64,000 nucleotides of DNA from Parasitella parasitica NRRL 2501 (Eukaryota; Fungi; Mucoromycota). Positions 1-64,000 of this stretch are shown here, piece by piece; the stretch's first letter is position 1; every line of letters starts with the position of its first letter. The notes beneath the pieces are model-generated. The model made no database searches. It was not told where the DNA came from and saw only the letters and a program-made list of their open reading frames with translations. Made by a program: the position numbers and the translations under genes. The stretch lies in contig MU619270.1 of assembly GCA_025201805.1 (NCBI GenBank), forward strand, positions 15,037 to 79,036. Direction: 5' to 3'.

Positions 1-2299
1 TTAAATTGAACCAAGAAAAAAACTCTTTGAATCTGTTCGGTATAGTTCCACAGTTGTGTTCGTGTCCCGTATTCTCTTATGTGTCCCATTTTCATGTTGA
101 TGTCCCAACCTAGTTTCGTCAACAGTAATACAACAAGAATCAATTCATGATTGAATGTTATACATATATGATAAATAAATAGCTTTTCAGATAAGGTAGC
201 CGCTTATCACACCATTCAATGCCTTATTGTTCTGTAATAATGCAATTTATAATCACACAATTCAATTTTAGTTGTTACATCTAAATTTACATTGAACCAC
301 ACAGGATCAGGACTCTTCTAAATCTTTTTTTGCTTCTGTTCAGGGGTGAACGGCATAAAGATTCGATTCCGTAAGATCGGCTATGAATTTGACATCTTTA
401 AATAGCACCGCAGCAATTTTTTTTTTTGAAGAAACCTAAAAAAGAATGCGAACAAGGCGCTCATTGATAATGACAGGTTAAAACCATGTGCTTCAACATT
501 TTCAAATAGGACTATGTCATTTCAAAAGTCGAAAATATTCGTTTTATCTGTATTTAGATGCTCAAACATCAAAGAAATTGTTCTTTGAGTGATTTTGTAG
601 GATTGATTGTTGTCGCGTTTCGGGTTTCATGATGCATTTATTATGACAGCCAGGGTCACTTAGGACCGATTCCTGAGTCCTGCGACAAGAAGGGATTGTC
701 TGTTCTCGGCCAGATCTTCCGTTTCAAACCATTTTAGGTAATTGTCAATAATTATAGCTTCAACTTCTAAATATAAAAGTTATTATATGAAAGTATTAAA
801 CTAACCGGTAAATTACTTGATAACTCGTTAAGGTATGTCACATTCACTGATCATCAGTAGCCCCGACTCATTTACATTTTTCATGTCTTGCTATAGTCCT
901 ATTTTTCCCTCATGTCATCTAAAAGACTTTTATATTTGTCTTCAAACATGACTGAATTTAAAAATACAAGGTATCATCTAGTCCACTTGGGCTATCAAAA
1001 CCTAATTTTCTAAATACCTTATACACCCTCTCGAGATCGCCTTGTCGCAAATGCTAAAAAATAAAAAATATTTTGGCAATTGTTTAGACAAACTGTTAAA
1101 AATAATCATTTCTTTGATTTTTTGCTCCATTTTCTTACGACTGAAAAAATTACGGCCATATTGGCCAATAATAAGTTTTCATTCTTCATTGGATGGCATA
1201 TGTTGTGAATCAACGATGCTTCAGAATTAAAGGAAAGTTTCTTAAGTTGTCATCATTAGTCGAGGCAAATACTCCCAAATCCATCGCCTTCAACGAGCAT
1301 TTCCATAGCTCACACTCACACTGATAACTTCAGGTAAACACTGCTCTGAATATGAAATGCTAATCGAGTACGCTAATTATAAACATATAAATATCCCCCT
1401 CAATTAACCCCCTTCTTGTTCTCTTGTTAGTCAACTCATATTCTTTGTCCTCTTCACACATCACCCCTCCTGCCTTCAATTGCCATTATAAGCTAGACAC
1501 ACTTACCAAAGATCCAAATATATGTTTTAGGTTGGTCCATTATTGAATCTGACTTGAGTTACAATGCTTCTAATTGATAAATCGTATGGCTTCTAATATT
1601 ATCAAACAAACATATAAATCCACAATATTTTTATCTTGGCACTACTATTGATGTCACAGCAACAATTCTATTAAATCACGCCTATTCTCATCATCATTAT
1701 TGCATGATATTAGAGAAAATGTACAAAAAAGAAGGGTCTGCAAGCTTTTTTTTTTTTTTTTTTTTTTTTTACAATTCGACATTTATTTTTGGAAAACGGC
1801 CAATTTCTATGGCCTGACTGTAACACTAATACCGCCATCATCAGTAAACGACACTGCAGTTTGAAAGGCGTCTTTGTTTTATTTAAACGACCAAAACCAA
1901 GAAGTAACTCATGACATACAGATAGGACAGCGCAGGACGGAATAAGCAATCAACAGAATCGGCGGTTCAGCGATTTAAAGCTAACATGCAAAACAAAACA
2001 AAATGGCCACATATCGTTTAACATCAAGGAAGCCTTCGGCAACACGACAATATTGTGGCAAGTTTTAAAAATAAACAGTGTAAGGATCGAGTTAATTGGT
2101 ATTTCTAGTGTAACATCTTATTATGAGTCTCCTTCTGAAATGGCTTCTTTGAGTGTTTTTTCCCCCCTTCTTTTTCCCTCTTTGTGAGATTACAAGCTAA
2201 TAATTAGAGTCTTTCCCCGTTCATTAATATAAAATAGCTCAGTTTATTCAGCTTTTCCCTTTTGCTTCTCTTTTCCACTTTTTTCTTTACAAATATATC

Positions 2300-3383
2300 A
2301 TGAAATTCTCACTCACAGCTGCTTGCATTTTCACATTTGCTTGCTTGTATTCTGTCAAAGCAGACAGCTATTCCGAAGCCATCAAAGAGTTTTGTGATGG
2401 TATGAATACAGACAAGACACGGCAACATAGCAATATCATATACTAACATGTCCTTCTTTCCTCTTTCAAATAGGCTTAGAGGTAACTGCCCCCTCTGCCT
2501 CTGAAGTATTCGTTGCTGGTCAAAACTCTACAATTACAGTCAGTAAGTTTCTCACTGTCCAAAGAGGCGGGGATCATTGTTTATATTAACCTGTATATTT
2601 TTAGCTCGTAGCCCCAACTCTCATGAAAAGACAATTACAGGTCTTGATGTACGTTGAAATACAAGTTGCGATAATCATTCATACTAACTAATATACGTGT
2701 ACAGCTATACTCTGTTGATCCTAATGGTGAACCTAAATATATCCAAAACACTTGGTTTGGTCAATACAGCTTGAACACCCAAGCATCGATTTCTGACGAG
2801 ATTCCTGCAAACGTCGAAGCTGGTCAATACATGTATCGGTGAGTAAACCAGCGTATATGTATCGACAACAAGTTACATAAATAGCGTCTGGGTCACTAAC
2901 ATGATCAACGGCCAACATGGTCCGGACTGTCTCAAGACCTCTCGCACATTCAAGGTCACCACCGGCTCTCACACCAACGATGCTGGCTTCATTTCTTATG
3001 CCCAAGCATTGGATGACCAAACTTACTTCAAGCCGGAATTTGCAAAGGGTTGCTTCGGTTTGAAAGTCAAGAGTCCTGTTGAAGGCTCTGAACATAAGCA
3101 AGGAGATTTTGTCACTGTCGAGTTGAAGCGCGATAGTGCTTCTCAAACTGATTCCTTGACAAAGATTGAAATCTATAAGGTCGTTGATGGTGTCAATGAT
3201 ATCTCAGTTAAAACCCTCTGGACTGGCTCAGAAGACCTCACTAACATTTTCACTTACAAAGATCAATTGAATATTCCTAATGTTGACACCAGTGCATCTT
3301 ACTATTACAAGGTTGATGTTACTAGTCAATTTGACGGGGAGACTTGTAGCTTCCAATCGGGCGCTTTCAAGGCTACTGCATAA
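2300..3383 (+). CDS. Secreted protein with two tandem Cys-paired beta-sandwich-like repeats (4 introns)
   Basis: ATG 2300 gives signal peptide MKFSLTAACIFTFACLYSVKA. GT-AG introns at ~2400-2473, ~2543-2604, ~2648-2704 and ~2839-2884 join it to ORF 2901-3383. Internal duplication is visible in the translation. Confidence 0.85.
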
Positions 3384-3513
3384 TAACCTGGATGGATAAA
3401 ATTGTAACACTATTATTCCTATAAACTTTTACATACATATATATATCCTATCTCTTCATCATTATATGTCAATAAAATTATCATAACGGTTTCAATCTGT
3501 ACATGTATCCTAT

Positions 3514-6500
3514 TTATTCAAAAAGGCTCGCTTTGATGTAGGTAGATGTGCTCTCTGTTCCATCCAAGGGTAAATCAAAAAAGAGCTTTCTGGCCAACTC
3601 AACATGCTGCTGATAGTCAGATCCGTTTCCGAATACAGGCCCACCTCGTTCGATGCTTGATTTACTGAGGATGATCCATTTGACCCAAAACTTTTCAATG
3701 GCTCGATTGATGATCACTGGCAGATCGTACCAAGCATTTTGCTTCTTGTTTTCTTGCTGATAGATTATGGACAGTACCTCGACAGCCACTTGACGTTCGG
3801 CTGGATTAGTAAACCATCCTAAAAATGATTCTACGGCCAACGCAAAATTAAATTCTTCAGGCGTCTTTTCCAAAACGATAGGATCTCTTGGTAAAGTATG
3901 GTTCCTGATGCAAAGGCCTTTAGATTGGTCGAGAATTGACCACACTTGAGGGAAAAAGTCGCAAGAGGGGACTCTATTGAGCGCACCGTCGTTTTTGCGA
4001 CGACGCAGCCAACGACCGTTGGAGTTGGGAAATAGAATGTGTATGTTTTCTAGTGTGATTTGTGCGGTTTGGCTGTTTTCTGTCTCGCTCTCGAGAGTGA
4101 AAGTCTTTTCAATCAATTCTGTAGGTCCGTCTTTGGATGACTGATGGGCTTCTAAAATATGCTCAACATCACCTAATATCGGTATTGTTAGCATGCACAC
4201 ATTCTGCTTAAAATGATCACGCGAATGTTCCTCACCTTTTTCGCCTATGAAAACATAGGAGTCTCGGTATTGTACACGATTAATTTTGGTGCTTCCCAGT
4301 TGCTGCAATGTAGCAATAGCTCCCTCGGTTAAGTTTTCAATGAACTCGTCTTTCGATGCGATAACAATGACCATTCCATCTGCAATCCAGTGGATAAACT
4401 GAACAAACGCCTGGCTTTCTTCTGTAGAAATGTGCGTATCGAATGAAGCACGCTCTAAAATGATGTTTTGGCTGCGATCAATTGCCCACACATGAATGCC
4501 GCGTGAGATTGCTTCCATAACGGTGCCATTGATTTCAACCTTGGCAAAATTACCGGAAAAGTACCCACCTGATTGTGCTTTGATAGACAGGCTATTCTGG
4601 TTATCTGAAATAAGTGGTATATAGGCATTATCTGTGGATTCCTGTTTTTTATCGCTAATGAAAAGGGTGTTGTTTGTGGACAGCATTAAGAATCCTCCAG
4701 GACGATCTCGTACCACCAGGTTATTCATACGACAAAGATGAGGGCCAGACAAAACAGTAAAAAGCAACGATTCCAACTCAAATGGAGAGAGCTGCATCAA
4801 ATGTTCAACTGATTCTTCTTCGTCGCTGTTGTTGACGCGGCTGATTTCTTCTCTCAGCGCGATGATAATGTAGTGCGTTCTCAAGCGAAGGATACCCTCA
4901 AACATGTGTGGGTGTGTACGAATGAGGTTACCCAAGTAAATAATGATTTCTTGTACGACAGGACCTTCACGCACATCATCCGTACTATAAAGAAACATTG
5001 ATTTGGTTAATAGATTGGAACAATGGTGGAATACGACAGCAATAGCATACCAGTGCTCAGTAATCATTTTATTCAGAGTATCCGGCGCAACAGGCATGGA
5101 AATCAGATATTCTTGAGGACCTGATCCAATACTAACTTGCTTTTGCCTAATAACCAGATCTGTGATGTTAATAGTAAGAGAAGGGACATTCTTGTGCAAC
5201 AATCCAGCCGCCTGTCTTGCAATGGACCAGTATTTGGACTTTTTAGACTTCAGATATACTTCTTCAATAAGATCCAAGATGGTAGATTCAAGTGCTTCGA
5301 CGTAATAAGTCATAGGTCTACAAGATACCATGTATTGAAGTAAATCTATGCATGCAATTGATATTAGAAACTCTGTATCCAAGTTCGAAGCAACACAAGA
5401 CTAACCTATTTGGTCATACAAGTTTACAGAGGCACCGAGACTTTCAACAGCCTGATTAAATTGCGACGAATCGCCCAACGTAAGAGAAAGCATCTCATGA
5501 GGAGAGCTTGACTGGTCAGTACCTTCTTTTGGCACGCTTCCAGTCTTGTTGGTAGTGGATGCAGGTGTAAATATGCCTGATTTTGGCGACTCGACCTTTG
5601 CTGCTTGCTTATTTACTTCATGACTCTTCAACTTGAACTGCTGTTGTTCAGAACTTGCTTTTAGTTCACTAAGAGCAGTAACTAATTCCTCAAAGTAGCT
5701 CTCGCCATGTAACTTATCCAATGGAGACGCCAAGGATTTACCGTAGAAGGTTGTATTTCTACGCTTTGGTGTTCTACCGCCACTCATTGATCCAGCACCA
5801 CCAGGAGTGCGATGGCCGGGAGTACTAGCTTGAGTTTTGGATTCATTGTACCCTAGCTTCTTTTTGTGCGTTCTGGATGCATGAGCAACACGTAAAATCC
5901 GTTTCCAATTAACTTCAGGCTTATTAATCAAGAAATCCAATGATTGAATGTTGCTTGTGTTGATCGTTTCTGCCAATCTACATAGTTTGATGCGCACCTC
6001 ACCTTCACAAGCGTAGCCGCCACGGAGATTAGTAAAGAAGTTGAGCAGGTTCTTTTTAGATGCATCGGCCGAATTAGATATCAGAATGTTGTTATTCTGC
6101 TTTGTTGTGCCTAAAAGGCTATGCGACAGCAAGACAACCATAGTAGGACGGCCGGGATAGTACCAATTCTTTTTGGTAAAAGTCAGCTCGTTTTCAAATT
6201 CGGATACCAAGTAGTCTGGATCAGCGTTGATATAGAATTCGTTATTGTCCATGAAATGAGGAGTGAATGCATATATCTGTCCTTGGATTCTGTAAAAACT
6301 AGATGTACCCAAGACACCAATAGGTCTGTAGATGTGTTGGGGTCAGTCTCAAATTGAAACATGCGTATATATATATATATATATATTATTGTTGCTATTG
6401 TTATTTTTACCTTTTGGGTCGACCTGTCATTTCCATTTTACTATTAAACCCTAACCCACCATAGACATCCACTAATGCTTGAGGTGGCAAGACAGTCGTT

Positions 6501-8388
6501 GTGGCTGAAATCTGATCTAATGTTTGCGTTTCAAGGCCATAAGTCGATAGTGCAGTTTGAAGTTGTTGATCCTCAGACAGCAGTACAATCTGAATCATGG
6601 TATCCTTAATCATCTTGGTACTGCAGAATCGACGACCGAGTGGATCGACTTCTGAAGGGCTCAGTAGATCTTCGGTAATTAGGCTACCTAAAAAGTATAA
6701 TGACAATGCCCATACTAAAGGTACGTTCTCATTGGGTACACGTTTTTGTGAATGAGGGTTTTCTTTTTCGGCTTGAATGCTTTCAGCAGGTACATAGTAC
6801 AATTCGGGTAAAAGAGGGATATGAATGGATGCATTCTCTTCATCGTCCTCTTCATCTTCGTGATCAGTGTCATCATTAATGTGATTTAACGGGATTGATT
6901 CTGAACGAGTGTGATTATTAGTGTTGCAAGTAGAAAAGCTGGATTCGCTAGACATTGTAGCAGAATCGACAATCAGAGGCTCTAACTTCTTTCTATAGTT
7001 TTCAGCCTGCTCGAGGTCTCCGGTAAACAGGCCCTCTAATACCATATACGTAAAGAACAATGGCCATTCCGATTCAATATCCTCAAACACCTTCAATTCG
7101 TTGGCATCGTAATACAAACGCGATGTATCCTCAACTGTTGTTTGATGTCCGTCTCTTAAAAACCGCTTCATACCGTATTTTCCCTCTAATTTTTTGATGG
7201 CTTCTTTTCGCGTGCGCTGAATCAATTCTGGGTCATCAACCGCAAATGCCGGAAATCCGATGATAGATAGCACTGATCCATCAATCTCCTTGGAATTGGA
7301 CTCTCGTGGCAAAAAACTGTGTAACGTGGTTGCATTTCGTGTCAGTTCATCTGGCAAGACATGGATAACCTGAAAATAAAATATAGATTTAGATTTTTAT
7401 ACCGTCTATCTCGTGTAACTGGATATTTACAGATGAAGGCCCACCGCGAGAACCAAACAGATTGACACCGTTGATAGCACGCAAAGCGGCGACCGCCATA
7501 CCAATAGAAGAGGAATTGAGCTCGGGTTGACCATGGTTGATCTTGTTGCCTCTTTCCCAAATTCCGTAATCAGGGGTACGATACGCACCTGAGAGCAAGT
7601 TTTTAGTAGTTTGCTGGGGCGGGGGGATTGCATAACACAACTTACGTTCAATGTAAAATACAAGATTTTGCACAAAATCGACTTCGTCTTGAGAGTATAT
7701 GATATTTAACCCTCCCGATGTCATATCGGCCAACGCCAGCAAGAAAAAACTGGTGGCATCGATTTGCAGATGTCCCCATTCAAAATCACCTACTACAGTC
7801 TCACCTGTTTGCGTATTGTATTTGGCGTGAAGCGAGTGTTCCAACGATTGAGTCTGTTTAAACTTTTCAACTTTGGCAGACTGACGCATCATTGAGAACA
7901 ACAAGCCCCTCATGAGTTTGACCACAGAGTACTGGAGCTCAACTACACAATGTGATGCATTCAGTCAAATTACGCACTAGCGTTTTCTGAGTAAAAGAAA
8001 GAAAAACACGCTTACAAGCTCTTCCAGTGTTATCATCTAATCTCTTGTATGCCAAAGCTAAGCCGTAAACAGCATATATAGAGTAGACGTTGTCTCTAGC
8101 GCATTTGAAATTCACGATTTAGATAAGACCTCCCAAAAATTTGCGTATGTATAATACTTACCTAACCCAAGCATCTGTATAGTCTCCATGACTCTATACA
8201 TGCAAACTGTGTTATCATTACTCTTTCTTGATGCTCCCTTCTTCTTTTTTTTTTATACATACCGTGATGGCTGTAGAGGCAGGCATTAAACCGCTCGAGG
8301 CATTTTGTTTTGCAATAATAGTTTTATTGATTACTTTATAGTAATAGTCGAGTCTATTCAGCGTATGTTTTTTGGATGATATAGTCAT
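3514..8388 (-). CDS. Phosphorylase b kinase regulatory subunit alpha/beta-like protein (GH15-like N-terminus) with inserted ILEI/GG-type domain
   Basis: Spliced motifs [68 protein letters not shown] and [15 protein letters not shown] match PHKA/PHKB. About 9 introns, three of them in-frame within the ORF track. Confidence 0.92.
6367..6386. repeat. (TA)n microsatellite in a PhK-like gene intron
   Basis: Seen directly. Confidence 0.9.
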
Positions 8389-9928
8389 TTTTCCTATGTG
8401 TATACAAAGACGAGAAAAAGAGGACAACTGAAAAAAAGACGGGTCAATATTGCTCATCTTCATGATCCCGTTTTATATTGATGCGGAGATGTCCTGAAAA
8501 TTTATTGGTACTTTTGGAGACAAAAAGCGGGGTTGCTTAGGGCATTTGTTAGAGTCGTAAACAATCATGTAAGAAATGGTTAAAAACGATGATCACAAGG
8601 GGTGATGCCTGAGATAAACGTATAATGCAAAACATCATTTTCCAGCAAAAAAAAAAAAAAAAAAAGAATAATGTACAGCATTAGAATGTAACGGAATGTC
8701 TCCCTCGAGCATGCATTTTGATCATATTTCACTGATAAGACGACGACAAAAGATACCTAATTGCAATCGTATTGAACATTGTTTGTGCAGTTCCATGTGT
8801 CATGTGCATGTATTCCGTCTGATAGATTTTTAAGGTTTTTGTTCCTGAAAGTTGGTGTTTACATCTATATTTATTCGAGCACACGTTACATACTAATGAT
8901 GTTTGTATGTGTGACATTAATGCGAAAACTGAGTATTTATGTATTGTTAGTAACTAGACATTGTACCTAGAAATTATAATTTACTTGAACAAAGTGAGTA
9001 AGAGGGAAATGTGAAACTGGAGAAAACCCACCGACTATAACTACTTGATCTGGTAAACGTCAGTCGATAACAAAAATTGCTAAACCTGTAATGTTGATGG
9101 CGTGTGCTCACAAGAAAAAATAAGACGCAAAGTGTTCAAAATCTTTGCGAGAAAGCAGAAGAATTTTAGCACAAGAAGGCTCTATACAAGTCTCAGATAT
9201 TTAAGACTGGAAATTGACACTCTCCAAGACTCAAATAACAGCATGAGTATTATGATATAGTGGCAAAAATTATCAGATTTATCTGGATACACCATTACTT
9301 GCATTCCTATCATGCTGTACCATTTGACTCTCGGCTAGAGCAGAATAAGTAGCAAGGAACTGTGTAATCTATCCAAAGAAGATGATCATGAGTAAAAACA
9401 CAATAGATTCAAAATAAATCTTCCCAAAGCCGAGTTTTTTTTTTACTATAAGGCCAAAATCGGGTTGAAAAAAAAATTCGATTTGCATAAAAATGAATCT
9501 AAGATCAACTCAATTTGTTGGAACATTTTTGAACAGCCAGAACACCGCGGTTCTGAAATAAAGTGGTCTCCGAAAGAACTAATACTTATTATCTTATAAT
9601 AATACTTACTTTGAATCAAGTGCAACAGGCACGTAAAAGGTGTTCAGGCAATGTTTCAAAATTGAGCGGAAAAGAAGAAAAGTGACATTAGGGACACAAA
9701 GATTTTGGGGAATACCAGCTTCTGAAGCAGCTTCAAATTGACGAGCATTTCAAAAAGAAAATACTAATCCAAATACTTATGAGCTGATTGTCAGACATGC
9801 AAAAACATACTTGAAAAACTACAAAATTTATTAGAGCTTTATATAAACTAGTTGCTTTCACACCGCAAATGCTTATTGTTAAAAAGTGATTTTAATAAGC
9901 AAAAAGGCCCAGAGCGGATCTTAAATCA

Positions 9929-11167
9929 CCAACAGGCAGCCTGCTCCATTTTTCTTCTATTTTGCCATTTTCAGAAATAAAATCTTCTTTCAAGAATATT
10001 TGTAGACTCTAATGCATATTTAACACCCAGAAGTGTAATAACATAGAACATGGAGTTGATTGTGCTCTATTCAATGGTAAAGTTTGTTTTATGATTTCAA
10101 CAAGAAATTGCATTGGTATTTCTGATAAATTGGATTTTCAGTGTATCAAAGAAAGTCAAAAATTTTGGCTTGAATTCTGCAAATAAACACTACCATTGTA
10201 TAGACACATTATTTTGGAACAAATACTTCTAATGTATACCATAGTGAAAAGTTTCGTCTTTTGGTTCAAAAATTGGATTTTGTCAAAAACGAGTTTTTAG
10301 ACGAGGTACCATAAGGCCAAAATTGAGTTGAAAAAAGAAGTTCCCAAAAAGCTGTCAATTTACATCANNNNNNNNNNNNNNNNNNNNNNNNNNNNNNNNN
10401 NNNNNNNNNNNNNNNNNNNNNNNNNNNNNNNNNNNNNNNNNNNNNNNNNNNNNNNNNNNNNNNNNNNNNNNNNNNNNNNNNNNNNNNNNNNNNNNNNNNN
10501 NNNNNNNNNNNNNNNNNNNNNNNNNNNNNNNNNNNNNNNNNNNNNNNNNNNNNNNNNNNNNNNNNNNNNNNNNNNNNNNNNNNNNNNNNNNNNNNNNNNN
10601 NNNNNNNNNNNNNNNNNNNNNNNNNNNNNNNNNNNNNNNNNNNNNNNNNNNNNNNNNNNNNNNNNNNNNNNNNNNNNNNNNNNNNNNNNNNNNNNNNNNN
10701 NNNNNNNNNNNNNNNNNNNNNNNNNNNTGATGTAAATTGACAGCTTTTTGGGAACTTCTTTTTTCAACTCAATTTTGGCCTTATGGTACCTCGTCTAAAA
10801 ACTCGTTTTTGACAAAATCCAATTTTTGAACCAAAAAACGAAACTTTTCACTATGGTATACATTAGAAGTATTTGTTCCAAAATAATGTGTCTATACAAT
10901 GGTAGTGTTTATTTGCAGAATTCAAGCCAAAATTTTTGACTTTTCTTTGATACACTGAAAATCCAATTTATCAGAAATACCAATGCAATTTCTTGTTGAA
11001 ATCATAAAACAAACTTTACCATTGAATAGAGCACAATCAACTCCATGTTCTATGTTATTACACTTCTGGGTGTTAAATATGCATTAGAGTCTACAAATAT
11101 TCTTGAAAGAAGATTTTATTTCTGAAAATGGCAAAATAGAAGAAAAATGGAGCAGGCTGCCTGTTGG
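9929..11167. repeat. ~440-bp near-perfect inverted repeat (9929-10367 / 10728-11167) flanking a 360-N gap; possible foldback/MITE-type element or assembly artefact
   Basis: The right arm is the reverse complement of the left. I noticed one substitution (10258 vs 10837) and one 1-bp indel (~10153 vs ~10942). Confidence 0.9.
10368..10727. other. Assembly gap (360 N)
   Basis: N run. Confidence 1.
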
Positions 11168-13934
11168 CGTTTAAAGGCCCGCTTACGCCCTGTTTTTCTA
11201 CGATTTTCCCTAATTCTATTTTCACTGAAGTTCAAGAAGCAACGAAGAATTAAAGACAAAAAATAAGTTAAAAACGGGGTATGGAAAGTTATTTTAATAC
11301 AGTTTTTTGAAAGTTCTCCTAAAGATTTGGGTTATTTTAACTCTGGATAGTGAATTGTCTGGATTTGCTAAATGGCAATTATTAACAGTGGCAGTCGCAA
11401 GTTTAAGCAAAGTAATATATGCGTATTATATCAGTCCAGTGGTTGATAGTATGATACATATGATATAATAACAAACCATACTTAAAATTAAATAAGTAAA
11501 ACGCTGTGTATTTCGTTCTCTTCGATACAATACATGCTACAACCGATGAGATCAGGAAGTCAATTATGAATGACATTTATACCATATCTCATTTTAAACA
11601 AAATGTCTCGACTGCTTTTGCAACGACTGTCGCATGATCATGCGTTCAACATGTCGACAAGATCTAAGATGCGGCACGAAGTTTATCTAAAAATACCAAT
11701 TTCGCTCTGTCACAATACTCTGTAGTAGGCAACCTCGTACAATATCTTGCACTTTTGTGCTTAAACATGAAGCGTTCAGCCCTGTCTAGTTTTATTCGTG
11801 TATTGAAGGAATTATCGTTTACAACAGTTATATATGACTAAATGATGTATTTTGTTAGATGAAGACGCGTAGCATTTAAGACATGCGTCAGACTTGAAAG
11901 ATAATCTTTGCGCTTATCGAAAGTCCAACAGACTGATTGAACATATTAGGGCGACTCAGATCTATGTCAAGCATATGTGCTCCAAAAAAAGAAAAAGAAA
12001 AAAAGAATATGGTGTCAGCAGTAGTTGAAAAGACAATGAAAGCAAGGCATGCTTTGTCGCATGATGATAGATTTTTAGTGTCTTGACTTGGAAGGCCAAC
12101 ATAGACCTATTCAATCCTACCCAAACTTACTTGGCATTTTAGAGTATTTAACCAAGAGAGTGAAAAAAAAAAAAAAAAAAAAAAAAAAATACCCAGTTTT
12201 ATAGCAAGGATCGATGTTTTTTGTTGTTGATGTAGATAAGAATGCTAATGAGGTTGGAGAATGAGCGTGACATATGCTGGCTTCCACTCTCTTTCATATT
12301 TTGATGCCTGGAAAATAAAAGCACGCTTTTATTTGCATAAATATCAAGTGGATATATCCTGTTCGATTTTTTATGTACTGCAGAGAGCATAATCATTGCA
12401 ACAACCAGCATCCTTTGATGCATTGATGTATTAGAGAACAATGAAATCGAACGATCTACAAAGGGCTATGTTTGTAAACAAACTCCGGATACTGAGCGAT
12501 TTTGACGTGTTTTTAGTAGAGTAAAGCAGCTTTGACTCCTAAAAAAAATTGTCCACGAAGTAATCCTATTAGCATTCATACTTCATGGCGGCCTGGTTCT
12601 CTCATTGCTGATAATTTGTGAAAGGCGCACGTTTAAGTCTAAAATGGTAGTATATGATCCAGGAGTGAAACACACGAGTGACAAAATAACAAGTGAATGT
12701 AGTGATGAATCGTATGTAGACTTGATTGGTGACAATGGTGTCACTTTTATTACACTTTGATATCATGCCTAGTAATGATAGATTTTAATAACTTACTCCG
12801 GATGCGAAAATAATAGTTTTTTATTCTATATGACACTTCTAACGATTTATTCTTGGTTCGATAATATGAAAGATAAAACTTTTGTTTACTTCTTTCAGCA
12901 TTTCTCAAATGTTTAGCGTACAACATTACGCGACAATTGTATCACAATAGACGGTAGTGGTGCAGTAGATCAACTTTTGTGCAACATGTAGAGAAGCATA
13001 AGGATCTGAATTATTTGGCAAGATGCAGTTAAATCTGTTGAATTTCAATTTTTCAACGTAAGCTCTTTTACATACAACCAGATTCCTGCTATAATATAAA
13101 ATATACGCATAGTTCTTACCGGTGACCGGAGCACATGCCAACAAAGGAGAAAACGTTCGATTCAGTATGATAAGACAAAAATTTTGGTTGCACAAATAAT
13201 TGCATCTACCTCACCACACTCTCATGAATTAATGCAGCTCAAATGCATGTAGTGTATAAGACAACAAATAAAGAAGTGTATATAATAGTATACCCTTAAA
13301 AAAAAAAAGTGATGTTAGTTTGTATGCTTCATTCTCATCATGCACTATTAAATGCGAATCGATGAATTAGACATCCACGAATTCGCGATATTCTTTATTG
13401 ATCAAGCAGTAACAGTGTCACTGGTGTTCAACAGCAGCAGGCGTTTTCTCTTGAAAAAAAAAAACGGCTACAAGGATCGATTGATCTTTTTGGACAACAT
13501 GAACAACTTAACCACAAGGGAACAACCTTTTTATGTATAAAAATGTGCCCGGATGCGGCCTTTCTGAGGTTGCAAAACTTTACAAAATGCCAGCGTACGA
13601 CGTTACACTGCAAAATGTTGCTGTGCATATACTATCATCCGCTATCATTTACGTTTAGTGATTTACTGTCTATATACTGGTGTTTCTCTAGCTTTCTTTC
13701 AAAATTATTTGAACAGCAGGACAATGTGAATAGTTTTACAAGCTATCTCATGCTTTTCTAATCATGACGGCATTAGAATACAATGCATCAGATAGTTTAA
13801 TTTAAAAAAGCAATTGTTACACTGTTTTCAAAAATCGCACTAGAGTCGCCTATTGAAAGGAGGCATGTTTCTTTTGTATAAATTATGTATCATTTTTGTT
13901 GGGTCTCTTCTTTCTTTTTCTTTTTTCAACAAAG

Positions 13935-16900
13935 ATGAAGTTTAGGATTAAAAACACTCTTCTTTATCTATTGGCGAGCGTCATAGCCAAATGCTATGCG
14001 CAAGCAGAGAATGGAGATGACCAAAAAAAGTAGTGTTGATTCGCCATGAACAACAGCACACGGAACTGACTTGAAATTTTTTTTTTTCACTATAGCTTTG
14101 ATAACTCGACATCCACTTTTATATCGGCTTTATGGTTCAATGCAGCTTTGGCTGTTGGCTTTTTTGGCGCATTTTTTTTGCTGAGAACATCAAGGCCACA
14201 AACATACGCTCCTAGAACTTATGCAGTAGCAAAGGAGTACGTTGTTTATTGTGACATGAACTTGACGCTGATTTATTAACATGACTAATAGGAGAAGACC
14301 CCCTCCCTTGCCAGCTGGATTTGGCCGCTGGATCATTGCATTGTTCAAAATCAAAGACGAAGACTTGATCAAATCAATGGGTCTTGATAGATTTATGGTC
14401 CTCAAGCTGCTTAGAATGGGAATGGTTACGTTTTCTCTTTATTCGTTAGTGGCTATTCCTATTTTGTTCCCAATCATTACTATAAATCAAGGAAATAATC
14501 CTGGTCTAACCTATTTAACAATGGGTAATGTCATTGATGACAATCGCACATGGGCCCACTGTTTGTTGGCGTGTATTTTATCTGGTAAGTAATAATGTTC
14601 CGTACAACCGAATCTCTCTGTACTCATGTTGCTCTCGCCCAACTCTAGGCCTTGTGTGGTATTATACTTTCCGTGAGACCCACATCTATGTCGATTTGAG
14701 AAGAAAGTTTCTTCTCAGTCCCGACTATGCTGAAACTGTAGCCGCTCGAACTATCTACATCCCTTCCATCCCAAAAAACGTCAACAACGTCGATGATTTG
14801 GAGCGCATCTTTTCTAAATTTCCTGGTGGCGTACGACGCATTTGGTTGAATAGAAAATTGAACGATATTCCTGAGCTTGTGCAGAAACGACAAAAGGCTG
14901 CCTTGGGCTTGGAATCATCCATCACAAAAGCCATATTAGCTACATACAAGCACCACATCAAAATTGGAGAGAAAAAGAACCAAGTGGATGAACAAGGCCT
15001 GACTGCAGCAGATATTCCCCAAAACATCCGCCCAACCCATCGTGAAAGCAGTTTACCTATTCCATTGCCCTGCTTTGGTCACAAAGTAGACACCATCAAC
15101 TTTTATCACAACCAAATTAAGGAACTGAACGAAACAATCACTGAGAAGCAGTCTGAAGCTCATAATCTACAACAATGTAACTCTGCCTTTATCGAATTCA
15201 ACCAGCAAATTGCAGCTCATATGGCAGCACAGTCATTGATGCACAAGAAAGCAATGCAAATGGCACCTCGTACAATTGGCATCTCACCAAGTGATGTCAT
15301 TTGGGAGAACATGAACATCCGATCCTTTGAAAGAATGATGCGTCGTTTCTTGAGCATTTCAGCTACTTCTGCCATTATAATTTTTTGGGCTGCTCCTGTT
15401 ATCTTTGTTCAGGCTGTTGCGAATCTAAAGACGCTATCTGAAGCACTACCTTTCCTTGCAGGTATCAATAACTTGGGTCCCACTGCCGTTGGTATCATTC
15501 AAGGTATCCTTCCTGCTGTTGCCTTGTCTATCTTGATTTCCTTGGTGCCTGTCATTTTTACGTTTCTGTCGACAAAGGAGGGTATTCCTCAAAAGTCGTT
15601 TGTGCAGCTCTCTGTTCTGCACAAATTCTTCTTTTTCCAACTGATTGATGTAGTCCTCGTATCTACTATTTCCGGAGGCGTTATGACTATGGCCAATGAG
15701 ATCAAAAACCTCGCTGAAAACCCTTTTGGAATCATCAATATTCTCTCTGAAAATTTACCCAAGGCCTCCACTTTCTTCATCACCTTTGTCATGCTTCAGG
15801 CAACCAATCAATCAGGGCAGGCCATGCTTCAATTAGTCCCCTATCTGCTGTCTTACATCATGCCTATGTTCAGTACAACCCCTAGAGACATCTACAATGC
15901 TAAAAAGACATGTCCTATCGTCAATATTGGTACGCTGATTCCTGCTCAAACTGTCATTTTTGTCCTCGGTCTTGAATACGGTGTCATATCTCCTTTGATT
16001 CTGCCATTTGTCTGTCTGTTTTTCATGCTGCAGTACTTTGTATACTTGTATCAATTCTTGTACGTCTATGAAATTCCCTACGAGACAGCCGGCCGTGCTT
16101 TCCCAAGAGCTATTCGTCATATTTACATTGGCTTATTGATCTCTCAGTTGACACTGATTGGTCTTTTTGCTATTCGATCTGGTGCTCGTGGTCAGATGGG
16201 TCTGATGATTGCCTGCCTTGTAGGAACCTCGTTTTCCCTCTACTATTATGATTGCGCTTTCAAGCCGCTTTTCAAGTACTTGCCTGTTTCCGCCTTCGAA
16301 AATCCTGCTATAGATGCCAAAAATAACGACGATATACAAGACAATAATGTTCTCGATATCAATGTCAAAGATGACGACAAACAGAACCTCAAGACTGGAT
16401 ACATTTCCGACGATTCAGTTGATACAGATGAACACAATAAATCACAAAGCAGCACAAGCTCACACAACTACGACAATGTTGATAAGCCAGGGTTCTCTAA
16501 AACGGCTACTCATAGCTCAGCCAACTCACGTACACCTATTGAAGCGTACCACGCTCGTTTTGAACTATTGAAGCGTCTCAATCAAGAAAAAGAAAAAAGC
16601 CCTGACGATATTAGAAAGGATAAGAGCCGCATCATCAACGCTGCTAAATCACTTTACGAAGCCGAGTCTTATATGCATCCTTCCACTTATGACCCTAATC
16701 CTATCATCTGGATACCTGAGGACGATCTTGGCATTGCACAAAAGGAGATCAAAGAATTCAAGAGCTCTAATATTGATGCCACCTGTCGCGAAGCTGCTAT
16801 TGTTCGTAATGAAAAGGGCAAGGGTAAGGTAACTATCGATGAGGAACGCTTGATCAACGAATATCAAGGTGCTCCTGGAAGTGCTCCTTCTGCTGTTAAC

Positions 16901-16975
16901 CAGTCCAATATTAACAACTATGTTCGTGTTCTTGTTGACAACATGAACTTTGTTGAGGCCATCACCATGTATTAA
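13935..16975 (+). CDS. OSCA/TMEM63 (CSC1/PHM7/RSN1-family) calcium-permeable stress-gated channel
   Basis: ATG 13935, three 5' introns. Motifs YAPR, GLDRFMVL, SAFIEFNQQIAAHMAAQ, PSDVIWEN, GIIQGILP, LPKASTFFITFV, YQFLYVY..ETAGRAFP and YMHP; many TM segments. Confidence 0.93.
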
Positions 16976-18124
16976 GCATCCTTGCTACATACACTTACTA
17001 TCACTGGCATTATATACATATTTACACTCACATTCATCACATCCAACCCGTTTATTTAATATCTCTACTTTTTATAATTGCTAATATTTTTATTAATTCG
17101 TTCTCGTCATGATTTCAACTCCAATTAATAAAACACAAAACCAGGCAACTACCCTATCTGGTTTAATGCAGAATATCGATTTAACTTGTTGGCACTAACA
17201 AATATTTGAGATGTTCAAATTTAACTGGTAAGTTAAAACATATTAATGTAGCACATATATTCAACCATTCACAAATATCAAGATAACTTGCAATGTGAAT
17301 ACAAAACGTTCGGTAAATTTTAGATCAAATTTTTTTGTAGATGCTGCCAATCATTCAAGTTATGCACAAAAAATCTAACCCTTTCGTATTATGAGTATGA
17401 AGGAAGCCATTCTGTGCTGACATGTCTTTTCTAAGGGTTGTGACTAACGGACTCTCACCAATTTGTTTCCTAAAGCTCCTTGAAGAAATTATTGATGGTC
17501 AGAGTACCATTTGTCAAACTTCACATATGACCACTGAAAAAGGAAGGAAATCGAGGGATACCAATGTAGTTTCACGAGGTTGTCATGTTTCATCAAAGAT
17601 ATGGCGTATAATTTACGTTAAAGAAACTTAGAGGGATATAGAGAAAAGACTGTAAAGTTGCAAGAGCCTTCGATTTATTTTATCAATTAATTAATAAATT
17701 AACAACAAAAAAAATCTATTATGAATGCTCAGATATGATGGAGCACCCGCTGCAACTTGATATGTAGCAATATATTAAACGTACCAAGTGCATCATCAAG
17801 CGTCAAGGTTGCGCGAATGTATTCCTGCGACTTCAAAATAAAAGTTAAATACTCTCTATTATATATCATGTTTTGGAGTACACCTTGTGGAAACACATGT
17901 GCTTCATCAAAAACTGATTAGGATTAGCAAAAGCCTGTGTCATTTTATGGCATTTACATACCAAAAAGGGGAACACTTGTTAATGATTTCAAGCTTAGTT
18001 ACAAGTAAAAAAGTTTGTTTAATTTTTTTAAAATTATAGAATTAAAAAGGATGAAGGTATATGATTAGAAGAAAGAAAAATAATATAAAAAAGAATATAC
18101 AAATTGAATTTTTTTTTTTTTTTT

Positions 18125-18144
18125 NNNNNNNNNNNNNNNNNNNN
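18125..18144. other. Assembly gap (20 N) next to poly-T
   Basis: N run. Confidence 1.
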
Positions 18145-18153
18145 AGGCTGGTT

Positions 18154-19617
18154 CTATAACATGCCAGAATCTCTCAATGCGTTTTGTAGTAACGTTTCTT
18201 TCACGGCAGCAAATACAAATCGAATCTACAATAAAACATCAATACATTAAGGTATCAACCAAGAAGAGCAAGGAACTTACATTGGATGTGTCTGTAGCTT
18301 GTGTGAGGCTAATTATCAAACAATTAAATTAAGCGATTTTTTCTGGTAGTCCAAAATGCAATACTTACTGAGGATAGATGTTGAGGTTGCTTCTGTTACA
18401 CTGTAGAAATCTCCAGAGAATATATTTAGCTGCCTTATTGGCATCATTGCCTCCTCCATAGTCCGGAAAGTAATTTTTTAGCGGCGAGCCAGCAATCTTA
18501 GCTTTAAATACATCAACTTTGTTTAAAAATAGCATGATAGAAGAATTGATAAACCATCTGCTGTTGACAATGGATTCGAACAAAGCCAGGCTCTCTAGCA
18601 TGCGGTTCTACAGTAAATATTTAAGTATGACTGATTTACTGCCGTGCTGTGTCCATGTTACCTGATTAGATTCTTCTAATAAAACTTGATCGTACTCGCT
18701 CAGTGCAACACAGAAAATAATAGATGTCACTGAGTCGAAGCAATGAATCCACTTCTTTCGTTCTGAGCGCTGTCCACCAACATCAAACATGCTTTAAAAG
18801 GAATTTAATTCACACGTTGATGGTACTGATTGCCTTTTATCATCATAACTTACTGTATTAATAAACTACCCAATTGAAATTGTATTTCAGTAATGCCTGT
18901 AGTTTTAAGTCTCGCCCGCAAGACATCTTGTTCGTTTGGTACATAATTCGCTTGCTCGATACGATCTAAAGAATCAAAAAAGCTTTTCAGAGCATTAAAT
19001 GATTTGCTATCATTATTTATAATATATGGTCTTACTATGGTGCTGAATCTATTAGATAAAATCCATACTCTCCTTTCGCCAAGCATGATTTTACAGTGGG
19101 ATCTTGCCATAATAGTTTCGTCAACGCAATTATTTCAGGACTTAATTGACTTTTAGGATTTCCAGATACACGATATGATAGTATTCTGTCAACGTTGTCC
19201 TAAAACATACTTTAATAAACAGTTGCTCTAGCAAATATGTGTAAATTTATACGTTTAATTCGCTTCGTTCAAATGTCAAGTCAGAATCTTGTACTGCTTG
19301 AACTATAGTCTGTGCCGAATCTACTACATTTCTATACACTGTTGCTCTCCACGAGAATAATTCTTCATTAGTATAGCCATTCAAGTTTATTATCTTCATT
19401 TGTTTTAATATAGTTGATTTTCCAGATTCGCCACTGCCTGTATGTGATGTAAATCTTAAAATCATACCTCATGTTTTTTTAAAAAAAAATAAATACCTAA
19501 TAGCAATATTTTGCAATCTTTTTCTCGGCTGCTTCTTTCTTTTTCGATTTGTTTATCGATTTCATTACTTTTTTGATGTTCTTGATTGTCTTCTTCTGCG
19601 GATTGACATAACCCCAT
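18154..19617 (-). CDS. Heterotrimeric G-protein alpha subunit, fungal group III (Gpa2/GanB-like)
   Basis: MGLC lipidation start, [34 protein letters not shown] and C-terminus [14 protein letters not shown]. About 7 introns. Confidence 0.93.
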
Positions 19618-20835
19618 TTCTCCTATTGACTTCACTCAATAATTAAGCTTGACAAGTTCGTTAAATTAGCGATAAAAGGATGCTCGATTGCTATAGTAAA
19701 GACAAGATTTTTGGGCTGGTATTGTTGATATAGTACGCCTGTTTCTTCGCCTCGGTGAAAAATATGAATAAAAAGAAAACAGAAAAAAAAAGAGTGTGTT
19801 TACAAGCTTACATGTTTATTCTAGATTATGGATGTGAAAGTTTGGTTGACCCAATCAGAAAGCAATTAAGACATGGTGATGGGGACTTAATATTCTTGCC
19901 TTCCTGAGTGGCAAAAGTTTCAGGTCTCAAGACACAAACATTAAGATCGGTAGATAACTTTAACAGTGATACTCATAATACGAACACATTACCTTATTTA
20001 TACATCTATAGACTCGACTTTCAGACTTTACTTCTAGAAGAGGCAAAAACTCAAAAGACTATATTTGCCAAGTTCAAATACATGTTACACTACTCTAATA
20101 TTAACACATAGAAGCAATTCGAATTTGGCGATCTTGAGTTGCGTAGTGTTTTATACTCTATCTAGCACATTTTGTTAAAGATTAATGAATAATGCTGGCA
20201 ATATCAGCATTTATACGAATACAATTAAGTTATCAGCGTGAAACATTTATTAAAAACCTCTATTCATCTTTCTTTTTAAAGTCTAAATCAACATATTAAC
20301 AACGAGTTCATCATTTACTTAATGCAAAGTTTTACAGTGGTAAATCCATTAAAGAAAGAAAACGTAGACGGATTGCTAAGAGCGCCAATGTATGCTATGA
20401 TAAGATTAATCGGTTAGAATACGTAGCAAGACACCTACAAGAATACCTAGTACTTTTATACCCAAAGATTACTTTGAGCTTCAACTTAATCGGTCATTTA
20501 AGCTGCTTTTGATCCAAAGTAAAACCTTCAATTTATACATTTTGATTGTAAACAATTTTCTTCTTGGATAAACAAAGTATAAAAAGTATATTATGCATTT
20601 ATAAATATTGTAGACAATATAAATCAAAATCTGCTTTTTTTTTTCACGCATCCATCCCAATAAAATGATAGAATTGGATGCATGCAAGGCCACCACAAAT
20701 GCAGTGCTCTGATCCGGCCTACGTCACGCTTCTATGAACAATTGTGAAATCCCCTGCTTGTTCATGGAAAAAAAACTCCACAGGAAAACTTCCCACTTTC
20801 CACCTCTCTTTATCTCTCCCCACTCTCTTAACAAA

Positions 20836-21101
20836 ATGCCTGCCGCACCTGCTTCTGGTTTGACCCGTACCATCTACAATACTTTCTTCAAGAAGAATTC
20901 CATCTTTGTCACCTCCATCTTTGCTGGCGCCATTGCTTTCGAAGTTGCTTTTGATTCCACCTCTACTAAGGTTTGGGACCATCTTAACAAGGGCGTAAGT
21001 GTATTTTGTTATTTTACCTTTGGTTAATTATTGATATTAACATCATGTTTTTTTCTTAGAAACAATGGAAGGACATCAAGGACAAGTACGCATCCGAATA
21101 A
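20836..21101 (+). CDS. QCR9: Cytochrome b-c1 complex subunit 9
   Basis: IYNTFFKKNSIFVTSIFAGAIAFEVAFD...WDHLNKG|KQWKDIKDKY; intron 20995-21059. Confidence 0.95.
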
Positions 21102-21206
21102 ATTATTTAAAACAATCGCAACAACCACAAAACCATTTAGTAGACAAAATAATCAGCTCAAATTACCCTCCAAATAAAAAACTCATGTAAAAAAACTTGT
21201 CTTTTT

Positions 21207-22390
21207 TTATCTATTTTCTTGTAAACGGTTCAACATATTCTGCGTAATGGAACGATAATGACTAGAAAAGGGGCTATCAGGTTGGGATATGACAATAGGT
21301 TTGCCTAAATCTGATAATGTACAAATATCAGCATGGAGTGGCACTTGACCTAAAAGAGGAACATTAAAATCCTCGGCCATTCGAGCAGCACCATCATGAC
21401 CAAAAATATGCGATTCATGTTGACAATTGGGACAGATAAAGAGTGACATATTTTGTATCATGCCCAAAATCTATATTTTGATTAGTTGCCATGGTAACTA
21501 TTTGACATTTGACAGCTGTTTTACTTACTGGTACATTGACTTTTTTAAACATGTTGACACCTTTGACTGCATCAATAAGTGCAATATCCTGAGGTGTGGA
21601 GATAATGACAGCACCTATAGAGGTTTTAGAGCCTTAAGCTATATAAAATATAAAAAATAATTTACCATCTACAACGATTTGTTGACTAATGGTTAATTGA
21701 ACATCACCTGTTCCTGGTGGCATGTCAATCACTAGAAGATCTAATTGTCCCCAGTCAACTTGATGTAAAAGCTGTTGAAGGGCTTTCATCACCATCAATC
21801 CTCTCCATACAACAGGTGCATCTTGGTCCACTAAAAATCCCATAGACATGCATTTGACACCATAATTTGTCAAAGGTATTAATCGGTCACCTTGTTGACA
21901 ATTGGGTATTAGTCGAGGAATCAAATGTTCATGTTGATAGCTTTTTACCTTTCTCGCTTAGTTCTGGCTCCCCTTTCAAGTTCATCAATTTTGGTACAGA
22001 TGGTCCAAAGATATCTGCATCTAATATGCCTACCCTTTTTTTCATACCAGCAGCAGCCAAAGCGATATTGACTTTTTTTTTGTTTTGTGGGTATCATGAA
22101 CTTTTCTACTACTTATATTGCTCAAAGAGCCTTACCTGCTGTTGTAGATTTACCAACACCACCTTTTCCTGATGCTACAACTACAACGTTCTTGACACCA
22201 GCAATTGGCATTTTTTTTGGTAATCCACGTTGCGCTCTAGGTATAGTAGGTGCTGGTGTATGTCGAGGTAAACCCTACTTTGTTAGTTAATCTCGGTTGA
22301 AATTCGTATTTTATTTGTATGTCCTTTTACCAATGGGTTTTCATGCAGTAAGGTTCGAAATGTAGTAAATGCTCTTCTACTAACAAACAT
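21207..22390 (-). CDS. IND1: Mitochondrial Mrp/NBP35-family P-loop Fe-S protein (complex I assembly, Ind1/NUBPL)
   Basis: Presequence [15 protein letters not shown] then HENPLG; [38 protein letters not shown]. No N-terminal Cys cluster. Confidence 0.9.
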
Positions 22391-23419
22391 AGTTTTTGTG
22401 TGAAAGATTGCTAATGAATGCTTGGAAGGTAAGTCAAACAACAGCAAGGCTATCAAAAAGTGGGGTTTCAATAACACCAAGAAGTGTGACATTTTTGTGT
22501 TGTCAATGACAGCATCTACGTCTGTTTACTCTGATTTAACACATATCTAATAGTGAATACACTATAAACCAAACCATCTTTTTAAACTGACTTCTTTGGT
22601 GAGACTTTCTACAAGCACTTTAGCTTAAGTCAATAGTAACATTAATTTATATTTTGATTCTCTCCTAGTAGTAGTAGGTGTGCATGTTTGGGATAGTCCT
22701 AACCCCCCCTTTTTTTTTACATGTTTTCGGCAGAGACTTAACGTATTACCATAGAAATAAGAGATAGAATGGACAGGTAAGATACCACATGTAAGATAAA
22801 GATATAGAGCTACAATAGCTATGGTAAATGGTTCTTGTCTTGAGTGAAATTTAAGGATGATTTTTGAGGCGCAGAAAAAAGCAAAAACCACTGTTGGTTT
22901 TTAGTGTTGAAGTACAAAATATTCCATGGACCCTTTAGGATGGGTAGCAGTAAATAAATTAAAAACAAAACTAACTTGGCTTTTCATCACAACTCAAATC
23001 TAGAAACAACTTAAAACGTGTTTTGATACAGATTGTTGTTTTTTGCCCAAGCAAATGTGAAGATGTGGAAACAGACAAATAAACGGAATAAATGACTAAG
23101 GAAGCGCTGCTCATTGTGTAGAGATTGTAAAGAAATCTAGAAAGAATATATATTATATCTTCGGAAGATGACAGAGTGTCTAGGGGGACAACCTTCATTC
23201 AATAAGATGAAAGCTTTGACTAAGCATTTAATGGATCCCATTTAATTAGTTGAGTTTATTGAAGATGACACTAAAAAGAAGTTATTAGCACTGGGTAGGA
23301 CTATTGAAAGTGCATGTATAAGCAAATCACACCACGGAATTGTCTCCCTCAAAGTTACCAAACAAATATCACACATGCTAGTACAGAACATCTACTGGTA
23401 ATAAATATTTGGATACAAA

Positions 23420-23900
23420 ATAAAATTAGACAGTGCGTGCTTCGCTCTGTCTCACAGCCACCATGTCTTGGTTTTTATATAATTATGATCTGAAAAACGT
23501 TGGTTTCTGTGTACAACATCGTATATACGCACATTTTTATCAATAAAACATTTTTGTTCGATAGCGCTGAGTTGTCGCTCTGTTTTCCAGGTTTGATTGG
23601 AGTTGTACGATTCCTTTAGCGCAGAAATTATGAGCAAAGCGTTTAATATATGGCTTTTGAAATACTAATATACTACACATACCCCAGTAACAATTAGGTG
23701 ATGCTCGGATAGCCCTGATCATATCTGTATCAAAAAGAGCAAAATAAAGCCTGTCTTTATGTACCATCAAATCAGGCATGATCATTGCCATCTGAGCATA
23801 ACTTGGTTCCCACTGGGCGATGTCTTTATCAAAACTTATCTGCAAAAACAGTTTTATTTTTCTATTGCCGTTAGCATCCTGCTGTGGGGTTGAAGAACTA
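23420..23900 (-). pseudogene. Probable decayed ORF of unknown family
   Basis: 101-aa protein-like frame (23540-23845) with no convincing start, bounded by stops. Confidence 0.25.
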
Positions 23901-24496
23901 GCGGGAAGATGGTGAGCAATTTAAGTCATAAATATCAGATGTTTGCTCATAGCCTCTGCCAAAATGATCGCTAGACTGAGATCTAACTTGCAAAACATAG
24001 CATTGACTTGACGCTATCTGGTAACATATTTATAAAGTTATTAGGTGATGAAACAAATTCGCATATCAAAATTGCATATAAAATCGCTGATAGGCTCACT
24101 AAATACGGCAGAAATAGCATTTATGGAATATAAAATGCACAAATGTGCATAATGAAAAAATTGGGCACATTAAGCTGTTTAAATGTGCATAGCAAAACCA
24201 ACAAGATTTTTAAGGTAACCTATCAAAGCAATTAGATTGTGATATATAATCACTAGTTGTAATGAAAGCTTGTGTTATATCAATAACATACTATAGAAGG
24301 ACTTGTAGTTAGATCAAAGAAGAGCTAAAGCCAATGTGCGTGGATGAAACAAGGATTTACACCGCATGTGCTCTATATATTAAACCTTAGTTACAGTCGT
24401 ACTATATAGACACTTCTACAGTACATCAGAGTTTCATCATACACAAGTTATTTTAATTAATCGTTCTATGTGTCTAAAATTTTTGTTTATTCATGA

Positions 24497-26461
24497 TCAC
24501 CATTCTTCATCTTCACCTCCAGTTTCAACTTTATATTCTATTACATCATAATCTTCGAATGCATAAGAAAGTGGGGAATTTAGGGCTCTATGGATGATTG
24601 CTTCACTGACGGTTAAGAATGATTGACCCACAAATATCATGAGAGTCTTGATAGAAAAACAGGAAAGGTGAAGTACAACAGACTCTTTCGGTCTTGATTC
24701 AAACTGACTCTTGGATATCGGTTTTGCAGCAGCGTTTGGAGCTGCGTTAGTTTTAAAATAAATTTTCTTCTCTGCTTGTTTGATACTTAGCCAAAGGTAG
24801 AATTGCTCAGACCAAACCAATAATACCTCTTTCAAAGTCTCTTCAAAGTATTCATAGGCACAATGATTATCTCCAAGATAGTTATCAGGCATTAGATAGC
24901 GGATCGGTAGAGAAGCAAAGATAAATTGATCGAATGATATGTGGCACATGTAAATATGGAATATTCTGTCACCAATGCTAGGAAAAGCTACGTGGCAGTT
25001 TACTAACTTGAGAACTTTTAATTCAGGGCATACACCACCTATATCGTAGAATGCATTTTGATATACCCAAGCACTGCATATTTCAAGTGAGCGCAATGAT
25101 GTCTTAAAACCACGACGGAAAACACCATCGTCTTCGTTGATGTAATGAGCAATCACCTTAATCTCTTTGATTTCAGGGAACTTTTTCAGGATATTTAAAA
25201 AGACCATTTCCTCTATAAACTGACTCAGTTGTCCTGCATATAAACAACTGTCTCTCGGGACGCTGTGATTCAAGAAGTCAATCTCCAATCTATCGAGGGG
25301 AATTCCTGTCTGCGATATCAGATTGACGTGATTGTACAATGACGCGATAGTTGGTATTTCCACAATAAAGTTTGCCATGCGGCTTGCATCTCTCAATGTT
25401 TTGACTTTCAAATGCATACTCATGTCATCCAAACTTCCAAATTCGTGGTATTGGAGGCTCAAGACATTGCAGTCGCCTCTCGCTGCTTTGCACACTGTGC
25501 TTAGATCATCTCGGGGCGGTATTTTGTAATCCAAGCTGTACTGTTTCAGATGTTTAAGAGCATTTATGATTCGATCGATATTCAGACTGACCAAGTCATC
25601 GACTTCAAATGGTAGTTCCAGACCAAATATATTGAAGTTGAAACTCTCCGTGTTTGGATACTTGAACATCAAATACTCGATAAAACTTGGAAAACCGAGA
25701 GCGGTAATATCTAAAGTTTTGACACTTGCAACTTGCTGCACGTTCTCCTTTGCCCAAAGAATAAGCTGGTCCTTGTCCATTTCTCTGCCATTTTTTTCTA
25801 ACGCTTCCAGATCCTCCATGTTTAAATAAAGCGCTTGCAAATTACAACATCCTTTCAAAATCGTCTCCAGGTCCACTATATTATCGATTTCTCCGTACAA
25901 ATCCAATGCATTCAAACTTTTAAATTCGCCGAGACGATGAATCAAGTCTTGCGAGTCAGTGTTGTTCTTTACCCATAGCTCGATGTGTTGCAAGGTACTT
26001 TTGAAAGTCAGTAATGCTTTGCTATAGCTGTCATTGAGAACATGTGAAGTTGGAATGCTCTTCAATTTTTTAAACTCTTCTCTCGACTGATTCGCGATTT
26101 TTGTCATAGTTTCAAGGAAATGACTCATTCGAAGATTAGTGAACACATTTCCATTTAATTCTTCAATGTTCGGTGTAAATGCTAGTTGTAAAAGCGCATC
26201 GACAATATCGTTGTCAGCGAGCGCTGGCACCATTAGATGCTTTATATGGCGACCTTTCTCTGGTTTTTTGGCCAAATGATCTACTAATTTGATAACTCTA
26301 TCCTGATGGTGGATCTCGATTGGTTTGCTAAGCATTGCTGTCTCGGCGGGGTCATCCCAAGCTCTACAGACTAATCTGCATGCTGAAAGTGCCGCAAGAG
26401 AATCTATTGAATTAAATATAATACTGAGAATTTCTTTAGGCAATGATTTGTAAGTTGTCAT
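24497..26461 (-). CDS. Intronless F-box protein with LRR-like C-terminal region (Mucorales-expanded type)
   Basis: N-terminal SLPKEILSIIF...CRLVCRAW F-box; degenerate LxxLxL repeats; 654-aa open frame. Confidence 0.85.
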   Translation of the reverse strand: MTTYKSLPKEILSIIFNSIDSLAALSACRLVCRAWDDPAETAMLSKPIEIHHQDRVIKLVDHLAKKPEKGRHIKHLMVPALADNDIVDALLQLAFTPNIEELNGNVFTNLRMSHFLETMTKIANQSREEFKKLKSIPTSHVLNDSYSKALLTFKSTLQHIELWVKNNTDSQDLIHRLGEFKSLNALDLYGEIDNIVDLETILKGCCNLQALYLNMEDLEALEKNGREMDKDQLILWAKENVQQVASVKTLDITALGFPSFIEYLMFKYPNTESFNFNIFGLELPFEVDDLVSLNIDRIINALKHLKQYSLDYKIPPRDDLSTVCKAARGDCNVLSLQYHEFGSLDDMSMHLKVKTLRDASRMANFIVEIPTIASLYNHVNLISQTGIPLDRLEIDFLNHSVPRDSCLYAGQLSQFIEEMVFLNILKKFPEIKEIKVIAHYINEDDGVFRRGFKTSLRSLEICSAWVYQNAFYDIGGVCPELKVLKLVNCHVAFPSIGDRIFHIYMCHISFDQFIFASLPIRYLMPDNYLGDNHCAYEYFEETLKEVLLVWSEQFYLWLSIKQAEKKIYFKTNAAPNAAAKPISKSQFESRPKESVVLHLSCFSIKTLMIFVGQSFLTVSEAIIHRALNSPLSYAFEDYDVIEYKVETGGEDEEW

Positions 26462-28142
26462 ATTTTCAATATGTGAAAAGAAAGAAAGAGGCTTTTTTTT
26501 TTCATCAACAAAATCAAGTTAGCATAGACTCGCTCTTTCAATACAATCACAGCAGCTTATCCTGACTATCGAACCTTCATCCAGATTCACGTACAACTTG
26601 GCAATCTATACGTTTGATAAAGAGCGAATGCCTTTATACTATGCAATTATCTGCTATTGTGGGGGTAGTAGTAGTTAGCAAATTACCACTTTTACCTAGA
26701 GCAGATACAATCTGATAAAGGCAATCAATAGATTTGTCACTGGAATAACCTACGCATGGTATCTTATTCACGACATTAATTTTAGAGCTTGTGCCAAAAA
26801 TTAGGATAATGTGGTCAATTATACAAGTTTGAGCGCGAGGCATAATATGTATGATACAATAAAATGTTTTAATCTGTGAACATAGGCTCTATTTGTATGT
26901 GTTTTAAAGCCCTTACATTTCAAATGTGAAAAGCGCAATGTGAATAGGAATTCATTAATTCAGGGTTTAAATACTATGCAACAAGTCCATAAAGGAGATT
27001 TTAAAAGTGGTCATTAGATCATATGTTGTATAAAGGTAGTTCAAGAAATCCAAAACAGAATATCGTATATAATAAAAGCAAGACATATATTACAAACTAC
27101 TTGAACAGGGACTCCCCATCTTTGCAAAGTTCTTGAGTTTGTCTATTTGATGTTGTGTAGGTTTGATATTTTGAGTTCACAATGAATCAATTGAATTTAC
27201 TGAACAATAAAACAGGGAAACAACGGTACAAGTTTAGATTAAGCTTGCGTTACTTAAAACTCCCAACTGCCTCTACAAAATATGCTCATTTCCAATAGAG
27301 GGAACGTTGCCAAGAGTAGAAAGTAGGTTGTGCAAGCAACAAATAGGAGGCTTGACCATATATTTCATGAGATAATTTAACGGATTAATAATAGTTGTAG
27401 GCAATTTTGTTTGGCAGCTACGAAAAAGCGAAAAGAGGTTGGTTAAATGTGAGCAAAATTGTCTGAATTGAGTGTGGAGACAGCTGGAAAATACATTGTT
27501 GATAAAAAAAGAGATAGTTTCAAGCTACTGAGCGATGAGGTTGATGAGGCCTACAAAAGATGCCGAGCGTGGGATTCTTGTGTTGCTGAGGAATAGTACT
27601 TGCCAAAGCAAAGAAGCTCGTATTTAATCTTGGTTTTCTTTTTTTTTTTTTTTGGTGTTTGAACATTTGAATACATGTGTAACTGAATTATAAAGATAAA
27701 TGAGTAAGGACGTGCATTCATCTCAATTAATTTATCCAGTCGCGTTGTACTCTTGGAGTCATAGATAGAGATACATGCGTACTAACAACCACAGTAACTA
27801 CAATAAAATGCCCTTAATGAGTAAAGATCAATGGCGTTCAAAGGCCGTTATCGACTTGGTACTGGAACGCCGGCTGTGCAACTTGTGGGTTCTTTTACGA
27901 TGTTGCAGGTTTGGATTAGAGTTGATGTTCTCAAGAGATCATTGACAAGCGGATGTGCCCATACATTTTGACAAACTGCTACTATACTGGGTGCATAAAA
28001 AGATATTGAATCTAGTACACAGTTGAAGGCTCATTATGCATCGCTCCGCTTTGTTGCCACATCTCCGGTTAGGGCCTTTTATTTTTATCCCTCTCTTTTC
28101 TTCTCGTGTTCTTTTCTTTCCAAACAATAAACAAAATTCAGA

Positions 28143-31095
28143 ATGGGTGCCACAGACAGTAAACTTGCTTTCAGAAAAGGTGTATTTCGTTTGTTCGAAG
28201 AAAGGGTAAAAGGCACAATTGCTTCATTTGCATGCTCTAATTTTTTTTTCAGAATGTGCCCAAAACTGCAGACGACTATTGGACTTTGGTAAAATGCAAA
28301 CGGTTTGATTGAAAAAAAAAATCCATTGATTTGTAACCATGACGATATGCATAGTTCTGGACACTGCCAGAATCCGTAGACGATGTTTACACACTTGTCG
28401 GTTCAGCTGATATTCGGAAAGCAAGAGACAGCGCAATTGAGAACCTCGAAACTCTGATAGACAAGGTTAGGAAATATACATTTTCACTGTCTGTTTCTAA
28501 AAAAAAAAGTGCTGCATCTAGTTGATAGAACAGATGAAGATCCTACTTAGCTCCAACACATCTATACAAAATACTCAGCTTCTGAATTGCTGTCGCGTAT
28601 TGACGAGAATCATACCTTTCATCTTTGAGAGCCCAGAATGTGCCGAATGGGAAGACAGGTTTTTCTGGACACCACCTTCACTGGACAAGAATGCCACCTT
28701 GCCTACTCCCCCTTCCACAACAGATCAAAAGCAAACATCACAGCCTAATCTGCTACCTCCTCGAGGCGAAGTGCTGATAACATGTAAACACTAGGACACA
28801 GGGGTTATCTATGTAATGTTGAAGCTAACTAGATTTTTTTTATTTTATTTTATAAAGTAACACTTCAATCCCTTTTCTTGGCTGGATTTACGTTGCCTCA
28901 GTCAATGGGCACAGCAGATAGTAGAGTCAATTATGTGATCTGGGAAACTGGCGTTGGATCATCTACACCAATTGGATCATCTCGAGATAACGACATGAAC
29001 CGAACAGAAGTGCTTCGTCTCCTCACTGTGCTCTTTTCGAAATCCATGTACAGATCGCCCTCTCATATACTTGTCAAAAAGGACCGCTGGTTGGACTACA
29101 TGGTGTCTAGGACAGAGAGGAAAGTTGTCCTTGCATTTCTATGTAGCATGATCAACACTTCATGCAAATACAATCCAATGGGCTGGACAGCGGTCCCTTA
29201 CAATCACATTGTGTTTACGGACCCTCGTGAGCTGTTGGTAGCACTTTGTCTCCGAGTGTTGTTGGTAGTTCTTGATTATGGCACGCCGGCCGTAAAGCAC
29301 CGACACGAAAATACTGCTGCTGGATCCGCCGAACAAGCCCAGCAAGAGGAGGCGTTAGTAGCCAGGATTGATGCAATTCAAATTGACGATTCCCGACAAA
29401 CACAGCAGCAAGCAGAAACCATGGAAAATGCTTTTAGATACTATCTATCTAAATTACACAGAGCCCAGGATTTCCAGTTTTTGATTGATGGCATTTACCG
29501 GATACTGAGCACACCCATGCAGGTTAGATTTAGGGTGAAAATCAGGGTGCATCCATTTAACTTGCCTCTAACAAGCTGATACAATAGACTCTCAGCAGCT
29601 ATTTGCCGGGTTCTTCCAAAAGAGTAAGATATCATGTAGAGATGATGATGTTGTGCTGGAAGTTACTAGAGATGAATAGTGTAAGCTGCTAAATTGCGAT
29701 AGTAGAGGCAGAATGTTGATGTAGCATTGATAGAGATTCAAAAATTACCTTATGGAGACGGAAAGGGCGTTGGATTTAATGGTCGTGTTACTGTTTTATG
29801 CAGGTGAAAACAAGCTTGATCCCTGTAAGCGTTAATATCGAAATATGTATGGAAGCGACAACTGATGGTCTTCATATATTTATATACGTTAGCCCAAGTG
29901 GGCCTTGTCCGTATGTGTTCGTTTATTTTGCAAACGCTATCATCAGACAGGACATTTAGCGTCAGGCTAAACAAACCCTTTGACGGACACGGATCGCTCC
30001 CTGCTAATAGTAGAATACCCAATTTTCAGGGTTCCTATGCAGACTACCTACTGCTGGTAAGAATGCGCAATGTTACGCTAGCATCAACTAAATTGGTTAC
30101 TCCAGACCATCTTCTCGTTGATCGCCTTATCAAGAGGCTCATTATCCACATTGTATCCAGCATTGATCAAAACAATTGCGAATATCTCACCCTATCTCAA
30201 AGGCATTTCTCCCCTCTCCTGCAGCAAGCTACTCGCATTATTCAGCTCCATGTCGGCACCTGGATTTTTGCTGGCGGATGAAGCAAACCATCATCTTGTC
30301 GACTACTTATTAGAGGCATTCAACAACATTATACAATTTCAATACGAAAGTAAGCAATCCATCACAGTGGTAACTGTCATGTGTGTATTGATGTTCTATT
30401 TGTAGATAATCTCAATCTTGTCTTTACCATTCTGCGAAACCATCAGAAGTTTGAAAAATTGGCTGAATTTAGCTTGGATAATGCTCTGATCGAAGTTGAG
30501 AGGTTGCGACAGGTGAAGGAAAATCGGCTTTTGCAGCAGCAACAGCAACAACAGCAACAACAGCAGCAGCCACCGAGACAGTCTTTGATAGATCAATTAC
30601 CTGATGCTACAGCAAGTTCTGCTGGTATGTCTGAAAAAGCCAAAGGTAAATTACCAGAAGCTTCACTTTCAAGGACACCGAGTGAGTCCAGTTTACAAAG
30701 CACCGGTGTTATTCCTCAAAGACAATCAAGTGTTTCTTCAGTAAGCTTGGCCGGGAGCCATCTGCCTGGTGCCAAGAACGGATTTATTCCTACTGATGAC
30801 TGGATTTATCATTGGCATTCGAGATTACCATTAGATACAACGGCAACTTTAATCCACGAGTTACTGCCCAAGGTAGAGAATGTCCAACACACCAATGAAC
30901 AAGTCATCGATACATTAAGAAATGTATCAATTTCTAATGTTTTACCGCCTGCACACCTCGTTGTTATACGTAAGTTCCAATGGAATGAGCCACTTATTAT
31001 ATGGTTTCGAAGCATGTTGTGGGGACAAGCCTATATCTCGTCTGTATCAAATTACGGCCCATGGAACAACACTCATGTCAAACTATTTCATATCA

Positions 31096-31129
<34 letters not shown>

Positions 31130-31232
31130 ACATCATCAGCAATATCAGCAACAGCAAGTGCAACAGGCACCATTACAAGATGGAAACACTGGTTCAGCGC
31201 TATCTCCTCGACCCTCTTTCACATCTAGATAA
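28143..31232 (+). CDS. HID1: HID1/Ecm30 (dymeclin-related) Golgi trafficking protein
   Basis: MGATDSKLAFRK myristoylation start, LLNCCRVLTRIIPFIFE, IWETGVG, YLSKLHRAQDFQF, GLVRMCSFILQTLS, WHSRLPL and WNNTHVKLF. Multiple introns. Confidence 0.92.
30534..30569 (+). repeat. CAG/CAA tract (Q12) in HID1
   Basis: Seen directly. Confidence 0.9.
31098..31166 (+). repeat. CAG/CAA Q-rich tract in HID1 C-terminus
   Basis: Seen directly. Confidence 0.9.
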
Positions 31233-31317
31233 ACAGGTATCCAGTTGTACTGTATATAAAAGTGTCCATTTTTTTTTTTTCCCTCTATGATAATAACAGA
31301 AACCACAATAAACCCGT

Positions 31318-32941
31318 TTATTTAATCTGTTGTTGCTGGTCATAAATCTTGCGTTCGCACTGATCAATGGTAGCTAAATTAGAGCCCATCTTATTCATAG
31401 TTTCTTGATACTCGTCTTCCTCGACAGAGTCATAGACAATGCCGCCACCAGCTTGTAAATATGCAACGCCGTCCTTGAATAACATGGTGCGAATAGCAAT
31501 GCAGGTGTCTAAATCGCCAGAATAGTCGAAATGACCCACCACGCCAGCATAAATTCCTCTTTTTTCCTTTTCCAACCCACGAATCAATTCAACAGCTCTG
31601 ATCTTTGGTGCACCCGAAACAGTACCAGCAGGGAAAATTGCACGGAAAGCGTCAAAGGGCGTTTTATCATCGCGCAGCTTGCCAGACACATTTGATACAA
31701 TGTGCATAACATGAGAGTAGTATTCAATCTCCATTAGTTTATCCACTTTGACAGATTCAGGCTTGCAGACTCGATTGATGTCGTTGCGCCCCAGATCAAC
31801 CAACATGACATGCTCTGCACGCTCCTTAGGGTCCTTTAATAAATCTTCGGCCAGTGCTTTGTCCTCCTCTGGCGTCTGTCCACGTTTTCTTGTACCGGCA
31901 ATAGGATGTGTGAAGGCAACGCGGTCTTGTACCTTGGTCAGCATTTCAGGCGAAGCACCGACAACAGTGAAGTCTTTCAAATTCATGTAAAACATGTACG
32001 GCGAGGGATTCAGCGATCTCAAGTGGCGATACACATTAAAAGGGTGCAAATCGGTTGGACGTGCTAATCGTTGTGAAGGCACTGCTTGGAAGATGTCTCC
32101 TTCTTTGATGTGGTGTTTTAATTGAGTGACAAACCCTTTGTAGCCCTCTTTGCCCACATTGGACACAGCCTGCTTTCCCAGTGTAATAGGACCCTGAGAC
32201 ACAGTAGGGATGCGATCCTCTGTTAACAAAGAAAGTGTGGTCTCGATCTCCTCGGCTGCCTTGGTATATTCACGATGAACTTCAGTAGGGTCTGTCGCAT
32301 TACTGCGGAAATGTGATACGACATTCACAACTTGGCGGACACGATCAAAGACAACAAGCGTGTCGCACATCATGAAAACAGCATCGGGAATATCAATAGG
32401 ATCAGTGACCTGGGTTTTAATGCTAGGCTCAAAGTACTGGTAGCAATCAAAGCCAACGTATCCAACAGCACCGCCTAAATACATATATTTAGACAAAAAC
32501 AATGTCCCTGGGCGAGCCCTTTAATTACTTACCAGTAAAAGTAGGAAGGCCAGGTACTTTAACGTATTTGATGTTTTCCAATTCCTTCTGGACAGGGACA
32601 AGAGGGTCTCCGTTCACAGCTTCTTCGGGGCCCACTTTAATCAGTTTGTAAGGATCTGGTAAATCAACCATCCCTCCAATTTAGCTTGCCATGTTATCGT
32701 CGATTGCAGCACACAGCACATCCTTACCTGAGCCAATGAATGAATAACGACTAATATTCTCTCCACCTTCGACAGACTCGAAAAGAAAAGAGTAATCGCA
32801 ACGGTCAGCTACTTTGAGGTATGCAGAGACAGGTGTCAAAAAATCGGCTTCGAGTTCAGCGTAGATAGGAATCGTGTTGCCTTGGCCAGAAGACACGATT
32901 GCCTGGATTTCCTCAAGAGTAGGCTTCAATTTTAATGGCAT
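31318..32941 (-). CDS. TRP2: Anthranilate synthase component I
   Basis: LTPVSAYLK, LFESVEGGENISRYSF, GDIFQAVPSQR, NPSPYMFY, PIAGTRKRG, EHVMLVDLGRND, FPAGTVSGAPKIRA and QAGGGIVYDS; two introns. Confidence 0.97.
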
Positions 32942-33032
32942 GTTTTCTTAGTTTGTTGGGATGGACTAAGGGAAGAGAGGAAATGGAGATTATCATGAAA
33001 ATTTATGGACTTCTTTTACCCAGTGGGTTACA

Positions 33033-33041
33033 ATGAGTCAT
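33033..33041. promoter_or_regulatory. Perfect Gcn4/CpcA-type site ATGAGTCAT upstream of TRP2
   Basis: Full 9-bp consensus ~92 bp upstream of the ATG of an amino-acid biosynthesis gene. Confidence 0.75.
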
Positions 33042-33051
33042 TTTGTATGTC

Positions 33052-33059
33052 TCACGTGA
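33052..33059. promoter_or_regulatory. E-box TCACGTGA (Cbf1-type bHLH site) in TRP2 promoter
   Basis: 8-bp palindrome 10 bp from the Gcn4-type site. Confidence 0.55.
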
Positions 33060-33217
33060 TACCAAACACCCTTAACAACTCCAAAGCTGGAGCTTGATGT
33101 ACGAGGCTGTTGGGCCAAGTTGATATATAAACATGCACGTACCAGCAAGAGCTAAAGGACTTGTCCCTTTGCTTGCACATTTATTAAAAACTTTACACTT
33201 TCTACTTTGACATAGGG

Positions 33218-34111
33218 TTATCTTCTTAATCGCCCGTTTTCGCCAACTACTCGATAGCCAATGCCTGCATACATATTCTTGACAGGATCGCGATCCCTGA
33301 CAACGTGTAGATTAACAGATCTGCGAGATTTAAGCAGTTTTTCTGTCAATAAACCAACACAAACAGCCCCATATCCCATTCGGCGACATTCTTTTGGCGT
33401 AAAAACCATTGCAAGCGAGCATTCAGTTTCAGTCGGTCGCTTCATCCAGCACATGCTTACGGGAACACCACCCACGTACAAAATATAAGCAAACTCATTT
33501 GCTAATGCTTCGCGAACAAGCTGCTCAGCATCAGGCAAAGCCGTATTGTCCATGCCATCCTTAGTAGTCAAATGTACGAAAAAGCCTTGTGTCCATTCAG
33601 TCAGTAAAGCCAATGCATCTAGCGTCGCCACCTTCAGTTTAGTGTTGGAGTCTCTAGCGATGGATAGTAAACATGGAGACCAGGTCACTTTTTGCGACTC
33701 GCATGCCCACACTCGATCCGTGATTCTAAAATGAATATCATTCTTTTTAAATTGCTGAAAAAGACGATCCAGACTTGGCTGGAATGCACGCACGAATTTG
33801 ACAGATGAATGAGCACCAGAGGCAATTAGATCATTTACGAGCAAATCAATAGCCTCCATGTTTTGAGTCAAAGAACCATAAAGCATCGTGTTGTTTGTTC
33901 CATTAAACAGTGCGAACACAAGCTGGCCTTGATCGTCCCAAACAGCACTGCAGTAACCTTGGCGTCTTTTTTCTTCGTTTTGAGCCAAGTCTTGCTGGGC
34001 CATGGTCAGAACGAAAATATTCTGGAATTCATTATGGCAAAGAAAAGGCTCAGTTTCTTCAAGAAACAAGCTTGTGAGAGAGTATCGCTTTACAGTCAGT
34101 GCGGTGGCCAT
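33218..34111 (-). CDS. Intronless GNAT acetyltransferase, bacterial COG3393/FR47-like
   Basis: ATG 34111. C-terminal PVSM..KRPT...VFTPKECRRMGYG and MYAGIGY acetyl-CoA-binding motifs. Confidence 0.85.
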   Translation of the reverse strand: MATALTVKRYSLTSLFLEETEPFLCHNEFQNIFVLTMAQQDLAQNEEKRRQGYCSAVWDDQGQLVFALFNGTNNTMLYGSLTQNMEAIDLLVNDLIASGAHSSVKFVRAFQPSLDRLFQQFKKNDIHFRITDRVWACESQKVTWSPCLLSIARDSNTKLKVATLDALALLTEWTQGFFVHLTTKDGMDNTALPDAEQLVREALANEFAYILYVGGVPVSMCWMKRPTETECSLAMVFTPKECRRMGYGAVCVGLLTEKLLKSRRSVNLHVVRDRDPVKNMYAGIGYRVVGENGRLRR

Positions 34112-34188
34112 GATAATAAATAGCAAAATTATACCTTATAGCCGTTTACTCTCATTTTTCATGAAAAAAAAAAAAGTACGAATCTTTG

Positions 34189-34195
34189 TGAGTCA
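34189..34195. promoter_or_regulatory. Gcn4/AP-1-type core TGAGTCA upstream of the GNAT gene
   Basis: 7-bp consensus ~78 bp upstream of ATG 34111. Confidence 0.45.
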
Positions 34196-34529
34196 CTGTG
34201 AATGTGTCGATTCAAATGATGGGCTGACTATACATGCCAAGGCTACACTCTTGACAAATGATGGCGGGAACAAGTTTGATGAATCATCAAACTCATCATG
34301 GCACGCCACACAATGGCAGATTAAATGACTCGAGCAATTAATCCCTTTGATCTACCGTCTTAGCCCACCATTCACCATCCAAACACTGACCTAATCCTCG
34401 CCATGAACCCCTCCCCCCAAACACAAAAAAGACTGACAATATACGCTAGCTTGCAATAGTAAAATGTTTATTTCAGGCTACTTGAAAAAAAAAAAGAAGG
34501 GAATTTAGACAATTTCAATAAGAATCAAT

Positions 34530-35425
34530 CTACTTTCTTTGCTTTTGGGCAAGGAAATCAGAGAATTCTTGATAAGGACCCTTAACAAATTCGGACTCTT
34601 CCCAGAGATCAGGGGTCAAGAAACCGTAAGTGTTACCGATGGCAGCAAAGGTAGCCTTGACAAAGTTACCAAGAGTACGGGTAGAACCACGAGAGGTGGT
34701 ATAACAGTCAGTAACACCAGCTAATTGAAGAACACGCTTAGCAGTGGGAGAGGCAACGATACCAGTACCACGGGGAGCAGGGACCAAACGAGCCATAACG
34801 GAACCGCAACGACCAGAGACCTTACAAGGGACAGTGTGAGGCTCACCAAGGTTGGAACCCCAATAACCACGACGAACGGGGATGATGGCAAGCTTGGCAA
34901 GGATGATACCACCACGGATGGCGGTGGCAACTTCCTTAGCACACTTGACACCCAAACCAACATGTCCATTCTCGTCACCAATGATAACGAAAGCCTTGAA
35001 ACGAGTACGTTGACCGGCAGTGGTTTGCTTTTGAACAGGCATGATTTTCATGACTTGATCAGTGAGCTTGGGAAGGAAGTAATCAACGATTTGGTACTCC
35101 TTGATGGGGAGAGAGAACAGGTAGATTTCTTCAATAGACTTGATCTTGTTAGCCTTGACGAGACGACCGAGCTTGGTAACGGGAACCCACTCATTCTTTT
35201 CTTCTCCACGACGGCCACGACCGCCACGGGGTCCACCACGACCACGACCACCTGCAAAATGTTAGCATTCCTCTCCAATCTGCGGCTCTAAACATCTAAA
35301 CCTACGTCCAAATCCACGTCCTATAAATAAATAAACGAAAAAGAATGAGTGTCGGTGGAATTCAAGTGCCCTTGCTGTAACAACAACGTACCACGAGAAG
35401 CACCGGCAGAAGCTGAGTCGGCCAT
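34530..35425 (-). CDS. RPS2: 40S ribosomal protein S2 (uS5)
   Basis: Exons 35425-35392, 35320-35306 and 35251-34530 give [23 protein letters not shown]...[12 protein letters not shown]...[17 protein letters not shown]. Strongly biased codons; 5'-UTR intron 35547-35427. Confidence 0.97.
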
Positions 35426-35738
35426 ACTATCAAAAAAAGACAAGGGCGATGACGCCAAAATGAGTATCTATGTCGAATGCAATTCATCCATCTGCTGTGT
35501 GTCATGATGGATGGATCCCATTGTAAACATTGACAAAGTATACTTACTTTAATTTATATTAATAAAGGAAGAAAGAGATTAGAATTCTCTTACAATTGAT
35601 CAGCTTATACCGCACTGGCACAGCACTCTCACAGGTATCCCAAACATTCATTTTCAGCCTCTGCCTGGGTAAGACTATGGCAAAATTTTACCAGGAAATT
35701 GCGAGTCGGATTTGGTATCCGGCTCGCAAACATTTTAT

Positions 35739-37387
35739 TCAAACATCCGAGTTGTGTCTACCTCTCTGACGACGTCTATTATATGTCATGGTTGCAAGCT
35801 TTTGAAAAGCCCAAATAACACACAACCTTACAAGTTCAAAGGTCAACACAAAAACAACGACCCAAAATATGAACCACCCAATAACAGTTCCATTGACTGT
35901 GATAATCTCTGGGTGGCAAAACGTGCCTTGGAAACTGTACATGCCCTTGTCATCATTGTAAAACATGCCAAAGTAGTCCCCGAGGTAAGTTAGAGGCGTC
36001 AGTGTCAAATACGAAGCAGGTGAGTCGACATATGTTCGCGGGCGTGTACCTGCAGGGTCAAATAGGAATGATGTACGTCTATTTCGGATTTCTTCCATGA
36101 TTGACGTGCGACTCATGTTTGCTGCATTGACAGTTAGCCATACCTGAGCACCGACAGAGGGATGATGGATATCCATGCCAACCATTTGAATCAGTTTTTT
36201 TTGCGTTGTTGCTTGGTAAGAGGCCATATCAAATGTCTCTTGGTTGACTACTTCAAAGCCATCTACACCCCAACTGATTAGTTGTTCAATGCTAGGGTGA
36301 TTTGGTAATCGAGCTTGCTGTCTTCCTCCCTCTATCATTATTTTGTTTGATTAGTCAGGCTATCCTTATGGTGCTTGAATCAGCATATTTACGAGTTGTG
36401 TTGCTCCATGGGATATGATTTACAATCACCAAACCACCCAGATCGTGCACTCGGCTGATGACTCTTTGTAATTCCTCGTCCGAGGGCACGGGAGCTGTGG
36501 CTGGAACAGTTTCATTGATGTCAATAAAGTTCATATGAATTCTGCAGCATCTGTTCAAAAAACATGTCAAACCAACGTCGATATCGCGATAGATTTTCTT
36601 CAACTATTTACGTATACTCCATGCCGGGAATCACCACAATTGTATCGTTATACTCTGCTAATGCTAATTTCTCGGCTGCAAGACCCCCTTCGATAGTATT
36701 ATGATCACTTGATAAACGTATTAGCACAATAACAATGCCATTTTTGGAGAACAATAAACTTACGTAACCATCACCGCGTTATAACCATTTGCTACACAAA
36801 TACAAACATTTATTAGCTTGGATCGTGTGTTTGAAGTAGTACGCATTTCCCAAACCTATATGCCACTGTAACAATTGCCGGACGTTCATTTTGCCATCAC
36901 TAAATGTGGAATGGGCATGGCCATTCATCAGAACATTGTATTGAAAGGTGGTATTATACGGTGTGAGGTATTCTCTGGGGTTTACTTTCCAATCAAAGGT
37001 CAATTTCGAGAAATCCTCAGGCTTTGGCATGCTATCGGTATACCGAAGCCCAATTCCTATGGCAACTAGCACGGCAAGAGTTACTATCAAAGTAGCAACC
37101 CTATAGAGCAAGTGCCAAAAGTACTCTGAATGTCGATGAAAAAAGGTTTGTAGACGTTGGTGAAACGACAAGGTGTTGCCATTTGTTGGAGGTGTCAGAG
37201 TAGATAGGCTTTCATCCTGTAACTGTAAAGAGGTACTGGATTTGTTCAGAGGTTCGTAATATTTTAACGGAATGCTACTTTTCATTCTTCCTTGTTCTTC
37301 AAGCGTTGTTGTTGTGGCAGTTGGTGTAATAGGTGCAGCAGCTAAAGAACTATCGTTGTTGACACTTGTCGCCTCTCGCCTGTGCAT
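35739..37387 (-). CDS. Membrane-anchored PHP (polymerase/histidinol phosphatase) domain protein
   Basis: NGHAHSTFSDG, SDHN, IPGMEY, IHMN, VNHIPW, DGFEVVN and GMDIH motifs between an N-terminal and a C-terminal TM helix; about 4 introns. Confidence 0.85.
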
Positions 37388-38062
37388 AATGTTTTGGTTT
37401 TTTTTTTTTTTTTTTTAATGTGTCTGAGAACTAAACATTACAAAAAAGCCGACCTGCCTCGATTACTTTGCATTTAAATTTCAACTCTTTGAGAAGGATC
37501 AAGAGTATGTCCAAACCTAACAATGAAAGCTGTACATTCCTCCGAGTGGCTTATCATACCACGATTACAATGAACCAATATATTTGCCTTGGATAAGCAT
37601 ATAAGAAGTGGAATTTTTTGATGATTCATCAAACATTGCTGATAAACAAGAAAGCTTTTGGACGAATAATCTCACACTCTGAGAAAAATTCAGGGCTCAA
37701 ACCCACACTGTCGCATAATATCGAATCGAGGCAGAGCCAAATAAATGTGAGGATGCAAACTGAACAATATAATCTTGGGAAAGATAGGAGCAGCTTTCCC
37801 TCAAACAAAAAAAAATCACTTTTGAACTCGAATTTACTGTCTACACCAGACACCTTGCCTACAAACATGTTTTGCTAATAAGAATTCATTTTCAAATAAG
37901 GACCACAACATGGGCCACAATAGCAGCTTGAGTATATCTTGGTATGGATAGATAGCTGGGGGAGCAGTAGAACATGTCCTTAAAAGCAATTTTTACAGTA
38001 TGTAGCTTCTTGTTTGGCTGAAAAGACCTTAAGTACAGTTTAAATCGTTAACTTTTTCCCTG

Positions 38063-39679
38063 CCGCTTGAAGGCGTAATTTTGCAATCTCTAATATCTTT
38101 GCAACCTATTCAATGATGGAGATACGATATTCAGCCAAAACCTACCTCTTTTGATCTACTCTACAACATATCCAAGTTCCATGCACCTCTGACTATTTTT
38201 CAGATTTTGCAATGTTTGGACCCCAAACCTCATTTTCGATTTTCAGTTTTCAACTTTGGGTCAACCTTCAGGGTCATTTTTAGGTACGGATTTGAAGTCC
38301 AAACCAAGTATACATCCAAGTACTGGTATGATAACTGTACCTCACTACGTCTTCAGATTCTCGATATCTATCTTTGCTGTCAAGATATTCCCAAAACCAA
38401 ATCCTGCAGATTTCCAAATTTTACAGCATATGGTCTTATAACAAGTACAAAATTTTGCAATTAAATTATGTTCACGTTTGTAAGTAAAGTAATAAAGCAC
38501 GTTTTGGTACACCTACGGGTAATAAATATGTCGTATCCAAGCTCGAATTCGACAAGCTTGGGCCAATTTTGTCTTTTTTACGTTAGACTTTGTTTCCCTA
38601 TTTCTCAAAAAACTACTATGACACTTTGGCTTGAGTGGTTATTAAAATCTTTTTGAAACATGATTCTCTACTAGATGTATTATTTTTTAAATAGATATGT
38701 CGAAAAAAATATTTTTTCGTAAGTTTTTAGCAGAGGCTTAATTTATTTTCATAAGTTTCAGAGTAATCAATGGTATATAGAGATACATGATATAGCAATA
38801 CAAAATAGAGCTACAACATAGCTACCTAAAGGTTTTTGTTTGGTCAAAAAATAGCAGTTTCTGAGGGAGAAAATCTCGAAAAACGGAATTGATTTTTACC
38901 CTTTTGAATGGCTTCATTTTGGCCCTCTAAACATAGGGACGAAAAAATGTAGATTTATTTTGGTCGAGACAAAATTTTAATTTTTGGCGGAAATAATAAA
39001 GCCACAGTTGTAAACAAGGTATTAAAATGTAGGTATTGACATGATGTTTTGTTTGGTCAAGTTTATAGAGCTGCAGGTGCTCAAAATATACTTGATTTAA
39101 CTCAAAAACTATCAAAAAAGATGTTTTTTGAATATTTGAAAATTGGTAGTGAGAAAAGATGTTTATATAGCCGTGTAATTTACATGGTTAGATTCAAAAT
39201 TTATTTTTTGTCATAAAACACTTGGTTCGCATTTCCGATATACTTAATACGTTCTTGAGATATCTAGCAACCAACTCTGCAAGATTTTTGAAAATCTGGT
39301 TTGGGCCAAATGGACACACACTGCTGAGATTCAATCTACAGCCTCCATTGTCGCTGTAAATGAGTGCCACACCTATTTTCAATTGAACAGCAAAGGATGG
39401 TCCTAATAGTAGGTAATTTGAATATGTCTCAATATGAATCAATAGCTGAGATACTGTATAATACGGCCTCAAAAGCCATGTTTATATACCTTCATTTTGG
39501 ATGAAATAAATACTACCAAACCCGAAATGTTACCCGTTTCCCCGCTTTAAGGCATAATTTGCAATCACTGATATCTTTACAAACTACTAAGCAATAAAAG
39601 TACAGTCTTTAGCTAAAATCTTTTTCTTTTGCACCGTTTTACAACATATTCAAGCCTCATGCACTTCTGACCATTTTTT
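38063..39679. repeat. Diverged ~140-bp direct repeats (38063-38200 and 39542-39679) bounding non-coding DNA; probable transposon remnant
   Basis: Colinear shared blocks ccgctt..aaggc.taattt(t)gcaatc.ct.atatcttt and tacaacatat.caag...catgcac.tctgac.attttt. Confidence 0.7.
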
Positions 39680-42600
39680 AACATTGACTGTTTGAAGCTG
39701 CAGCCGCAACTTTTTGAATTTCCCAGACTTGGTTCCTTAACTCTTTGATTGCCTGTGTAGCGATAGAGGTTACCCAGGATAGCAAAATCAACAAAGATAC
39801 ATTTATTAGTGATGTTTTGGCACTCTTCTGTTGTCTAATTATGTAATTTCTTCGTACATTTTCAGCTGTCAAGCTTCTTGAGTTATCTTTTTCAATCGCT
39901 TTGTTTTGTATTATAAGCAAGACGCCCACACTTTAGTCTAACTATATCATTTCATAAACTTCAACGAGTTTGAAAAGCCTAGGTTTTTATAAGCCTTGCA
40001 AGAGATGTTGATAATTTTACCCCAGATAAACCCTTTATTGAAAGTTGAGAGCTGGTTATCCTAAAGCATATATGGTAATTCCATATCACAGTATCGATTG
40101 TAAAATAGCAATATATATCTAATCGAATCAGAAGAAATCACATAAATGCTTTGTTTACGGACTGTTTGCACAATTCAGACAAATTGTAATAGGTCTTCAA
40201 GTGTTGCCTTACAATTGTAATAGATGCTTTCTGTTCTGCATCTATATTGCGAGTCGTAAACACACACATACACAAAACTTCTAAGAGATTTCTTCTTCGT
40301 CCAAGAGGCCAGTGGACAAGTTCTGAATGTTACCAGAGGCAAGAGAAAGGTTCAGTTGTATGCAAAGTACAATGATTTCGCCTGTATAAACCTTGTTTAT
40401 CTCTTTTTTGGCCATCGTTGCCTTTTCCAGCTCTCGGTTTATTCTTCTTATCTTTTCTTTTTTGGGATGTCAGTCGATTTATAAACATGCGCAAGTTGCT
40501 ACCGAACTGGGACACAATAGTATTTTCTATACATGGCGCATCCCTATACCGCAATTTGTTATGTGTAAAAGAATTCTTTAGGAGCGTAGCTGCTAAGCTG
40601 ACAGTATTTTTCCAAATATATGTTCAAACGTATTTTGCAAGTTAAATACTTCCATGTAAAACTTTTTTTGGGCATACCTTTTGAAGGTCAAAAAAAAACT
40701 CGCTTTTGCTTATTCAGTAATGAAAATAAACTTTACATGCGCAAAAGTATGAGCGATAACTGTATTTTTTTGTAAGCGCAAGTTTTGCAAGCCCAAGTAT
40801 ATGATCTGGCTTTCCACTGTGTACAAGAGGTGGGAGCGCTCTTGTTCGTTGTTGTTTTCAGACGGTTCACCTTTGATTGTGATGCTAGATATAGATTTAC
40901 ATAATACATAGGGTAAAGAAGAGCGAGGAAAGTGATTGATAGCATTTTTATTGATTTGATCCGTAAGAACCCATAAAAAATTGCTTCAAGCTTAGCCCAC
41001 ATTTGTGTTAAAACCAAAACAAATGCTACGAGCCTGCTAGCATACAAATCTAAGGCCTCCCTCTTATTTCCTTCATTTGGCACCAGCAGAATGCATCCCC
41101 AATTATCAAGTGTTTCAAACACCAAATCAACATAGGCGTAAAGTGGCCTGTTAAGAAGGCTGGTATTGGAATAAAGGCACGATACCTTCTCTAATCTACG
41201 CCTTACCCATTGACTGCAAACTTGAGACTACTTTATAAAAGATAGACAGGAAACTACCTCTCTAGAGTTCGTGCGTGTTATACTGTATTACAAGGGCAGC
41301 TTTTTTTTTTAAAGACACAAATTTGGAAATGTCTCGTGAGGAGAGTTTGCTTGCCATTTAGCCCTATTTTGATGTGTACCACTTTTAGGAAGATCCAGTG
41401 TATCTCTCGACAAAAACAACAACAACAGCGACAAAAGCTACGAATCTGGACTCTTCTCAAAGATGTCGTAAATTTCTGCTATCAACAGAAATGACAATTT
41501 TGTACAGCAAAATGTTTACATGTTAGTCTACCTTGGTTTTTAATAGCAGAAGACGTTGAACTACTCTACAATAGTTACGCTGAGGCCAAGCATAATAAGT
41601 ATATGGATTATTCGAAGAGTTCGTTCATCTATAATCGCTTTTTATATTTATATATATAGGATTTCCATTCACAGCATTCAAATCAGCCGATTCATGAGGA
41701 TAAAAAGTAAAATATCGTACCATGCTGAATATATAAACTTATCCTCCGCATTACTGTTGTTTATATTTTATTAATTCACAACCGCTCATCCTGAACATGC
41801 AGTGGAATTGAGTGATGTTTCATACCTTTAGTATTTTGAATTACAAGTCTTGAGGCAAACCTAATTTTCTCTAGTGTTGGCCATTGGCAGCATGTATATC
41901 CTTGTCATATATAACTCTCGCTATTTTTTTTATTTTTTTTTGAAAATTTGCCATATGTATATTAATAACGCCTTTTGTAGGTTTTTCTTTTAAGGGGGTA
42001 TTTCAGAACGATAAATTTAAATCAAAAAAATATGTTATCAAGATAATGGTCATAATAGAGAAAGTAAGACAAGGCGTAAACCTTGTTCTTTTGTTGTCAG
42101 ACGCAAGGTACTTTTCGTGCCCAGAAGTAGCAAAGAAAGAGCTATTCAGGAGTCTCGGAAGCATTTCGTTCAACCCCTCCTCTTGTCTGATGATGTACAT
42201 GTCAATAAAAAAAATCAACTACGCAGTGTTGGATATGACAAGAAACGCCATCGTGGGCGTTGCATGGCATTTAGTATATATTATATAGAAACCGATGACT
42301 TCATAATGAGCATGAATGCCGATATATTCAAAAAAAAAAATTGAACTAAATGCCTGGCCGCTTCTGCCCAGATGTGTTTCTTTCTAATTGATATGTGTAA
42401 CACAAGGTTAAGGTTTTCCAATTGAGGATAACAAGATCACAGGAACGAGCTGTCCAACTATCGTAACTAGTGTCAATTGATTGGTTGAATCAGAGTGTGG
42501 GCCTTCTTGAGATGTCGATTTCAAGATTCATTTTACATGAACAAAAACAGAACATGAATTCTAATTATAAACAAAGATAAACATGATAATAATATTTGTT

Positions 42601-44403
42601 ATATAATGGTTTAAATTGAGAATCATTTTACATCATTATGATGATCCCCACAAGATAATCTCAAGATAGCATTCGGAAATTCAGGCACGGACTCTTTTTT
42701 TCAACGTAATTTCGATTTACGTTTCTACATCTTCCTTTTTGTAAATCGCAAATGCCTTAAAAAATGGCTTTCCCGAATATTTATACCTTTTTAGTGTAAT
42801 CGACCGTTCCATTTCAGTTTTTCATAACAGTAGCAGCAGGAATAAAAGACGTTGTGCTCTAGTTTGAATGTGATTTTGTTTACATGTTTATTTATTAATG
42901 GCCAAGCAGGCATGAGTGTCTAAGCGATATTTAGGATGATTGCGTCGTGTTTAAAGGGTTACAAAGTGCTATTATAGTGTTGCAATTATATCATTGTTTA
43001 ATTAACAGTTGAATAGTGTCAAAGCGCTTTTCGAACACTGAATTTGCAGGTGCAACCATGTTTTTCCCATGATTCAAAAGGCAAAAGGTGCAATTGCTTG
43101 TTTATAAAAAGCGTGAACGCAATAAGGTAGGACCATTTAGCAAGAATATTTCCGCCTAATCCTCATTTTGTTTGGTACAAATGTCAAGTACACAGCCATA
43201 TGACATGTGCGTGTGCGTTTACGTGTGTTTAGCACTGAGAGTTATCCTGTCAAGCACATCAAAACTTGTTAATGTAAAGATATACTAAAAATTTGAGTAC
43301 AGATTTCGCCAAATGTATTACAATGATGTTTGCGACGATCGATAGCACACTTGAGAGGTGGATAACTTTAATTGGTATAAAAATAAAGAAGCAAAATATA
43401 GTCAATTCATCAATACATAGAATAAATTGACAACATCTTCACGAGATGCACAAATACAGAACAAAAAAATACGCCACCATGAAAACATGAAATTAATTCA
43501 TACTGGAATCTTTATCGTATTAGAGATTGTTTCATGATAAGAATCCAAGAGCATAACCTACTAATAACTAAAAGGTAATCCGGCTTGTTGTGCACAATAA
43601 GTAGATCGCAATGCCTCGTTTCTGTTGCTTTGATTGCAACTGAAAAAAAATTGATATAAAAGGGCACCCCTTCCACCTCTTTTTTCTTCTTCCTTCTCTT
43701 CATTACCATATTTTTTTTTCCAGGTTTCCAATACGCAAAGCTCAATTGAAAAAAAGATGTCTCAATATATAAAGCCTTTGAACTTGGAAGGAGGTCAATG
43801 GTAAGTGCGTCCACTTCAACATGCTGCCAACATGTGTTTTAACTTGATTTTCATCAGTGCATGGTGTGGAAAATACGGTCATAAAAGACTTACATGCCCT
43901 CTGCTCAAGTAATTAGCAACAAGATTCAATCTAACATCGAACCATCTATTATACCACTACTTTTTTTCTTCTAAAAAAATCATCCTGTATATATTCATAT
44001 ATACCAATATGTTTGTTCTATCCGTGCTCGCGCGTTTCTTATCATTTTCCTAACAAAAAAAAAAATTAACTTATGTACATATCCACATGCTCCATCCATT
44101 GACAACAAAAATTTTCATTTACTTAATTATGATATGACCCATTTCTCCTACTATTCCTCACAAGCACTCAATCGAGTAAAAATAAAAAGTTTCTGCTATT
44201 TGCCATGATATTAGATGGGCTGTGCGCTTCCTAAAGAAAGTTTTTTTTTTGTTATGATGGTTGGCAGGCAGATCGTTACAAATAAATGAATGTCAATTTT
44301 TGATTTTGTGTTTATAACAAAACATCTCATGCAGCACAGGATGGTCCCATGAGAGTTGTTAAAATATCCTGGTTTAGTGTACGACTAAATATGGCAAATC
44401 CGT

Positions 44404-44448
44404 TCTGTCTATCTGTCTATCTGTCTGTCTGTCTGTCTGTCTGTCTGT
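44404..44448. repeat. (TCTA/TCTG)n tetranucleotide microsatellite
   Basis: Seen directly. Confidence 0.9.
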
Positions 44449-45455
44449 TTTATTTTGCTTTGCTATTCCAATAATACAAATGCAATAAAACAGGGCGCTA
44501 TTCAAGCTGTACAACTCTTAATCAAATATATGATATAACATTTATGCAGAAATCTATCGGAAAACGGAAGGATTTTGATGGTTTCCCTGTACGAATTTTC
44601 GTAGAATGCATTGTCACACGACTTGTATAGTAAGAGACACGGGTTAACCATACTCACAGCTATTATTTAATACAATGTGGAGTGATTAGAATCGATCTTA
44701 GTGCAATGGATAACTCCATTTTGCACTCCACTTCTTGCCTCTCCCCCCCCCCTCTCTCTCCCTCCCCTCCCTTTTTTGTGTGTGTTTTTGCCTCATCAAT
44801 AATAACATGTATAACGTTCTACAACCGTTCTACTAAACTTCAATTTTTGCCTCTCTATTCTTAGCAATTTTTAGAGTTTAATGCTTGTTCATGTAAAGGG
44901 ACAAAGACAAAGAGAGGATATGAACCAAGGATACAGTGGGTCTAGAACCCAGTTGTTTGTTTTTAATTTGTAGCCTTTTGTAAATAATATATATCGCTGT
45001 GGGCGGAAAAGAATAGCAAAAAAGGGGAAGCACTGCTATACAGTTCAACACGGGCCACATTTCCTTCAAAGTAGTTTACATGAAAAAAAAAAAAAAAAAA
45101 AATAGGAGAAAAGAAGGCGAGCTAAGGGCTGGGCGCTTTTTGACGAAGATTTGTATAAAAAGAGGGTCCAATGTCATTAGTAAATAATTAACGCAATTTA
45201 CACATGAGGCTGTCATCAATACAGCAAGAAAGAATAAAGAAAAAGGGGTTCTGTATTAATTATTATTCTCTGTGAAAACATCCAAACTAAAAAGGGGCTA
45301 TTCTGTTGTTCGTGAGTATATAAAATCAGTTTATTGTTGTAAGATGGCTCCTAAATCTTACCAAAGATTTGCTCGGAAGAAGATGGCTATCAATTTTATT
45401 GTGAAAAAAAAAAAAAAAAAAAAGCCCCTTAAAAACAGGATCCCCACTCAGTCAG

Positions 45456-45462
45456 TATAAAA
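45456..45462 (+). promoter_or_regulatory. Candidate TATA box (TATAAAA) of the orphan gene
   Basis: ~60 bp upstream of ATG 45518. Confidence 0.4.
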
Positions 45463-45517
45463 CCAAAAACAACACGGTTTTTTCTCCATTTTCATTTCAA
45501 TACTGTAAATATTCTAG

Positions 45518-46216
45518 ATGAGTTTCGATCGTCAGCCAGGAGAAGAACAGAGAAACCATTCAATGTTCAACAGCGACATGCTCTGGCCGTCTCAACACGT
45601 ACATCCTGATTATAACCAAACGATAAATATGTCGTTGCAAGCAGATATTTCTTCGAATAACCCACCCACCACCCAGTCTCTCGCTACAGTTATTGTCCCA
45701 TCCTCATCAACTACTGTCGCCAACACTACCACAAACAGCGCTCTGTCACCTGCTATTAATACCACAAACCCAGCATCAGCCCCTCCACCCATGCTGGACC
45801 CCACAAAGGAATACCATCCAGAATGGGGCGTTATCAAAGACAACGATTTTCATCCTTTGACTCTCAAACACCAACGTGATTTAGAGGTGCAATTTATGGA
45901 AAAGATAGCAGTTTCTGACTTTTACTTTTGGCAAGCAAATCTTGGCGGGTATTGTATGGCAGACATGATGCAAGGTAAGAATTTCATTGTTTGTACTAGT
46001 CGGTTTTGAGTGTTTAAGCCCTTGTTTCAAGGAATTGTTATATCTTCTGAAGGCTCGTTTGTATTGGAGAGAAAAATGGTTGAGGGTGCACCACATCCAG
46101 GCAGAAGAAAAAAGAAGCGTACAGCAGGGTAAGAATACATTCAGTGTGAGATACAGCCCGCAGCCAACTCACGCTAACTGCTGTTGTTTTTTTTTTTGAC
46201 TCATAGACACAACTAA
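45518..46216 (+). CDS. Small hypothetical protein: S/T/P-rich N-terminus, WWE-like domain, basic NLS-like tail
   Basis: Exon 45518-45974, intron 45975-46031, exon GIVISSEGSFVLERKMVEGAPHPGRRKKKRTAG, then intron 46129-46206 and HN* (stop at 46132 if unspliced). Confidence 0.7.
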
Positions 46217-46299
46217 ATTACTTTATTACTGTTAACTATTTTTTTTTTCTCACTGCTATTTACTACACTACTGCCACCAATTTGTATTATTTGTTGTTG

Positions 46300-47496
46300 T
46301 TATTGTTGTTGTTGCTGGCGAATGGGAGCTATTTTACATACATAATATATTATTATCACTATTATTATTAAAACAACTATTATAAAAAACATACCGAAAT
46401 AAGGGTGGTCCATGGCTTCTTTAGCTGTGGGTCTATCTTGATGATCATATTGCAACAATTTGTCTAATAAATCAAATAATTCGTCTGACATGTAATTTTG
46501 GTTTTCATTTGTGACGAATTTGCTCCAAGGCTTTACAGGGTATTTTCCAATTACTTTTGCAACGTGAGGATGTAATTTCAGATCATATTTCTTGAGATAT
46601 TCGTACAACGTGTCGGTACCAATGACCCGAGCAATTTTAATCAATTGATCATAATTGTCTGCTCCACTGAAGAAGGGCTCCTTTCTGAAAACCATTCCAG
46701 CAAGCATACAGCCAAAGCTCCACAAATCTAAACTATAGTCGTAAAAGTGGAAATCGACCAATAACTCGGGTCCCTTGAAACAGCGAGATGCAACTCGAAC
46801 ATTGTATTTCTCTTGAGGATGGTAAAAGTCAGCTAAACCCCAATCAATAAGCCGCAATTGTCGCTTTTCGTGGTCAATCATGACATTGTGAGGCTTTACA
46901 TCTCGATGCATGATGCCCATCGAATGCGAGTAGTCGAGCGCTCTTAAAAGTTCGTACATGTAAAAGCGAATATCCATGTCGGTGAATTTAGGATACAAAG
47001 TTCGGAAATCAATGTTGTTGATACTTTCAAAGATCAAGCAGGGCACCCGAGACTATAGCATACAAAGACATGCTTAGAACCCTCCAATATGCTCTATTTA
47101 ATGCACACAGACAAAACACACTGTACCTCAGGGTCGCGTACGACATCTAACAATCCCACAATGTTGGGTCCTCCTGTTAGGTTTTGTAAGATCTTGATCT
47201 CTCTCTTGATCTTTTTCTTCTTCACGGGCTTCAATACCTTGATAACGCATTGCTCTTGATTTAATGCATTAATTCCAGAAAATACTTCAGAGTACTTTCC
47301 TCGGCCGATTTTTCTACTAATTTCATAGATATCCTGCGATCTAATTTACAACAGTGATGTAAGTGATCTCGACTCCCCTGACTTTTCGAATGTAAATCAG
47401 TTACCCCCAGGTGACTTGAAGCTGCTCATAATCGTAATATTCTTTGGGTTTGTTGGTATTTGCATAGGGATATACCTTTGCAATACTATCAGACAT
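46300..47496 (-). CDS. CKA1: Casein kinase II catalytic alpha subunit
   Basis: [41 protein letters not shown] and KGPELL; introns include 46394-46329. Confidence 0.95.
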
Positions 47497-47865
47497 CGTT
47501 TGTAGCTAGATTAAAAAGAAGTGGAAAAAAAAAAAAAAGAAAAAGAAAAGAGAATAAAGAGTCATGAAAAGAACATCTTCATCCTCTTGTCTTTTCAAGC
47601 CCAGTGAACAGATGCAATGATTGAACCTTGGAGACAGGCTGCCGTGTTGTCAAATTCGCAGACGATGCGGATTTGTCTTCCAAGCAAATGACAAGTTGAT
47701 CAATTGACAATGAAATTTTGCAATGCAATATATCTTCAAGCCAAGCGTAGGCTTGCTTATGTTGGTTTGCTGTTTTATTTGGTCGCATTCCTCTTGAAAG
47801 CCATACTAGTTAGACAGTGTAAAAGCAGTCAGTCAGGCCTTGCTAATGCTTGTCAGGCCGAAAAG

Positions 47866-47880
47866 GGGCGCGTTCGCGAA
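47866..47880. promoter_or_regulatory. Paired CGCG (MCB/SCB/E2F-like) elements in the CK2-RFC4 divergent promoter
   Basis: GGGCGCGTTCGCGAA ~45-60 bp upstream of the RFC4 ATG, in AT-rich context. Confidence 0.55.
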
Positions 47881-47924
47881 CTAGAACCAAAAGCTTATTC
47901 TTCTTTCACAGCATATCAGTTAAA

Positions 47925-49191
47925 ATGCCTCCTTCAGCAATGGAAATCGATTCTCAGCCCTTGAAAGTGGCAAGCACGTCGGCATCAAGCGAGGAAGATG
48001 GTTATGTGTTGCCCTGGTAAAGTTTAGTTACATGTGCAATGTTACAATCGAGTAAACTAATTTGGTGAAATAGGGTAGAGAAGTACAGACCTGTTACTCT
48101 AAAGGATATTGTTGGCAACAAAGATGCTGTTTCGCGTTTGGAGACAATTGCTAGAGATGGCAATCTTCCCAACGTCATTTTGACTGTTAGTATGAAAGAA
48201 ACATCGCCTTTGAATGTGCATCGTATCTGACTTGTTTGATACTGTAGGGCTTACCTGGTATTGGCAAAACCACAAGTATACTGTGTCTGGCTCATGATCT
48301 ACTTGGTCCTTCATACAGAGATGCAGTGCTTGAATTGAACGCATCTGATGACAGGTATTATTCTTCTGTCCATGAGATATTACGCTTGAGCTAACCCGTC
48401 TAGTTTCATAAAGAGGTATCGATGTTGTCAGAAACAGAATCAAGACATTTGCTCAAAAGAAAGTTACTTTACCGCCCGGAAAGCACAAAATAGTTATATT
48501 AGACGAAGCTGACAGTATGACAGGTGGTGCTCAGCAAGCACTTCGTAGAACTATGGAGATTTACTCCAACACTACTCGGTTTGCTTTAGCCTGTAATCAA
48601 TCCAGCAAAATCATTGAACCTATCCAATCTCGTTGTGCGGTGTTACGTTATAACAAATTAACAGATGATCAAGTCTTGAGTAGATTAGAGGAAATATGTA
48701 GGTTAGAGAATGTAAGTGTGCAAAATCTCAATGCAGTGACATGCACATACTGACATGTTAGTCAGGTGAAATCAAATGATGAAGGCTTGGAAGCTCTGAT
48801 CTTTACGGCTGATGGGGACATGCGTCAAGCCATCAATAACTTGCAATCCACTCACTATGGCTTTGGCTATATCAATGCTGAGAATGTGTTCAAGATTTGT
48901 GACCAACCTCACCCTGTTGTGATCCAACATATGCTGGAGTATTGTGGAAAGGGTCAAGTAGATGAAGCTGTTACTTTGGTGGAACAGCTGTATCATCAAG
49001 GCTACTCATCGTTGGATATCATCACTACTATATTTAGAGTTACAAGAAATTACAATGAAATGGATGAACGTATCAGATTAGATTACTTGAAGGAAATTGG
49101 GTTCACCCATATGCGCATTTTAGATGGCCATCAGAGTATAATTCAGCTGTCGGGAATGGTTGCTAAATTGTGCGATTTATGTGCTAAATAA
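47925..49191 (+). CDS. RFC4: Replication factor C small subunit (yeast Rfc4 / human RFC2)
   Basis: [56 protein letters not shown] and [11 protein letters not shown]. Confidence 0.96.
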
Positions 49192-49657
49192 TTAAAGTGC
49201 TGTGAATTTTTGTAAAGGAGTATCACCAGAATCAGAGGGCATTGCTGTTTTCTTGTTTTAATCTACATGACTTTAAAAATTAAGCGACTAGCTGCTTGGC
49301 TACGGTAACATATGCTACTGACTTTTCTCTAGTTACTGTAGCATACAAAATGGTGGTAAACACTTTATATTTAACATGACTCTTTTAATTTCATAGACAT
49401 TGCAAAGTTCGGTTTTGGAAAGAGGAAAGCATAGTTGCTTTGATTGCGATATGCAAATATTACGATAAAACTTGAAACTATATGAAAATTACTTTTTTTG
49501 GTTGTAATAAAGCAACAAAAAAACAAAAAACAACAGAGAACAATTTGCACTAAGAACAATAGTATATATTTTCCATTTATTTTACAAAAACAGAGAAAAA
49601 AAAAGGGGGGGGGGTAAACAAAACTATTTACAACAGCATTTGACGAGGATTTGTTGT

Positions 49658-51091
49658 TTAATCAGAATCTTCATCGCTGCTGTCGTTGTTTTTTAACCAC
49701 TCAACAAAAGGTTTCATTTGAGCCAAAAAGATGGACTTGCCAGTAGGAAGATGAGCTTTGTTGTACCAGTATAAAATGGCATTATCAGACAAGACATCGT
49801 TCTTGTACAAGGTTTGAACCATGACACGAAACAACTTTTGAAAGTTAATTTGCTGGTAACAAGTAGACTGGACCTTTTGCAAAAGGGTAATCTCTAGTTT
49901 GGGACTGGCACAAAGGTGTTCCAAAACTTTGCTCCATGCATTAATCACGCGCAAAACCTGACTTTCGATTTGATCACAACGATCCATAGTACCGACAGTA
50001 TTCATCATGGATTCCCAAAAAATAGGGATAACATCGGCCTCGCTCAAATTAGCCTCCTTCATGGTGTCCTGGATCAAGATTTGAATTTTGTCAACAGTAG
50101 GCTCATCTTGCAAACTGCTGTTCAACTGGTTGGACAGAAATTCCTTCATGGAATTCTTCTTGTTTATACGGTAGTACTCTACCAATTCCATCATGTCCTC
50201 TGCCTCGAAATGACGAACAAGGCAATCTTCCTCACGCTTGTTGGGAGGGAAAAAATCAATGATTTGAGAGTTCAAATCTTCTTTGGCCAGAAGACGGCCT
50301 AGTTGTTTGATGTTTTGCTCATCCAAAACAGTGCGGAAGACGATGGTCGTAAAGGTCAAAGAGTGGCCATCCTTGACAAGATAATCCTTCAAGAGAACCT
50401 TCAAAACAGAGGGAGACACGATTTGGCTCGAGATGAGGAAACCAGTGGATTTGGCCAGTTTAGAGTTTTCCTCCGGCTGCCATTTGTTGGCGAATTGCAA
50501 AATGTTTTTGAGAGTGTCTCCAAAGATCATTTGCAAGTATTTGTAACGACGAGTTAATTTGCTGAAAACATCAATGTAATTTTTAATCACGGAGGCATCA
50601 TCTTCTGCTGCAAAAACGCAGAAAGGGCATCGCTCAGCATCATTATCAATAATTCCTCCAGGCTCTGTCAAAGAAATTAATACCGTCCCCTTGTTGTTAT
50701 CTTTAAAAAGTTACCTATGATACCACCAGTAATAAGGATTTCGAAAAGGGAGTCGCCGTATTTGCGATACTCAAGAGTGTTACCAAGTGTATCAAGTTTT
50801 GAAGAAATAGCTTCGAAATCACCTTCCTTGATGTCTTTTAGTTCAGCGAGTAATTTGTTTCTGAAAACTGTAATATATGCATTAATGGCTGCAGTCTCTG
50901 TGTTGTTTCAACACAACTTACTCTCAGGTTCGTGTTTAGCGTTGGCTTTTTGGACACCCTAAAGACCAATATGCGTTGGTCTACTTGTTTCGTTCCTCAC
51001 ACATGTTACAACTTACTTTTCTTTGTTTAATTCTTACACCATGCAAGGTGGGTTTGGGGTTACTAGAAGCCTGGGATTGGGTAGTGCTCAT
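49658..51091 (-). CDS. BZW: eIF5-mimic protein (BZW/5MP) with C-terminal W2 domain
   Basis: KPTLHGVRIKQRK, LEYRKYGDSLFEILITGG..PGG, RRYKYL, FFPPNKR, LYKNDVLSDNAILYWY and QMKPFVEWL; three introns. Confidence 0.92.
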
Positions 51092-51318
51092 GTATATGCT
51101 AAAACGATCTCTTGTTCTTGGTGCGTTTGTAGCAAAAAAATAAATTGAATGAGAAAGAGAATGGCAAGCAGATTTGAACTAGAAGATTTTTTTTTATACT
51201 ACCCGTTTAGTTGCTTCGTGACGTATAAAACACAGGCAATGCCACCCAGTCACTGACTTGTCCTTCCACAAGTAGCTTCTAATCTGTGCCCTCTTCCCCA
51301 ATGAAAAGTGGGCATTAA

Positions 51319-51336
51319 CTCGCGGGGAGACGCGCA
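51319..51336. promoter_or_regulatory. Paired CGCG (MCB/E2F-like) elements upstream of FANCI
   Basis: CTCGCGGGGAGACGCGCA ~25-45 bp upstream of ATG 51362. Confidence 0.5.
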
Positions 51337-51361
51337 GTACGTTTTGACTTCTTTTACGATC

Positions 51362-54300
51362 ATGGATATTGACATCTTCAAATATAACAAGCAGGCTGAT
51401 AAGCAACGCTTGATCGAATATCTAAACGATCAAACCAAAGAAGATGTAAGCAATCTGTCGATACATTCAATGAATTTCCCCAAAATTAACCTTTGAATTT
51501 GCCCATTGCAGCTCAAGGACCTCATTTCAACTAAATTAGACGACTACCATGCTGCCAACGATATCGATACCAGCCTACTGCTTCGAGCTATCATTCAGGG
51601 TTTGTAACATTCATATATGCATATGCCAGAAAATTGACTCTATTGATCTACATTTGAAAAGGGTCGCCCATCGAAAGCGATGAGAGCCGAGGCCTCAAAC
51701 GAAGATTTCTAGTTTTCAAATGTGTCATTGACTGGTAAATTGGTTTGACTGTGATGGAAAACAAAGGATCAACAGCTAATTCTTCACATGCTCAGGCTCA
51801 GTAACGAAGAAAAAGATGTACTGGAGAAACCCAAACAGGCGGCCTCTATTGTCAATCTGATCCTGCCCCAAGTAAGGCATTCAGCATTCAAAACATGGGC
51901 AACATGTCTAATGTCACTTGTTTCCTTTTTTCTTTTGCAATCCAGTTTGAACTGCTTCCTACAGATCTGCTTGGGACTGCGGGAAATTACCTTATAGACA
52001 TCATCAAGCAAGAGAAACCTATTCAGCTGCGTTTGTTGGATTTTTTATCGAAAATTTGGAATGTTTTAGTTGCTACTGATCAAGTGGATCAGGCCGATGA
52101 CATTTTCAGAGATCTAATGGAAGCTAAATGGCATCATCAATTGGTCGTTGGAATGGCATCTACCCTGAATGATATAGAGTTAACAAACAAACAACTAGAA
52201 ACAGCACTGATTTGCATGATCAAGTGAGTAATAGCCCGTTCTTTAACGCTAGTTTTGGTTTGCACAGTGTTTAATGCATCTCATTTTTCAGGAAGTTGGC
52301 GGATATTGAAATCGAAGAGGTGCCTCCTTACATATGGCAGTTGCTGTTGATCTCTAGAAAGGTTTTTGAGGAATGTTTCGAATAACATATGCCGACTTGC
52401 TGACATGGTGGTTTTGTGTATTATAGGGTTTTAAAAGGTTAGTTCTAACTGGAATATTAAACTTTTTCAATGAAACCGTGGATGAAAATCTTGGGTATGT
52501 GGTACTATATATTGTTCCCATTTTGATTGTGCTAAGTATAGTCATTTTTCAGTCGAGTAGAGGGCACAGTGATGCTTCACATATCTTTTGCATTGAAGCA
52601 AGACCAAGAATTAGGAAATGAACTGGTGAAAATCGTAAAAAGCGACAGACGCAATCAATTAAAGCTATTTAATGTTGCTTGCTTATTGACCGCCGCACGA
52701 ATTCATCGACTTCAAGACACTATTTTCGATCTTTTGAAGTCTACTATTACGTCTATTTACAAGGATAGTGATAAGATGGATAAATGTCACTGGGTATCAG
52801 AGTTTTCCCCACTGGATGCAGATAAATACGGCCAAGTATTTCTGAAAGTCGTAGAGAGATCGGCTTCTTCTGGTTGGGATCAGGTCGTTCAAAGTCTAAG
52901 CCAACTAGCAATGATTTTTATTGATACTGCCGCTAATGCAAGCGCCTTTTTCTCGGGAAATACAAGTATGTGTTTAAAACCTAGACATATTAGGTGTATT
53001 CGTCCTCTCTCTCACACATTTTAGATGCCATTAAAACCAGGTCTAGTGGATCAAAAGAAGATTTGCCAATGGAAAAGGTGTCCAACCTTGGTATAGACAT
53101 TCTTTTGAAGCTCTTTAAATATTACGATGTGGTTAGAGGCGAAATATTGGAGCAAATCACATCAAGAATTGTGTCAAGATCAGCTAGTGTGATGGATTTT
53201 CTAAGGCTATTAGCTTCAATTATTAGAGAATATCCTAATTGTATTGAAAAATACATGAGCAACGTAAATAATGATTTGGTTTTGGTATTAGTGTTGACTG
53301 ATCAGCTTCTTTTACAGATCAAAGACACATTGGACATTTTATCATTCTTGCCGCTTTCTACTGCAGAGCGTTTATTGAACGCCATTCAGCCCTTATCAAA
53401 AACAAATGAACAATTCAGAGATGGCTTGATTTTAATCCTTAGAAAAAGTTTGTTTGCAAAGTAAGTAAAACTGACTTTATCCCACAATCAGACAACTAAC
53501 GGCATTGGTCTAGAGATATTGATGGCCGTGAAATGGCCGTCAGGGGTTTCTTGAACATTTTAAAGGAGCAGTTGACTGAAATCGAGGAACACAAGGATAC
53601 TGCTCAAGCATTAGCCGCCCAGGGAGTAGCCTTCGAAATTTTAGGTACATAGGAATTCCATACAAGCGACAACTTGTTAGATGTCTGATCGTAGTGGAGA
53701 TAGGTCTTTTGAGAAGATGTTTCAGCCAACAATGTGAAATTAGAACATGTGCATATTACGGTTTGGGCTCTCTTAGTCAAGAATACCCTGCTTTCGCTGC
53801 AGATATATTCGAGTTATTATATACGCAGTTTATGAAAAGTTACGAGAAGGATCCGACCATATTGAATCCCATCAAATTAGACGTTTGCGTTGAAAATGCA
53901 AACAACGGGGGAGCTCCAAAAATCATCGAGCCCGTCCATATTCTGCTCTCTAATCTCGTAAACTCTCTCAGAGTGGCGGCCACTGTAGATGTTACAGCAA
54001 CTACAGCAGAATCCATGTCGAGATGTAAAGATCATTTGCTGTCTTTCGTCAGTCGATTATCAAGAGCAACTTTAGAAGATTTTGAGCTTGATAAAACTGC
54101 AAGTCTTGACATGGCAACTCATATTGGGTTAAGAAACAACTTTTACACTACTCTCTTGATAGGCGTTTATGAGGTAAGTGACTCCAAGGTTACTGAAAAA
54201 ACCTTTTTTTTTTTATAAACAAGTATAATTGTATAGGTTTCTTTAGAACATATCTTCCTCACTAATGATATCACTACACAATCAAGCGAAATTCTGCTGA

Positions 54301-56138
54301 CATTATTCAAGAAACGTACTGCTTTGTTCAGCAAAATAAAGGATTCGTCCACTAACGAAAAAGGAAGAAAGAATACGAATATTGCCCAAACTTCCTGCGT
54401 TAGCCTGGAATTCACGTCCAAAATGTTCCAATCCATATTTTCTACAAAAGATACAAAGGAAGAAAATGAAGGTTCCAAGCGCGATATCAGATCTAATCTC
54501 GATTTTGCTAACTTTTTAGTAACAAGCACATGTGATAGTCTTAAACAGGTAAAACCAGGCAAAAATTGTGTCTTTGTTGAGCATCAACTCTAATCTGTAC
54601 CTCAAGGCGATCGATGATACATACTATCAGCAAGATAATGAACATTTCAAATACTGTATCACTGTCTGCAGAATATACTTGTCGATCCTCAGAAAAGAAG
54701 ATTCGAATAGTACGTATGCTAACCAGCAATCGACCAAGAAATCACCCTCGGTGCTTGGAGCGATTGCTGCTTCTCTCTTGAAAATATTTGAAATTGTAAG
54801 CCATGTATGGCCCCAGCGCCTTGTACAGTTCTTGGATGCAATAATCGAAAAGGAGGACAAACAACAAGAGGAAGATCTTGGTCGCTTCAGCAAATCAACA
54901 AATCTTGTTATTTTAGACCTGGTCAATGAGATCAAGATAATTGTTGGCGAATACTTGAACGGCAACTCTCCTATTTACAAAGAAGCGGTTAATGTCATGC
55001 AGGTCGTGGTGTTTCTATGCAAAAAACTTGAAAAGACAGACCAAGATTATTTGGTGCGTACAAGACACATTGTTTCATGGCTGAATAACTTGGCCAAGAC
55101 GAAAGACATTGAGGATGTCTCTTTAGCCAGAGACATTACTGCGTTACTTTTGAAACTGTGTTCCAATGTTAGCGAATTTGATACTATCCAGAAGATTTGT
55201 GAAGACATACATCTAACTACCGGTGACTTGGAGGTTGCAAACCAGGATAGTGATATAGATACATCTATTACCTATCAGATTGTTAACAGTAAAACTTGTG
55301 CGACAATCACATCCAAAGTATTTGAGTTTATCGATGCCTCATTTGACGATCTTACATGGGGCATTGGACGACTTAAACTTTGCGGTAAGCATTGATATGT
55401 CAACGATGAGCATTAGCTAATCCTATTGATATAGCTGCTAATGACTCTGTCATTGAGAACACTAGAGACTTTGAAATCAAGACCTGTAAACGATTGACTT
55501 CCCTTCTGCTGATTCTTAGTGAATTAGTCAAGTCTAATCTACAAGGCTTACATGCTGAAAACTTGTTCAAGACGTTAGCAAAGGCATACAAGACACTTCA
55601 TACACTTGTTAAATACGTAAGTCTATATATCTATACAAAATGACCTACTGATCGTACTTGTATGCTCGTGCAACAGAAAATGCTATTCCCTGAAGACATA
55701 TCCCCTGACTTCATAAGTGTGATCAGTAAATCAGGCACAGAGATCACCGAAAAAATGTACAAATTCTTGACAGTCTATGGCCAATCACAATCACACACTC
55801 AGGATACATCCAGTAACTCACGCAAAAAGAAGGGCAAAAAGAAGGAGATCAATCAGAAACAGAAGCTCAAGATTCAACGTGAATCAAAGATGATTCCCAA
55901 TCTGATTTTCACTGTTGAACAATTCGAACGATACCTCATTCAATTGAGTCGTAAATCCAAAGTTGATTTCATGCAGTACATGAAACGTAGCACTTCTCGA
56001 GATTTCAGAATTCATATGAGTATAGTGCAAGCTAGTTCCGATGAAGAGGACGAGAACGAGGAAGAAGGAGAGGAATTGGGAAAAAAGAGATTAGCAGAGA
56101 ATCTTGGCGAACCATCCAAAAGATCACGCACAAACTAA
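51362..56138 (+). CDS. FANCI: Fanconi anemia group I protein
   Basis: [56 protein letters not shown] (ubiquitination Lys), [13 protein letters not shown] and [17 protein letters not shown]...[10 protein letters not shown]; many introns. Confidence 0.93.
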
Positions 56139-56194
56139 ACAGAGATACACAGTGTAGCTGTTTTATCCTTTATCAAATACACAATGACAAAGCT

Positions 56195-57612
56195 TCAAGA
56201 TTCTTTATTATAATACAAGCTAAATGCATCTAATGTAGTTGTAATTACTGCGACTAGGATTTCCATGGCAATAAGCCAAATGACTATCCATTCCAAATAC
56301 TCACCTATGATTTTATCAATCATTAAACCTTTGTATACTATGCCTTTCTCTTTAAAATACTTACCATGCGAACTGTTTAAATGGTCTTTCAACATTTCTA
56401 ATAGATCACTGATCACTTCTACTCTTTGGTTTAATAGCTCTACACGCTGTGATATCTCCAAGTAACTGCGAATAGCGCTATACAATGGTTCCAGTGTAGG
56501 TTCAGACCAAAATATTTCAGGAGTGTCCAAAATATTGGAGACTAGATTGACATTTATACGCATAATAAACAATTGGCCCATCTTTTTTGTTATAGCGGTT
56601 CTATACAGATTGTCGTTAACGTATAGCTGCCAAAAAATTGCGTGTACGCATAAACATACCTGGACATTTGAATGTTTCCACTTTCTGCCATTACTTGAGG
56701 TATATATTTGGTATCATTAATGGTATCATCAATCAATCTTTCAAACAGAGTCATTTTAACACTTTGAGCGATTGCATGGGAAATAGTTAGCTTGGCCAAG
56801 TAATTTGATGGATGGCGCAATGTAATAATGTCATTGTAAATGCGTGGCTGATAATAATCATTGTAATAGTAATGAAATTCTTCTGTTTCAACATCATCGG
56901 CGTCCAGTTTTTCCTCCTCAAACGACTCCAGTTGACTCAGAATGATTAATTCTTCTTGCAATGTCATTCCCCAAAATACAATAACACCATAGTCAAACAG
57001 GAACATCTCAGGTAATACGGTAGTAGCTGTTAAATTGCTTTGATTTCTATTGGATGGAGGCGCTGAATTCAGCGTAAACGGTGTATAAACACTACGTAAT
57101 AATATAAATGATCATGTTGTTGAAAGTATCATATAGAATCTTACCATTCGTCAAAGCGTCTGGGCATCGTACTATTTGTCCTTCTTCTTGATCGTAAATG
57201 CTTCAATAAGGCATCCATGCGATATGCTCTATAACAAAAATGAGAAAACAATTTGAGAATTTGTGCTCAAGACACTTTACGATGCGGTACAGTAGGCAGT
57301 TGCACGAGATAGCTCATTGCGGTCCAGTTTATTCAATCTTTCTGCCTCGACTCGAGCAGAATTATGAGGTATCTGAGCAAGTTGTGTATACACATCAGCG
57401 TCAAAAAGATTTTCCTCGACCGTTCTAGCATCATCGTTATCAGGGAAGAGCTTGAGTTTCTGAGATATTTTAGTTGTTCGCTGAGGCTGCTTGGGTTTCG
57501 TCTGTCTTGAATGTGCCTGAAAAGTCGAATACTCGGCCTCATTTGAGGTTAGCAAGGGATCGTACTCCTCGTGGATAGGATAATATCGCTTCTGAGAGGC
57601 GGTTTTGGTCAT
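56195..57612 (-). CDS. RMD1: Sporulation protein RMD1 family (DUF155)
   Basis: PQRTTKISQKLKLFP, RATAYCTA, FLFDYGVIVFWG, ISHAIAQSVK, ILDTPEIFWSEP, YLEISQRVELLNQR and LEWIVIWLI. Confidence 0.93.
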
Positions 57613-58307
57613 GTTGATATAAATGAAACAAACAGAAAATAGAAAAAAGGGAAAAAGGAATACTTTATCAAGTTACACGTTTTTTTTATTCATTTCGGCC
57701 TAAATAAAGAAGTGTAGACTTCACGATATAGTTGTCAACTTCAAAAGCAAAAAGCAAAAAGTCCAATTTCTACATTTAGTTGTATGTACTCTATAAACTA
57801 GGTTTATCTTTCGATATGAGAACTACAAGCCAGTAAGAACTATATGTAGAAAAGAAATGATCCAGGAACACCGCTTTAATTTCGTAATGAGTAAAAAAAC
57901 TATCATTAGATTAATCGCCTAGCAATGGACGCTTCATAGACCGTAAACTCGATAAACTTGCCATTAAAAACCTCCTAATTTTTCCTTATTGTCAAAAAAG
58001 AACAATATTTCACAAAAAGTGATACTCTTTTTTACCTTTGATGAGACACATTCCTAAAATGTCTAATGATGTACGAGTTTCAAGCAACACAAGGGACGGA
58101 GGCGTCAACTATTTGAGATATATCGACCTTAAAATCTTTTAGTTACTGGGAGAGGCTGTTATCACTGCTCTCATTCCCACCATTTTCATTGTTGTTTATA
58201 GTTGGACATTGTATCATTAGTATAAAAAAAATTACAACCCTGTCTTCATGAAAAATGCAATATATATCAACCTTTCGCAAGTTACCGTAATAAATGGTTC
58301 TGGTAAA

Positions 58308-58317
58308 NNNNNNNNNN

Positions 58318-58374
<57 letters not shown>
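58308..58374. other. 10-N gap followed by ~57-nt poly-A run
   Basis: Seen directly. Confidence 0.95.
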
Positions 58375-58376
<2 letters not shown>

Positions 58377-58603
58377 CTATAAATGGTATAATTTAAGTGT
58401 TTGTGAATGTTTATTATTCAACGGAGATGAAGCAAACAATGTTTGCATGTAAACGGAAAACGCCAAATACACAGATCAAAAATCATCACTTATATTGTTC
58501 CCACTTCTGTTGCAGGGATTTGTTTGGAAAAAATAAAAATTTATCTATATGATTTTTGTAGCATGGGAGTAGTGGATGTGGGCTTGTATAATTTTGCATT
58601 TAC

Positions 58604-60108
58604 TTAATAGTGGTAAATCTCGTTGGGTTCACGGCCACGAACAACGTTGGACGGCTCGCTACCAGCTTGATAAATATGGGTGTGGAAAGATGAGAGGGGA
58701 GGCTCAGGAGCAGCTTCAGCCTTCTTGAGGGCATCATCGACAATCTTGCGAGCTTCCTTGTCGATAGCCTTGAGATCGGCTTCAGTAGCAACGCCATTTT
58801 CAATCAAAATGTGCTTCATACCAGTGATAGGATCTGAGGTGGAACGCATATGTTGGATTTCCTCGCGAGTACGGTAAGTGGTTCCGGGATCAGACATGGA
58901 GTGACCACCATAACGATAAGTAGCTAATTCCATCACAAGAGGTCCCTTACCAGAGGTGGTCCATTCTTTGGCATATTGACAAGCTCTATAAACAGAAAGA
59001 ACATCCATACCATTCACCTTAATACCGGGAATGTAGTCACCACGCTTGAAGTACTCAGTGTTGGCGGAAGAACGCTTATCAGAGGTACCCATACCGTATT
59101 TGTTGTTCTCACAAACAAAGACACAAGGAAGGTCCCAAAGCTTAGCCATATTGAAAGCTTCAAAAACTTGACCTTGGTTAGCGGCACCATCGCCATAAAG
59201 AGCAAAGGTGACAGAGGGGTTTTCGAGGTACTTTTGAGCAAAAGCGACACCAGCACCAAGAGGAACCTGAGCACCGACGATACCGTTACCACCATAGAAA
59301 GATTCAGCAAACATGTGCATGGAGCCGCCCTTACCCTTGGAAATACCAGTGCTGCGACCCATCAATTCAGCCAAGATACTCTCAATAGTACCACCACGGA
59401 GGAAAGTAAAACCGTGACATCTATAAGCAGTGATTATATGATCGCTGCTTGTGATGGCAGCCTCCATACCGACAGAGACAGCTTCCTATCCATCCATGAT
59501 GAGTAAAATTTTTGTTAGTATACGTTGTATTACTTCTCCGAAGATAAAATATAGCTTGGTTGTGACATCAAATGCGGGGTTGTTTACCCATCATCCCCCG
59601 CGTTTGCCCGTTGCAACCCAAAAAGAACAGAAATCGGCACCACCACCCCAACCATTCAAGAAAACAACAATAAAAAAAAGTAGATTTTGAGAACGATGAT
59701 TTACCTGACCGTTACATAAATGGCAGAAACCGCGAATCTTCTTGGCCTTGTAAAGACCATCAGCAGTCATTTCCATGCGTCTCATAGTCGTCATCTTGGT
59801 ATACATGTCGAGCAATTCCTCCTTGGATACTTCAACATCCAAGCTAGGCTTCTCGCAATTGTACATCTCAAAAGAGGTTTCAGGCAGAGTTACAGTTAAT
59901 TTTTCTGAGAAACGAGGCATGCTAGTGGACAATGCACGCTATAATATTCGAGCAAGAGGTTAGTAAAAATTCAGAACTGAGGGGCTCGAATACCCCGCTT
60001 TTTTCTTTCTTTTTGCCCATATCCACAAAAACATTTCATTATATTTACCATGGGAGTGAAAGCGGCAACGCGCTTACCAGCAAATAATCGAGAAGCTTGA
60101 CGAAGCAT
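58604..60108 (-). CDS. PDA1: Pyruvate dehydrogenase E1 alpha subunit, mitochondrial
   Basis: Presequence MLRQASRLF; IRGFCHL..GQ|[29 protein letters not shown] and [12 protein letters not shown]. Confidence 0.97.
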
Positions 60109-61399
60109 ACTTTTTAAAAAATAATGATAAGAAAGAAAAAGAACGAATGAGAAAAATATATTTGGTTTTAAAATAGAGTATTTTTTTTTCAAGGTCCCAG
60201 AAATATCTTAAGTGTTTTGGGGAACAATTTGCAATGAATTTAGTCTGAATGATTGGCTTTGATAACACGACTCCCAACTCTTATGTATTTGGAGGAGTAC
60301 AAGAAGAAATATACTTCCTGTCTTCTGATATATTTTGTATTTATGGTTTCTGTTTTCTTTTTCTTTCAATTCATCAAGTAATGTGAACCTTAACCTTTCT
60401 TGAACATCATCTTGATATGCTCTAATTGAGGGCACGGAGCAAAGGTACTCTTGACTAGATCTCATTTGAAGCCTCACGAGCTCGTCCATAGGGTGTTTCT
60501 TACTATTATAATACAACTTTTAACGCTAAAAACTATCAACTATACAAAGGATCCCATTTATTGTTGAAAAATAAATCAAGATATGAGCTCAATCTAACCT
60601 ACGACACTTGAAATTCATTCAAGGATGTATATAATTCAATAAGTTGAAATATGCAATGAATTTTTTTCTATAACGGTGAATGCTAAGGATGATTTTGAAA
60701 ATAAAATGTGTTTAACGATGGCATTCTAGACATGTTTTGCCAGTAAAACCCAACATTGAGTTACAAGGAACAGCACACCAATTAATCTATACAAGTAAAA
60801 TTTACCGGTCAACAATTACCTGTACGAATAGGGCAAGTTGATATTGGTAGTCAAGCATCGAGGATGGCCAGTTGAATTTATCAGCGTCACCAAAAATTTG
60901 TTGAAGAGCCTAAAATTTCTACATGTCTTTTATATGCCTATATAAACTACCATTATTAACAGCAGAAATTATTTCTACACAAGACAGATATTAATATTAT
61001 TTCTATTGGACATAAAACATTGCTTTGTTTTTTTTGTGTTGATCATTGTTAATAATAAATCACATACATACCAGCCTTTTGACCAAGCTGGTTTTATGTG
61101 ATTTTTGGTATATAGTATGAATCTTTCAATGCTTAATTTAAAAACGGTTACCTCGTTTCATGGTCAATAACGCTTAGAAAAGGTGAATAGTGAGTTATAT
61201 TTGTGTCATTGTAAACATGTAAACAGACCCAAATTCAACATAAAATAATGGTTAAGCTCACTTTGGGGAATGTCTCTAAAATCAGCGTATCTATACTAAC
61301 TTATGTCCATAGTTAAATATTTTATATTCTGAACATCACTTGGGTTCCACTGGGCAATGTCTCTATCAAAAGTTATCAGCTCAAACCTTCAGCAAAAGT

Positions 61400-62000
61400 T
61401 AGACATTATGTAAAGCAATCAAATCTTTTTTCTCCTGGAAACATTACCAATAACATCCATACCAATCTTGAAAAGGCTATCATCAGCATATTCACCACAA
61501 TGTGATCGCAGGCAACCCAATATGCTCTTATTCACACGCACGTTCTTATTGAGCTGTATTACTTCAGTCTCCAAGCACACACCAGCAGGCTTGATCTCCG
61601 TGGCTGCCATTTCAATAATTTGCTGCTTGTCTTTGTCGTCTGATAGATGGCCCTTCAGTAGTAAATCAATTCGTCGTCCCATGATATGTTGTGACACTCC
61701 CCCCGTATTCGTTCTCATTGACTTGTCTATCAAATTTGGGGGCAGTGGATGTTGATTCACCACTAAGAAAGACGAGGAAAGTGTTAGTAACATTCAAAGT
61801 ACAAATTGTCGCCTACCGCCATACGTCTTCAAGCTCACGCTAGTTCCACGGAACATGATTCTCATAGGCACCCAGTAGCTTGCATACTCCTCTTCAGTGT
61901 GGCCAGCGGTCCAATCAACGTATTCCACAGTATTCAGACTAAAGTCATCAATGTCAAAAAGATGTGACAACCCCAAGCTGCTGAAATACATAGCTTACAT
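61400..62000 (-). pseudogene. Decayed Mucorales repeat-family gene with PD-(D/E)xK / restriction-endonuclease-like motif
   Basis: GRRIDLLL...AATEIKP...QLNKNVRVNKSIL...IGMDVIG with an upstream EEEYASYW..MFRGTSVSLK block; flanking frames are broken. Confidence 0.55.
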
Positions 62001-62985
62001 GTGCTCGTAGATTTCCAGTATTTTCAAAGATAAAGACTTGCTTGTTGCTTGATCTGCCATAATTATAGACTGGAGATCATGGCAATGCACTTCAATTGAA
62101 GATTGAAGTTTGTCCAATGATGTGATGTGATACGCTTGTGTAAATTGGAGAATAAAGTCTCTGTTTCAAATCAAGAAGGTTATTCCTGTAAGTAACACAG
62201 ATCTGAGCACCAGGATAAAGGTTAAAACACTGTCAGATCAAAGACGTGTAGTCCTTGTTTTATAACCTCATATCGTACCCCGTCAAGTAAATTGTCATTG
62301 TGAATTAGTCTTGTCAATTAGTAATCTAAATAAGTCACCAGAAATTTATGTAGTTGTAAAAAGTATAAATACAGATGCAATTTCGATCTTAAATGAAGTA
62401 TCTTTAAGTTTTCGTATCTCGTTAACATTTGATTTTTATTTTATCTTTTTTGATCCAACATTGCTTCTCGGTTTTGGTAAATTGACAGCCTTGATGAGAT
62501 AACAAATGTGCGCAGTTGCTCGAGACCACCAGAATCGTAAGCCTAAAGCGAATTCCAGATGTCAGTATACCACTATGAATACGCTAGATCACCATAGTTA
62601 CTGCTTTCAACCTTAATTTCAACTCTACCCACTCTTGGCTATTGTGAGCAGGGGGCAATGTCTTGTGGTTGAGAATAGCTTGAAAGTTTGTCACACCAAT
62701 TGATTGTGCTAGATGAACTTGATATGATGTGCTAATCGTGTTTACGCAGCCAGATAACAGACAGCTAGATACAAGGCATTAGAATAGAACATTCAGGAAG
62801 GAAGAAACATACATACTTCATAAAGGACTTCTCTAATGCTGACAGAGATTCAAATTGATTTATATAATCAATGCACATATTATATACAGTGCACAGTAGT
62901 CCAGATGATTCCCGTCTCTTCTGCACAGTGATTGGGGGGGGGGATATCCTTCTTCTTGTACTATAAAATAATTGTGAGTGCCTTC

Positions 62986-63306
62986 TCACTTTAATTGATC
63001 AGTAATGAAACTCACTAGTTCATATACAATTGGGGATAAAGCTTTGATGAAAGAGCTTGATTCAACGGCCATCTCGTTTCTCTTCAAAGCAGGCTTAGGT
63101 GCAGGGGCAGGCTCAGAGGCAGAGGCAGAGGCAGAGGCAGGCTCAGCAGCATTCATAGCAGAGGACATAGTTGTTGGTGTACAATACACATTGTCTATGG
63201 AATTGGCGGTGATGTTGGTATTGTACTTGATGGGTGCTGATGATGTGGATGGCTTCTGGAAATAGCGAATGTTAGCGTTCAAACTGAGGCCTGAGTCATA
63301 TGTCAA
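62986..63306 (-). pseudogene. Low-complexity ORF fragment with (GCAGAG)n / AS-EP repeats; possibly the 5' part of the decayed gene at 61.4-62 kb
   Basis: 106-aa frame ending at a possible splice donor (GTGAG); abuts the truncated transposase. Confidence 0.35.
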
Positions 63307-64000
63307 TTATGAAACTGCAAGAAAATGGAAGACGGCATACAATAAAGACCCAGAAAAGAACATCCCTCTCAAAGAAAACAAATCGCACACCAAGTAGCAA
63401 ACCTGTAAGCAGGCTGAACGACCAGCACGAGGCACATTTGATCAACTACTTTGATGAGAATCCATCCGCGATCATAAAGGACGCAGTTGAAGATCTGATA
63501 CAGAGCTTTGAAGGTTTGGATATTAAGAAAAGCCGATTCGCTGAATTCATGAAAGAGGAATGCAACCTAAACATCAAAGTTGTTACTCGACATCCTGTAG
63601 CAAGAAACAGCAAAGCAACCCTGGAAGCCCGCGCCCAGTTTGTGAAGGAATGGATATAAGAAAAAGGCATGCTGTACATGCAAAATTGTGTATTTCTGGA
63701 TGAATCAGGCTTCGATATAAACATGCGCAGATCTAGGGCTTGGTCAGCGCGTGGCACGCAGGCAGTCATAGAATCACCATCTGCGAGGGCAGTGTCTCAT
63801 ACAGTCATTGGCGCCGTCTCTGCATTTGGCGGTGTAAATGTGAGCCCAAGAGATCCAGGAAATGTCAAAAAAAAGGTTATGGGTGCTAAGAAACGAAAAG
63901 CACCTGGAGACAATGGATCTGCTATACCAAAAGGAACTACATCTGGCCATTACCTTCAGTTCATCAGCGATACCTTAGACATTATGGATGGGTTCCCCAG
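63300..64000 (+). mobile_element. Tc1/mariner (IS630-like, DDE_3) transposase pseudogene, runs off window
   Basis: VNYETARKWKTAYNKDPEKNIPLK / frameshift ~63373 / HLINYFDENPS...FMKEECNL; premature TAA 63657-63659; then NCVFLDESGFDINMRRSRAWS...SHTVIGAVSAFG...KGTTSGHYLQFISDTLDIMD. Confidence 0.9.

Follow-up and report, generated by a model that had tools for sequence, protein, structure and literature searches.

The window, a 64,000-nt stretch of Parasitella DNA, carries a PhK alpha-like gene at 3514-8388 on the minus strand (10 exons, 1,424 codons; ATG at 8388-8386, stop at 3516-3514). A spliced RNA contig of 4,328 nt (run X1) matches the gene with 0 mismatches, every joint being CT..AC on the plus strand, and an alignment shows the public ortholog P0032 to be colinear with the gene. 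The RNA contig places the exons as follows.

8263-8388, minus strand: exon 1, with the 5' UTR reaching out to 8415
8162-8193, minus strand: exon 2
8016-8095, minus strand: exon 3
~7646-7942, minus strand: exon 4
~7431-7588, minus strand: exon 5
6417-~7369, minus strand: exon 6
5406-6327, minus strand: exon 7
5051-5345, minus strand: exon 8
4236-4984, minus strand: exon 9
3514-4172, minus strand: exon 10

Lacking a stop codon and keeping the frame, the intron at 4173-4235 is translated as coding sequence by ORF finders, and since they also read through a second in-frame intron, the raw ORF differs from the true protein. The minus-strand ORF at 3514-5382 holds the ILEI peptide quoted in the initial annotation as well as the KPBB_C match. 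Profile and PDB searches were done exon by exon, and also with P0032 and an intron-free paralog frame. The encoded regions, the sites discussed below, and the two in-frame introns are located as follows.

6417-8388, minus strand: D1 region, GH15 (glucoamylase-like), encoded by exons 1-6; Pfam PF00723 with 119 and 29 bits
7554-7556, minus strand: Glu codon in GIWERG, equivalent of the human alpha catalytic Glu185 (alignment to 8jfk_M)
6803-6805, minus strand: Glu codon in LLPELY, equivalent of the human alpha catalytic Glu371 (alignment to 8jfk_M)
4741-5349, minus strand: D4-like helical region upstream of the insert; aligns to PHKA1 802-966 and PHKB 758-915
4985-5050, minus strand: second in-frame intron, within the D4-like region; the RNA joint skips 66 nt
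4597-4740, minus strand: variable linker from the D4-like region (which ends ...FTVLSG) to ILEI; low conservation, pLDDT below 50
4096-4596, minus strand: ILEI/PANDER (GG, FAM3-fold) domain of ~146 residues, roughly 1085-1230 of the 1,424-residue protein, split by the intron at 4173-4235; identified by Pfam, model, and Foldseek
4501-4503, minus strand: Arg codon (ORF R294, in RGIHVW), aligned to POMGnT1 Arg129
4348-4350, minus strand: Asp codon (ORF D345, in SKDEF), aligned to POMGnT1 Asp179
4264-4266, minus strand: Arg codon (ORF R373, in YRDSY), aligned to POMGnT1 Arg207
4173-4235, minus strand: intron inside the ILEI domain, 63 nt, phase 1, GT..AG, with a ctaac branch site; the RNA joint skips 63 nt
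4018-4095, minus strand: variable linker from ILEI to D5, of variable length, pLDDT 48-61
3517-4017, minus strand: D5/KPBB_C; Pfam PF19292 with 77 bits; aligns to PHKA1 1050-1134 and PHKB 913-1008

The intron within the ILEI domain had been proposed at ~4235-4173 and is borne out: it is in frame, has GT..AG ends and a branch site, and is spliced out in the RNA contig, and its 21 read-through residues are missing from both a paralog in the same genome and P0032. The ILEI exons are retained in this contig and only introns, the 63-nt one included, are removed, which answers the concern raised in the initial annotation that the ILEI segment itself might be spliced out.

The gene product is a soluble, alpha-like homolog of PhK regulatory subunits and consists of D1, a D4-like region, an ILEI domain, and D5. 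GH15 and KPBB_C profiles and alignments to human PHKA1 and PHKB agree with the earlier assignment of the host as PhK alpha/beta-like, and the two human proteins are the sole strong matches in the PDB for each exon tested. D1 with its Glu pair, the D4-like region, and D5/KPBB_C are colinear with those of animal PhK alpha (PHKA1; 8jfk, 8jfl, and 8z5m), and the Parasitella protein scores higher against alpha than against beta (179 vs. 143 bits and 249 vs. 204 bits). Both Glu of the GH15 catalytic pair are present in the alignment to human alpha, in which Glu185 and Glu371 have been named as that pair (PMC10978961). Foldseek matches the D5 region to 8xyb_A and to the alpha and beta chains of 8jfk/8jfl; in human alpha, D5 binds the autoinhibitory domain of gamma (PMC10978961).

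The ILEI domain follows the D4-like helical region and precedes D5 (KPBB_C), and the D4-D5 junction carries an insertion in animal alpha also. Human PHKA1 aligns as far as residue 966 and again from residue 1050, and the phosphosites at 972-1042 fall inside this gap, confirming that the fungal insertion is at the multiphosphorylation segment of animal alpha. The loop itself (Ser972-1042) is absent, and linkers and the ILEI domain fill its site. Whereas the animal insert is a disordered phospho-loop of ~84 residues, the fungal insert spans ~236 residues and includes a folded ILEI domain. In human beta nothing interrupts the junction, as query residue 211 aligns to beta 915 and query residue 448 to beta 913.

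Profile and predicted fold identify the inserted domain consistently. Pfam ILEI (PF15711; cut-off of 27 bits) matches ORF residues 294-383 (window ~4234-4503) with 86.8 bits and an E value of 1.4e-24, covering profile positions 1-89 of 90, and a six-frame scan of the genome with this profile scores 91.1 bits at the identical place. In a PDB sequence search, the ILEI residues match the POMGnT1 stem (E = 6e-11), FAM3C, TMEM2, FAM3A, and FAM3B. The sequence modeled with AlphaFold was that of the ortholog (P0032:1031-1389), ~93% identical to the window protein; its residues 21-166, which map to window 4596-4096, have pLDDT values above 90 and are predicted to adopt the three-layer beta-beta-alpha fold of FAM3B/C and the POMGnT1 stem. 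Foldseek matches of the modeled domain include, at probability 1.00, POMGnT1 stem 5ggl (TM 0.79, E = 6e-10) and FAM3C/B/A (TM 0.70-0.74; FAM3C alone also 0.70-0.74), and also TMEM2; a search of the ESM Atlas gave no usable match. The ILEI/GG assignment made at the outset is thus upheld, and the span then claimed, 4100-4593, is nearly identical to the fold-level domain at 4096-4596. The two-domain model of P0032 (ILEI and D5) has a pTM of 0.59, and the geometry between ILEI and D5 is not fixed by it.

The stem of POMGnT1 (5ggj and 5ggl), a beta-GlcNAc binder, is the best structural match (TM 0.79-0.80, rmsd 2.3-2.5 Å, 27-28% identity), but POMGnT1 is a Golgi-lumenal glycosyltransferase, whereas the fungal host has no signal peptide, TM segment, or conserved Cys pair. 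FAM3A/B/C/D (ILEI, PANDER) belong to the identical Pfam family and share the fold, yet they are stand-alone secreted proteins of ~230 residues with 18-26% identity, and the fungal domain is internal to a 1,424-residue protein. CEMIP/KIAA1199 and TMEM2 (G8 and GG, hyaluronan-degrading) likewise have a GG domain of the ILEI family (TMEM2 was matched through 8c6i) but are secretory-pathway proteins distinct from PhK, whereas in fungi ILEI and the PhK subunit form a single chain. The second GG domain of CEMIP presumably lies in the C-terminal fragment reported to bind PHKB.

Without a signal peptide or TM segment, the protein is predicted to be cytosolic, as first proposed. Neither feature was found in the sequence, whose N-terminus is not signal-like and whose hydropathy over 19 residues peaks at 1.5, and no Cys pair that could form a disulfide in the ILEI domain is conserved across the aligned fungal sequences. 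The predicted topology thus departs from the extracellular or lumenal location that is typical of, though not defining for, the ILEI family. To our knowledge, every characterized ILEI/GG domain acts outside the cytosol, and we know of no earlier ILEI/FAM3-fold domain with a predicted cytosolic action. Unlike animal PhK alpha, the fungal protein also has no C-terminal CaaX: the window protein ends in ...KASLFE and its paralog in ...SNALHI. Among 134 PhK-like proteins longer than 1,100 residues, no fungal member has a CaaX end, and the nine with a CaaX-like end are of mollusc-type alpha, all CAVS (eight named oyster and one unnamed).

Three residues of the POMGnT1 stem, Arg129, Asp179, and Arg207, contact GlcNAc (PMC9802357), and their equivalents, assigned through a HMMER alignment to 5ggj with one constant offset of 86, are present in the Parasitella domain. 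All 26 diverse fungal sequences compared have this triad (R52/D103/R131 in alignment A1) unchanged. In vitro, FAM3C and FAM3A bound several sugars, GlcNAc among them, and the sole FAM3-like domain without in vitro sugar binding is missing Asp179 and Arg207 (PMC9802357). From this pattern of residues, we infer that the fungal ILEI domain may bind carbohydrate. Conservation of the triad may be partly structural because R/D/R is kept across most of the ILEI family.

Levels of conservation vary along the protein. Mean pairwise identity across fungi is 47% in ILEI, 32% with many gaps in the D4-ILEI linker, and 20% in the ILEI-D5 linker; the ILEI insert is under purifying selection, as its 47% versus 20-32% in the linkers indicates. 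D5 is the best-conserved part (56%), and W-L-R-R-R-x-N-D-G-x-x-N-R is nearly invariant in the fungal alignment.

The GH15+ILEI+KPBB_C architecture is found in 118 of 121 matches and is common to every early-diverging fungal phylum sampled. It also occurs in Rozella, Blastocladiella, Gonapodya, Spiromyces, Ramicandelaber, Linderina, Allomyces, Sanchytrium, and Conidiobolus. In all, it spans Rozella, Sanchytrium, Blastocladiomycota, chytrids, Zoopagomycota, and Mucoromycota. The expected occurrence in early-diverging fungi therefore holds and, with Rozella included, is wider than Mucoromycota and chytrids. Three chytrid gene models are without the domain, implying that ILEI is dispensable in some lineages or that these models are wrong. 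No Dikarya proteins are among the matches of the searches made here, and the homologs examined from human, oyster, Elysia, Exaiptasia, and Nostocales have no ILEI domain. The Nostocales GH15+KPBB_C proteins (~1,068 aa) are colinear over their full length, show 53% identity across the N-terminal 600 residues, and share the anchors LMQLSPFE... and ...NRVP, but have a linker of ~55 residues in place of the insert. We know of no PhK gamma in cyanobacteria with such homologs.

A tree of the fungal members (MAFFT and FastTree) follows the species tree, and the ILEI insert has come down vertically from the ancestor that the sampled fungi share. An old alpha/beta duplication in fungi was considered and rejected because paralogs are lineage-specific, grouping within Mucorales and within Mortierellaceae; the absence of an old alpha/beta split is a further difference from animal PhK alpha. 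The divergent metagenomic proteins P0195, P0156, P0183, and P0176 were likewise rejected as non-fungal or prokaryotic members, as the contigs that carry them appear eukaryotic and to have been broken up by prokaryotic gene callers. Those of their relatives that have names are fungi.

For glycogen phosphorylase, the substrate of PhK, two genes (PF00343) are present in the genome, each scoring more than 1,000 bits. Both N-termini are basic and Ser/Thr-bearing, read ...RPRRLSMPKLTRRLTNV..., and hold putative phosphorylation sites. No PhK gamma was recognized in a weak, motif-based search of the genome and a look at the 30 best Pkinase loci, and a PhK holoenzyme is therefore an assumption. The search used four degenerate DNA patterns for the motifs PPFWHRKQ, GYGxEVDxW, GTPxYLAPE, and LLxGxPPFW, which matched threonyl-tRNA synthetase, AGC kinases of the PKA and Sch9 types, and CaMKI-like kinases; the kinases seen with the patterns and at the 30 loci were CDK, PAK, PKA, MARK, CaMKI-like, and similar ones. 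A GT41 OGT-like enzyme is also encoded in the genome.

An insertion this widespread could in principle be an annotation or assembly artifact or a neutral segment without function, given that ORF finders read through two in-frame introns and that some chytrid models are without the domain. We reject both on RNA and conservation evidence and regard them as extremely improbable: a perfectly matching spliced transcript keeps the ILEI domain, the domain is at the identical site in every early-diverging phylum sampled with 47% identity versus 20% in the linker, and its fold is predicted with high confidence. The reading that we favor, at a probability of roughly 0.45, is that ILEI is a cytosolic carbohydrate-binding sensor or tether beside D5, the domain that in animals holds gamma. 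The domain would bind carbohydrate in the cytosol through its kept Arg/Asp/Arg triad, with glycogen or malto-oligosaccharide ends or a GlcNAc-type sugar as possible ligands. ILEI directly precedes D5, whose human alpha counterpart clamps the gamma kinase by its autoinhibitory segment, and a ligand bound there would either tether the complex to its polysaccharide or alter the hold of D5 on its partner. A dinoflagellate alpha-amylase accompanied by ILEI domains provides another glucan context for this reading, which the two glycogen phosphorylases also favor. In early fungi, sugar would then regulate at the hinge where animal alpha carries its phosphorylation loop.

Some of the same features can be read as those of an enzyme. 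In that case, the protein would be an active cytosolic GH15-type hydrolase with ILEI as a CBM-like substrate module and no role in kinase regulation. Retention of both Glu185/Glu371 equivalents, the flanking of enzymes by ILEI repeats elsewhere, and the Nostocales GH15+KPBB_C homologs, 53% identical over the first 600 residues and possibly enzymes themselves, point this way, as do the lack in fungal members of the CaaX farnesylation motif of the animal assembly and of a recognized gamma-like kinase in the genome. However, human alpha has the Glu pair and was inactive in vitro on maltose, isomaltose, and glycogen (PMC10978961), the search for gamma was motif-based and weak, and the best conservation being in D5 (56%) suggests a conserved partner surface. 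We consider a hydrolase rather doubtful. ILEI is unlikely to be instead a protein-protein module that docks on PhK domains or phosphorylase in cis or drives oligomerization. Under such a scheme, CEMIP-PHKB would be a split Rosetta-stone form of the fungal fusion: a C-terminal fragment, ~300 residues long, of CEMIP, which has two GG domains, reportedly pulled down PHKB, raised PYGB phosphorylation, and promoted glycogen breakdown (PMC4196182). A dimer of FAM3C (PDB 5lc4) and the absence from fungal members of the farnesyl groups that glue animal subunits are also consistent with it, but the CEMIP-PHKB result comes from one pull-down study, the secretory topology of CEMIP conflicts with the cytosolic one of PhK, and it is the sugar-contact residues that are invariant in the fungal domain. 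Extending the sensor or tether reading, the ILEI-PhK link could be both ancient and functional, with a cytosolic lectin that reads a sugar signal, such as glycogen chain ends or beta-GlcNAc (O-GlcNAc or chitin precursors), and gates glycogen breakdown without a phospho-loop, CEMIP-PHKB again being the split form; we consider this full version a long shot.

PhK is a textbook case of regulation by phosphorylation. In every early-diverging fungal phylum sampled, a folded lectin-type domain occupies the hinge at which animal alpha has its phospho-loop, pointing to a different, possibly sugar-based input into glycogen mobilization in these fungi. The claim that the fusion is undescribed stands in part. 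No paper describing an ILEI-PhK fusion was found and it seems to be undescribed in papers, but it is less than wholly new, given that more than 150 fungal proteins are already annotated with the three Pfam domains in public databases. The fusion gives an independent reason to revisit the reported CEMIP-PHKB interaction and, since Mucorales are genetically tractable, the idea is open to experiment. Animal ILEI members (FAM3 proteins, CEMIP, TMEM2, and POMGnT1) are medically important and mechanistically poorly understood, and the fungal domain may help define the basic activity of the family. Elsewhere in this family, ILEI repeats flank an alpha-amylase, a C25 peptidase, and other enzymes.

The last ORF of the PhK alpha-like gene encodes an ILEI domain (PF15711, 86.8 bits, E 1.4e-24, profile positions 1–89 of 90) and downstream of it KPBB_C (77 bits), and the upstream exons encode Glyco_hydro_15 (119 + 29 bits). 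In a search of PDB sequences, the flanks of this ORF match human PHKB and PHKA1, and its residues 286–395 match the stem domain of POMGnT1 (E 6e-11), FAM3C, TMEM2, FAM3A, and FAM3B. Window-gene searches were run per exon; where a continuous sequence was needed, we used P0032, the public Parasitella orthologue (∼93% identical to the window protein over aligned positions), or the intron-free frame of a paralogue (L003:4620–8243). The predicted fold is that of P0032, standing in for the spliced protein of the window. The AlphaFold model of P0032 residues 1031–1389, built from a 26-sequence alignment, has a mean pLDDT of 83 and exceeds 90 over the ILEI part. In Foldseek, the ILEI part matches the POMGnT1 stem best (5ggl/5ggj; TM 0.79–0.80 on target, rmsd 2.3–2.5 Å), followed by FAM3C, FAM3B, FAM3A, and TMEM2, while hits to the C-terminal part are human PhK alpha and beta chains, one of them the alpha piece in the gamma–delta subcomplex (8xyb). 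The initial annotation had placed an ILEI domain at 4100–4593, and both profile and predicted fold uphold it. Features of the gene are:

8388 to 3514, minus strand, PhK alpha-like gene with 10 exons
4985–5050, minus strand, in-frame intron of 66 nt without a stop codon
4596–4096, minus strand, fold-level ILEI domain, mapped to the window from the AlphaFold model of P0032
4173–4235, minus strand, in-frame intron of 63 nt without a stop codon

The gene is expressed. A 4,328-nt contig of the public sequencing run X1 aligns to it in ten pieces with no mismatches, and all stretches that it skips are CT..AC on the plus strand, hence GT..AG on the gene strand, so the run contains spliced RNA. The RNA label of X1 is only a guess; its RNA content is shown by the spliced contig, and such contigs give no expression level. 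From the first ATG within this contig at 8388 to the stop codon at 3516–3514, the coding length is 4,272 nt (1,424 codons). The intron proposed earlier at ∼4235–4173 is spliced out in the X1 contig. Because the 63- and 66-nt introns are both in frame and free of stops, the mechanical ORF 3514..5382 runs through them. If retained, they would insert 21 or 22 residues with the frame intact; the X1 contig represents the spliced form only.

The location of the ILEI domain in the PhK scaffold corresponds to a regulatory region of the animal alpha subunit. Human PhK subunits have five domains, of which D4 is homologous to D5; the gamma subunit is held by D5 of alpha, and beta dimerizes through its own D5 (PMC10978961). 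By sequence alignment, the fungal flanks abut in human beta (query 211 at beta 915, query 448 at beta 913) and are 84 residues apart in human alpha (966 and 1050). The gap at 966–1050 is the multiphosphorylation segment, as the initial annotation had proposed for the site of insertion, and contains the phosphosites Ser972, 985, 1007, 1018, 1020, 1023, 1030, and 1042; the segment is unseen in cryo-EM and adjoins a predicted calmodulin-binding region at 1046–1086 (PMC11950179). Flank alignments and the human domain layout therefore place the fungal ILEI domain, with linkers of ∼48 residues before and ∼26 after, in the D4–D5 hinge, directly before the partner-binding domain.

Across 26 fungal sequences from several phyla, mean pairwise identity is 47% in ILEI columns, 20–32% in the linkers, and 56% in the D5 core. 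Residues aligned to Arg129, Asp179, and Arg207 of POMGnT1 are invariant in all 26. In POMGnT1 these residues contact beta-GlcNAc; they are kept in FAM3 proteins and the worm Fam3L2 domain, and FAM3A, FAM3C, and Fam3L2 bind sugar in vitro, whereas in the nonbinding Fam3L1 domain Asp179 and Arg207 are not conserved (PMC9802357). No conserved Cys pair is present in the ILEI domain of the 26-sequence alignment, and inspection of the window protein found no signal-like N-terminus, TM-grade hydrophobic stretch, or CaaX end, a combination consistent with a reducing cytosol.

The best-supported reading is that the ILEI domain is a carbohydrate-binding module in a regulatory hinge, which would alter the action of D5 either by sensing a sugar or by tethering the complex to glycogen. 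For this reading, the domain's identity, site, expression, and conservation and its kept contact residues are shown, whereas sugar binding, the ligand, coupling to D5, and a kinase partner are inferred. Other genes noted elsewhere in the genome are:

C42:215619–219243 (L003:4620–8243), second PhK alpha-like gene, GH15–ILEI–KPBB_C; P0001 in NCBI, 1,447 residues
C80:11619–13760 (L006), glycogen phosphorylase, 881 residues
C21:113012–115165 (L007), glycogen phosphorylase, 891 residues
C26:153295–154755 (L008, L009), one GT41 OGT-like gene, frame of 1,421 residues, two matches of ∼190 bits

Both phosphorylases have an N-terminal extension (...RPRRLSMPKLTRRLTNV...) with two basic Ser/Thr sites resembling kinase targets. 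The GT41 gene, of OGT or SPY type, makes a cytosolic beta-GlcNAc signal conceivable in Parasitella. A weak search, with degenerate motif patterns and the 30 best kinase loci of the genome, found no PhK gamma gene.

With no PhK gamma gene recognized in that search, an active GH15 enzyme with ILEI as its binding module is a plausible alternative, favoured by an intact Glu pair and by cyanobacterial homologues. Both GH15 Glu residues equivalent to Glu185 and Glu371 of human alpha are retained, unlike in human beta, which has lost one of them. Cyanobacterial homologues have no known kinase partner. ILEI also accompanies other activities elsewhere: outside PhK, the fungal domain is most closely related to tandem ILEI repeats (31–39% identity; public proteins P0184 of Biecheleria cincta, P0197, P0123, P0128, and P0228 were compared), with three copies in a dinoflagellate alpha-amylase, two in C25 peptidases that are ∼1,900 residues long and end in a T9SS tail, and five or six in proteins with PI-PLC-X or acyltransferase domains; an RHS-repeat protein is also among them. 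A third reading is that ILEI is a protein–protein module. CEMIP has two GG domains, the second presumably within its C-terminal ∼300 residues. That C-terminal fragment is reported to have pulled down PHKB, and phosphorylase phosphorylation rose (Terashima et al., PMC4196182). If the two partners are fused in fungi and separate in humans, this would be a Rosetta-stone case.

The whole genome has two ILEI matches, both inside PhK-like genes. The C42 paralogue is 100% identical to an NCBI Parasitella protein; in the C-terminal half it shares 51% identity with the window gene, and its ILEI domain lacks an intron. A FastTree phylogeny of 36 full-length proteins agrees with the fungal species tree. 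Paralogue pairs fall within Mucorales and within Mortierellaceae, which speaks against an old alpha/beta split in the sampled fungi; the window gene and C42 paralogue are a duplication within Mucorales.

Two word-indexed searches found the GH15, ILEI, and KPBB_C architecture in 60 of 61 and 118 of 121 matches, spanning Mucorales, Umbelopsis, Endogonales, Mortierellomycotina, Basidiobolus, Entomophthora, and many chytrids. Exhaustive profile search and cluster look-ups extended it to Rozella, Blastocladiella, Gonapodya, Spiromyces, Ramicandelaber, Linderina, Sanchytrium, and Conidiobolus. A search from a divergent metagenomic member added Allomyces and returned mollusc and cnidarian PhK alpha and Nostocales homologues with GH15 and KPBB_C but without ILEI, these three groups being thin coverage outside fungi. 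No search returned a Dikarya protein; Glomeromycotina and nonfungal protists were outside the sampling. The distance between the two sequence anchors is 204–298 residues in ILEI-bearing fungi, 77–108 in mollusc alpha, 46–79 in Synchytrium and Geranomyces variabilis, and ∼55 (counted from sequence) in Anabaena. ILEI is absent from three chytrid gene models, those of Synchytrium (P0191), Gorgonomyces (P0114), and G. variabilis (P0282), whose congener G. michiganensis has the domain. Because both models placed in the tree, Synchytrium and Gorgonomyces, branch within chytrids that carry ILEI, and Gorgonomyces retains the last ILEI strand and tail (...AKDGPTEVIQ...), the three are secondary losses or model errors such as skipped exons. 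The pattern fits one gain of ILEI that predates the radiation of the fungi sampled, followed by vertical descent.

Our literature search found no paper joining PhK with ILEI, FAM3, or GG domains and none treating PhK in early-diverging fungi; among matches listed, papers naming these domains deal with CEMIP, TMEM2, or phage T4 or use "GG" in an unrelated sense. Public collections already carry precomputed matches of all three Pfam domains to these fungal proteins, so the fusion is visible to anyone browsing domain architectures.

Nostocales (Anabaena, Nostoc, Trichormus, Calothrix, Cylindrospermum, and others) have full-length, colinear PhK alpha/beta homologues of ∼1,068 residues with GH15 and KPBB_C and without ILEI (P0286–P0316 and similar; P0288 is from Anabaena cylindrica). 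Over the first ∼600 residues, they are 52–56% identical to fungal and oyster proteins, an identity so high that it suggests horizontal transfer between eukaryotes and cyanobacteria.

Elsewhere in the window, a run of N at ∼10367–10728 lies between mirror-image flanks, forming a large inverted repeat (∼9850–11260) around an assembly gap, with mirrored short ORFs beside it (e.g., 10266–10358 minus and 10737–10829 plus; 10009–10113 minus and 10983–11087 plus). The repeat may be an assembly artefact.
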